Source: Octopus vulgaris
Lineage: Eukaryota
Assembly: GCA_951406725.2 (NCBI GenBank)
Contig: OX597814.1
Coordinates: 59,830,001-59,894,000, forward strand
Direction: 5' to 3'
Length of the DNA stretch: 64,000 nt
In this document: piece after piece, positions 1 to 64,000 of the stretch
Position numbering within the stretch: position 1 is the first letter of the stretch
Layout of the letters: each line of letters begins with the position of its first letter
The notes under the pieces: model-generated
What the model saw: the letters and a program-made list of their open reading frames with translations, nothing else
The model's database searches: none
What the model was told of the DNA's origin: nothing
Position numbers and translations under genes: made by a program

Positions 1-2260
1 GCACCTTAGTGGATGTGAATGGAGTACGTGTCAGAGGGTATAGGAAATGAATGCCCAGTGAGTAGAAGGCAATGGAATTGATCGAAATTAATGAACAGAG
101 ATTATTTGACCAAGCAAGGGGAATACGAAAGAATTGATGGGTAATAGAGTTGGAGCTAGAAGCTATTAAATGAAGGATGTCAGGTGAGGTTCTGGCTTGC
201 GAGAAATGAAAGTGGTGTAGTGGGAGATTTCGCAAGAATATCATATCGTCAATAGTGAAAGAAGTGAGATCAGTGACTACTCAAATAATGAAGTTCGATT
301 AATAATAGACAGAATTTTGGATCTATTAAATACAGAAAGGAAAGAATTTATGTGCGACTTTACGAATGTTAATTAATGGAGACTGAATCAAGAGATGAAT
401 AAAGCCAATAATGTAGTGAAACACATTGAAACAAAGAACACCACACAAACAAATAATCTTATCAAGGCTGCTAGTAGGATTCTGGCCGAAAGGATGGGAT
501 TGAGAACTACTGAGAACAGAACAGGGGCGGGTGGAAGAGAAAATAAACAACCATGGTGGAAGAGGAGAATTTCTATATACTCTTTGATATATACTCTTTG
601 AACAGTGTGGTTTCAATACTTGTCAGGAAAAGAAATGGAGAACTTGAGAATGAATGGAAATTCGAAAACGTTAGGAAGAAGTATGATGTAGATACAAAAG
701 GCCTAAATGTTGTAATTGAAGAACTGAAACAGCGCAACCGATTAAGCAATACCAACACAACAAATTGTTTAGAACCGACCATAGAAAATTTAATCAAGAG
801 ATTAACAACGATAAAAACGTGAAAGGTTTGTCCCTGATGCTGATGAAAGTCGACTTCTTTGTGGTAAGCTATGGAGTAAGCAAGAACAAAATAATACTAC
901 AACTGAATGACTCTGCAGCCTCAAGCAAACAACGTCTTACACTAGCAAGAGGCTATCCACTTCACAGAAGAGAGTATCAGAAATATGAGTAAAAAGAGAA
1001 GCGATTGGAAAGCAGCAGGATAAAAAAGTTCAGTAGTTGCCATAAATTGATCGCAGGCAATGTAATGCATTGGTCAATGGAGAAGATGAAATCCCGGACT
1101 GGTTGACAAAAGGACGAACGGTGTTGTGCCTGAAGGATGCATCAAAGGGAAATGCTGCTGACAATTACAGACCAATTTCCTGCCTCCCGTTAATGTGAAC
1201 GTTATTGTCAGGAGGAATTGTAGAACTGTATAAATTTCTTGATGAGAACGATATATTATCGCCGGAACAAAAAGGGTCTAGAAGGAAATGCAGATGTACC
1301 AAAGATCAACTATTGATAGACAAAATGGTAAAGCAAAATTGTAAACGAAGGAGAACAAATCTGCGAATGGCTTGGACTGACTATCGCAAAACTTATGATA
1401 TAATTCCACATTTGTGGATCAGTGAGTGCTTAGATTTATTTGAAATTGCGAGGAATGCAACGTGGTTCCTGAAGAGAAGTACAATGGGATGGAAAACTGA
1501 ACTGACGGAAAAAGCTTGGATATCAGAAGTGGGACTTTCCAGGGTAACAGCCGTCCATCTCCGTTGCTTTTCGTTGTCTGCATGATACCCCTTGGTACTC
1601 AGGAAAATGAACCTGTGGTACCAACTAAAGAGCAAATCCCAAACAATCAACCACATCCTCTTCATGGATTATTTGAAAGTGTATGGCAAAATGAGTTCAT
1701 TTGTGAACATGGTCCACTGATTTAGTACTGATATTAGAATGGAATTTGGACCCAAGAAGTGCGAATAATCTACCTAAAAAAATGGCATGGTACAGTCCCC
1801 AGCAGGGATAAAATTACCGGAGAGAGACTTGATTAAGCAAACTGAAACAAAAGGATACCAATACCTTGGTGTACTAGAGTTCAACGAGATAATGGAAAAG
1901 GAAATGAAAGAGCAACTGCGGATGGGGTATTTCTGAAGACTGTGGTTTGTGTTGCGCTCAAAATTGACTGGATGTAATAAAATCCAAGCAGTTAATACGT
2001 GGGCGATAGCATCACTTCGGTATGGAGCGGGAATTATAAATGGGCAAAAGAGAGAAATTAAGAAAACGGATACAAAGACTAGAAAAATGTTGACAGTACA
2101 CGGAAACTTCCACCCTAAGAGTGACACCGATAGGCTGTACTCGTCCAGAAGAAAGAGTGGGAGAGGTTTGATCAGTTGCCGGGACTGTATCGAAGTAACG
2201 GAAAACAGCCTAGGATGGCATATAAAAAATGCCGTGGAGCCACTGTTGGTCCTGCACTGT
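1..2260 (+). mobile_element. Degenerate R4/Dong-clade (RLE-type) non-LTR retrotransposon, RT region; frameshifted, 5' end outside the window
   Basis: Ordered RT motifs across frames: [142 protein letters not shown]. Confidence 0.9.
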
Positions 2261-2408
2261 CTATCTTGATGAGATCACCCTGCTACACACATGTTGTGAT
2301 GCATGTAACTGGTGTACATTTATCAGACGGGTAGTCATAATAGGTATATTGGGCTTCGCATATTTGTAGACCGGTGTCATTTTTTATAGCATGGGCTGTT
2401 TTCTCTCT

Positions 2409-2822
<414 letters not shown>

Positions 2823-2890
2823 GGAGATTGCTAAAACTGTATTCCATATTTTGATACAAAGAAATCAATGTTTCGGGAAAAAAGTCAAAT

Positions 2891-3294
2891 AGGCATGGCT
2901 GTGTTGCTTTCCAACCACATGGTTCCGGGTTATCACTCACTTGGTGGCAGCTTGGGCAAGTGTCCTCTACTTTAGCCTCGGGCCGACCAAATCCTTGTGA
3001 GTGCTTTTGGTACAACAAAACGGAACGAAGCCCATTATGTATACATATATGAGTGGGGGTGATGCGTGTCTGTGTGTGTAAGCGTGCGCGTATTTGTGTT
3101 TGTCCCCCCATCACCGCTTCATAACTTGTGTTAGTACGTTTCCTTCCCAGTTCGGCAAAATGGAACAATAGAATAGGTAACAGGTTTAAACAAAAAGAAT
3201 ACTGGTGTCGATTCATTCGACTAAAAATTCTTCAACGCGCTGCCCTAGCATGGCTGCAGTCTTATAACTGAAACAAGTACGAGATTAAAAAAAA
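2891..3294 (+). mobile_element. SINE family A (tRNA-type head, CORE-like centre)
   Basis: tggctgtg A-box-like head, cttgggcaagtgtc CORE-like motif, 3' end gcatggctgcagtc..actgaaacaagta shared with other copies in the window. Confidence 0.85.
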
Positions 3295-3651
3295 TATCAA
3301 TGATCGCTATAATTAATGATGTATCATTTTACAAGCATCGAATGAATAAAGAGCGAATATGACTTCATGGTTTTGGGATTTGAGGATAACTTTTCTGGCT
3401 GTACGTGTACAAAGAGATAAAGATATGCTTTGAACGTTATATAGAAACCTTACACAGTTGTGTGTGTGTGTAGAGAGAGAGACAAAAATGAAAGACGCTA
3501 TAAAATCAAAATGAGAACAGATATCAATGAAAATTATAACATTATAAACAATGATTAAAACAATGTAAAAGGAAAGAGAAATAAAGCATGAAAAGCAATC
3601 TGGATTCTTATCTACATTCAAGGGAAGAATCCAGTGGGTAGGGCACAGTCG

Positions 3652-3714
3652 CTTCTTCTTCTTCTTCTTCTTCTTCTTCTTCTTCTTCTTCTTCTTCTTC
3701 TTCTTCTTCTTCTT
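3652..3714. repeat. (CTT)n microsatellite
   Basis: Direct observation. Confidence 0.98.
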
Positions 3715-3949
3715 GTAATTGCCAATAAGAATTTTATTTCCCTAAGGACATACTGCCTTTGATAACCGAGCGCAAGCAAATTTTGTTTTACATACTTCCT
3801 TTGATCTTAGATATTTTAGCTACATTTGAATTAAAAAGCATAGCACAAAAATTGAATTACAGAATAAACAAAAAGCTGAAATAAGGAACATGTAATGAAA
3901 AATGAATAGAAGTAAAGCTTATTTCCAACAATTCAACAAGCAATTTTAA

Positions 3950-4560
3950 CAATGTCCGTAAGAAATAAGGCAACAACACACGAGCAGAGACACAATATTA
4001 TAACCATAAGCATAGTAATGTCGCTAAAGAAATTACATTTGCCTTTGTGTTGACAAGAGCAGAATATTTGAGATTTAATACAGATGTAGAACTGTTAAGC
4101 CCCCAAAACCTGCTACGTATTAAAGACGAATTAAATCCGTTTTACTAGGAAGAGCAAACTGACACGTCTATTAAGATATACAATATTTGGCAGGATTTTG
4201 AAATATCTTGGAATGTGCGGAAGTTAAGTTGAAGAAAAAAGGGCAAGATTTTGACATGCAGTTATATTTGGTTATCATCTACAGAGAGATTTAAAGGTCC
4301 TAAATATGACTTTTGGAATGTTTGAGCATACTACATTTAGATGAAATTCTAGATAGGATTATTACAAATACCGAGATAAACATATTTAACACAGTAGAAA
4401 ATACTGCATACATTCCAGAAATTCAAACTATTGCCTAGCAACAGAGGAGCATTAGCAGTGATACACTACTCTGTTGCCGTGCATAATTGGATTCTAAAGG
4501 GAATGTAAGGCCTTCATAGATATATTCTGAAGTTGAGGACAGCGTAAAACATATAGCATT
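3950..4560 (+). mobile_element. Possible highly decayed LTR-retrotransposon (Gypsy-like) pol fragment
   Basis: Scattered motif echoes in the expected order (EITF, PPKPAT..ELxSFLG-like, YIP, NWILKG); heavily disrupted. Confidence 0.3.
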
Positions 4561-4817
4561 CACTAGCATGTGTATTCTCTAGTAACTGCAAGAAGGCAGG
4601 AAATAATTATCATTGACGAATCTGTTGCCAGTAAACTCAGAACATTAGATAGGTATTTAGCAAGTGGCCAAGAATTGATTTTCAATATATCGCAACAATC
4701 AACAACTTGGTTCAGAAAAGTGTCCAAAACATCAAAGACTTCAAAGAGATTCGTGGCGGAAAAGCAAAGCAAAGCGAAACATTTTCACCTATAAGTATAA
4801 TTGGAATAAGCTAAAAA

Positions 4818-4995
4818 TCCTTTCTACTACAGGCACGGGGGCTTGAATTTTGGTAGAATGGGTAAGTCGATCTTACTGGCAATTATTGTTTCGACCCCGA
4901 ATATAAACGTCAAAGGCGATCTCGATGGAAGTTGTACCGAAAACTGAAAGACGGGCGAAGTGGCGATAAGAAGTTTGTCAATCGTGCTAACTTTT
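4818..4995 (-). mobile_element. SINE family B, decayed copy
   Basis: ttctactacaggcac..tcgaccccga..aaaggcgatctcga matches the reverse complement of family B copies (e.g. 38320-38460). Confidence 0.6.
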
Positions 4996-5059
4996 CAGTC
5001 AGCCCACTACCTTTCAATACAAATAGCAAAAAAAAAATAAATAACAGACATGACACTGT

Positions 5060-5562
5060 TTCAAAGAGGACAACCTGAAACAAAATTTGCAACACACATC
5101 CCTTGTCGAATGTCCTCCCTCAAATTTTCAAGATGTCCGACGATCCCCGTGCACATGCTGACGAATTTCCACCACAATTCCGTGGCTGACGCTTGTAGCA
5201 GGTCCTCCAGATCGCCCATCGTCTTCCCGGCACGTTCTTCCTCTTTTGAAGTATCGCTGCCACTCAAAACATTGCGTACGACCTATTGCCGCGTCGCCGT
5301 AAGTTTTCCGAAGTATAATAAATGTCTCTGCATCAGACGTGTTAAGCTCCAAACACGAAATATCACGCTGGATCTTTGTTCCAACTTCTTGTCCATGACA
5401 AAAATCGCAGACTACAGCATATAACGTAATAACGAAAACATAAATTTCACAAGTTGCAAAGTATGTCACACTGCCTCACGAAGGTCACTGCGCACACAAA
5501 CGTGTGCTGCTATCTGTTGGCGGACAATAGAACTAGTCTGGAAATCTTCTGAGACCACCCCA
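5060..5562 (-). mobile_element. Mariner transposon 5' fragment (TIR plus N-terminal HTH of the transposase)
   Basis: ORF 5128-5469 contains AETFIILRKTYGDAAIGRTQCFEWQRYFKRGRTCREDDGRSGGP (mariner HTH); TIR-like TA-TGGGGTGGTCTCAGAAGATTTCCAGACT at 5533-5564. Confidence 0.85.
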
Positions 5563-5569
5563 TATATGT

Positions 5570-5893
5570 TTATGTGTGTGTTTGTGTCTGTATGTTTGTG
5601 AATGTGTTTGTGTCTGACCCCACCATCGCTCGGGAACCAATGTTGGTGGCTTTAACGCCCCCGTAACTTAGAGATTCGGTAAAAAAAAGTATTGATAGAA
5701 TAAGTACCAAGCTTAAAAACATAAGTACCGGGATCGATTCACGACCTAGTGGCTCGGCAATAAAAAAAAACCGATAAAATAAGTACTTCGCATTAAAAAA
5801 ATATTTACTGGGGTCGATTTGTTCGATAAAATGCTTCAAGGTGGTGCTCCGGCATGGCCGCTGTGTAATGGTGAAAACAAGTAAAAGATAAAA
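5570..5893 (+). mobile_element. SINE family A, 3' half
   Basis: ccccgtaacttag..gatagaataagtacc..gtgctccggcatggccgc..gaaaacaagtaaaagataaaa. Confidence 0.8.
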
Positions 5894-5924
5894 GGTAATT
5901 ACAATGATAATAACAACAACAGCA

Positions 5925-6355
5925 ATAAGTGCTTGTGACTTAGGAACAAGGTTAGTAAATTCGAGACGAAGTGTTTACCCGATACCATTGACCTCATTAT
6001 CTGACTGGTACTTTAATTTATCTCTCCGAAAGGCGAAGTTCACTTCGGTGGGAATTGAATTCGGAATATATGCAACTGAAAGAAAATACAGCAGAATATG
6101 TTTTTATGGACACCTAAGGATTCTGCCGTCTCGCTCCCTGCAATAATAATTATTTCTAATTTTTGTAGAAAGCCAGAAATTTTGAGGGGAAGATGTCTGA
6201 AGATTACGTCGACGATAGTACTTGACTGGTACTTCATTTCATTGATACCGATGCAATGAAATGCAAAGTCGAAATTGCGTAATTTGAACTACGGATGTAA
6301 AATGTTGGAAGAAATGTCGCTAAACATTTTGTAAGATACACTAACGATTATGCCT
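5925..6355 (-). mobile_element. Two decayed SINE family B copies in tandem
   Basis: actggtactt..gaaaggc.aagt(t/c)..gaatt(t)gaa motifs occur twice. Confidence 0.6.
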
Positions 6356-6999
6356 GAGGTTTCTTTCAGAATAATCTATTCATTCGTATTCGAATGACAA
6401 GATTACCATTCTCAGGCCTTAGCATGAATCCTTTTCGAAGAAAATGTGATATCCTGCAGAGACTGATTTTTGTCCAGATATATTTTGTGATTCACTTGCG
6501 ACTCACAAACGAAAGAAGGCCTATATAAAAACAACATTGTAATTATCAAAACGTGTGGCCGTTTTTGTATATAATGTATTTCAATTGTTAAAATTTGCAT
6601 TTCGAAACCGAATATTTAAATAGAATTTAATTTCTTGTGAAGTAAATTGAACAATACAATTGAAATTCGCTTATTGTATCAAGGCTGAATTACTACTCGT
6701 TTGCATTATTCCATACAGAAAGTAGGAGAGATAAATTAAAGATAAGGTACATATTAAGTGTTTGAAATTTACATCTTTGATTTACTTCCAAAGCGAATAA
6801 TAAGAAAATTTGAAAGTGACTAAGTTTCTGTTGAAGAAAGTTGACAAATGCATTTAAAATATACTAACTGTTGCATAAAGGACATATTTTCTATTATTTG
6901 ATAGGGTTAAATTTGAAGTTATAGGCATATTTTTATGTTTATGGTATTTGCATTTTTCATGTGTATCCTAAACAAAAACATTCTCCTTACTTTGTATGT

Positions 7000-7560
7000 C
7001 AACTAAAAATGTGAAGATAGTGTTTACTATGATATATAAAAGTGATTGTGATTAGACTAGAAATCATTTCTAGTTTAAAGAAAAGGACAGGAGTGGTAAC
7101 ATTCAGTAGCAAAGGCTGTCCGTGGAATCTGCCTTAATCGTATATTAGCCTCGCAGTGACTTGTGGTTGTAGCATTAGTATTAGGGATTATTTTAAATAA
7201 ATTTGTGGGTAGTGACTGTTCTAAATATGTCTATCGTTTGTAATACTTCCGTGAGTATTATATCCCTAGATCCCTATAGTAGTGTCATCTGTGGTGCAAG
7301 CATTCAAAAGAGACTTATATTTTGCAGTAAAATATGATCCTGTGCCTTTGCACTGATTATAAGTTGCTTCATCCCTAAATTTATAGACCCGAGATCTATC
7401 GATAGTTTTCATTGAATACGGAGTTATTCTCCAAGATTAATTTTAGTCCTTCTATTACGAATTCTTTTTTGATGTGGTGTGGGTGTTCACTGGAGGGATT
7501 CGCCAGCCAGAAACGGTTTGCCTCTATTCTTAGGTTATGGGAGATATTTAAAACAATCCC
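7000..7560 (-). mobile_element. Penelope-like element RT remnant
   Basis: Minus strand reads VLNISHNLRIEANRFWL..KKEFVIEGLKLILENNSVFNENYR*ISG, the PLE RT segment between motifs A and B'. Confidence 0.65.
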
Positions 7561-7651
7561 TACTACTACTGTTACTACAACCAGGGTAGGTTACTGTGAC
7601 GCCACTTGACCATTAAAGTACATTCCACAGACAGCCTTTACTACTGTATTT

Positions 7652-7760
7652 TTCTTCTCCTTCTTCTTCTTCTTCTTCTTCTTCTTCTTCTTCTTCTTCT
7701 TCTTCTTTTTTTTCTTCTTCTTCTTCTCCTCCTTCTACTTCTTCAGTTTCTTCTTCTTCG
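7652..7760. repeat. (CTT)n microsatellite
   Basis: Direct observation; source of the poly-Leu and poly-Glu pseudo-ORFs. Confidence 0.95.
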
Positions 7761-8125
7761 GCTCTTCTGCTTAAACCATCAAACTTCAGAACCAATTATA
7801 TCTTTGCACGCACAAACACAACTGTTCAGATCTGCTACTTCCTACCTGACGAACCTACATAAAGGGAAACAGAGAAAGAGAGAGAGAGAAATGAAAAATG
7901 ACCTACCTATTTGAAGACTATAGAAATATTTACAATATATTTCATTTAATCTTTTTTTCAATTTAATTGTTTTTCCTTTCTTAATATCCACCTTTGTTTT
8001 ACTCTTAGCTGAAAATGTCGAATCGACAGAAACCGGTACTAACCATTACAAAATGTATTTCATGATAAAATTATTTTAGCATTTATCTTATTTGCCTTAT
8101 ACATATCAAAACGTGTGTCATTTTG

Positions 8126-8170
<45 letters not shown>

Positions 8171-9484
8171 CCCACCGTTTTTGTGTGGGTATAAGAAAGA
8201 GGTGCATTTGTGAATTTATTACAATTCCTTATTAAAACTATAATATTTGGTGGTCATTGGTAAGTTAAGATACTCTTATTTGCATGGCTGACTGACAATC
8301 CATTAATTTTGTTCCCTAATGTACGGAAATATAATTGTGTAAGAAAGCGTTATTAGAGGTAAACGTAATAACAGTTTACATGTATAACGAAGGTAATAAA
8401 ATATTAAAGGTATTAGGACTCGCTATTCCTTCATTCAAATCTATAAATGTTGTGTATTGAATTCTCTTGCATATTTGCGTTTAATGCTCTGCATTACACA
8501 ATCTAAGATGTTTCAGTGAGTATATCTCAGCAGTTATTCTGATATATCGAATTTATTCAAAACTGCTTTTCATAATGCTGAATCCCTAATCTCCTTGCAA
8601 TTGAAGTCATTATTTCTACGTATATTATTGGAAAGGAATACGGTTAATTTGTACAACCTTCCAGATAGATATATTCAGTGGCTCGTATGTACATTTGATT
8701 ATTACATTCTAACAATTAGGTGTTAAGCAGAAATCGTCTAATGAAGGTAAACCACTTCATTGAACGTATAGCAATGTACCACATATTCAGCAAATTAGGA
8801 GAATACATAGCCGAAAATGTCATTTTCTAAATTTGTATCTTAATCAGGTTCTAAAGCCTTTCTTCCTAAAGGACTTCGTCCATACACTGCTTAATACCTC
8901 TTTTCAACCTTCAAAGAGTTGGGAAGTGCCTCATTATTGTCTTTACTACAAATGTGATAAACCATATGCAATACCATATGTCGACAATACTCCGTTGAAT
9001 GCTGATAATAGAGAATATTTCAAAATGTAGAACAAATCATTTTCCGTCCAATTTCTATAGCATACGATAAATTTTATAATCTTTTTTTGTACTTCAGCTT
9101 TCAATAGTAAGTAACATAGTAAAAAAAAGAAAATGCAGCATACGTTGTGTGCGAATATGAACTGATTGTTCGATATACATAATTTTCAATATCCTAAATA
9201 GACCATATTTTGTCACCGTAACCCTTCTCAAAGATGTTATTTCCCTTTCAGAACTACTGGAACATCTTGCATCTTATGCACTTCAGTTTAGCAAGATGAA
9301 ACTATGCTAAGACCATTACATCGATACAAGATTCCAAATACTTGTAAATGAGAAGCAAAACGAAAATGTAATGACCTACATTTGTTTTCCTATTTTATTA
9401 TTTCTATTATCAAAGCCAATTACAATATTCTCGTCACCATCCTCCTATATTTATCTTTACTTGCAACAGTGACACCCTGTTAGT

Positions 9485-9541
<57 letters not shown>

Positions 9542-10204
9542 TATGATGTTACTGCGTTGCATACTATGTAGGTTAATAATGACAAACAAGCTTGGATTAG
9601 ATTATCCATCTGAAATTTTATATCAAAGTAGCTACCTACCAGTTTGCGACTATAATGTGACACAAATACGCTTCCAATTAGTACTTCTCTTATAAGTGAG
9701 TTACACTACTATGTAGTACATATTTACACCTAGATTGACTACGTTTATGGCAGTCATGTAAATTATCAATAAGCTTGGGTTTATCAGTGCAAGTGACAAT
9801 ACACCAACCACCTATTATATAGATGTAAGCAATAACATTCATCTTATCCTCCTTTCCTGTGGACTATCCTTACATTATAAATAAGTCCAAGCATATTTAT
9901 AATGTAAGGATTATTACAAACTTATTTACAATGTAAGGATGATATACTATCGTAGTTAACATACGACAGTTAAAATGCAACATTGATAATTTGTAAGAGA
10001 AAAGATTAGTAAATGAATAAACTCCACATAATATAGATCGTACATGCTAAACATATCTTGAAATCAGAATTAAATTAGATCGAAACATGAACAGGAAATG
10101 AGCCAGCGATTTATCACAATATTTTCAGTTTGCTACTTCAGCTTTCTGACAGTTTGTTTTGCTTTTTCGAGACAAATTGATAAACGTGATCAATGTTTCC
10201 AAGT

Positions 10205-10302
10205 AAAAGTACTTAATTTATCGACCACAAAAGGATGAAAGGCAGAGTCGACCTCAGCGGAATTTGAACTCAGAACCTAAAGATAGACAAAATACCTATT
10301 TC
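10205..10302 (-). mobile_element. SINE family B fragment
   Basis: tttatcgacc..aaggatgaaaggcagagtcgacctcagcggaatttgaactcagaac. Confidence 0.85.
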
Positions 10303-11715
10303 GCCTCCCTTCTTACAACACATCTTATCCTATTAATATACATCATTGGCACGTTGCCTCGGATTTGCGCAACGTATTGCAGCCATTTTAGATTTAAGTC
10401 ATTTATTGAATGGTATTCAGATTTTTAACCCTGGCAAAATATGAGTCAACACCAACTACGGTAGAATATGAACTCTGTATTTATATATGATGGAGAAACA
10501 AAATTGTATAACGAATTAATTTCTTAATCTATAGTTTGAATCATTCCGCCTACTTCAAAGTGACCTACCCGTCCACAGTTTTATATCAAGCGATTACTGG
10601 ACAAACGAGCTATATTGCTATTTTCTAACTTGTTAATCTTAATTATTGTCATGCAGCTTTTCGTCCATTTCATTGCAAGCTAGTCTTTATACCATTAGCT
10701 ATACATAATGTTAACTATAAATATCTACTGTTGGGGAATTTCTGTCAATAAAATGGTATATATCAAGATTTATAGCCTGATTTATTAAACAAATTAGCAA
10801 TCTTCTTGAATGACATCAGTTTAAACGTTATTCGTGAGACCGTTTTCTAACATTTCCTTCAAGTGAACTGTTATCGTTATCCAAAGGTACATAATTGACG
10901 GATGGGTAATCGTAATAAATACAGTATAAAGAATGTTTATATTCTTATTTCTGATTATATATTATACTTTTAAATCTTTTGCTAATTTGTGTCATTCCAT
11001 ATTACTAACCAAGCTAGTAAGTGCTGCTTGGAATGTCAGTGTTTAAACCACAGGCAAACTATAGTGTAAATCATTTTATAACATTGTTATTAGATATTAC
11101 TGGCGAACCCTCCTACGTTAAACATTCTATCACAAATTTAGTAAAACGACCGCCTTCTTACATGATTTTGACAAACACTAAACGAGTAGGTGTATTGTTT
11201 AATGCTATATACCACTTAGCATTCATACATTTGCGTTTGAAAGATTTGAAAAACTACCTTACGAAAATATATAATTTCCTGATATGTAGATTTGCTTCTC
11301 TCTATGGTTTTTACAGTTGTATTGTTTAGACCAATCATAATATATACGGAATGATGTTCTATTCGAAGAGTTAATTAACATAGCGATATGAAAATATATC
11401 AAAACTTATGAGAAAATGTCGAACAAGTAGAAAGTAATAGGAATATATACACAGGCAGATATACTTCTATAGAAATATATATGTCAACAGCTATGTATAT
11501 ATATATATATAATATATATATATTCAGATTATAAGGAAATTGTGTCATTGAGATTCAAAGATATCAGGTAATGCTCAATAAGTGCTATAGACAGACCAAG
11601 TTCCAGGTTCGGTAATTTTGCGAATAAGGGGTTCAACGTTGGACATACGTCAGCGTGTGTATATAAGAATGTTTTGCCAAGGCGGTGTAGATATTAGAAC
11701 ATTTATAGAGAGAAG

Positions 11716-11767
11716 GTCTTACAGCTGTTTCCAGGATATTTATTGATTATATCCCTTCATCGGATAC
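11716..11767 (-). ncRNA. Type I hammerhead ribozyme motif (decayed) in a PLE-like terminal fragment (about 11528-11870)
   Basis: Minus strand: GTAT-CCGATGA-AG-GGATAT(AATCAATAA)ATATCC-TG-GAA-ACAGCTGT-A/AGAC; palindromic stem III ACAGCTGT, GUA site; core has a U4C change. Confidence 0.7.
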
Positions 11768-11869
11768 GGTGTGAAAGGATGGTGAAGTAGATAGGATACA
11801 AAATAGAGAGTAAGGTAGAGGAAAGAAAATAGATTTGAGATATGTAGGGATATTGAAGTTGTAGATCCA

Positions 11870-12088
11870 CTTTTTAGGCAGACCATTCTGCGCGTACAAA
11901 TGCACGTTCTCGCGGCTTTGTCGATCGCATTCTCACTTAGAATCGATTTTTTGTAATTTTAGCAAGACTTATACACGCCCTGATACCGTCGGTATCTACA
12001 TATCAAATTGGAGCGCAATCGGATGGAGGATGCCCGAGATCCTAGAAGACACACACACAGACAGACAGAACGGATTTTATATAATAGA
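11870..12088 (-). mobile_element. Helitron-like 5' end fragment
   Basis: Minus strand begins A|TCTATTATATAAAATCCGTTCTGTCTGTCTGTGTGTG, the TC start plus microsatellite layout typical of non-autonomous Helitrons. Confidence 0.55.
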
Positions 12089-12392
12089 TTATATTCCTCA
12101 CGCTAATACAAGCTAAGTTTTTGTACCTCTTCACCCAAAATAGAAAACATCCGATGTGGGAACACTGTGACTATCTGAAGCTAAAATGTATGATATCCTC
12201 ACACATATATCAACTGACCAGTTAGGATGAGTTATACAATTTTTTTTAAAGTAATCCTTTTGAAACCAATTAGGCGAAATGATCCCAAGAGCTGCTTTCA
12301 AGCACCAGCTGTTTTATTTTTCTGTTTATAAATAAATTTGAAACCACTTTCCACATATCCTAAAGTATACCAATGATATAATATTGACTTAC

Positions 12393-12590
12393 ATTGAAAG
12401 AACTGTTCAGATTTTCTCAACAGGTTCGGAGGAGCTACATCTGCACTTCTTTCTTTTGGCGTATAGTGAATGTCAGTTGGCTGTGGGTACGTACTTGGCT
12501 CTGGAGAAGACAAATGCGGTTGAGATGTTCTCTCTTTTGGAAACTGAACGACAGGAGGTGGCTTTTGAAACGTCCGTCTTTGATACTCAG

Positions 12591-12655
<65 letters not shown>

Positions 12656-12685
12656 CCATTATCATCATTTGAGAAAACTGATGCC
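12393..12685 (-). CDS. Candidate internal exon of an unidentified host gene: acidic poly-Asp tract followed by a Pro/Ser/Thr-rich disordered segment
   Basis: Acceptor tttttcatttcattttgtatAG|g at 12686-12687, donor caat|GTAAGT at 12392-12387; 293 nt, open (1 nt + 97 codons + 1 nt): ASVFSNDDNG-D(n)-SEYQRRTFQKPPPVVQFPKERTSQPHLSSPEPSTYPQPTDIHYTPKERSADVAPPNLLRKSEQFFQ. Confidence 0.6.
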
Positions 12686-14038
12686 CTATACAAAATGAAA
12701 TGAAAAATAAACATGGAATTAAATGAATTTCTCTTCACACATTGAATAACATTGGTATTTGTTTGTCAATACATAGCCTTAGAACACATTGGAACTCATA
12801 CAAATGTTTATAAGCCTCAAACTTATAATGCTATGGATGGACATGTCTGACAGCCTACCCGCATTTTTATGTAAAATGAAAGGTGGGTGGTGAGTGGGGA
12901 CTCTGAGTTTTACACGGGTGTCTTCGGAAACTGATATTCAACCCCATTTCCAATGCAAATAATAAATTCAACAAATGGGGTGTTCCTAGCTGTAAGATAT
13001 GCTGATAAACACCAGGACATAAAAAAATAAACGAACGTCTAAAGGAGATTCACCAATTACATGTCTGTTTGAAAACTGTAGACAGGCTATCTGTAGCTCT
13101 CCTAATGATATTCATTGAGAAATTTGAAATATATTTTGAGCTGTGTTAGGTTTATGTTGGTATATTTTCTGTTTGTTTTGGCTACACGCTTCAAAACGAA
13201 TAATCTATCAAATGTTAATAACCGCTCAATTATTTGCTTTAAATTTAAATGCCATGATGTTTGGTGGTGCTTAAAAAAAACGATTCTAACAACTTTTTTC
13301 ATCGCATTTTAACATATATTAAATTAAACGTGTGTCGGTTTGGATCCAAGTTTTGAAAATGGCGCGCACTATTCTGCACTGAAACATACGATTCGCAATT
13401 AATTGTTGAACAGTTCTGAAGTCGAAAAACTTTAAATTTTCCCATACATTACACTGAACTGGCAAAATTTAAAAGCATTTTTAGTCTTATTCAGGACACT
13501 AGATATATCACGTGTTTTTTCATCCAAACTTCCGATAGGGATAATGAATTTCCCTACTTTCGATGTGTAAAATGTAAGGATTGCATTTTAAACGACACTA
13601 ATCCGACGTCCGCCCGATTTTGGAGGACTATTGAAAAAAAATACTGCTACAAATACAATTTTTTCTACATGGATGATGATAGTAATGAATGGAAATGACA
13701 ATGAGAAATGCAAAACGTAAAATAACTCCATTTTGATGTCGTATTGATGAGGGGCCGATATCGGCAAACAATTACCAATATTCCGTTGTTCACCCAATAC
13801 CGGCCTGATATGGTCATACCGTTTGGGTTCATTACTCTTTCTTCCCACTATAGCATTAGCTGTTATTAAATATCTTATTTTCTTATTAATTCATTACTAT
13901 TCCTGATGATTCGATTGATACAACTATAGTCACACAGCATGCTTGAGTGTATTAAGTATTAATCCGTATTTACTATTACTCTCCATACTAATACTGAGTA
14001 GTTCTTTAAATATTGGCATTTAATTTTTGAATAGGTTA

Positions 14039-14041
<3 letters not shown>

Positions 14042-14107
<66 letters not shown>

Positions 14108-14345
14108 AACATACGCACAGACAGACAGAAAAATTGGTAGGTATAAATACATTCATATATATATATAAATATATAAATGCCTAAAAATACACATATGTTA
14201 CCCACGAGATTTTCCAATTGATATATATATGTATGTATGTATGTATGTTGTATGCATGTATGTATGTATGTATGTATGTATGTATGTATGTATGTATGTA
14301 TGTATGTATGTATGTATGTATGTATTTATGTATGCATGTTTGTAT
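14042..14345. repeat. (TA)n and (TATG)n microsatellites
   Basis: Direct observation. Confidence 0.97.
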
Positions 14346-16224
14346 ATATATGTCTACTTGGATGTGCATGTATGCGTAGTCCGTGTGTATTCGTGTGTAT
14401 TCCGCTTCATATATGCGTGTTACGATGATTTTCTAAGGCATTTCTAACAAAATACTTTGAATAAAGTAATGCTTGCAGAATTGAATCTTAACGAGATTTC
14501 ATTGCTACTTTTATTTCTTCGTCTTTCTTTATATAATCATCTCATTTGCTATCATGTTAACCAATTTGTCGACGACAGTCTATTGATTATAATAGTATTC
14601 AAGCAGATCTCACAGTAAACTGGGGTTGCTCTGTTTTTTTTTTGTGTTTTTTTTGTGTGTTTTCTTTTCGTGGAGTTCTACAAATGAAATCACTTCAAAT
14701 CTTTGGATACCATAACTATCAAAATGCCTCTCTTCAATCATAAATACCAGCATGACTAACAATATTCATACCTCTTCTGTTCTACCATCTTAAAATCGGT
14801 TACTTAATTAGGAACTGATTGAAAAGCTTGTCAGAAATATTTGATTTTCAAAACGTTCATTTGCTAAATGTTTTCAGGTTAATATTTGAATAAGATGGTA
14901 CTACTTTGAATTTAAAAAAAAAAGCTTAATAACGTTAAATGGAAAACAAGTTGACGGTTGATCGATTTTTACGTTTCTACTTTTTAGTACTAGCATTTCT
15001 ACGCAAAGATAACATTTACTTAATGATTTAGACGTATGCATCTGGTTGCAAGTAAAGAGAGACAGAGACAGAGAAGAGAAGTGAATATATATGCATATAT
15101 ACACAGTTACACACTTCTTTTGAAAGTCCCTTCCCTTACACAGACACACCCTACATTTATGCACGCATACACATGCACGCACACACACAAACACACACAC
15201 ACATTAGTTTATCACTTATACATACAATCACGCACATTAGAACTCAGGCGCACACAATCTCACACAGACATATTCTTCAAACTCACAGTTACGCAAATAT
15301 ACACGTGCACATACTGACACTTTCACACTTTCGCTTTGTCAATTCTTGTTTTGTTTTGCAACTTCGAATTATCCGTTCCCCTCGAGTCCTTTCACTCATT
15401 GCTACTATTTAACCGCTTCTAATAAGATAACCATTTCACTCATCCGCATAAATCTTCACCTTTCATCTCTTTGTTCATATTTCCTTCTTTTGTGACCATT
15501 TCTCGTCGTTCTAGTGTCAAGTTTGTACCAACTTTACTAGGTTTTGTTTTGTATCATCCAGCACATACGTTATTTCATTTTCTTCTTTCACATTAACGTT
15601 TTCTTGGACTTCTTATCTCACTTTAGTATTTAATCACTTCGACCGTTTTTCATCTTTCAGTCTGAAATTGATTTTAAGCAACACAGCTTTTCCTTTAATG
15701 AATCTACGAATGGTAGGTATTTAGCATACAAAAACTCAATATTTAAAATATCCATATCTGGGTATACTACACTAATTTTAGTATGTGTGTGTGCGCGCGC
15801 GTGCGTGTGCGTGTGTGCGTGTGCGTGTGTGTATGTGTGTGTGTATGTGCGTGTGTGTGTGCGTGTGTGCATGCGTACGTGCGTGCCTGTGCTACGTGAT
15901 TGTATCCGTTACCGTGTCAGTAACGCTACTATTACCGAAACCGGGGAATAGAATGTCCACTGTTGTTCTTAGTGATGGAACACCAATTATTTCCGGGTGT
16001 AATAAAGTATCATATTTTATTAGAACTATTGTTCATTGGATATTGTATTACAGCTCATACGTACTCTAGCAATATATGTAATTATACGGTTGTTTTACGT
16101 AACATTAATCGGTTTCATAATAAATTGTGTGTTGTTACAGTGCCTCCTGTCAAGACCTATATGCATTGCCAGTGTGATTGGAAAAGTCAGAAATATGTAT
16201 ATATATATATATTGTTCTATCAAA

Positions 16225-16650
16225 GGCGGTGTGCTGGCAGCATCATTAACACGCCAGGTAAAATGCTTAGAGACATTCCGTCTGTCTTTACGTTCTGAGT
16301 TCAAATTCCATCGAAGACGTCATTGCCTTTCATCCTTTCGGAAGCGATAAAATAAATCCCGGTAGTATTCTGGCGTCTATGTAATCAACTTTCCTCCTTC
16401 TCCAAAATCGCTGGCCTTGTGCCAAGATTTTAAATCAATATTTATACTGTACCTAAGGAGGTTAAGGAGGTGAGCCAGCAGAATCGTTACACGCCGGGCT
16501 AAGCGATATTTCTCCCGCCATTACGTTCTGCGTTAAAATGCTGCCGGGTCGACTTCTTCTTTCATCCATATCCACTCGGACTCGAGCATAGAGATCGTTG
16601 CAATCAATTTAGTTCATCCTTTAAATTGCCAAAATTTCAAACCAATATTT
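16225..16650 (+). mobile_element. Two SINE family B copies (short-tail type)
   Basis: ggcggtg(t/a)gctggcag..acgcc(a/g)gg..cgttctgagttcaaattcc..gcctttcatcctttcgg; second copy starts at about 16466. Confidence 0.8.
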
Positions 16651-17317
16651 ATGCTATCCCTCTAATTACTGTCATTATCGTCTTCATAATCATCATGTAC
16701 AAAAACCAAAACAAAAATAAGTTCCTCTCCGAATTGTTATAGCATGATTGTAATCTGGAATTTAACTCTATAAAGCAAGGATAAATGAAAAATTAACCAA
16801 ACAAAACTACAATACTTTACAACACTTTTATTGCTTATTCTTGGACCAAATTATAATCATAGGTATCATCATTATGATTGTAAGCCCGGCACACATTCAT
16901 TAAAAAATTTCACCGTCATTACCAACGCTCACGTCCCCCTCTGCACCCAAAGCATATCTGTATGCGTGCAGTTCTGTGTGCATATTACAATGTCAAAAAT
17001 TAAAGCAAACGCTTCCTATAAAAAAATGTAGTGCTTGCGTAATCTAAAGCCTTCACTCCAAGAATAAAAAAGACATTTACATGTGATGCATGAAATTATT
17101 GATTTGCTTTAATTAGGCAAAAACCGATTTAGACAGATGAAGAACTGCATTCGAGGGATTATTTATTTTTGTCCTCTACAGACGAATGAAATTAAGTTGG
17201 AGCACCAATGGATTATAAGTGAGATTTCAGTCTTCGGTAAAAAAGCGAATGTGCGTATATACATACGTACATACATGCATACATACATATGTACAAATGT
17301 ACATACATACACACAAT

Positions 17318-17386
<69 letters not shown>

Positions 17387-17472
17387 GAAATTTACTGAAA
17401 AACAAAAGACGAAGATAGGTGTACAAAGAACGGTAGATGTATTACTTTGACGCTCGGGAAGGTGACTAAGTA

Positions 17473-17506
17473 TTTTACATTTCGGGCCTACGCTCTTCAA
17501 CAGAAA
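17473..17506 (-). ncRNA. Minimal hammerhead-like motif (variant core) within a (TA)n-flanked insert at 17383-17870
   Basis: Minus strand: TTT-CTGTTGA-A-GAGC(GTAG)GCCC-GAA-ATGT-A/AAA; A6U in the core; downstream segment resembles the 50567-50775 insert (gacgctc.ggaa). Confidence 0.5.
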
Positions 17507-18028
17507 GGAATACTAGGAAAAATAAAAAGAGAGAGAATAAAAAAAAGCTGTGAATTTAGCGGTCCTTCATGGTGACTGGTTGGAAAATTGTAGTTGGAGA
17601 TGAGAGCTAAAAAGAAAGGGAGATAATAAAGTACTGGTGATACCCAAACGGTGCGCGTGTGTATATGTGACAGTGTGTAAGAGTGCGCGTGTGGATAGGA
17701 GCTGATGACTTTGACGTGTGGATGTGAACACGTGTGTGTGCGTCTGTAAAGTGTGGGTGTGTGGATGATGATGTGGGTGGTGGGAAGTGGTGACTGGTAG
17801 TGTGTGCAGAGTGGTGTGGGTATGTGAAGGTGGGATGGAGTGGGTTTATGGTGAGGATTTGGGGATGAGGATATATATATATATGCACCCATGTGTTCCT
17901 GTTTGATGAATACACATATATAATTGAGCCTTATGTCTCATGATTCTTCCATTTCTCATGAGAGAGAAGTACGTCCTTGTTGGTTTGTTATTTTTATTTT
18001 TTAATGTGCAGGGTTTAATGTTTGATTT

Positions 18029-18103
<75 letters not shown>

Positions 18104-20102
18104 CATAAATGGCAATTTCTGCCTGTCTGGTGTCATCTTGTTGCCTGCCAGCGAACCAATCTCGCGTGAAAACTTTCCATACATGTTAAACTACCATCCA
18201 GTTCAATTATAGGCTAATTGGCTTGCAATAAAAATCGATAATGAGCCCCAACCGGGGGTTGGTCTATTATGTTATAAAATGAGACGGGTGCAAAGAGTGT
18301 TAGATTGAGGGAAATGTGGTGGCGTAATGAGGGTGGTTAATGTCACGGAAAGAGAGGAGACAGTAAGAGACAGATAGATATGGAATATAAGAGACAGAGA
18401 GAGAGAACGAGTTACAGGAACAAAGCGAGAGACCGAGAGGATGTGTTTACTGAGGAGAAGAGCGAATTTTAATATCTTGTTCTTTAATTTTTACCTATCA
18501 CTTATCGCATACACTTTAGTGAATTAACTATCGTATGCTCAATCAAAACTTTTACAATATGTCCAACAACAGATGTAAAACTAACTAGTTTTCAAATCAC
18601 CGTATTAAGATTTATGAAAACTTAACCAACGTACTGAAACAATAAAACTATAGATAATGTCTTTCATTTCCGTCCATATAGGAATAACACGTCGTTGTCG
18701 GGTAATTGTTACATTCGAATGTCCTATATACATTTTTGTTTATTCTATATCAGACCATGCCTTCCTCGACAGATATGCCTCTTGGTCAGGACAGATTAGT
18801 GCAATATTTCGCAAAAATAATTCCTTGACGATCTGGAACTAACAAATAACAAAATTGGATTTAACGTGGAAAATTATTTCAATATACCAAATTTGAAAAT
18901 TTTGACGTAATTTTAAAATTTCACAATGAGAACAACAGGTAAAACTCTCAAAATTGGCAATAATCAACTTTCTGTCAATTGTTTCATAGTGGCACATCGT
19001 CGGTTTTCTCATCCTTCGAACCATCAACCAATTCGAATTTGATATTACCTTATCATTACAATCAATCAATTTTATGATTCAACTGTATTACTTGCCAACA
19101 TTTTTAAATCTAGCCCAGATCATTGTGAATTTGTAAATCTATTTGTATACGGGAACTTAACAGGGAACGGGGTAGGACATGAAACAGTGTAATGGAAACG
19201 GGAACTGAAAATAACACCCGCTCTTCCGGGTATTACTGGGTAATTCAGTTACTATATATATATACATACATATGTGTCTGTGATGAATGCATATATAGAA
19301 TCGTGCTTTGTGTCTCACAGATATGCAACATGACAGTTCCTCTCCACTTTGCAACAGTAAGCAATGTGTTTTAAGGTAAGATAGATCTTTCTTGTTTCTT
19401 CACAGATGCAGTTTGCCAACAGATTGACTGCATCACCATAGAAGATGCTGATACGACACAAAATGCCGGAAGCGAAAAAAAAACATATAGAGAGCAAAGC
19501 ATTGCGCCTGACAATTCATCAGTTTTATCTGTCTACTGCCTTGCCCACGCCACATTGCATAACTATGCAATTACAGCGAATGAAGTAATAAACTTCTTCA
19601 TTTTAAGTCAGCAGTAATTAGTCAACTTGTAATAGGTATTCTCAACGTTATGCTTTCGGGTTACGAAATACAGCTACAATTTATTCCATGTTGCTTCCAC
19701 AAAAGCAATGGTCAACAGAGGAAATCATTTCGATAAGAAATCAAATTAGTGTCGGAAAACTGAATAGCATAAAGATGATACAAGTTATGAAGTAATCTTC
19801 TAAATTGCACACTTCTATTGCACACCACTTTTCCTATATATGAATCCCAGCCAGTATTAGTGTGACCTAACGTTTTCTTCTCCCTTTTTACACAAGTGTG
19901 TTTCAAGGCAGATTTCTATATCATGCCTCACAGGCAGAGTTATAGCGTCTGCAAGTGTGTGAGTATTGTCCTTTAGAGAGCTTCAATTAAACAGATATCA
20001 AACAAAAACCACTTCCTCTTTATACCTGTATGTGAGAATAAATTAGAAAATGTGCATTTAAAAGCTTTTAATACAGTAGGATAAAATCTAATGGTGACTT
20101 GC

Positions 20103-20209
20103 CTCCTATATATAGGAGATCAGACACTGTAAATCGATGTGTGAAGGGTAACTGTGTTGGTAATATGATAGTGGTGCTGGAGGTAATGATGTTGCTATCT
20201 AACCTGAAG
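20103..20209 (-). CDS. Weak candidate exon, laminin-G-like C-terminal segment
   Basis: Acceptor tatttttgtctcttcAG, non-canonical GC donor gag|GCAAGT; only open frame FRLDSNIITSSTTIILPTQLPFTHRFTVSDLLYIG(G), which resembles the LamG xLxVD...LYIGG pattern. Confidence 0.3.
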
Positions 20210-21296
20210 CTGAAGAGACAAAAATACAGTTACAACCCAGCTACACAATTGAAATCCTCTTTCTAAATAATTTCAAAAATTTGAATATCTACAATTTTAT
20301 CTGCAAACATTCCTCTTTCCTATGACATTAAAAACTTGAATTTCTGCAATTTTCTAAGAGTATTTAATTTTTTCTCTGATTATTCGAATGTGAAAACATC
20401 TTTTTTTATCACAAGGATATTCTTAAACACCTCAGGCTATCTAACTTCAAACAGGTGACTCTTTGTGATTACATAATTTCTTAATTTTTACTAGCTCTTC
20501 GAACACACTAACATTGCTTTTGCAAATCCTGAAAAAACTGAAGCGCCTCCAAAAGTCAATACTCAAATAACTTTCCAGAACTGTTCACAAACGCAGCAGA
20601 TAAGCGACTGGCATACTTACTAACCCCACCTACGAAAACTGTAAATCACAGCAAATCTTCATTTAATATTGTGAAAAATTCAACCGTGTATATATTTATT
20701 TTCAATTGATAATTGAAACAGATCAAAATAAATCAGTTCTTTTCAAAATCTACCATCACTCTTATCATCCATAGTAGTAGTAGCTTATACTTCTCTGATC
20801 ACATATTTTGACCCCTGCTGACGACATAGATACAAGAGCTCCTCTGTTTGTTCCCCATCAACAGCTATTTAATCTATTTATAGATTAATGATATCTAAGT
20901 CTATGACCACTAAACTGTGCCTCTTCCGCCTACTATCCTCTCAACTCGCATGTACTTATGAGTACATAAGATAAGAATTTAATAATACTACACACAGTGG
21001 TAGAAGCAAAGCTTGCCAATCTTTGCCAATCTCCAGCAGCAACTTATAAAGTAACAACAATGAAAACACCAACACTGCTACTATATCTACAGAAGGTAAC
21101 CACAAGGACAAAACGAACAATGATAATAGTATAATAATAGCAATGGTAACCTCAATAATAATTATAGTCAAAATAATGGTGGTGAAATAGCAATAATCGT
21201 TTGTTTATTAGCGACACTGAACTTAATAATAACTGTAATATTTATGTCCCACAAAATGCTTTATGAAGCACACAGGAGAATTAAAATAAAGGTACG

Positions 21297-21343
21297 CCAA
21301 ATCGTTTCTCGTGTAGTTAATCTGCAAGCGCTTTCTTCAGTGG
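21297..21343 (-). ncRNA. Decayed hammerhead motif at the 3' end of a PLE remnant
   Basis: Minus strand: CCA-CTGAAGA-AAGCG-CTTGCAG(ATTAA)CTACACGA-GAA-ACGAT-T/TGG; lies just downstream of GIY-YIG-like remnants. Confidence 0.5.
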
Positions 21344-21399
21344 GGAAGCAACTTAAGGTCGAAAAGTGATCCACTGGCAATGTGGCAATGTTTAAAAAG

Positions 21400-21900
21400 G
21401 AACTTGAGCAGGAACAAACTATAAATAGCTAGGAATGAGTGAAGGCTATAGTATTCAGTATGCAGACATGAAATAGAAGCTCAAGAAGGAATGTTATTTT
21501 AGTGTATCCTGAGCTAAATGCACATAAGAAGGTGCCAGCCACGAATTCATGAGCAGTTCTATATGTTACATATAGTTTCAATGTATTGAACTGGAATATC
21601 AGTGAAATGTAAAACATTAACAGAAAAATTCATAAGTCGATCACTTGTAGTAAAATACATCACTCAAAGGCGGTCGTGGATCGTCTTTAACTTCCTAAAG
21701 ACCAAGGAGGTTTCCTCCTGTGTGAAATTTCTCAAAAGAGTCAACTCTATCATGAAACAACAAACGTCTGGTTGCTGAAACACGTTGAAAACCACGAGGA
21801 GTGTAATATGCTTCATTTTATCTCCGAGAGCAAATAATTTCCTATTGGTTGCATGAATAATATCCACACTGAACAGCATGACGAAGTTTGGCAAATGTTG
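21400..21900 (-). mobile_element. Decayed Penelope-like element, GIY-YIG region
   Basis: Echo of the PLE C-terminus (FLLELLFHVCILN..F, resembling ExxLIFxLxTLxP), followed by an HHR motif. Confidence 0.4.
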
Positions 21901-22306
21901 CACAGAAATTAGAAATAAAAGCAAAGAAACAAGCGCATGAACAATGAGCTGGTAGGTGTGAGCAGAAATCTGTGCATGGCAAATACGCTGCACGTAGGTA
22001 ACAAGCTGATGTTGCCTACACATATACTAATCAATGGCTACGAAGCTCAAGTTAATAGGCCAGAAACTACGCGGCCAGAACTAATGCAAAGGAAAGAACA
22101 ATTAGGAATTCTTTCCCCTGAGCTGTATACTTATTTCTTTATCTGGAAACCTTGCACTGTCGCGTGTTGATTCTTTGCGTTCTTAACCAAGATGGAGACG
22201 AGCACCAGCGTCCCTTCTTCCAAGCTTGATAACTTCATAATTAATAGTAGACTTGTAAACACACAAATAAAGAAGTATACCCAAAAAGTATGTGTGTGTA
22301 TACATG

Positions 22307-22339
<33 letters not shown>

Positions 22340-22341
22340 GA

Positions 22342-22913
22342 TATGGCCGTCTACTCTTGACTGAGGAAGATCATTGCCGACCTTCAGTCTCCCTCTCAGT
22401 CTCCTGAATATCACAGGCCTTTAATGAGGACTTGTCACAGTCCTTAAATCGCAGCCTTGGATTATGTCGGGGTTCTCTTTCCATTCACAAGTTCCCCATA
22501 TAGCATCTGCTTAGGTGTCCTGCTATCCTTCATTTTAATGAGATATCCTGTCCAACGTAACCGGTGGTTGCGCACCATCGCCTCAATACTGAAGATATCA
22601 GCTCTCCTCAAGACCTGTGTGTCTGGGGTTTTTAAGGTCCAGCCAACATTCGGAATGTGTCTCAGACATCTCTGATGAAAGCGTTCAAGGACCCCTACAT
22701 GACGTTTGTAAAGAGTCCATGTCTCACATAAGTAAAGGAGTGATGTCAATACATATGCACTGTACACAGCAATTTTCCTTTGCTTTGTGATGCCATACTG
22801 GGACCAGACACGAGACTGAAGAGACAGGAAGGAATCAGTTGCTCTCTGCAGCCAGAAACATATTTCATTATCCAAAGAGCAAGAACTCAAGAAGATGCAG
22901 AGGTTGGTTTGCA
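22342..22913 (-). mobile_element. RTE-clade LINE 3' fragment
   Basis: LLYLCETWTLYKRHVGVLERFHQRCLRHI..RLRWTGYLIKMKDSRTPKQMLYGEL..PRLRFKD; 3' end shared with the 47500-48115 copy. Confidence 0.9.
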
Positions 22914-22914
22914 A

Positions 22915-23751
22915 TGTTCAAAAATGGTGATTTCAGCCTAAGAAAGAGGCTACGGATAATACATCCTTCTTTTGTGAGAGCTTGAGGAGGATAATGCTGC
23001 GTTAGTTGAAGAATTGACAAGCGAGCTCAATTCAAGCCATTCAACTGTTCACTGTCATCTTCAACAGCATGGACAGGTCCCAATCTTGGAAAAGTATGTT
23101 CCTAGTGATTTGACAGAAGGCGACCGATGATCACGAGTGAACATCTGTTCATCTCTTGACTCTTGTGAACTTGACTCACAACTTTTGGACAGATAAGCAA
23201 CTGGTGATGAAAATGGATTTTTTATGAAAATGTTAAGCGATGCAGGCAATGGCTTAGTTATGGAGAACGCTAAACCACAACCCAAAAAGAACCTCCAAAC
23301 AAAAAAGTTCTTCTGTCTGGTGGAATTGCAATAGTTATTATACCTATTGCCAACAATTAAAGCGTTTGGATACGGCTTTAAAGAAAAACAAGCCTTCTTT
23401 GGCGAATTGTACGGAAAAGGTTCTTCATCATGATAATGTATGGCCCAAAACTACAAAGATTACATTAGAAAAAAATAAAAGAATTTGGCTGGGAAAAAGT
23501 CCCTCCTCCACCTTATTCCCCGGGCCACCTTATTCTCCTTCTGATTATCATTTGTTTTGAAGCTTATAGATTCATTTAGATGGATTAATACTCAAAAGAG
23601 ATTTTCTCTAATGGAATTAAATGACTGATGAGTAGATGGAAGTCATCGATAATGATGAGAATTATATTCAGGATTAAATTTTAATAAAATGCAAAATTAG
23701 ATCATTTTTTCCTTTACCCCAAATTCGGACATTACTTATGGGATGACCTGA
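22915..23751 (+). mobile_element. Mariner (DD34D-type) transposase fossil with right TIR
   Basis: YVPSDLT (WVPHEL-like), IATGDE, LHHDN, PYSP..PSDYHLF; ends ggacattacttatgggatgacctga followed by (TA)n. Confidence 0.88.
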
Positions 23752-24084
23752 TATATATATATATATGAATAATCGTATGTGAGCGTACGCTGTGTATATA
23801 TGTATTAAGTTAGATGTGGCTGAATATGCGTATGTTTAAGAAGCATCAGGTGTAAAGCAAGATTTGGATTCATTCCTGCAGCTCCGATTGTAGACATTTT
23901 CTCGTGCAGAGGTTTCTGATGTAATTATCATTTGCACACCTGTACACCTGCACTTCATCCATCGACGACACTCAATTACTATGAAATCACTGATAGCAGT
24001 CTTTAAATTAGAACTACAAAGCCATAATTGCAGATTGACGCTATGCATTAACGTTTCAGGAAAATCCTTGCAGTTTTAGGATCA

Positions 24085-24446
24085 GACGCAGGAGTGACTG
24101 TGTGGTAAGACGTTCGCTTCCTTCCCCTTCCGTGACAGCTTGGGCAAGAGTCTTCTACTATAGCTTCGAGACGACCAAAGCCTTATGGGTAATTTTGGTA
24201 GACGGAAACGGAAGGAAGCTCGTCATGTGTGTGTGTTTGTGCGTCGCTGTCCCCATCATCGCGTGGCAACCGATATTGGTGTGTTTACATCCCCGTAACT
24301 TAACGGTTCAGTAAAAAATACCAAAAGAGTAAGTACTAGGGTTAAAATAAGTACTAGGGTTACGTGCTGGAGTCGATTTGTTCAGCTAAAGGTAGTGCTC
24401 CAGCATGGCCGCAGTCAAATGACTGAAGCAAGTAAAAAAGTAAGAG
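24085..24446 (+). mobile_element. SINE family A
   Basis: gacgcaggagtgactgtgtggtaaga..cttgggcaag..gtgctccagcatggccgcagtcaaatgactgaagcaagtaaa. Confidence 0.9.
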
Positions 24447-24779
24447 CGTATTCGGGTTAATGAATCATCAAACCTTTTTGGTTATTTTAAAGTAGTATCA
24501 GAATGATTTTCCTAAGAAATCATTATGACGCTTCATAAAATGCTTTACAGTAATTGTTTTAAATGTCTACGACCTCACTTCAAATCCGCCGATGACAGCT
24601 TTCAGTTTAGAACTTTTCGTCGAGAAGAGAAAATATCATTCAAATGCCCGATTCTGAGTTCGAATTCTGGCAAGCCGTTAGTAGGTACTACACTTAAACC
24701 ATGGCACGAATTAACACCAACTACGTAAGAATTAGCATAAATTAAGTGGCGTCGAATGAGTACCAAGCTTCGAGCCTAG

Positions 24780-25130
24780 CTTCTTGTTCTAAGAGATCTT
24801 TTTTCTGCACGCCGCCCTACCCACAGGTCTGAGAGTCCCTTAGAGTATATGAAATTTAATGAAGGCCTTACTGTATTGGAATTTAGAAGCATCAATGAAG
24901 AGTTCGACTGTCGTATATGGCGAACCATAACTCGCTTATATCTATTCATTGTTGAAAACTGATACTGATATTTTTCCCAATAGTATTTTCGCGCAAACAT
25001 ATGCAATGAACTGTCAGGTTTCATTGTAATCTTTTATGCATCAGAAGTTTTCGGATATTGGATTTTAGCTTATATATAACGGCTGCTGTACTGCATATCC
25101 GTCCCCTTGTCCCCTGATACTCAATGGAAT
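24780..25130 (-). mobile_element. Possible decayed Gypsy-type RT N-terminal fragment
   Basis: ITMKPDSSLHM resembles VxKPDGSLRxC; followed by FSTMNRYKR. Confidence 0.3.
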
Positions 25131-25299
25131 TGTTCTTACAAATCCCTTAAATTTACCGTCTACGAGAAATAACATAGAATGATATTTCGAAAATTTATCC
25201 AAAATAGATATTACTGTCGTATTTTAGAGTTCTGCTTCAGCAGAACTATGATCATTAACATGTATGTTTGAATGTATACTAACTGAAAGAATATACACT

Positions 25300-26412
25300 T
25301 TCCTTGAAGAATTCTTATGGATGCAAAGATGAATTACTCATAAATAAAATTACTGTAGAGAAAACGCTGAAGCAACAAGATGAATCTGAGTATGGCATGG
25401 ATTGACTACAGGAATGCGTTTGATAATATACCACATAATTGATACATAATTGGCAAAAAAGAATGGGCAGAAACAAATTGAGGAACGGTGGAACCAGACG
25501 CCTCTGCATGGACAATATATACTTCGAAGCCGAAATGTTGATGTACACCAAGCAACAACCCACCAGCAGCTGTGAAGCTCAGGACAGAAAGCAGAGAATG
25601 AAGGTTTCATATTGGCGGTTCAAAATCGAAGCTTGCTTACCAAAGCTACCAGACTCGTAAAGAGTTCAGATCCTAAATGCAGATTCTGCGATATATTTGA
25701 TGAAACAATAGACCATTTCGTCTCTGGATGTTCTGGGCTCACACCAAATGAATAAAAAATCGCCACGATAGGATAGGAAAGAATTTACATTGGAAAATAT
25801 GCAAACAATACAAAATCAGCACTCCTTACTGGTATGAACATCATCCTGAGCCAGACGTTGAAGGTAAACATGTCACTATCCGCTTGAATTTTCCAGTCAA
25901 CACCGACAGGACGATCCAGGCTAATCGATCGGAGATGATCTATTAAAGACAGAGAAGAAAATTTTTGTAGACTAATCGATGTATGTGTTCCCACAGATAA
26001 AAATATATCAGGAATTTGACAAATTAAATAAATTTAAAGACTGGGAAATTGAAATAAAAGAGATGTGGCATTTTAAAACGAGAACTGTTGCTGTTATGGT
26101 AGTTGCTCTAGATATATTAAGAAAGGGGTGTCAGATACATCTAGATAATATCCCAGGAGAACCATGTCTAAGAGGAATTCAAAAGATTATGTTCACAAGT
26201 ACTGCCCACATGCTTAGAAAAATCCTATCATTTTGAATGTCTGTACTATTTTACCTGAAGGTATTTCTTTACTACCCCTACCACTGCCCTTCCTAAGCTT
26301 TCAGTCATACTGTAACACATCTTATCCTTCACTCACCCTAGGACGCTGGGTATGTCTCGGCGAGTGATTGTAACACACATGCACATTAAAAGTAAATAGT
26401 AATAATAATAAT
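25300..26412 (+). mobile_element. R4/Dong-clade LINE 3' portion: CCHC zinc knuckle, RLE endonuclease, 3' UTR and (TAA)n tail
   Basis: DPKCRFCDIFDETIDHFVSGC..RHDRIG; RLIDVCVP; KFKDWEIEIKEMW..IQKIMFTSTAHMLRKILSF*; tail taataataata. Confidence 0.9.
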
Positions 26413-26415
26413 ACT

Positions 26416-26737
26416 ATCTTCTAAATGCACAAGGGCTGAAATATTTTGGGGGAGGGTACTAAACGATTACATCGATCCCAGTTTGTAACTGGTACTAAAT
26501 TTATCAACCCTAAAAGGATGAAAGGTAAAGTCGACCTCGGCGGATTTTGAACTCACAACGTAGCGGCAGACGAAATACCTATTTCTTTACTACCCACAAG
26601 GGGCTAAACACAGAGGGGCCAACCATGGACAGACACACGGATTAAGTCGATTACATCGATCCCAGTGCGTAACGGCAGACGAAATACGGCTACGCATTTC
26701 GCCCGGCGTGCTAAGGTTTCTGCCAGCTCGCCGCCTT
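26416..26737 (-). mobile_element. SINE family B, dimeric form with an internal deletion in the first unit
   Basis: Head ggcggcgagctggcagaaac at 26735; junction gtaaagaaataggtatttcgtctg; second unit with short tail. Confidence 0.9.
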
Positions 26738-26757
26738 AATAATAATATTAATAATAA

Positions 26758-26900
26758 AGGATTACCAGGAGGATCCTAAGCACCTGAAAGAGGGCTGAAA
26801 ACTTGTAGATACCTTAAGTTACAAGTACTAACCCGCTACCCACAAAATGCCTACCAAGAATAAGACTCAAACTCAGCCAAACCAAAATAATAATAACGAT
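26758..26900 (+). mobile_element. Probable tiny 3' end of a second R4/Dong family in a (TAA)n site
   Basis: Reads RITRRILST* (RLE LINE C-terminus-like), then a UTR and aataataataa; TAA repeats on both sides. Confidence 0.5.
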
Positions 26901-27335
26901 AATGTTGATGTTATTATTACATGTGTTTTAAGTTTTAAAATATTGTATTTAAAGTATATCTATTTTTTAAATTTCATCCGTTTTTCTTAATTGTTTCTTA
27001 TCAAAAACCACGAAATCTTATTGGGTATGAAATCACTTAAGACTTGGTATTAGAAAATGTTTGTTCAACGTCAATTCTAACGAATAAATTTCCGCTGCAC
27101 TTAAGCATCAACTTTCCATTAAATAAAACGTATTGAAATCAAATTACAAACGTGTGTTTGACCCGAATCATTATCATTGGTTTGGTAAGTAGTGAATGAA
27201 GATTTCTGGGTCAGCATGTTTGATTCTCCAAACAGTTTTCCAATTAGAATAACAAAATATGAAGCAATTGGAACAGTAGTTGAAAAGAACAAAAATACAT
27301 CAGATTGATTATTAAACACAATATATAACAAATGC

Positions 27336-27368
27336 ATATATATATATATATACACACACACTCACACA

Positions 27369-27432
<64 letters not shown>

Positions 27433-27556
27433 GTGTGTGTGTGCGTGTGTGTGTGTATGTCCGTGTGTATATATAATATTATGATATATATATGTATATA
27501 TATCGATATATATACATATATACATACATAAATACATACATACATATACATATACA

Positions 27557-27616
<60 letters not shown>
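27336..27616. repeat. Compound (TA)n/(TG)n/(TACA)n microsatellite
   Basis: Direct observation. Confidence 0.97.
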
Positions 27617-27619
<3 letters not shown>

Positions 27620-28115
27620 AAGCACAGCATAATCAAAATTATCCGTAATCATCTGGAAATATGATTAATCAAGTGATAGTACATCAATATTTGAATAGTT
27701 ACCATAAATAATGTGGTTGCGAAAACTTATTTTCTTATCATCAGTACAAAGACGGAGGAACAAAGTGTGTTTGACTGAGTTTTTGATTTAATCATTACTT
27801 ATGTGCTTATTTTACAATATAAGATCATACGTCAGTGCAGCATAAATTCATTCAGTAGAAAATAAAATAGTTTAAACATTTACTACTTTAGTGAAAATAG
27901 TCCAGTAAATCGCAATGGAAGTGTGTGCATTGAATAACCGATATTTTGTTTTACAAAATTTCAAAATGTTGTAACATTTTAAATAGTTGTATTTCTACTC
28001 CAGATAAAGTTAAGAAAAATATGCAAATATTTAAATAATATTCTATAATGTAATAATCGATATGATGATAATATTTAAGAACTAAGAAGCTTGCTAGAGC
28101 TTTTTAGTACACTAA

Positions 28116-28346
28116 GGGTGGCGAGCTGGCAGAAACGTTAGTACGCTGGGCGAAATGCTTACCAGTATTTCGTCTGCCGCTCCGTTCTGAGTTCTAATTC
28201 CGCCGAGGTCGACTTTGCCTTTCATCCTCTTGGGGTCGATTAAATAAACAGTAGTTATGCACTGGAGTCGATATAATCGACTTAATCCGTTTGTCTGTCC
28301 TTGTTTATCCCCTCTGTGTGTAGCCCCTTGTGGGCAGTAAAGAAAT
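28116..28346 (+). mobile_element. SINE family B (long-tail monomer)
   Basis: gggtggcgagctggcagaaacgttag..gttctgagttctaattccgccgaggtcgactttgcctttcatcc..gtaaagaaat. Confidence 0.93.
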
Positions 28347-28349
28347 GAG

Positions 28350-28487
28350 AAGGTTGCTTCTCGACGACATGGTTCTGGGTTTAGTATCTCTGCGTAGCAC
28401 CTTGGGCAAGTGTTTCTACTGTAGCTCCGAGCCGACCAAAGTTTTATGAGTAGATTTGGTAGAAGGAAAGAGAAATAAGCCCATCAC

Positions 28488-28490
<3 letters not shown>
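28350..28490 (+). mobile_element. SINE family A 5' fragment
   Basis: catggttctgggtt..gcaccttgggcaagtgt..gccgaccaaag..gatttggtaga. Confidence 0.8.
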
Positions 28491-28525
<35 letters not shown>

Positions 28526-28665
28526 CGGAGATGTACCTGTGCATAGCAAGTGATTTGATCTGAGATCGTGTGCTGAAACGAAAACAATTGCAGCTTGGAA
28601 GGTGTTTGTAAGCCATTTAAGAAACACAGAAAAGCCGTTCGATTCACTTCCACATTTAAGTTTAA

Positions 28666-28716
28666 TTTGTCAAAATATTTTCGTCGCTTTAAGACCGCGA
28701 CCTGTTCACTGACAAA
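28666..28716 (-). ncRNA. Type I minimal hammerhead ribozyme, G3-C8 core variant
   Basis: TTTGTCA-GTGAACA-G-GTCGC(GGTCTTAAA)GCGAC-GAA-AATATT-T/TGACAAA: perfect 7-bp stem I, 5-bp stem II, palindromic stem III. Confidence 0.75.
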
Positions 28717-28737
28717 ATCCGGGATGCAGCATGGAAT

Positions 28738-28788
28738 TTTGTCAGTGAACAGGTCGCGGTCTTAAAGCAACGAAAATACTTTGACAAA
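28738..28788 (+). ncRNA. Type I minimal hammerhead, G3-C8 variant, second copy (one change each in stems II and III)
   Basis: TTTGTCA-GTGAACA-G-GTCGC..GCAAC-GAA-AATACT-T/TGACAAA. Confidence 0.65.
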
Positions 28789-28868
28789 TTAAACTTAAAT
28801 GTTGAAGTGAATCGAACGGCTATCGTGTGTTTCTTAAATGGCTTACAAGCACCTTCCACGCTGCAATT

Positions 28869-28923
<55 letters not shown>

Positions 28924-28942
28924 AATGCATGCACACATACAT

Positions 28943-29023
<81 letters not shown>

Positions 29024-29056
29024 CTTTATTTAAAGCAGCAGAAAATTCAACAAAAT

Positions 29057-29094
29057 CTGTTACTCTGAGTTTCTCGTTGCCGTTCATCAGACAG
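29057..29094 (-). ncRNA. Type I hammerhead ribozyme motif, canonical core
   Basis: CTGT-CTGATGA-A-CG(GCAA)CG-A-GAA-ACTCAGAGT-A/ACAG; GUA site; stem II very short. Confidence 0.75.
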
Positions 29095-29103
29095 TTTTTG
29101 CTA

Positions 29104-29141
29104 CTGTCTGATGAACGGCAGCGAGAAACTCAGAGTAACAG
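29104..29141 (+). ncRNA. Type I hammerhead ribozyme motif, canonical core
   Basis: CTGT-CTGATGA-A-CG(GCAG)CG-A-GAA-ACTCAGAGT-A/ACAG. Confidence 0.75.
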
Positions 29142-29441
29142 ATTTTGTTGAATTTTCTGCTGCTTTAAATAAAGCATATTACTCTACGACTGGTATTTGA
29201 GTACTCTTTTTTCCACCTTGTTTCACATTTATGTGTTTACTCCGGTAGATATATATATATGAATATATATGTGAGTATGAGTTTGATCCCCTTATCGCGG
29301 TGTGATAACTGGTTTTGGTTTGTTTACGTCTCCGTAACAATACAGTTCAACATAGATAGATAAACACTTCTAGGTAGTGGCCCAACATGGCTGCAGCCTA
29401 ACGACTCAAACAAAACAAGTTAATGATATATGTATGTGTTA

Positions 29442-29674
29442 AGGGCGGCGAGCTGGCAGAAACGTTAGCACGCCGGGCGAAATGCGTGGCCGTATTTCGT
29501 CTGCCGTTACGTTCTGAGTTCAAATTCCGCCGAGGTCGACTTTGCCTGTCATCCTTTCGGGGTCGATAAATTAAGTATCAGTTGCGCACTGGGGTCGATG
29601 TAATCGACTTAATCCGTTTGTCTGTCCTTGTTTGTCCTCTCTGTGTTTAGCCCCTTGTGGATAGTAAAGAAATG
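29442..29674 (+). mobile_element. SINE family B, young copy with a 17-bp target-site duplication
   Basis: TSD gatatatgtatgtgtta at 29425-29441 and 29675-29691; B-box-like gagttcaaattcc; central gactttgcctgtcatcctttcggggtcgataaa (Meta/MESC-like domain, inferred). Confidence 0.95.
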
Positions 29675-30829
29675 GATATATGTATGTGTTAGAGTTTACA
29701 TAATTGTGGATTTGAATTTGAGTGAAAGTCTTGAGTGTGTGTTTATGAGGTATTTGTTTATGTGTCTTTGTTATAAGACGAAAAACAAAGCACGGGAGAG
29801 AATTATTTGGAAGAATTGTACCTTTCTGGAAACTATGTTGCGGCGAGTTAAATGTATTAACAATGAAAATGGAAAAATATTCTTGTAATCATGCACTTGC
29901 TTTATTCATTAGACTGCGGCCAAGCTGTGAAACATTCTGGAAAGATGACCGCAAGTGAAATTTTCAGTCTTGTAGAAATGCACCCGTTAACTTTTTGCAG
30001 AATTCCTACCTTACGGAGATGTACAGAAATCAAACCAACATTGGTTGTTAAGCAGTGAAACACAAACTAAAAGATGCACAAGCACACACAAACGCCACAC
30101 ACACATACACACGTACTCAAACACATTCACACACATACACGCTCTCACACACATACACAGACGCACACACAAACACACACACCGAAATCAATATGTGTGT
30201 GCGTGTGTGTAAAAACCGATGTCCAATATGTTGTGGAAGTGAACACGAATCAGCATGGTTGCGAAGCCAACTTCTTAACCACACAGCCATACCAACACAT
30301 CTACTATCATATTTATGCTGGTATAAATATCTGAGTCTAACGAAGAAAGTTTTGTTAGGGGAATCCATTTTCGAATAGCTTTCATTAGATTTCCGTCATC
30401 TTAATCTACTCTTTTTCGAATTATTTTTATAGTCTTGATTAACCTATTAATGATGTCTTTATTAAATATGCCAGCAAAATCTATTAAGTGAAACTATGTG
30501 TATTTATTAGTGATTAGTCATATTGTTAAGTCTCAGGAGAAATGTAGTGGACTTACATTAGAGATGTTGCTGAATTTAGAACTGTATAAATTGTCGGTAT
30601 AATTGGCAACATTGGAATCAAAATGAAATGATAGATCTGATTTACCAAAATCTACCCAAGAAACTGCCACACTCGACTTTTTTTAGTAATTACGGAATGT
30701 ATGATAAGTGCGAGTTAAATTTCCATTAAGCTTAATAGAACAAAATTGAATAGCCTTGGAGAAGAGCAATTGGTGTGAAAAGTGTGCGGTTGGGTAAAAG
30801 TCAAGTAGCAAATTTATAATATTTCTCTG

Positions 30830-31790
30830 TCGAGAGTTGCTCACATAAAATTCGTAGTCCCTAGATGAAATACAAAAGGCACTTAGTCTTGCCGTTACAG
30901 GCAGAGCGGATATCGTAGGATTTCTCAGACAACCACTTCTCTAAAGTGCTCTAAAGTCGTAGTAGTTCTCTGACCACCACATCTGAGGTTTTCCAGACGT
31001 ATAGCAGGGAGCCGAATCTTACTGCAGTACACATGGGCCTCCAGCAGCAACTCCCTCTAGTCAGGTTTTGAAAATAGTCTCCAGCAGATTTACATAGTCA
31101 TCTGAACTGAGCCAAAGTGGTTGTTCAAAAATGTGGGCTGGCAAAGGTCATCACACTTGGGACACCACGTGAATAATAGGCCACATGCTATTCTGGTTTT
31201 TGTGCAGCTAACGCTGGCAGAATTTGTTTTCATTGAGAATAACCAGATCATCTCCAGCTCAGCATGATGCCTCAACTTGTTCAGGAGGTTCTTTTCCTCA
31301 GTCAAACGGTTCTCCTTGGCCTTGGTTGTCCTAATTCGTCCCTTGCAACTCTTGTACGAGTGATATCGAGAGTCTTCATTCAGGGACATCTTTAATGTTG
31401 TGATACCAGCACACATGTATCTCGCCAAATCCTACATTCTCTTATCAGATCTTCTATCACCTTATTCTGAAGATTTTGGACGGACTCTGCGAACCTAGTT
31501 ACATGGAACGGACCGCCTATTTTGTTCTTTCCTGCTAGCCACATCTTAGCAGTCGCTGTTGCAGCGGTCCAGTGTCAGAACATTGAACAGCTGTCACGAT
31601 ACCAGCGTTTTGTTACGTGGTGCGAATCTTTTTATTTCAATTTCTCATCAAAATCCAATACTTTCAGCTTCTGTCTTCTTTCGTCGACAGCCCTCCTGCC
31701 TAATCACGTGCATCAACACTCATCTGCAAATGTAATTAATCACTACCAAAGTTTGAAAAAAAAAAGCGATGTTTGATAGACATGTCACTT
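30830..31790 (-). mobile_element. Tc1/mariner superfamily (maT/DD37D-like) transposase fossil
   Basis: LLNKLRHHAELEMIWLFS (usually precedes DEKNF), VLQ*DSAPCYTS..WSENYYDF. Confidence 0.7.
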
Positions 31791-32080
31791 TTACACTCGC
31801 CATTTTCTACGAAATTATGATATTTATCGTTCACTTAGGGTTTTAGGTTCATGTTTATGTGATATTACGTTCATTTAGGGCTTGGAGTTGTGAAATAATA
31901 TGAGAAATGAGAAATGGAGATCAAAGTCACTAGTGGATTAATGTCGGTTTTGTTAACAGTTAAGACGGAGAAAACATTTCACAAACGGAAAGAGGAAATA
32001 GATGCAGTCGACCTTCAGGAAAGTTATCATTATGTTTTACTATCTAATAGAGAGGATAACCACAAGAAATAGTAAAAGTA

Positions 32081-32183
<103 letters not shown>

Positions 32184-32184
32184 A

Positions 32185-32222
<38 letters not shown>

Positions 32223-32899
32223 CTTTATACAAAATATATCCAGAAATTTTGTGACATAATCTGCAAAATTCGCCAGAAAAAATGCAAGTCTTTTCTCTTA
32301 GTAGACCACATTTTAAAAAATACTTCAGTTTAGCGAATGTCTTTTTTATGGGGAAAAATTACATTTTGTATGTATGGAGTGTCTGTCTATTCATAAAGGA
32401 AATGAGTCTATCCACGAAACAGTACATAATCTCATTTATTTTATACCAATAATAGACTCATATTTCTGTCAACGGATAATTAATTTCATAGCTCTCTTAC
32501 ATAAATGGTCTTTTTATCGAAATCGCATATTTTTCATATTTGTCTTTATGAGTAATCCTCATTCACCAATTCACAGTGGAAGCTTGTTAAGAGTAAATGA
32601 ATTACAAATTGCCAGCAATGGTACGTTACAATGAATCAGATACTACTAAATCGTTATAAGTTTGCATATGACAACTTATACACTCGTATAAGATATCGTC
32701 ACACACAAAGCCTCGTTGAATATAACGTCGCTAAAATGCAATAATTTTCTATATATAGCTCAATCATATTTCAAAATTCTCATGTCACGTGTGTAGGAAC
32801 TCAGCACATTTACATTAAGAGGAAGAGTAATCCTTGCGTCCTCAAGAATCAACTTACATATAGCAGACATGAATAAAGTCATAGAAAGCATAAACCCAC

Positions 32900-33950
32900 T
32901 TTACTTTAGATAGTACATAGAGCACAACATTATTATATATTTTCTTTCTTTTTAAGGCTTTTTGGGCTACACTTTTGAGGGAGATCTGGTTAATATTTGG
33001 GTAATGTATGACTAATAGTATAAGTGAATTTTATTCGTTATCAGCCGAATGATTTTCTTTGGAATGGATTGGAGTTTTGCATGTGAAACAGCAGAAGCAT
33101 ACTGGGCAATTTTACTGTTTCTGTTGTGGGTCTAATATCGACTTCAAAGAGAATCAGTAAAAGTTTTGAACTGAACGATCTTCTTGGCTATAAGTAAGAT
33201 ACTGCCGATGGTTGCAAAATTTATTATTTGTATTGAATTTGTGCATTTCAATTATATGATGTTCAAGACTTGAAGAGATGACCTAATTATTTGTTTATAA
33301 GAATGCATAATGACTGCAAATGAAAGAAGCATAGTTGGCATTATCCTATTGCAGAATATTTCTAAGTAGCTGCAGATGTAGGTTTTTTGGTTGTGCGAAG
33401 GGCACCTTTTCGCTAATGGAAAACTGTTGTGAAAATCGATGGAAATTTTATAGGAGTCAACATCAATACACTGATAGCAATCAGGTCATTAATCCATATG
33501 AGGGTAAGGAGCCCACATTTTATGGAATGGATTCACAGGGACTTCCAAACAAAATCGCTAACATTCTGATGAGATACTTATACAGAACATCAGCCGAAAT
33601 ATTTTCATTGTAGGCAAGGTCTGGAAAACGCGGGGTCTATCTTTTTTTGACCCCAATAAATAAGAGACATTTGAAGAATGGCACACGTATCTATTACAAC
33701 CCACTCATTGGAATACGGGACAAGGGTCAAGAAAACATAATATTTAATTGTAGAAATATGTTTTATAATACTTATTTACAGGCCTGGCTTTACATTTTAT
33801 GTAACGTTTTAGAAATTTCATTGCTAGTTCAATTCATTTTAACGTAGGAAGGTTCATGTTATGAATTATTAATCATGGCTATTGAGTATTTAGTCCAACT
33901 AAATATGTGCTTTTATGAAAACGGAATATTATCAAGAATAATAACAGCCT
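32900..33950 (-). mobile_element. Decayed Penelope-like RT remnant
   Basis: Ordered echoes on the minus strand of LYGLPKIHK, PxRPIxS, YKQIxG..MGS and SNHP motifs, all heavily mutated. Confidence 0.4.
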
Positions 33951-34482
33951 GAAAAGAAATTTTATAGGGGACCAGGCCTCTCTACTACTTTAATCCGTAG
34001 AATAGCCTTACTTAACGTTTTCCTAAAAAGGTATGCTAGTTCGCCATCAGGGATAGCATTTGACGAACATGACGCTCTGGTATTTTTTGTTGTCGTATCA
34101 CATGCTGGCCTTATTTATTTTATTACTGGACTTTTCAGTGCTGTTCCAGGATTTACTCCTGTGCAGCGGGCACATCCCCTTAGCATCATTCTCTATGATG
34201 GCATTGTACTTAGTACTGACACCTTTGTAAAGGGCATGGATACAAACAACATACGAAGTAAAACACAAAAGAAATTTCAGGGACGGTACAACAATATCAA
34301 CAACATGAGTAACAACAACAACAACAATGATGGCAACATAGTGGGCACACACACAAACACAGAGAGATACAGGAACTGTACCAAATTTTAGGGTCTTAGT
34401 GGAACAGCAGGATAATGGGGTGAGAGAATTGGTGCTGAGGAAAAGGACATACTGCTGCTAACAATAGTGGCATACACACAAG

Positions 34483-34524
<42 letters not shown>

Positions 34525-34751
34525 CATACACACACGCATAAACAAGGACTCACGTATGCGCACATAAGGATACACATCTTAGAAGAACAGAATTGAGTTA
34601 TTGGAGGAAGAGCACACACTGAAAGTGTCGCAGAGATGGTCACAAATGTGTCACGAACAATTTCCGATCTATGGATGTGAGTCCCCCTGCATTGCATGGA
34701 CAATTGTCTTGCCCTGTAACCTATCGGTGCCGAAGTTTGTAGGATGCCCGT

Positions 34752-34851
<100 letters not shown>

Positions 34852-34877
34852 CACACATGCATATTTATATATATATT

Positions 34878-35095
34878 TCTTTTATTCTTTTATTGATTTG
34901 ACTGCGGCGATGCTGGTGCACTGCATTTACTCGAACAAATAGAACCGAGGAATTATTGTTTGTAAGCCTAGTACTTTTTCTCTCGGTTTCTTTTGCCGAA
35001 CCGCATTGTTTACGAGGCATTTAATACACCAACATCTTAAACACACCTGCGTCGGTTGTGAAGCGATGGTTGGGAGACAAACGCAAACACACAAA
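34878..35095 (-). mobile_element. SINE family A 3' part
   Basis: tttgactgcggcgatgctgg..ttttgccgaaccgc. Confidence 0.8.
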
Positions 35096-35145
35096 TACAT
35101 ACATGCATATATATATATGTATGTATATATATATACATATATATT

Positions 35146-35188
<43 letters not shown>

Positions 35189-35223
35189 GCATATAGATTC
35201 ACACACACGCACAAACACCACAT

Positions 35224-35274
<51 letters not shown>

Positions 35275-35657
35275 CTCTTTTACTCTTTTACTCTTTTACT
35301 TGTTTCAGTCATTTGACTGCGGCCATGCTGGAGCACCACCTTTTAGTACTTATTCTATCGGTCTCTTTTTGCCGAACCGCTAAGTGACGGGGACGTAAAC
35401 ACACCAGCATCGGTTGTCAAGCAATGCTAGGGGGACAAACACAGACACACAAACACACACATACAAACATATATATATATATATACATATATACGACAGG
35501 CTTCTTTCAGTTTCCGTCTACCAAATCCACTCACAAGGCATTGGTCGGCCCGGGGCTATAGCAGAAGGCACTTGCCCAAGATGCCACGCAGTGGGACTGA
35601 ACCCGCAACCGTGTGGTTGGTTAGCAAGCTACTTACCACACAGCCACTCCTGCGCCA
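35275..35657 (-). mobile_element. SINE family A, near full length
   Basis: Head GGCGCAGGAGTGGCTGTGTGGTAAG (A box), GGGTTCAGTCCC (B-box-like), CORE-like CTTGGGCAAGTG, (GTAAAAGA)n tail; nearly identical to 43323-43665. Confidence 0.95.
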
Positions 35658-36138
35658 ATACTTATATTGCTATTTTTCTTCCTGTGTAATTATATGTGTA
35701 ATTCGTACTGCAATTTGGAAGGTGAAGGGTTTAAATAATCTTCACAAACAACAATGTGCAATTCGAAAGTTGCGCAAACGGCTGCATGAATAGATATTTT
35801 GCACTAAACCTATATTTGTGATTTTTATATATTATTTCTGGAAAATCAATAAAAACAACTAAATTTATACGTAATAAGCAATTTTGAAATTTTAATAATA
35901 ATCTGTTATATTTTTAATATCTTTGTTCAGTTTTTTAAAAAGAGGGCTGGCAAATCTTTGTGGCATAATAATGCATATGAAACACTGCGCTGGTTTTTCA
36001 TCATGGTGTTGATGAACAACTCTATAGAACTTTACAGAAAATGTTGCTATCTGTGTAAATATATATGCATGTAGGACTATTCTGTGTGAATTTATGTTTA
36101 AGTATATACATATATACACATACATACACAATCCCCTT

Positions 36139-36192
<54 letters not shown>

Positions 36193-36214
36193 TTCCATGC
36201 ATATATATACATAT

Positions 36215-36259
36215 ATAGATATATAGATATATAGATAGATAGAAAGATAGATAGATAGG

Positions 36260-36331
<72 letters not shown>
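36215..36331. repeat. (GATA)n microsatellite
   Basis: Direct observation. Confidence 0.97.
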
Positions 36332-36333
<2 letters not shown>

Positions 36334-36907
36334 TTGGGTTGTCCAGAAAGTCCGTGCCGATTTATAGTTGCTTACCTTTCGACTTATTTTGTTATTTTTG
36401 AACATGGGTGACTCCATAAAATAAAATTTTACTACACCTGCATTCAGAGCACAGTTTAAGCTATATTTTCGTGGAAGAACTTTTATTTTCCTATAACCTG
36501 TGTTAATTCTGTAACCCTTTAAAATGGAAGATAACAAAGTTCATTTTCAGCACTTGATGCTTGGGGAAACAGACAAAAATTGCTGCAGCCCGGCTGGGAT
36601 GTGTTACCCCAACCTCCATATTCACCAGATATTGCTCCTTCGGATTTCCACTTATTCAGGTCTCTGCAGAATAGCCTTAATGGTAAAAATTTCAATTCCT
36701 TGGATGATGTAAAATGATTCCTTAATGAATTCTTTGCCATGAAACCACCTCAATTCTGGAAAGAGGGTATTTTCAAATTAAAAGAAAGTTGAAAACGCAT
36801 TGTGTAACAAAATGGTTCATATTTTGTTGATTAAAAATATAATGGCAAGTAGTTATGGACCTTTTTATTTCCTTTAAAAATCGGCACGAACTTTCCGGAC
36901 AACCCAA
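36334..36907 (+). mobile_element. Internally deleted mariner element with both TIRs and TA target duplication
   Basis: TA-TTGGGTTGTCCAGAAAGTCCGTGCCGATTT ... AAATCGGCACGAACTTTCCGGACAACCCAA-TA; retains WDVLPQPPYSPDIAPSDFHLFRSLQNSL. Confidence 0.95.
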
Positions 36908-37747
36908 TATATATCATTGTCCTGAATATGTGTATGTGTTTAAGTGTTTGCGATATATATATATATATATATGTAAACGCATGTGTCTGTGTATTTCATT
37001 TCTGTGACTTTCAGCAGACCTTATTAATTTTAGTATTATACTACTAATATTTCAATATAATGCGCGCGCGTTCATGTACACACACACACACACACACATA
37101 CACATACACACACACATATGCACACACACACTGTTACACACAGACTCACAGAGGCAAATGCACATTCATGCCTCGCACTCACACGGAAATTCGCACAAAA
37201 TACATTCTTTCCCCTCCCTTCCTCTCCCTCTATTTTTATCTCTATTTCTCTCTTTTCTTCTCTTTGCCCTTATGCTTCAATGGAGTGAGATTCGTATTTG
37301 TAGATGTCTGGAAACAACACTTGATACGTTCCTTTCCTTTCTTTTTTTTTACATCAACAGCGAAACATTGTCTAACAATAACTACAACATTTTAAGAGGA
37401 CAAAGCAAAGTATAAGATTTTCTCGTCTGAATGAATACTAAGTAGGGTAATTTCTTCAAAGGAATGATGGATCTTCATTTGGACTAACGAAAGAACATAA
37501 AACCTATATTCACAAAGCAACAATAACTCAGGACATCGTAAATTTAGAGCAAATATCTATGAATATAAGTATCATCATGTTTAACGAACCAAATGATATA
37601 TGGCAGAACTACAATAATGAGAGGAAAAGTGAGTAGTTCTTCATGGTTGCACATATTGGGTCATCTAACTCCGAAAGAACAACGTTGGAAAAACTCTTGT
37701 GATAGATCGATAGAGATTAAATTATATTTTAGTTTTTAGCGATATAT

Positions 37748-37955
37748 TTTCTACTATAAGCACAAGATTTGAAATTTAGGTGGGAGGGACTAGTCGAATA
37801 CATCGAAATCAGTGCTCAGTTAGTACTTATATGATCGACCACGAAAAGCTGAAAGATAAAGGTGACCACGGCGGGATTTGAACACAGAACATAATGAGTT
37901 GCAAGAAATGCAGCTACTCATTCCGACGTGCTAACGCATCAGCCAGCTCGTAGTC
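37748..37955 (-). mobile_element. SINE family B, diverged copy
   Basis: ttctactataagcacaag..gtacttat..atcgacc..gatttgaac.cagaac..cgtgctaacg..gccagctcg. Confidence 0.75.
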
Positions 37956-38319
37956 TTGGTCTTTCGTGAAATTAGCAACATAATAGAAAAAGGAATATAT
38001 GTGGTAATTACTACTTTAATGCTGCATAATATATCATGAATCACTGGAAACCTCACAAACGATATCGCGGTTCACCTACGCTAATTCACACATATTGCGT
38101 CGTTTTGTAAGGAGTCAGCAATTCTTTGAACGCATAAACAGTTCGCCACCATCTCAAAAGATGAAGAAGTTAGTAAGAGACCGAATAGAAATTTAAGCAG
38201 TGTCAACAGCAAGATAATTAGAAGAATTTGATGGATGAGTGTGGACAGCAAAAGTTACACGATGGGGCAGATTATTTAAAATACTAATACAACACCTGGA
38301 AATTCATGGCAAATATCCA

Positions 38320-38706
38320 TTCTACTCTAGGCACAAAGCCCGAAATTTGGAGGGAGGGGGCCAGTCGATTAGATCGACCCCAGTACGCAACTGGTACTTA
38401 ATTCTTCGACCCCGAAAGTAAAGTCGACCTCGGTGGAAATTGAACTCAGAACATAAAGACAGACGAAATACCTATTTCTTTACTACCCACAAGGGGATAA
38501 ACATAAAGAGGACAAACAAGGACAGACAAACGGATTAAGTCGATTATATCGACCCCAATATGTAACTGGTATTTATTTAATCGGTCACGAAAGGATGAAA
38601 GTCAAAGTCGACCTCAGCGGAATTTGAACGCAGAACGTAACGGCAGACCAAATACGGCTACGCATTTCGCCCGGCGTCCTAACGTTTCTGCCAGATCGCT
38701 GCCTTA
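38320..38706 (-). mobile_element. SINE family B, complete dimeric form
   Basis: Long-tail unit 38466-38704 joined through gtaaagaaataggtatttcgtctg to a headless short-tail unit. Confidence 0.92.
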
Positions 38707-39256
38707 ATGGGCAAATATAAAATAAACTTGAAACCATTAACAAATAATTAAAGTATTTTACAGCTACACACTTAATCGAAGCAAATGTATTTCATAATTC
38801 CGGCATTTGTCTTCTATTATATCATGGGCCAGTTAAAGGCAAGCGTGCGAATTTCGTTGCCTGAAACTGAAAGAAACATGTGTGTGTGGTGTATGTTTGG
38901 GTGTCTGTATGTATATGTGAGTGTGTATGTGTGTTCATGTATATACATGTACATATATATTTATATGTATGTACGTGTATATGTGTGTGAGTGATTGTAA
39001 TTGTGTCTGAACCCTACCACTTGACAACCGATGCTCAATTTTTAAGTCCTCGTAAGGGAAAGTGTTCGATAGAATAAATATAAGACAAAAAAAAATACGA
39101 GATGGATCTCTTCAACTAAAATACATAACACGATGTATGACTACAGTCTCGTGACAGAAACGAATGAAACATAAAACAATTAAAAATCGATCAAATACAA
39201 AAGAACACAGAAACAAACATCATAAAATGAGAAATGGTTCGTGTAGAAGAGGAAAA

Positions 39257-39425
39257 GGCAGTGAGCTGACAGAATCGAGACCGTATAGGGAGAATACTTA
39301 ACGGCATTTCCTCACTTGTTACATTCCGAGTTTAAGTGCCTTAGAGATCAAAGTTGCTTTTCATCATTTCAGAGTCGATAAAATAAGTACTAGTCAAGCA
39401 CTGGATTCGATATTTATCGACTAGA
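39257..39425 (+). mobile_element. SINE family B, diverged copy
   Basis: ggcagtgagctgacagaatcg..gcttttcatcatttcagagtcgataaaataagtac. Confidence 0.75.
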
Positions 39426-39427
39426 CC

Positions 39428-39672
39428 AGTGATTCTCAACCATTTTTGCCTATGGACCCTTTGATTCCTAATTTACTTAGGTGGACCCGCAGAGTCTTTC
39501 GATGTTTAAAAAATCTTCTATTTTTATAATTGAATCTAAGGATTGCATAAAGATAGTTATTAACATATTTTGTGTGTTGTAGATGTGTAACCAATTTATT
39601 GCACCCGAATTTTGACAGCAAAATCTTATGTAGACCTGCCAAGAGTCATTTGGACCCCAAATGAGAAACACA
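39428..39672. mobile_element. hAT-type MITE
   Basis: Left end CAGTGATTCTCAACC..atggaccc; right end ggaccccaaatgagaaacac is a degenerate complement. Confidence 0.55.
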
Positions 39673-41819
39673 AGAATATGCTCTCCCCTAAAATTTCAGG
39701 GAATGTGCCTGTAGTAGAAAGGATTATTAAAGAATATATGTTCCAAGGAATCTCTATTAATTTCTTTTGCTGTTTGTGATGCATATTTAACCGACATGTT
39801 ACACGGGGTTGATCCTGGATATAAATGATATGGTTGTGGGTGGCGGACAAGCAGCCATATTTTGTGCATGAAGAAAGTGTAGTTGCTAAGTAATTGGAAA
39901 TAACTGGAAATTCTACAACAGACAGTGGAAAGGTTGAAAGGTGCTATTGTTATAAAGTTCGGTATAGAAAATGCGCCATTGCTACTCTGAAGAAAAGAAA
40001 CACAAATAAAACACTAAAATTATGTTAGACAAACATCAAATTATGAGAATAAACCGAAAACAGACTTCCAGATATAAAAAAAAATCAATTAATTACACGG
40101 AAACAAAACTTTATTGAATACAAAAAACAGCTAAGAAGGTTATCGTAGACACATTAGATTAATGCTGAAAGATTATTGCGTAACCACACAATGAAACATA
40201 TACAAACATTACTGCAATTTCAGGTATAGGGTATTAGTCGATTACATCGACCCCAGCACTTGATTGATACTTATTTTATCCATCACAAAAGGTTAAAAGG
40301 GAAAAAAATCGATCTGGAGGTAGAATTGGATACCATTGGGAACTTAAAGAAGATTAGAAATATTTTTTTATAATCGCCAACCACACGAATAAGGTAAGCT
40401 CTAGCATCACAGGTATATCTATATTGATATTTCAAGGGGAGGGAACTTATACTCTGCATTTTATCCTACACTTATGACATTTACTAATAAAAATATGTTT
40501 ACAAATAAAAGAAAGTCCCCTTAGGACACTACGTTGACAGACAGAAAGGATCACTATTTAGCACCTATTCAACAATAAACTACAATTGTATGCTGCTAAT
40601 TATATCCGTTTTCAGAATTTGAGTACCGTTAAGCAGTTGAATATTGGCATTAAGATGTCCTTGTAACTTCAGAAATTCAATGTGGTAGTCCGAAGAGAAC
40701 ACGAGTTTTCGATCGATATATATATATGACAGAGAGAGGGGGAGTGAGTGAGAGAGAGTGAGGGAGTTTCAAGTCTAAGATAAGATTTAGGATTTCAAAA
40801 AGGTGAAAATACAGAAGCTCGACACTTGTGTTTCCTATGGATACATGATTGTAGATGAGATTACAGTGGCCTAGTAAGCACAAAGAACAATGTAACACAA
40901 TGGTTATATCAATCCTTTCCTCTTAACCAACAGAGAGCTTGCTATAAGTTTTGGTGATCGGGAAAGAAAAGCAACAGATTACACAGGCAGTGCCATAATA
41001 CAAAAAGCTAGCCAGGCATCGAACAAGCAAACTCTAAATCTCAAGTAACAATATAAATAGAAATACTACTAGGTGATTCAGCAGTGGTGAAAGAATATAA
41101 AACATGCTTTTTATTGGCAGGTTTTCGCTAAGTGGAATTCTCATGTGTGCTTTTTTTCATTTTTTTTTACTGTAAGCTTTTTATTATATCAACATCATTA
41201 AACGAAATATTTTCTTATTCGTTTACTTTTCGCAAAATAGAGAAATGAGCCCTGAGATGGAGTGGCTACTGCAGGCAATACCATCATGGTCATTACCGCG
41301 GGGCGCGGCTGAGCATACAGTTTGCTCTGGAGTATGTGGCCAATCAGCTCCTTTCCCTCCATCTTCCGCCGCCTTACCCCCATTTTTCTTTTCCTTTCCT
41401 TTCTTATCTCTCCTTTTTCTTGTTCCTGGATTGTATACCTGTATTTAAGTGTTATAATTGACGAATAGCTTTCTGTGTTGTGTCCTTTTATTTATAATTA
41501 TATCTTTTGTGGATCAACGAATCTTCTCTGTGTAGAGTAACATGTGCAAGGACATTCAAAATAGAAAAGTTGACTTTCACCACTAAGATATTCAAAAAAC
41601 AAAAAAAAAGCATAACCCATATATTATAAGTAAGAAGTATCGCAGTCGTGGTATATATGGTGTATTTTGTGAATGGGTATATCCCGCTGACACAATTATA
41701 CTCCGAGACACCGTAGCATAGCAAATATACTGTATATATGTCTAGACATCAAACTGCTTCTTCTTCAAGGAAAAAAACTGTTATTTACGTGAAACTCTAC
41801 CGTTTTTTAAATTTAAAAA

Positions 41820-42069
41820 TGAGGACACAGCTTTGCAGAACCGGTAGTCAAGATTAAAGATGTGTTAGAATATCTTTTCAGCAACACAGTGAGGAGCAAG
41901 TGCACAAAATTCCAGAGCTACGTTGAGGCTGTGTTGAAACCTGAAGGCGGTTATCTTGAGTAAACTGTTACCTCCCAGACACAACCTATAGATACTTCGT
42001 GATTTTCTGCCTGAGATATTGTTTCCTCTTCTTTCCACAGAAACTGTCAAATTGAACCAGAGCACTCTG
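41820..42069 (+). mobile_element. Tc1/mariner 3' end with right TIR
   Basis: KCTKFQSYVEAVLKPEGGYLE* C-terminal motif; ends gagcactctg-TA. Confidence 0.7.
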
Positions 42070-42076
42070 TATATTA

Positions 42077-42121
<45 letters not shown>

Positions 42122-42139
42122 TCAGAATCTACCAAAGCT

Positions 42140-42640
42140 CACTAGAGACCCAAAGTTGAACCACATTCTACATACACACAAATTCATCAAATTTAGAAAA
42201 CAACCCAAAGCACTATAAACTCTACTGACAAATGCGAAGCTATACCCAACAACAACGAAACCAATAGTTAGGAAATGTGGTATTCCAGATTTTGGAACTT
42301 ATCCCAACCTACTGGAAGGTACGGAATTCCACTTCAAACAAGAACAAAGATTTTTAATTATGACCAATTTCACTTGGGCATTCGAAAATTTAAACTACAT
42401 TCGCCTAACAATGCTGTAACTAAGATGGAGAACTACACTGCTTAAAGAGCAGTTCCGTTTCCCAAGGTATTGACAGATACCATTGTGTGAACACATAGAG
42501 AAATGTGCAGGAATTCTCCGACCAAACATCACGGTTTTCCCCATCAACCAGTTTAAGGAAACAATCTCTATACAAGAACGATTAAATAAAGAGAATATAT
42601 TTATTGAAAAAGTACAAACCGCGCCTCAATATGAACGCAT
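42140..42640 (+). mobile_element. Penelope-like element linker and GIY-YIG C-terminal remnant
   Basis: KPIVRKCGIPDFGTYPNLLEG..NFTWAFENLNYI..QIPLCEHIEKC..ERLNKENIFIEK. Confidence 0.8.
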
Positions 42641-42692
42641 AACGAATTTTGGCTTTTATAAATATTTTAATCCATGAACGCGCAACTAACTC

Positions 42693-42790
42693 TATACATA
42701 AGGTCTGACCAATAAGTATCCGAACTATTGACATAGTAACGAAACTAAAGCCGCTTGGCAAAGATTGACTTTGAATTCTGCTATGCATGC
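42693..42790 (+). mobile_element. Mariner-type TIR fragment
   Basis: tacataaggtctgaccaataagtatccgaact resembles mariner termini. Confidence 0.45.
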
Positions 42791-43247
42791 GTAGAATTCA
42801 CACGGGTCCCATTAGTATATATAATAATCTGTTTGCTCGTTAGACTATTATACATTAGAGAGGTGGAGTGAGTGAGAGGTGTAATGTGGGAAAGGTGGAG
42901 TAAGAGTGAGAGAGAGGGAGGAGGGAAGTAGAGAAAAGTGATTAATATTAATAAACTTACTCTTGGGTCTTGAATAATCGTCCCTCCAACCCACTTATTA
43001 ATTTTTCAGATTTCCCACCACCTCCACTTATTAATTTTTCATTTTTTTCCACCAACACCGCTGCTTTTCTTCCGCTTCACGCTTATTAGTTTTAAGATCG
43101 CCCCCACACCACTCCCGCTTTTATTACGCCCCGCCCCCATTATTAAATTTTGCTAATCTCTCTCCGGTGAAATTCTATTGTAAGCTATTCCTATTGATAC
43201 AACATCTGGAGCATCTAATAATAATATTATTTTACGTTAAAAGCATT

Positions 43248-43291
<44 letters not shown>

Positions 43292-43322
43292 TTATTTTAC
43301 GTTAAAAGCATTATAAATATAT

Positions 43323-43665
43323 AGGCGCAGGAGTGGCTGTGTGGTAAGTCCCACACAGTCCCACTGCGTGGCATCTTGGGCAAGTGTCTTCTGCTATAGC
43401 CCCGGGCCGACCAATGCCTTGTGAGTGGATTTGGTAGACGGAACCTGAAAGAAGCCTGTCGTATATATGTATATATATATGTATGCGTGTGTTTGTGTGT
43501 CTGTGTTTGTCCCCCTAGCATTGCTTGACAACCGATGCTGGTGTGTTTAGGTCCCCGTCACTTAGCGGTTCGGCAAAAAGAGACCGATAGAATAAGTGCT
43601 AAAAGGTGGTGCTCCAGCATGGCCGCAGTCAAATGATTGAAACAAGTAAAAGAGTAAAAGAGAGA
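43323..43665 (+). mobile_element. SINE family A with a small deletion in the head
   Basis: Near identical to the reverse complement of 35275-35657. Confidence 0.95.
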
Positions 43666-43703
43666 GAGACTATATATATATTTATATATTAACTTTCTAA
43701 GAG

Positions 43704-43751
43704 ATTTTACATGTTTCGGTTCTCCTTGAAAAAACATACATTATCAAAAAT
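43704..43751 (-). ncRNA. Hammerhead motif, U3-A8 core variant
   Basis: ATTT-TTGATAA-[tgtatgttttttcaaggagaacc]-GAA-ACATGT-A/AAAT; palindromic stem III, GUA site; stem II partly decayed. Confidence 0.55.
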
Positions 43752-43864
43752 ATTTTTAAAAGTTAAGTGTAATAAAAAAGTTCATAACTGTTTCTTAAGT
43801 GAACTCTGTTGAGTCTAGTAAGAAACAATTACGAACTTTTTTACTACACTTTACTTTCAAAAAT

Positions 43865-43896
43865 ATTTTTGATAAGGTTCGAAACATGTAAAAAAT
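43865..43896 (+). ncRNA. Hammerhead motif, U3-A8 variant, with stem II deleted
   Basis: TTT-TTGATAA-GGTTC-GAA-ACATGT-A/AAA; the residual GGTTC complements the GAACC kept in the other arm. Confidence 0.45.
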
Positions 43897-43991
43897 CTCT
43901 AAAAAAATTAAAATTTATATATATAACTTATATAGTGGCATTTTCAAACCTCTTTTTTATAAATATATACCCACTCGTATGCCACCTACAC

Positions 43992-44095
<104 letters not shown>

Positions 44096-44097
44096 TG

Positions 44098-44131
<34 letters not shown>

Positions 44132-44929
44132 GATATGATGCATATATGCCATTTGAATATGGCTAACCGCTACTATACAAATGGCATATATGCATCACGT
44201 TGTGTTACCGCTACTGTTTATAACTCGCTCTGAGATTTATCATTGTTATATATATATATATATATATATATATGACCAAAAAGTAATTATAAGTATTACA
44301 ATATGTTCTAAAATAACTAGGCTATACAAACTAAATAACTAATTCTGGTTTAAAAAATAATCAAGGGTAACAGACTAGAAAATTTTAAATAATGATTTCT
44401 CATTTAAGCACAAATCTAACAACTCGTCGTGGTGGGACAAGTGGATTAGAGCGGTCCAGTACATTACTGGTGCTTTATTTTACTGACACCGTAGAATGAA
44501 ATGTAAAGCTAACTTCAGCAGGATCGAACTCATAATGTAATGAGCCATAAATCTATGCTGCAAGGTACGTTGCCCGATGCTTAGGCACAAACCCAGCAAT
44601 TTAAAGGGAAGGAGAAAGTCTATTAAACTGACTCCCATTACGGGTACAAAACAAAAAAAACTCTGGGGAATTCATTAATATTTTGACTGACACAAATTGT
44701 GAATCAGCATGACAAAAAAACTTATGTCAGGAATGTAAAGAAAACCTGGAGTATTCTATTTGCTTTCATAACGCATGGAAGAAAAATATTTATCCACAGT
44801 TATATAGCCAACGTTCATGAGGAAGCGCCTTCAACATTTTAGGGCATTGATAAACTTCAATCTTAAGAAGATCAATAATTTCGAGACACAACACACCTAC
44901 TTCAGGACACATAGAAAATAAGGAAATTG

Positions 44930-46100
44930 CTGTCCAAAAATGTGCTTCACAACCAGCCAGAGTTTATAAAAACCTGAGGCAGGATAACTGCCCCAGTCTA
45001 TAGTAGGTCATAAAACCAAAGTACAAGGTGTGAGAGACGCTTTGTTTGAATGGTTTGTGGATGTAAGAACATCGCTGCATGCAAGATTACTACACACTCT
45101 TTTCCTAGTACAGGCTAAGAAATTTTGCGAGGAATAGATTCGCCAACACCCAGACACACCAACAGGAAAAGCTTAGTTTTTCAAAAAACTGAATGAAAGG
45201 TTGACAAAAAGTGTATGGTTTATCACTTAAATTTCCAAACAAACGCATTTCAATCTCTAAAGAGCAATGTGTTGAGCGCAATCAGGATAATTTGTAGAAC
45301 ATATGGAGTGTGTGCCGTTATTTTCTTGACAAATTTGGCGTAGATCCTCTCATTATCAATGGAGATCAAATGCCCTTGCACCTGAATTCAAGATACGTTC
45401 ACGAAAACCACCATTTGTCTAGAAAATGTATCACAGTGAATGTATTTACCCAGGTTAACGATGATACCAAGACCAATCTTATCCCAGAGTTTGTATTTAA
45501 AGGAACTGGAAAAAGACCACAACTACTGCATGACCTGTCTACAATGAAGTAGGAATGGCCTCTTAAAGTGTCGTATAGATTAGAACAGCTGCTCTGTACT
45601 ATTGAAAACCTTCCAAACCGATTCAATGTTTTCACATGCAAGTTTTGCCATTTATACGCTCGATGATCACGTGGTGCATTTGATGACAGAGGTGAGAGAC
45701 GCCCTCTGGAAAAGGGGTTAGTGCGAGTCATCATCGGCAGTGGTATCACCGGTTTTTTTTTTCAAGTTAATGACACGCATTTGCACAAACAAATGAAAGT
45801 AAAATATCGCCAAATAGGGAATGAAAAGATGCTAGAAAAGTTAGTTCAAACTCCGAATCATAATAACCACGTCCAATCGATCCGAAATGCTGCGGATGCT
45901 ACATCAAGCACATTCAGATTGCAAGATATATGTTGAAGCTGCTTTCAGGTCGACGTGGGCTACAAACGTTTTCCATGTCTCTGAAGATTATAAGGTGCCA
46001 GACCGAATCATGCACCTCGTCGGTGTGTTGATACGAGAGTTCCGTCTAGAGATGATGTCAAAAACCCTTCCCAAATACTATTCAGAAAGTCATTAAGCAC
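44930..46100 (+). mobile_element. pogo-like DDE transposase fossil (CENP-B-type HTH plus DDE_1)
   Basis: VRDALFEWFVDVRTSLHARL, IINGDQMPLH, PEFVFKGTGKR, SYRLEQLL, LDDHVVHL, IGSGITG..QVNDTHLH. Confidence 0.85.
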
Positions 46101-46569
46101 TTAACTGTAGCGAGATGGTTAAACTAATGTTAACTTTTGCGAACTGCATTCAGACCAATGAGTGTGTGGTAGGCGTCACGGTGTTTTGAACATGTCAAGA
46201 GACCTGTATTTTGATTCTAGCCAAAGCAGTAATTTCTGGGCTATCTTTAGAAATGTTGTTTACATTTCCCAAGGATATTTACATTTCAATTATCGTTGTT
46301 GTTGTTAGCGGTGTTGCTGGTGTCGGCGATAGAGGTGCTGGTGCTGGTGCTAGTGGTGCTGCTGCCGGTGCTGGTGCTGTTGATGGTAGGCGTAGCTGCG
46401 GTAATGGAAATTTAAACACAAAAGTAAGATTATTTTTACTGACTTTTCTGTTGACTTAGCTAGTATTTTCTTGCTATCGTCATCATGAACACCTTTAGTA
46501 TTCTTGTTGTTGTTAGTGGTAGTGGTCGTAGCCGTATCAATAGTAGTTCTAAATATTAGTATTATTGCT

Positions 46570-47487
46570 TATTTAGCTTGGGTTGGAATTTATTGATAAA
46601 GTTCTTTTCCCTCATTTTTCTCTCAAGTGAAATTTTACTTGGGTCCTGTAGCTCGTAAAATGGAAATATAAATATTTTCCGACCACATGTTGCTAGATGG
46701 TTACTCAGAGGTATCTGACGGATATCTGGGTCGCTAATTTGCTGTCGGTGCCCACGTGAACGTTCTGATAGTGCATTTCCAGTCTGGCCTACAGATAGTC
46801 AGTCCTTCACAATTCGGCATTTGATGCAGTATATTAAATTTCTACATTTGCAATTCTTATTTGTGTTTTTCTGGCTTTTGTGTTCATCTAATGGCAGGTA
46901 TGTATAAATTGGCATGTGCCACATCGGCTATGATTGCATTTAGATACAGTGAATGATTGGTCTTTGTTGCTTAGGTCAAACTTAGCATTTGTTAATAGTT
47001 TTTTCATGTTTTTAGGCTTTTACTAAGAACTATAGCTCGATCTGCGATTATATCTTTTAATTCATTACTTTGAGCAATGCTTGGTAGGTTTGCTTTGGCA
47101 ATGTTGAAGATACTCTAGCGGCATGGATTGTGCGTCACTATAAGTGGTATCACATGTTCCTGCTTTCCTCTTCTTTGGGTTGTCCTCAGTTGTTATATAA
47201 GTATTATTAGAGCCCACTGTTTGCAATTTTCTGTAAGTAGAGACGGATATTTTTGTTTGAGCAAAAATTGTCTTAGTTCTGATAGGCGTCTGTTCCTGAT
47301 ATTCACGTCTTCTACAATGGTACAAATTTTTCCGGCTAGGCAGTGTGGGATGTTGCGTTTTGTATGTGGTGGATGGCACGACTTAAAATTCAGGCATTGA
47401 TGTGTGTCCGTGTGTTTATAGTGTATATATCTGGCAATGGAGGTGTCCTTTTTAATTACCATTATACCTAGGAATGGTAATTTGGTA
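46570..47487 (-). mobile_element. Penelope-like element: RT thumb and GIY-YIG endonuclease, frameshifted
   Basis: LPFLGIMV..HYKHTDTHQCLNFKSCHPPHTKRNIPHCLA..LLKQKYP; NLIYCIKC..GQTGNALSER..HRQQI..IPLSNHL..REKNFINKFQPKLNK. Confidence 0.92.
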
Positions 47488-47499
47488 ATATATATATAA

Positions 47500-48115
47500 T
47501 GACATGATGGCCGTCCACTCGTTACCGAGGAAGACCATTGCTGATCTTCAGGGACATTGTGGGCTCTCGAACTAACATATTTTGCATTTGCGGCTCCGTT
47601 GGTGGCTAATGTACCATGCTCATGAGAAGCATACATGACTGCAAACATTACAAACTAGGCTTTCCCCATTCACTACACTAGCAATGCGTTTCCGAGCAGC
47701 ATGCTTAAATTTTTCATGCAGAATAGGTACCCTCTCAAAGGTATCGATCCCTCCTTAACCTGCTTCCTCCATCTCTGGCGATGACTGGCATTGTTCTCCA
47801 ATCAGTCTCCTGCATATCACAGGCTTTTAATGAGAACTTGACACTGTCCTTAAATCGCAGCCTTGGTTTCTGCCGGGGTCTCTTTCCATTAACAAGTTCC
47901 CATAGAGCATCTGTTAAGGGATCTTGCTATCCTTCATTCTAATAAGATGTCCAGTCCAACGAAATCGCTGCATATGTACTATCACCTCAATACTCAAGAT
48001 GTCAGATGTCCTCAGGATTTGTGTGTCTGGAGTTTTTGAGGTCCAGCCAACATTCAGAATGTCTCAGACAACTTTGATGAAAGCGTTCAAGGACACTCAC
48101 ACTGCGTTTGTAAAC
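47500..48115 (-). mobile_element. RTE-clade LINE 3' fragment
   Basis: Homologous to 22342-22760 (LRWTGHL, QMLYG, PRLRFKDSVK) with extra 3' sequence. Confidence 0.88.
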
Positions 48116-48144
48116 GGTTCATTTCTCACATACACACGTACAGG

Positions 48145-48325
48145 CATACATACATACAATATAGATAGATACATACATACATACATTCATACATACATAC
48201 ATTCATACATACATACAATATAGATAGATAGATACATACATACATACATTCATACATACATACATACATACATACATACATACATACATACATACATACA
48301 TACATACATACATAAACAGACAGAT
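48145..48325. repeat. (CATA)n/(GATA)n microsatellite
   Basis: Direct observation. Confidence 0.96.
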
Positions 48326-48449
48326 AAATATTGTTGAGGCGAGTGAGAGGAGGAGAAATTGCTACAACTTTCTAACGGAAAAGATGATTAACATTCTCAA
48401 GTATGGTTTTGCCACTGACGCGTAGTAGAATTGGCGAGAGCAAACTACA

Positions 48450-49650
48450 TGCTAATATATTTCATAGTGAAAACATGCTAGGACATTTATTATTCGAAGA
48501 AAAGGAAGTTGTTCTAGCTTAGCTCGACAGATTGTAAAAGTAATCAATATCTGTCGTGCAAACCATGACGTCGCAATTTTGACTAATAATATAATACTAG
48601 CTTCAGGATTTTGCTTTAGCAGAGTTAGATTTGTAAGTCCGTTATCAGAAAATATGAAGCCAAGCAGTTGTAATGAAATTGTAGACTTATCTATGAAATG
48701 CCTTTATGTAAGTCAGGTACAGTATAAAGTTATTTCATTGAAATATGTAACAAATATATTGAATACCCCTGAGTGTGACGAGATTGTGTTTAACAAGGAA
48801 TATGGAGATAGAGGAGTGATTTTATCGATATATGTGAGTGATTAGAAAATGCAATAAGAATGTAAGTAATGCACGAAGGGCGATCTATGAGAAGCATGGC
48901 CAAACTATGTGCTGTACAAACATTTAGCATATGATTTGGAGTTATTTTCACAACACAGGGAACAATAGAATGGAAGGATATGGCATGAGAATTTCTAACT
49001 AGTTGAAAAATAAAGTTCCCAAATTGGTCCCCAGATAGAGAATCACGTCATTTTTAGTCTGGTAAGTTACAAGATCAAATGTCTTGCTAATCTAAGTCTA
49101 CCTTATACGTGCCTCAGACTAAGAGGAAGATAAATATATTGTAGGCTATAGAATTCTCCAGGTAATTACAGTCTCAAAATCTTGTGTACAGTTAAGAATG
49201 AATAATAAACATCAAGATTTAGTTGGCAGAATCAGAAAACTTTTGTTCATTTCTTTTTGTTATTGGGTTTCTAAACCTAAAGAAAATATATGTAAACACT
49301 TAATTATTGCATTGGGTAATAGTAATACAAAGATCACAGTTGAAAATAGTTGAACGTTTGCTTGGTGAGATAAAAGAACATTGTATGGGATCTGAAATTA
49401 TCTATTGCATAATGGGTTCGATAACGGAGAAATTGTAAATATAGAAGTACTTTGTAGACTGCTTAAAAGATGGAGTAGGAAGAAAAAGAGTAAAATATAT
49501 GGAGTTGGAAATAAAAAAAGCTGCAATTCAATAAAATCGTCATGAAAGTGATCCTTCAAGAGCATTTTACTTTGAGAAATTGCCGAGAAAAAAAGATTTG
49601 CAATTAGTAGAGTTATTCAAAGAATTTGATTAAAAGAAGCGAATATAATT
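48450..49650 (+). mobile_element. Highly decayed CR1/L2-type LINE RT
   Basis: Echoes in order: SGF, VDL..KxF, KVPxxxP (GVPQG-like), DLQLVE.IQR. Confidence 0.4.
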
Positions 49651-50057
49651 CAATAGCCCAATGAAATAAATTAAATTCATGAATAATTAAATTAATTAAT
49701 AATGCGGAATTGGCAAAAATGAGAGGGAGATTTGGGCAATCTCAAAATAAATATCAGATATCTTTCAATATCAACGAATCCATTAATTAATCATGTCTAA
49801 AATTCCGCAGTATACGTTTTATATCTGTGTGCAGTTAATACATATACGTACGTTCATGCATTACATACATATATCACTTATATATATTTAGGTATGGTTA
49901 TGTGTGCGTGAGTACACGTATATACACACACACACGCATATATATATATATTTATGTATATTCATATATACATATATACGCATATATATATATACATACA
50001 TACATTCATATACATATATAACTCGATGTGCATGTATATGTATATATACAGACATAA

Positions 50058-50101
<44 letters not shown>

Positions 50102-50116
50102 CATAAAAAAAGCGAA

Positions 50117-50150
<34 letters not shown>

Positions 50151-50525
50151 CATTCGCTTTTATGTCATTATTACAAACTTCTGAAAATTTCTATTCGGTA
50201 GTTATTATGAATACCAATATTATATTCATTTTTAGAAACTACCAGTATGTTATATCCTGGGATTTTTTAATTGAATATTATAAGAAGTAAGATATCTTAT
50301 TGATGGAAAATAATTAACCTGAAAGAAATTCATGGAATGCATGTTTTCACCGCCGGTCTGCGATTAATTCTTGTTTTTTATATAATTTTCATCTGTCTTG
50401 CCCGCATATTGTTCTGGTGCCCGCTGAACTTTTCTCTAGAGAACATACTTTTCTTTGTGGTTTGATCGTAGGTGATCTACTTCTAGAATATGGCTGACCA
50501 CATAGTGGTTTTTAGCCCTTTAAAT

Positions 50526-50570
<45 letters not shown>

Positions 50571-50671
50571 TCATCCAAACACGAAAACACAAAGAGAAAA
50601 CACAACAACGCGAGGATGTAGAACAAGTATAGTGTTAATGGACGCTCAGGAAAGGAAAAAAAGAAGGAGGA

Positions 50672-50704
50672 TTTAACGTTTCGAGCGGAGCTGTTCGTCA
50701 GAAA
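50672..50704 (-). ncRNA. Minimal type I hammerhead in a (TA)n-flanked insert (50567-50775)
   Basis: TTT-CTGACGA-A-CAGC(TCC)GCTC-GAA-ACGT-T/AAA; ACGT palindrome as in minimal PLE hammerheads; one stem II mismatch. Confidence 0.7.
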
Positions 50705-52834
50705 CATAGGAAATGGAAAGATCCAAGGAAGGGAAGACGGAGGAAAACAATCGCCAACGATACACACGCGGTCACATATATAGGTGTGTGTATCTGTTAT
50801 AGCTCTTTAGCTCCGTCCATTCTAATTCGATCAGAAACATAATCAAAACCAGCCTAACAAATGATCAAATGCATTTTCTATTGCACGTAAGACTGTGAGG
50901 CTAAATCATCCAATATGTCTTTAATCTACCCTGTACCATAGCATATGATTTGAAATATCTTTGTCTATCAGTTCTGTTACTTTGATTACTCACAGAATAC
51001 CCTTCATTGATGAGCATATGGCAATTTTATATATCAAAATATAAATGCATTTCCCCCTCAGGAAATAATCACTTGTATTTATATAACATAATATGGTTTC
51101 GAAAGATGTCATATAACCCCATCATTATAGATCAGTCGAACAAGTCACCATGTGGCGACAATATTGTGAAGTGGAGAACATATGGTCAAAAATAAATAGG
51201 GTAAGTTATTTGTCTTGTCTTAACAAAGACTATTTTTAATTATATTTTGCACTTTATAACATAAGGAAATTAATTTACTTATCGTTTAGAATATCAGCAA
51301 ACATAATCTCTTTCGTACCACATTTAATGCATCAAGTATTAGAATAAAAAAAATATTACTTCAATTTGGCGAAACAGTTAAAATCAAACACACACAGCGA
51401 TACACAAATAAATGAACATGTGTGTGCTGGACAGCTAGATTTTGAATACTTACAAATCGATGTCGATATCATTTCTCAAGGGATAAAAATAGCCGATAGT
51501 GCCGACGTTATTCCATGAATGTCCTACCGCTTAAGCAACACAATCATCTAAATACGAGGAGTTTAAGCACAGACAATGTTGAGTTCATCAAAAGTGCATT
51601 AATATAAATTTCATTAGAAAATCTGTATGAGTAGGAAGATGATTACGATTCCCTTGACTATAAAGCTCAAGTCAATATTAAATTCCGGTTGCATAAAAGA
51701 CAATGGAATAGTATATTTAATATAATTCACGACCAGCAGTCTAACTTTATTTCAGGCCATTGTTCATATTGCATCATTACGGATCGCCTGTTTTAAACAA
51801 AACATTTTTTTTTTTCAAATAGCAGTGAATCGACTAAAAATGAGGATAAGTCAGGTAAGGCAATGTACGATAGAACGTCTGCTCCATAAACTAAGCGATG
51901 ACCATGATTGGAAGTTTTTAATAACAGATCTATTTGAATAGATTATACTTGGTTATAAACAATACCAACAGCAACAAAATCTTATGAAAATATGTGTATA
52001 TATTTTAGGAACACAAGCACATACATGTTGTTGTGTAGTCCGAGTCAACTCCGATTACACGTATCTACATAGAAGTCTATTACATTCATGGGCATCTCCG
52101 ATTTTATAGAAATCTCCCAAGAGATTTGAGCTAAGCAACAACTTAAACTTACTCATGAATTGTTTGAAACATTCAACGTATACATTCACGTATAAATGTA
52201 ATGTATCTAAAGTATTGTGTAAAGTAAATGAATTAGTAGCACAGTGTGTCAATTAGGTAATGGAACATAAAATGATTTAAAACGTTGTAGTATTGTACAA
52301 TAAATATGTCATTCTTTATGTTTATTTGATTACTACTTGTATGCGGAAATCTCTAACTTTCATAGCTTTCTTGTAGTGTAATGAACCCATTTTGGCGAAA
52401 GTAATTAATCGCTGCATCGTTTCATCTTGTCATCGTACGTGCCATTTCGATTACTTTCCTGAAAGATTTTGGAATATAATTGACAATGCCAGGGAAAGTC
52501 TGCAGAGAATGGTGTTTGGAGACATTCCAATTAATAAAGAATATAAGATACAGTGTTGCTAAGGTATTTATGTACTATATATATATATATATATATATAA
52601 TATAAAATACAATCTATATATATAATATATATATACACGCATATAAATATACATATACGTGCATATATATAAGAATATGCAAGTATACATATATATAAAT
52701 ACATGTCTATATATTGTATATATATATGTGTGTGTGTGCGTGTGTGTGTATTTATTTATTTGTATATTTTATATGCATATATCTATGTATACTTATATAT
52801 GTATATATATGATGCATGTATACACACACATACT

Positions 52835-52894
<60 letters not shown>

Positions 52895-54189
52895 CATACA
52901 TACATACATACATACATACATACATACATACATACACAAACACACATATATGAGAACAAGAAGCACCAAACCATAATATATAGAGCACTATATTACTAGG
53001 GGAAATATGTAGTATAATATATATGGATATAAGGTATAAGGAATTATAGCCTACCAGCTACACTAAATAGTTTAAGACTATAAAAATCACTTGAATGTGC
53101 TGAGACATTCATTTCCGTTTTATTGAAAAAAAATTTATAAAAATATATCTTTTTCGTTTCTTATAAAGTGCATAAATATTAGAGCTCCAAAATGAGATAT
53201 ACCCTAAGATATTTCAAATGTTAATTGTAGAAATATCAAATGATCTTAATTGAAAGTTTGAAACGTAAACACCTGAAGTTAAAAATTTGACACATAAGCA
53301 GCCTGGGAAGACAGAGCATATAGGGAATAAATAACATGAAGAATAATAAAAAGAAAAATATATTAAAAAAAACGATGACGTACACATGTGTTTATGTGTT
53401 GTAAGCTCTTAGGAGCTAGAAATGGGAAGGTACTGAATACCTGTTAATAAGAGAAATGCTCACAGTGCCTGCAATTCCATAATGTTTCTGAGCTAAGGTC
53501 TAAATATAATTATTGCTTACCTTCCATTTCTTCTGCTCAGCTTATATCAATTGTTTCATTCATGCATGAATTTTCCATTTCACGTCTCAATTGGAACATT
53601 TTATAGAGATGAAGTTGTTTTTGCATCATTTTACTGTTGTGGAAGTATGACAAAGATTTTGAAACACAGGACTATTGGTACCATAATAGAAAAACTGCTA
53701 TGTGTGAATTTATTCCTCCATCTCTCTATCTCCAACTCACTTGCTGTACCCCTCTCTCTCTCTCTCTGCCCCTCCTTCTCCCCGTCCTCTCTTTTTGTGT
53801 GCACACATACACACATATATGTATATATGTTTATCATATACAGATTATATGCATATATGTATGTGTATTATAATATATGTATGCATATTATGTATATATT
53901 ATTTACAAGGCCTGGGATTTTGGGTTAGTGAGGAAGGCGATTACATCGATTCCAGTAATAAACTGGTACTTATTTCATGCCTGCTGAAAGGACTAAAGGA
54001 AAAGTAAACCTTAAATCTTCTTTATCCAGTGGTTTAGATCATTACCTCATAAGGATAAATGCAAGTTCATACAAGCGGACATTGATTAATACTATTGTAG
54101 CGTTTCACTCATTCTTTTTAACAAGGCCCTCATTTACATACTTAAACATTCGGATCTCAATTGGACTGATGCTGAAATAACCCTAACAC

Positions 54190-55170
54190 TCTTTCATACT
54201 GTAATTAAATTGATGGAAAATTATGAGCCCGTAAGGACTCTCACGATAATTTTGATATCCCGATAGGGCCAAGTGACTCGGCCGAGTAACTCTCCTCGTG
54301 GGATGTAATTTATTCTCTTGCTTCCAGCATTTTTCCCCTTTCTTTCCGATGGTTTCTAAAGAGTTGATGCTCTGCTTGATGATCCCGGGCGGTAATAATA
54401 GCGAAGTTGAGTGGTATAGAAAACGAATTAGCTCCATTCTTTAGGAACCTAGGCTTTAGTGTCTATTTTAGTTCTAACCTTAAAACCGCAGACTACCTAG
54501 CTGATACCTTAGATCTCGATAACTATTTTCATCCAAAGCAAAAACCGGGGGAGAACCTTAAGTACATAATCTTGCTGTCCAATCAACCTCTCTTTCCTAC
54601 ATTGAGTATTTTATAAAATTTCTTCCCTATCAGTCAATAACAAAATCTTTGACTAATACACCCATTATTATATCAGTGGGCTCAGTAGAATTGGCTATAG
54701 TAACCAAGCTATATATATTCGAATCTGGAAGGATACTCGTCCTTCAGTATCCGACACCGGGGATATCTCTACTTCTATAGCGGATACTGAAGGCATCATA
54801 ATTACCCCTTTCCTTTATGCCCTAATGTATGATAATCGTGTTAGTCTAATAGACACTCTACTAGCGATAGGATACCCTGTCTGAACTCTACCACCGCCCT
54901 TCGGCACTTCTAAAATTTGCTTTCCTGTTGTAACTTATATGGTGGAAGCTCCTTAAAACGCGGCGGACAAACTAAAGCCCGTGACAAAATCTGATTTCAT
55001 CCCGCTCCATTATCTCTTAACATCCAAAGTAGGTTACCTAAGTGAATTTTCGTCTTGTTAGAAAAACACTTCCCCAGGACTAACATGTTCAGAAAAATAT
55101 ATGTAACCGCCAACCTATCAAGTTGTCCTATTTGACTACTAAGCTGATATTATAAGCCTTCATTTCAAGT
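54190..55170 (+). mobile_element. Penelope-like element RT C-terminal remnant
   Basis: FFRNLGFSVYFSSNLKTADYL..TLDL..FHPKQKPGENLKYI..SNQP; I*FHPAP; LEKHFPRTNMFRKI..IKLSY. Confidence 0.8.
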
Positions 55171-55217
55171 TTTATTATGTTTTATTCTTATGTTACTTTC
55201 AATTATTTTATTTTTCT

Positions 55218-55256
55218 ATCTTCTTCTTCTTCTTCTTCTTCTGATCATTATTATTA

Positions 55257-55326
<70 letters not shown>

Positions 55327-55328
55327 CA

Positions 55329-55360
<32 letters not shown>

Positions 55361-55364
55361 GTTA

Positions 55365-55431
<67 letters not shown>

Positions 55432-55447
55432 TATATATATATATATA
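55218..55447. repeat. (CTT)n(TAT)n microsatellite
   Basis: Direct observation. Confidence 0.97.
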
Positions 55448-56500
55448 TCTTCACTTTATATAGTGTATATGTACACATGCCTACCTATATGCTTACACAC
55501 ACAAGCTCTCTGATATAGAGGAACCTGCACGAGTATACACATACGCATACGCACGCACATATTTATAAACCCATAAATTCAGCCATACATACCGGTACAG
55601 GCATACATATATATAAATAAACTCTTACAAGCATACCTTTTCACACACACATGCACAAGCGCACACACACATATTTTTATTAATATCTAGCCAAAGCACC
55701 ATAATGACTCAAGGTCAGAGTGACTCTTGTCAGTCACTCTGTTACTTCTGCTAAATATTAATAAAAATATAAGTATACTCATATTTTGAGCTCTATTTTA
55801 TATTACATAGGAGGTAATGCGAGATCATGTATATATGCTTAAAAATCTTGATCCAGTATACGTGCGTTTGTATGTACATGTATGCATATGTATGGATGCA
55901 TACATTCTTTTGTATATTTATACGTTTTAGGTTTTCCTTTTTTAGGCCTACGCTTTTTAAAACAATTTGCGCGTGTATGTGTGTTTGTGTTTGCGTTTGT
56001 GTATGTGCGTGTATGTGTGTGTTTGTGTGTGCGTCTTTGCGTATGTGTTTGTATATGTGTTTGTTTGTATATATGTGTTTGAGTGTGTATTTGTGTGTGT
56101 ACTATGCATTTATACATAGTTTATATTCGATGTTAGCTAACTACGTATGTCTTTATTAATATAATCGTTTTATCGTTATGAATTTCACTTTTCTGGGGTT
56201 TTTTCTCCTCTTTATTTATAATTTTATAATGGATATTGCAGAATTCCTGAAATAATTCCGACGGAAATATACTCCAGCCCCAAGTTGCGGATGACACCTG
56301 GTAGCCCAAATCGTGCTAATGTTTTACTCAACACATCAGAACACTAACTGCTATAAACCCATTAGTCCAAAATTTTTTTAATAGTTTCACGTGTTCTGAT
56401 ATAGAACGTGCCTCCACCATTTTCTTATCAATATCTATCTCTATATATAAGTGTATGTATGAGTGTTTGTATATATATATATATATACATACATACATAT

Positions 56501-56539
<39 letters not shown>

Positions 56540-56777
56540 AGTTCACATGTATATTTGTATCCTTTTTTTTTCACACGGAAATTCTAATTGTGGCTCTTAT
56601 TATTCCTGGGATAGCCTTTAGCACATTCTGTCTAGAATTGTGATGCTATCAGTTTTTTCTCACTTACTATCTCTTTCAAGCCCTTGTGTAAAGGAATATT
56701 ATTGCTAGTTCTGCACACCTACCTTTATCATTTGCCTACCATCCATTTTCCTTGACATCTGTTAACACATCAACCTT

Positions 56778-56945
56778 TAAAGAAATAGGTATTTCGTCTG
56801 CCTTTACGTTCTGAGTTCAAATTCCGCGGAGGTCAACTTTGCTTTTCATCCTTTCGGGTTGGATTAAATAAGTACCAGTTACGTACTGGGGTCGTTCTAA
56901 TCAACTGGCCCCAAAATTTCGGGCCTTGTACCGAGATTAGAAAAG
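56778..56945 (+). mobile_element. SINE family B, right unit of the dimer (5'-truncated)
   Basis: Starts at the junction aaagaaataggtatttcgtctg; short tail aaatttcgggccttgtaccgagattagaaaag. Confidence 0.88.
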
Positions 56946-57896
56946 GATTTGGGCTTCGTGTTTCTCTTTTCTTTAACTTGCCATTCACGATCGCCACCCA
57001 CATGTCGGACGATGTAAACAACGTAGACGCAATAGGACCACATGTTTGGTTAAGCTGGTTTTGTGTATCTTAAAATTTATGTGAAGTGCATTGCTGTACC
57101 ATGAAACGTTCGCATTTCGCGTCTTACCTATTCCATCCCTCACATATTACTTATGTTTATCTGCACTTTTAGCAACCGAGGTTGCTAACCCGTGACCATC
57201 AGCTTATCGAAATTCTCTTTTAATTTCAATATAGGACGAAGTGTGAAACGTGCGATGTTAATAAATTTGTATGACGAGTGACAGTGTATGACAAGAATTT
57301 AAGACCCAAAGGCAAGTAGATCATCCCACGTGATTTCTCAAATTTTCAGTCTCCCTCAATCTGCTTTGGCTGTTGCTATGGAACCCAGTTTGCAACAGAA
57401 AATCTACCCTGTGCAGTGTGTTATGCAATTGCATCGTATTAGGTTCAGCTACATATTAGGCACTTATATCTTAACATACACTTTGTTACATCACACATGC
57501 GTATGCCTGAGCGTATATTTGTTAGCACCTGCGTTCATCCGCTGTGTGCATCTTAGTACAGAGATGTACTGATATTTAGAAAGAATGATTAATTTTGTCT
57601 GCAGAATTGATTCTTTCTAACAGGCTTTATGACTTGCCTTTATTAGATTTCAAACGAATTAGCTGATTTACAATCCAGTTTTCTGGCACTACTCATGCTT
57701 ATAAGCGAGATTATATATTCAAGTGTATAAGTTTATTTATAGATTATCAGTAAGCATGGTATTTCAGTTCTTTAGTAAATTAATACACTTCGGATTTGGA
57801 TGTACTGTAATGCAAATATAATACACATCGTATAACTAAACGTAAGATACACACATTTACTGACTCTCTTTCCTCTCCCTCTGGCTCCTCCCTCTG

Positions 57897-58000
<104 letters not shown>

Positions 58001-58248
58001 CCATCTATCTCACTCTTTTATTGTCTATCAAAAAGATGGTGGTAGCACACTTAGAATTGACTGTAGAACTCACGTTTGTCTGTATTTAGTGCAGCAGTTG
58101 AGATGACGATTGTTTTAACCATTTAGCTAAAGTTAACTATGCGTGAATTTGCATACTAAAACCGCAGGCATACTTATTGTTAGCACTCCTGTAAATTTCT
58201 AGGATACATATCCGGGGACAAGTACTTCTCTCTCTCTCTCCCTCCCTC

Positions 58249-58304
<56 letters not shown>

Positions 58305-58358
58305 ATATGCATGTATGTACAATTGTTTATATATAGATATATCATATATATGTATATA

Positions 58359-59875
58359 CACTACTATCCAAAAGTTTAAGATCACCTACGAAAATTTGTT
58401 TCAAAGTGAAATTTTTAGTTTAATGTCATTGATTTAGATAATTTTTAGGTATAACAATATGAAATAACGCATTGCATAAATTTGGGGTTTATTCGATATG
58501 GATTAACACCATTTATACATATTTTATATATTTATAAACCTATTTCTTGGCGGCAAGAAAAAGGCATTTTAGCGTCCACTTTTTGACAATGTTGCAGTAC
58601 ATTTTGAATATTTACTATGTGTTGTCGGTTGAAATGATATCGTTTAATAACTGCGTTAACTGTATTATTGTTCTTTCAGGTTCAATTATTAAAAACAAGT
58701 CAAATTAGTGAAATTCCTAAAAATCAATCTAAATGTGAGAAAAAAATGTAATTTATCACCTGAAAAGAGACAAAGGATTGTCACATTGCATAGTGACGGC
58801 TATTGTTTTCGAGATATAGCCGAAAAAGTTAAAGATTCCAACACTGCCATCTGCTCCGCTATTGTATGGTATGATGAATTAAGGAAGAATAACGACAGAA
58901 CTCACTCAGGTCGTCCAAAAGTGATTTCTAAATCACGGGATAAGTTCATCAGTGTCACCAGTCTTCGAAATAAGCGCCTGCTAGCAAATGAAGTCACAGC
59001 ACAAGTAAGTGAAGGCGACGAAATTAACGTGTCTCCTACAACTGTGAGGCGAAGACTCATTGTTGCTTCGATGTAAGCAAATCATATGGGCCAGAAAACA
59101 CCAAACTTGGACCGTTGATCAATGGAAACGAATCCTCTAGACTGATGAATCAAAGTTTGAAATCTTCAGATCCCAGCATAGATTTTATACGTGGCGAAGA
59201 ATTGCTGAAGGGCTAACTACTGGCAGTATAGTTCCAAACACTAAAGCATGATAGGGTAAATATGATGATCTGGAGGTGTTTTGCAGGGCATAGTGTTCGG
59301 GGATATTCATCGTCTGACAAGAATACTGAACCTAAAAGGATATCGCTGTATCCTCCAGCGTCATGCCATTCCATCTAGGACGAGGCTGATCGGTGATATT
59401 TCATGCTGATGCAGGATAACGATCCTAAGCATACTTCTAAGCTATGCAAAAACTATTTACATTAGAAAATGGATGGAAAATCTTGACGGTAATGTCCATC
59501 CCAATCCCCCGATTATAATCCCATCGAAATTGTGTGGAGTGAATTGGACTGAAGTGTCAAAAATCGACAACCAACAAGTGCAGAAATCCCCTGAACACTC
59601 TTACAAAAGGAGTGAAAAAATACCAGTGAATATATACCTCGATTGCTCGAAAGATGCCCAGATTCAGAATCGCAGTGATCAAGGCCAGAGGTGGATATTT
59701 CGATGAGCCTATGTATTAGAGATTTTCTTTGATTTCTCACAGTTCTGATTAGTTGCTGAGTTGATTATGTCATCCAATGAATGTAACTATACATTAATAA
59801 AATATTTCTCCAAAATCTCTCAATTATTTCCATTATGTAGGTTTTTTCAAAATAAGTTTTGGATAGTTATGGATG
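58359..59875 (+). mobile_element. Tc1-like (DD34E) transposon, near full length, inactivated
   Basis: TA-CACTACTATCCAAAAG left TIR and ttttggatagt right TIR; SGRPKVIS, VSPTTVRRRL, TDESKFEIF, MQDNDPKHTSK, SPDYNPIE; stops and frameshifts. Confidence 0.93.
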
Positions 59876-60121
59876 TATATGTATATACATACACACACTC
59901 ATATATATATATAAATAATATGTACAATTGCGAGTGAAGATGTGTACGTTTTCATAGTGACGTATAAGTACGCACGCTGGTCCGCGAGCACACGTGTGAG
60001 CTTATGACTAGCCGTGTTTTACTATGAAATTTTAATCTTATTTTATATAAGTAGCAGAATTATAACACAGTACTTTCCCTTTATATAACGGTATTTTTTC
60101 ATAGCGTTTTTTCAGATGGCC

Positions 60122-60172
60122 AGATAACTGAAGAGATTTCCACTTCGGCATCTGAAACTCAGAGTTTTATCT
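60122..60172 (+). ncRNA. Type I hammerhead ribozyme motif in a short insert ending at (TA)n
   Basis: AGATAA-CTGAAGA-GAT(TTCCACTTCGGC)ATC-T-GAA-ACTCAGAGT-T/TTATCT; perfect 6-bp stem I; same stem III as the 29.1-kb pair. Confidence 0.75.
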
Positions 60173-60276
60173 TGACTATCAAGTAATTGTACATAATATT
60201 TTATAGATAAATTTCCTCTATTTACATAATATTGAGGTATCTTTCTTTCTTTTGTTATCTTACCGTTTTTACCAAT

Positions 60277-60307
<31 letters not shown>

Positions 60308-62486
60308 CGTCTTTCAGTGTCACCAATATGATATTAAATAAATAAAATTATACTATGTTTTGGCTTGATACTATCGTCTGTTCCCTTCACTAAATTGCAT
60401 GGCTTACATGTTTGTAGAGGCATAAACAGCGGTTGTTAGATGAATATTGCAGTGCAGGATGGTAAACGGAGTTTTGATTTCTCTTTACATTCGGAGTACA
60501 AATGCTGACGGGACCACCTTTGCCTCTTATCCTCCCGTGTCTTTGAAGTATTGATGGTGATTATTCTGGCTATGCTGTCACTAAAAGTTTGTCTCCTTGT
60601 GTCTGTATTATGCTACAATTCTTAAATAAGGTTCGTAGAGCGGCTATATAACAAGAGCTTTGCTCAAAATGCCTCTCATTATGTATGTATTTCTTATTAC
60701 GTTGCGCATTTAAATCACTCCGAGATCAAACTCACGATTCAGCATTTTCAAGGAAAATAAGCAAGCATCAGAAATATAGTGCGGTGGACACAATCAACAG
60801 AAATTTCCGTAAAGATTTCGGGCACGATAAATTAATATGATATAATAATTAGTAGATTACATTTTAAAAGTATCAAAGACCCAAATATTAATTTCACGAT
60901 TGTTTTATTTGAATTTTTCATTACGTATACTTAAGATGCACCTCGAGAAGAAAGGATACTACTCAACAAAATCCAGGTGGTGGTGTTATATTGGAAGATT
61001 GGTATTTATGTTTTAAAATTGTTCACTAGATCTGTACTGCAATTAGGCAAATGTTGGAAATAAATAAGGCTAGAAACACATATCGCAATATTCATTCTTT
61101 TTAAAGAAATTCATAAATCTTGCACGATTTATGGATGCAACTCAACAATGTAAATCGATCGATCGAACGAGGAAGCATTCCAATGGTCGTTTGACTTACC
61201 GGATCAAATTTCCAAAGTTCACGGCCTCCAAACTCACAAAATTAATGGCGTATTGAATATTTAATCATTCAAATATAAATGTAACCAAACGATTATAGAT
61301 GGAGCGTTCTGAAGCTCTGCTGTATTCTTTCAAAGGTTACCTGCGAATAACCAAAAAATAAACAAACACAATCTAGTAACGGACATCGTGATATGAAATC
61401 TGACAAAGGAGTGCAATGTATAGAATATTGTGTATATTCATATATTCATACATACAAATAATCTATATAGTGCACAGTTATTACAATAACTGTGCACAAT
61501 CCTCAGATATACCTACAGTCACACTCATACACAAGCACAGTCATTATTACAAAACAGTATAATTCCATATTCTATATCTTACTTCAGTTTCAAACAACAA
61601 AATATAACTTTATACTAGATATAATAGTTTTAAGATTCAAGGTGTAAAATTTATTGATGTTATCCCTAAAAGTGAATGAGCGCATTAAATTAGGAAAGTT
61701 TAAGTTAATATCAAAATTGTTAAAAACCTGGCATAATTATTTGTTTACAATATCTGCAACAACAATACAAACATTATATAAAGTAGCAAAACCAAAACGC
61801 TAAGGGAAATTAAATTGAGATACTTAGTATATCAAGCGAATTTTTATTATATAGAAATTTAAAAAGCAGTATAAATTTGAAAATATTTATATACTATAGA
61901 ATTTATCGCATAGTTAAATGTATATAGAAATATAGTTTCTAGTATTGCTCTAAAATATGTTCGGAATAATAACCCCCGAGAAATATTGTTTACTAACTAA
62001 TAAAATAATATGCCTACTTGCTAATTGGATATCTTCCAAGTTTTCTATAAACATACGTACGTAACATAAATGCATACATAAACACAGACAAACACAGGTA
62101 CATAGATACACACACATATATATACACACACACATATATATGCATATATATGCATATTTATATATGTATGTATATATGTATGTAAGTATGTATGTATACG
62201 CAATCTCCCACTTGTATATAGATTTACCAATGTTTGTACCAGAAATGTTATGTAAGATGACATAGACCATATTACTTAATTAACTATATTACAAAACACC
62301 GGTTAACTTATGAGTGATATATCGTTGGCTCAAATGAATTTCAAATCTTAGTTATTCACTATTATTAAAGTTACTTATATATGAAAACAGAGAATACCAA
62401 TGGCAACCGAAGAATGGTCTGTAATTGTGGATATCCAGTTGGAAATGTAAATGACTTACATGAGGTTGTGCTATAAAATGAAGGAA

Positions 62487-62527
62487 AGATTAATGTTTCG
62501 AGCGAACTCGCTTCTATTATCAGTTCA
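62487..62527 (-). ncRNA. Decayed hammerhead-like motif
   Basis: CTGATAA-TAGA-AGCGA(GT)TCGCT-C-GAA-ACAT-T; G8A change and stem I lost. Confidence 0.35.
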
Positions 62528-62645
62528 AAAACATGCATAGATATGTTCACACATGCGCGCATGCACATATAAACATATATATATGTATGTACGTATGTAT
62601 ATATATATATATACAGATCATACACACACAAACATATATATATAC

Positions 62646-62698
<53 letters not shown>

Positions 62699-62699
<1 letters not shown>

Positions 62700-63191
62700 T
62701 AGCTTAAGGTGACCCGGTCTACGCACGAGTGAGTGTGTGGTTGTTACTTTCTGTTGCTTCCTTTCTGTTTCTTATCGCCACATTCTCCCTCTTTGTTTCT
62801 CTCTCCTTTCTCACTTTCCCACTCTCTTACTCTTCCTTTCTCTCGGACTCTCCCTCGGTTTCTCTTACTCTTTATCTTTCTCTATCTATCTCTCTCCAAT
62901 TTATAAAAAATTGGATTTCGCGTTTAAATTACAGATCCACTTCCACTTTACCATGTTGAAAATTTGATTGAAATCCGGCAAAAGGTGTCTGATCTTGATC
63001 CCCAAGTGTCTTCCAAAATCAATAAAATCCCAGTTTCACACCAAAGCAACCACTGTAGCACCCCAAAACTTCTCCCAATCAATTTCCCGCCTCAAATTAC
63101 CCCCTCCTTTAATCCCCTTCCAGCCACATTTAGACCCCTTTTTGCATAAAAATTCATTTTGTATCAATGTTCGCCTTCTTCATTTTATAGA
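62699..63191 (-). mobile_element. Non-autonomous Helitron
   Basis: Minus strand: A|TCTATAAAATG start, subterminal GC-rich CTCGTGCGTAGACCGGG and CTAG|T end; no TSD; abuts (TA)n. Confidence 0.7.
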
Positions 63192-63299
63192 TTAGACATA
63201 TATATCTGGCATTGCTCGGGATTAAAATAGTTTATTATTGTTTTACTTGTTTCGGTATTATAACCCGATTTCATTCGGGTATACGCAGGCCACATTTTA

Positions 63300-63560
63300 A
63301 AAGATGAGGAATTTTGCCGTAGAAGCCATGCTTTTCAATTGAGTGATGATGGTGGTGGTGGGGTTGGGGTGGTAGTCTGGGTGATAGCCGAGGCAGTCAG
63401 TGATGACGGTGAGAGTGAGTGAAGTGAAAGACAGTGTTGATGGTGGTGGAGAGGAAGGCGGCTAAGTCAAAGATATTCTTGGTGGTGGCATCACAGGGCT
63501 GAATGGTATGTATATGGCAGAGTTGGTGGCGATGATGGTGATACTGTTGTTGGACATGCA
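63300..63560 (-). mobile_element. Possible decayed PLE linker fragment
   Basis: QPCDATTKNIF resembles the LQxDPTTxxIF motif of PLEs. Confidence 0.3.
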
Positions 63561-64000
63561 ACTTTACAATAAGTTCCAAGTTCAGAAATTATATCATTGC
63601 TTTGATGAAAATTGTTTACTGCTTGAAAAATATTGTTCAAGTTTAATATACAAAGATTTGATAAACTAGAGTATAAATTAACTCTGACCCCCAAAAGCAG
63701 TCACGAGCTAGATCTCTAGCAAGTCTTTTCTTCCTGATACCTTAGTAGCTTTTAAGCTGAAGTGAAGACAGAATTTTCTTTGTCTATCTCCTTACGTTCT
63801 TTGAGGTTTTAGGTAAAACTGTACTAATGTGTCCATCTGTTTTTATTTAATTTAATTCTATGTCTTTATGCAGCTGATGATTGCTCTGCATTTAAATTGA
63901 TGTAATGATTGCATTGTTAAATTAAATGGAGTTGCTTGAAGTGATCATACTGCATTACCTCTGGATATCCTTGTTGCTTATTTTGATTTTAATCACCTTA

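What the first reader, a model, noticed from the sequence alone, without database searches (positions are those of the whole stretch)
28520..29250. Two adjacent, sequence-unrelated fold-back elements, each made of a divergent pair of hammerhead ribozymes, inserted in one (TA)n/(CA)n array
Seen: two long inverted repeats (28582-28872 and 29024-29174) with no sequence similarity to each other but the same architecture. Each arm holds a complete type I hammerhead close to the centre, the two ribozymes point away from each other, one arm runs further 3' than the other, and both ends abut (TA)n. Established: Penelope-like elements carry minimal type I HHRs in their pseudo-LTRs and can make inverted terminal copies; retrozymes have HHRs in direct tandem. 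Inference: these are non-coding, ribozyme-only palindromic retroelements mobilised by PLE RT/GIY-YIG and targeted to microsatellites. A read-through transcript would fold into dsRNA that masks its own ribozyme, acting as a built-in off switch and an ADAR or siRNA substrate.
Basis: partly seen in the sequence, partly recalled or inferred. Interest (0 to 1): 0.85.

Follow-up and report, generated by a model that had tools for sequence, protein, structure and literature searches.

The report
Back-to-back Penelope retrotransposon ends with ribozymes
The two hairpins are short back-to-back copies of the ends of two different Penelope-like jumping genes with thousands of relatives in this genome, likely left when one RNA was copied twice during insertion and likely not a self-copying element of their own; one carries a predicted self-cutting RNA with an unusual swapped core base pair.

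Summary
The inverted repeats are real. Three of four arms fit a minimal type I hammerhead; the fourth has two point mutations. E1 (28524-28872) and E2 (29024-29246) are 3' ends (pLTR plus tail) of two protein-coding Penelope-like families: E2 Hydra clade, E1 with a Nematis-type endonuclease. Each family has thousands of copies, as single arms and as head-to-head pairs from about 100 bp to over 4 kb. Junctions differ from copy to copy; the one heavily repeated junction found (652 copies) rides in a Helitron-like element. So a replicating ribozyme-only palindrome family is not supported; the architecture is published. Not found in my searches: 216 of 223 pairs join one tailed to one untailed arm, both arms nearly always share a haplotype, often neither arm contains the other, and 5' ends stop just upstream of the ribozyme at a promoter-like site, not at the cleavage site. 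This best fits both cut DNA strands priming reverse transcription on one RNA at two start sites (inferred). E1's family has a G3-C8 core in place of C3-G8. Cleavage, expression and editing are untested.

The parts
28492..28523 (.). (AT)16 target repeat, left flank of E1
28524..28581 (-). E1 tail (58 nt), present on one arm only
   Evidence: tail motif has 5,083 exact matches in G000
28582..28721 (-). E1 tailed arm: 3' pLTR end of a Penelope-like family with a Nematis-type endonuclease
28666..28716 (-). E1 predicted minimal type I hammerhead: 7-bp stem I, core GUGAACA (G3-C8) from 28709, extra G, 5-bp stem II, palindromic stem III, predicted cut 28673|28672
   Evidence: cleavage untested
28719..28735 (.). 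E1 head-to-head junction; the untailed arm reaches about 10 nt further 5', to the promoter-like site where many copies stop
28723..28872 (+). E1 untailed arm; its hammerhead (28738-28788) has substitutions at 28769 and 28779
28872..29023 (.). (TA)25, (CA)32, (AT)14.5 between the two insertions
29024..29099 (-). E2 untailed arm: pLTR end of a Hydra-clade Penelope-like family; predicted hammerhead 29094-29057, core from 29090, predicted cut 29061|29060
29096..29102 (.). E2 junction; same junction 8 times in G000 on different haplotypes
29103..29174 (+). E2 tailed arm; predicted hammerhead 29104-29141 (core CUGAUGA from 29108, A.A mismatch plus 2-bp stem II, palindromic stem III, predicted cut 29137|29138)
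29175..29246 (+). E2 tail (72 nt); in the near full-length copy L211 it continues into the 5' UTR and ORF start
   Evidence: tail motif has 6,369 exact matches
29247..29261 (.). short TA repeat, right flank of E2

Best explanation
E1 and E2 are truncated head-to-head copies of the hammerhead-bearing ends of two protein-coding Penelope-like retrotransposon families, likely formed independently at each insertion when both strands of a cut TA repeat primed reverse transcription on the same element RNA. Shown: family identity, TA targeting, one tailed plus one untailed arm, matching haplotypes in the two arms, varied junctions, 5' ends piling up just upstream of the ribozyme. Inferred: the GIY-YIG nuclease cuts both strands; one 3'-OH starts at the upstream (untailed) start site and the other 58-72 nt downstream (tailed); both cDNAs run toward the RNA 5' end, often the pLTR promoter start; their ends are joined through short microhomologies. 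The inserted hairpins would be dead ends, and ribozyme cleavage would not be needed to make them. About 0.93 for 'by-product of autonomous Penelope-like elements', about 0.55 for the one-RNA double-priming mechanism.
For: Arms continue into 3' UTRs and RT/GIY-YIG ORFs; L211 has pLTR+tail running into the ORF and an untailed 3' pLTR ending in TA. Pair sizes form a continuum: spacing 39-4,202 nt in 26 head-to-head neighbours among the first 100 E2 motif hits; 11 long pairs all have different junction coordinates. Tailed+untailed in 116 of 120 E2 and 100 of 103 E1 pairs (includes score-ranked loci); in position-ordered tail-anchored samples the partner is untailed in 51 of 52 and 32 of 33. Arm concordance at subfamily columns 0.86-0.96 vs 0.31-0.68 shuffled (E2), 0.75-0.93 vs 0.48-0.77 (E1, columns 34-120); rare non-CpG variants shared in 36 of 145 and 34 of 274 observations vs 1.3 and 2.8 expected. 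Untailed arm reaches >=5 nt further 5' in 26 vs 8 close E2 pairs (p 0.003), so neither arm contains the other. 5' ends: 35 of 121 in a 7-nt zone with 5 in the 30 nt upstream (E2); 36 of 94 in a 10-nt zone with 2 upstream (E1); in E1 the zone lies 20 nt after TATATATA at TCAG, the spacing reported for a rotifer pLTR (PMC3846280, passages). In vitro a Penelope-like protein cuts and extends both strands, starts at two internal sites that delimit the tail, is predicted to be a dimer and does not need ribozyme cleavage (PMC11167929, parts 1-2 of 4).
Against: No priming, start site or transcript was observed. PMC11167929 saw no difference in start site between the strands, which does not by itself predict strict asymmetry. 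In E1 the 5' bias is not significant (15 vs 9, p 0.31); untailed arms under about 18 nt were missed, which lowers E2 to about 26 vs 10 (p 0.011). Later deletions at palindrome centres can create asymmetry and later gene conversion can create shared variants. 6 of 43 E1 and 1 of 27 E2 pairs have arms of different haplotypes (all in score-ranked loci; 0 of 18 and 0 of 17 otherwise). The 5' pile-up site also resembles a 3' splice site. No full-length E1 copy with a 5' pLTR and no intact ORF of either family was among the copies fetched.
Confidence: 0.6

Rival explanations
1. Fold-back self-priming: one cDNA folds on a short palindrome, copies itself, and the endonuclease trims the second arm at the untailed end; later centre deletions randomise the junction.
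For: Proposed in PMC3846280 (passages); PMC8557442 ascribes the tail to endonuclease resolution (passages). Explains strict tail asymmetry and shared variants; junction hot spots sit on short palindromes (CTAG, TGCAGCA).
Against: Predicts the tailed arm reaches at least as far 5' as the other; the opposite holds in 26 vs 8 E2 pairs, and in L199 and L213 about 2-3 kb of ORF lies on the untailed arm while the tailed arm is much shorter. Single arms stop at the same 5' site. Does not explain mixed-haplotype pairs.
Confidence: 0.2
2. Two RNA molecules, held together through the palindromic stem III of the hammerhead, are copied by a protein dimer, one per DNA strand.
For: Stem III homoduplex is predicted at -9.4 kcal/mol for E2, -2.6 for E1; minimal hammerheads are thought to act as dimers (PMC4209133, parts 1-2 of 4); 7 of 70 scored pairs mix haplotypes, in E1 3 in each direction. 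Two RNAs from one source locus would also share variants.
Against: 0 of 35 pairs outside score-ranked loci were mixed; needs an added rule to give one tailed and one untailed arm; Naiad elements make inverted copies without canonical hammerheads (PMC8557442 passages).
Confidence: 0.14
3. One reading: ribozyme-only palindromes replicate as units, mobilised in trans, with double-stranded folding as an off switch.
For: Thousands of short copies; some junctions recur (4 of 50 E2 pairs share one class); hairpins predicted at -226 and -133 kcal/mol.
Against: Junction diversity; recurring junction on different haplotypes and with the tail on either side; continuum up to ORF-bearing pairs; the 652-copy junction is Helitron-like cargo.
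Confidence: 0.04
4. Terminal inverted repeats of a DNA transposon or MITE; the hammerhead-like words are chance.
For: Palindromic shape, TA flanks; no Rfam hit; no covariation within either family.
Against: Arms are ends of RT/GIY-YIG elements; asymmetric tails, 5' truncation and single arms; E2's stems I and III match a published Hydra hammerhead.
Confidence: 0.01

Closest known systems
Penelope-like insertions with an inverted 5'-truncated copy and optional tail (Adineta vaga Pen2a, PMC3846280; Drosophila virilis Penelope, PMC2377424; Penelope-13_HM in PMC8557442 supplement)
   Same: Head-to-head inverted pLTRs of varying length, tail on one end, palindrome at the junction; Penelope-13_HM is listed with a hammerhead on each strand.
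   Different: Here most pairs are under 400 bp and lack the ORF; tails are 58-72 nt rather than 30-40; the passages read call the tail optional and give no pair counts, haplotype test or 5'-end distribution.
Hydra clade (PMC8557442 section 11; Hydra-2_aMil, Hydra-1_Obim)
   Same: E2 family: RWK, DKT, CxCX5C linker, no CCHH, TA target; hammerhead stems I and III and GUA site as in Hydra-2_aMil; unpaired bases at 10.1/11.1 as in many listed Hydra hammerheads.
   Different: Stem II only 2 bp; U4C subfamilies; L211 about 3.6 kb; hammerhead differs from that of Hydra-1_Obim and two E2 words were not found in the supplement text held, where long runs are cut.
Nematis-type endonuclease-bearing Penelope-like elements
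   Same: E1 family: C-terminal GIY-YIG (Pfam), CX3CxxC linker with short spacer and CCHH, resembling the Nematis rows of Fig. S2 by eye.
   Different: No tree was built; about 1 kb repeat-rich 3' UTR; G3-C8 hammerhead core.
Minimal type I hammerheads of metazoan Penelope-like elements (PMC4209133)
   Same: Extra base between 9 and 10.1 (E1), palindromic stem III, mostly not next to an ORF; that paper notes dual motifs 100-700 bp apart on opposite strands and a natural U3-A8 variant.
   Different: E1 has G3-C8, described in the papers read only as a laboratory double mutant with partial activity.
Non-LTR retrozymes (bioRxiv 10.64898/2026.07.22.740005)
   Same: Non-coding, hammerhead-bearing, derived from pLTRs.
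   Different: Defined as head-to-tail tandems thought to replicate via circles; these are inverted pairs or single arms without evidence of their own replication.
L1 twin priming (recalled, no call)
   Same: Two primers from the two target strands on one RNA, joined by microhomology.
   Different: L1 gives an inversion of non-overlapping RNA segments; here the same segment appears twice, so the RNA would be copied twice.

Membership tests
Endonuclease-bearing Penelope-like element | Single ORF with RT and C-terminal GIY-YIG in longer copies | tested here: met
   L214 530-aa fragment with YVDD and Pfam GIY-YIG 23.1 bits (cut-off 22.6); L199, L211-L213 ORFs match Hydra motifs by eye, with no relevant Pfam hit; no Pfam RT hit in 4 of 4
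Endonuclease-bearing Penelope-like element | pLTR at both ends with tail leading into the ORF | tested here: met
   E2: L211. E1: only 3' ends found
Endonuclease-bearing Penelope-like element | 5' truncation, inverted copy, tail on one end | tested here: met
Hydra clade (E2) | RWK, DKT, CxCX5C linker, no CCHH, TA target, hammerhead | tested here: met
   second Cys is Phe in L199, L212, L213
Hydra clade (E2) | Phylogenetic placement | not tested
   no tree built
Nematis clade (E1) | CX2-5CxxC linker plus CCHH, short spacer | tested here: met
   by eye against Fig. S2
Nematis clade (E1) | RT groups with Nematis in a tree | not tested
   no reference sequences on hand in the script box
Type I hammerhead | Core with 3-8 pair, GAAA, NUH and stems I-III | tested here: met
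   3 of 4 window arms; family: 65 of 78 E1 arms GUGAACAG; E2 27 CUGAUGA, 18 CCGAUGA, 13 CCGACGA of 66
Type I hammerhead | Rfam model match | tested here: not met
Type I hammerhead | Covariation or excess conservation | tested here: inconclusive
   E1 subfamily changes fall in loop II (0.285 non-majority) but core (0.034) is near downstream sequence (0.044); E2 core 0.014 (position 4 left out) vs 0.031; no compensatory pairs seen
Type I hammerhead | Self-cleavage | not testable with these tools
   no excess of 5' ends at the predicted site: 2 vs 4.1 per bin (E2), 2 vs 1.85 (E1)
Non-LTR retrozyme | Head-to-tail tandem units each with a hammerhead | tested here: not met
   neighbours within 5 kb among first 100 hits: E2 26 head-to-head, 1 tail-to-tail, 2 same-strand; E1 9 head-to-head only
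Self-replicating palindromic element | Shared junction and haplotype with unrelated flanks | tested here: not met

The most novel reading that the evidence does not exclude
Penelope-like elements integrate by an obligately asymmetric double priming: the two cut DNA strands start reverse transcription at two fixed sites on one RNA (or on a pair dimerised through the hammerhead), usually near the 5' end of the element's own promoter-started transcript. This would explain tails, inverted copies and the mass of solo hammerheads in animal genomes in one step. One family also carries a natural G3-C8 hammerhead core in about 7,800 motif matches.
Probability: 0.5. Interest if true: 0.62.

Novelty: new member of a known kind. 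Interest (0 to 1): 0.4.

Why it matters
How Penelope-like elements make inverted copies and tails is named as open in PMC8557442 and PMC11167929. Two high-copy families give countable rules (one tailed plus one untailed arm, same haplotype, neither arm containing the other, 5' stop at a promoter-like site) that an existing in vitro system can test directly. A natural G3-C8 core would mean descriptor searches fixed on CUGANGA miss whole families. Thousands of 70-150 bp hairpins are a plausible source of double-stranded RNA, untested here. As a new replicating element the finding does not stand.

Tried and rejected
Rfam scan: no hammerhead, only microsatellite-driven microRNA hits. Ribozyme cleavage shaping insertions: no excess of 5' ends at the predicted site. 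Cap-derived extra G at the 5' pile-up: G precedes 19 of 34 truncated E1 arms and 4 of 9 E2 arms, but most can come from the partner arm, so inconclusive. Spliced template with a first exon: 2 of 60 E1 and 3 of 70 E2 truncated arms had an 8-nt or longer match upstream in the element, all short or simple repeat; a very short exon or one upstream of the E1 reference is not excluded. Expression: no RNA holder listed; contigs of runs only guessed to be RNA cover both families but cannot show strand, start, editing or this locus. ORFs beside single arms were mostly unrelated elements (mariner-like, LINE, other Penelope-like). The 7 of 70 E1 copies with one junction first looked like a replicating palindrome; they share more than 2 kb of flank and all 20 fetched end in a hairpin plus CTAG. 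A G3-C8 descriptor hit at -30844 had no relatives among the loci held. (bacterial promoter scan) was uninformative. Earlier findings: none in three look-ups. Paper searches found no natural G3-C8 report; 37, 60, 69, 86 no double-priming model for these elements; 59 nothing on these families. The paper on hammerhead variants of Penelope-like elements (PMC5785218) was not held and may already list G3-C8; the bioRxiv supplements were not seen.

Full report
Observation. The window holds two inverted repeats, 28582-28872 (137-nt arms, 94%) and 29024-29174, unrelated to each other, separated and flanked by TA and CA repeats. Each has a tail on one arm: 28524-28581 (E1) and 29175-29246 (E2). A relaxed type I hammerhead descriptor hit three of the four arms, among 7 hits in the window against 0-2 in 10 shuffles. 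Rfam found no hammerhead. E1 reads stem I (7 bp), GUGAACA, an extra G, stem II (5 bp), GAAA, palindromic stem III, UU; stems I and II are its minimum-energy fold (z -2.59). Its right arm has two substitutions. E2 reads CUGAUGA, an A.A mismatch, 2 bp and a tetraloop, GAAA, palindromic stem III, GUA; as a monomer the hammerhead fold is unfavourable (+1.0 vs -5.1 kcal/mol) while the stem III homoduplex is -9.4.

Both are large families. Exact motif counts in G000 (2.8 Gb): E2 ribozyme 3' half 8,991, E2 tail 6,369, E1 core 7,816, E1 tail 5,083; reversed-pattern controls 0. Motifs lying about 20 nt upstream of the ribozyme occur only 159 (E2) and 445 (E1) times; these patterns are longer, so the comparison is rough. 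Of the first 100 E1 core matches, with positions 3, 7 and 8 left free, 92 read GUGAACA, 95 have G3 and C8, and none has C3 and G8.

They are ends of protein-coding Penelope-like elements. Upstream of E1 lie about 1 kb of 3' UTR and an ORF with an RT YVDD motif, a CX3CxxC linker and a GIY-YIG domain (Pfam 23.1 bits), resembling the Nematis rows of Fig. S2 of PMC8557442 by eye; no tree was built. Upstream of E2 lies an ORF with RWK, DKT, CxCX5C and no CCHH, the marks of the Hydra clade (PMC8557442 section 11). L211 shows pLTR and tail running into the ORF start and an untailed 3' pLTR ending in TA. The published Hydra-2_aMil hammerhead has the same stems I and III, and many listed Hydra hammerheads have unpaired bases at 10.1/11.1; all 34 rows of that table begin with CUGA, from a search that assumed it.

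Not a replicating palindrome. Among the first 100 E2 motif hits, 26 neighbours within 5 kb are head-to-head, 39-4,202 nt apart. Long pairs carry ORF pieces and 11 of 11 have different junction coordinates. In position-ordered, tail-anchored samples from contig C1 (70 copies each; 8 E1 duplicates dropped: 6 Helitron-borne, 2 local), 52 of 70 E2 and 33 of 62 E1 copies have an inverted partner within 1.5 kb; close pairs fall in 42 junction classes of 50 and 28 of 31. The window's E2 junction occurs 8 times, the tail on one side in 3 and on the other in 5, on different haplotypes. One E1 junction occurs 652 times; the copies examined share over 2 kb of flank, and 20 of 20 end in a hairpin plus CTAG, a Helitron signature (recalled). 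TA repeats follow 69 of 70 tailed and 48 of 52 untailed E2 ends, and 37 of 62 and 18 of 33 E1 ends.

Rules of the pairs. One arm is tailed and one is not in 116 of 120 E2 and 100 of 103 E1 pairs from all 452 loci held, score-ranked ones included, and in 51 of 52 and 32 of 33 position-ordered pairs. Arms share subfamily variants (0.86-0.96 vs 0.31-0.68 shuffled in E2, leaving out column 76, the tail boundary; 0.75-0.93 vs 0.48-0.77 in E1 columns 34-120, while column 4 near the junction showed no excess) and rare variants (36 of 145, 34 of 274; 1.3 and 2.8 expected) (74 and 77 pairs). Mixed pairs are 6 of 43 (21.5 expected) and 1 of 27 (15.4 expected), none outside score-ranked loci. The untailed arm reaches further 5' in 26 vs 8 E2 pairs (p 0.003; about 26 vs 10 allowing for missed short arms, p 0.011) and 15 vs 9 E1 pairs (p 0.31). 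5' ends pile up just upstream of stem I and drop off beyond: 35 of 121 in 7 nt vs 5 in the next 30 nt upstream (E2), 36 of 94 in 10 nt vs 2 (E1); there is no excess at the predicted cleavage site. In E1 single arms stop there too, 20 nt after TATATATA at TCAG, as for the TATA and initiator of a rotifer pLTR. In E2 the site is CCATT, also present before the Hydra-2_aMil hammerhead. Both sites also resemble splice acceptors, and in D. virilis an intron ends at stem I; no first-exon sequence was found joined.

Mechanism. Simple fold-back needs one arm to lie within the other; often each has sequence the other lacks. Two independent RNAs would mix haplotypes more and do not give strict asymmetry. 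Both cut strands priming on one RNA, at the two start sites that delimit the tail, accounts for all the rules, and matches in vitro results for the anole element PAc: both strands cut and extended, two internal start sites, ribozyme cleavage dispensable. It requires the RNA to survive the first copy (absence of RNase H in these RTs is recalled). This is inference; fold-back with later deletions and a two-RNA dimer remain open. A read-through transcript is predicted to form a long hairpin (-226 and -133 kcal/mol), but these copies appear to be dead ends, and expression and editing could not be tested.

Comparison and novelty. Head-to-head pLTRs with a tail on one end are published (PMC3846280 passages; PMC8557442 passages, section 11 and supplement parts 2, 3, 54; PMC2377424 passages), as are dual hammerheads on opposite strands (PMC4209133 parts 1-2 of 4). 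Natural 3-8 covariation is reported as U3-A8 (PMC3088659 passages); G3-C8 appears as a laboratory mutant (PMC3884650 passages). Searches found no natural G3-C8 and 37, 60, 69 and 86 no double-priming model, but the library is partial and PMC5785218 was not held. Also read: bioRxiv 10.64898/2026.07.22.740005 (part 1 of 5 and passages) and PMC6765202 (passages). Verdict: new members of a known kind, with testable mechanistic statistics and an unusual ribozyme core; interest 0.4.

Noticed in passing
L417-L436 (e.g. G000:C1:46965407-46968428): About 2-kb non-autonomous Helitron-like element (starts TC, ends hairpin plus CTAG before T) carrying one E1 palindrome and the tail of a third hammerhead family; 652 exact junction matches.
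   Followed up: partly
window 60122-60170 (+); L089, L090, L130, L223: Third hammerhead family (CUGAAGA core, stem III as in E2); L089, L130 and L223 show long-plus-short inverted pairs like E1 and E2.
   Followed up: partly
window 28113-28347 and 29440-29674: Two 235-nt copies (88%) of a SINE-like repeat on either side of the locus; the second is flanked by a 17-nt direct repeat.
   Followed up: no
window 34232-33971 (-) and 54024-54185 (+): Fragments similar to the E1-family ORF (39-47% identity) and weakly to the E2-family RT (28%).
   Followed up: no
window 45680 (+) and 30844 (-): Lone descriptor hits (U3/G8 with a 6-bp stem II; G3/C8); no relatives among the loci held.
   Followed up: partly
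E2 family: Subfamilies trade non-canonical features: U4 goes with an A.A mismatch at 10.1/11.1, C4 with A.G, A.C or A-U; none of the 12 commonest combinations has U4 with A-U.
   Followed up: partly
L137-L138 (G000:C25:40.07-40.08 Mb); L202: E1 copies multiplied inside larger tandem duplications.
   Followed up: no
L209 (G000:C3:57622300-57624500); L070: An E1 palindrome whose two arms share a 10-nt duplication sits next to an E2 piece in one TA run; L070 holds a tailed-tailed pair beside an untailed-untailed pair.
   Followed up: partly
L136, L138, L215, L134: Other Penelope-like ORFs (Neptune-like and a further Hydra-like one, by eye) and a 1,164-aa LINE-type ORF lie beside or around E1 and E2 copies.
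   Followed up: no
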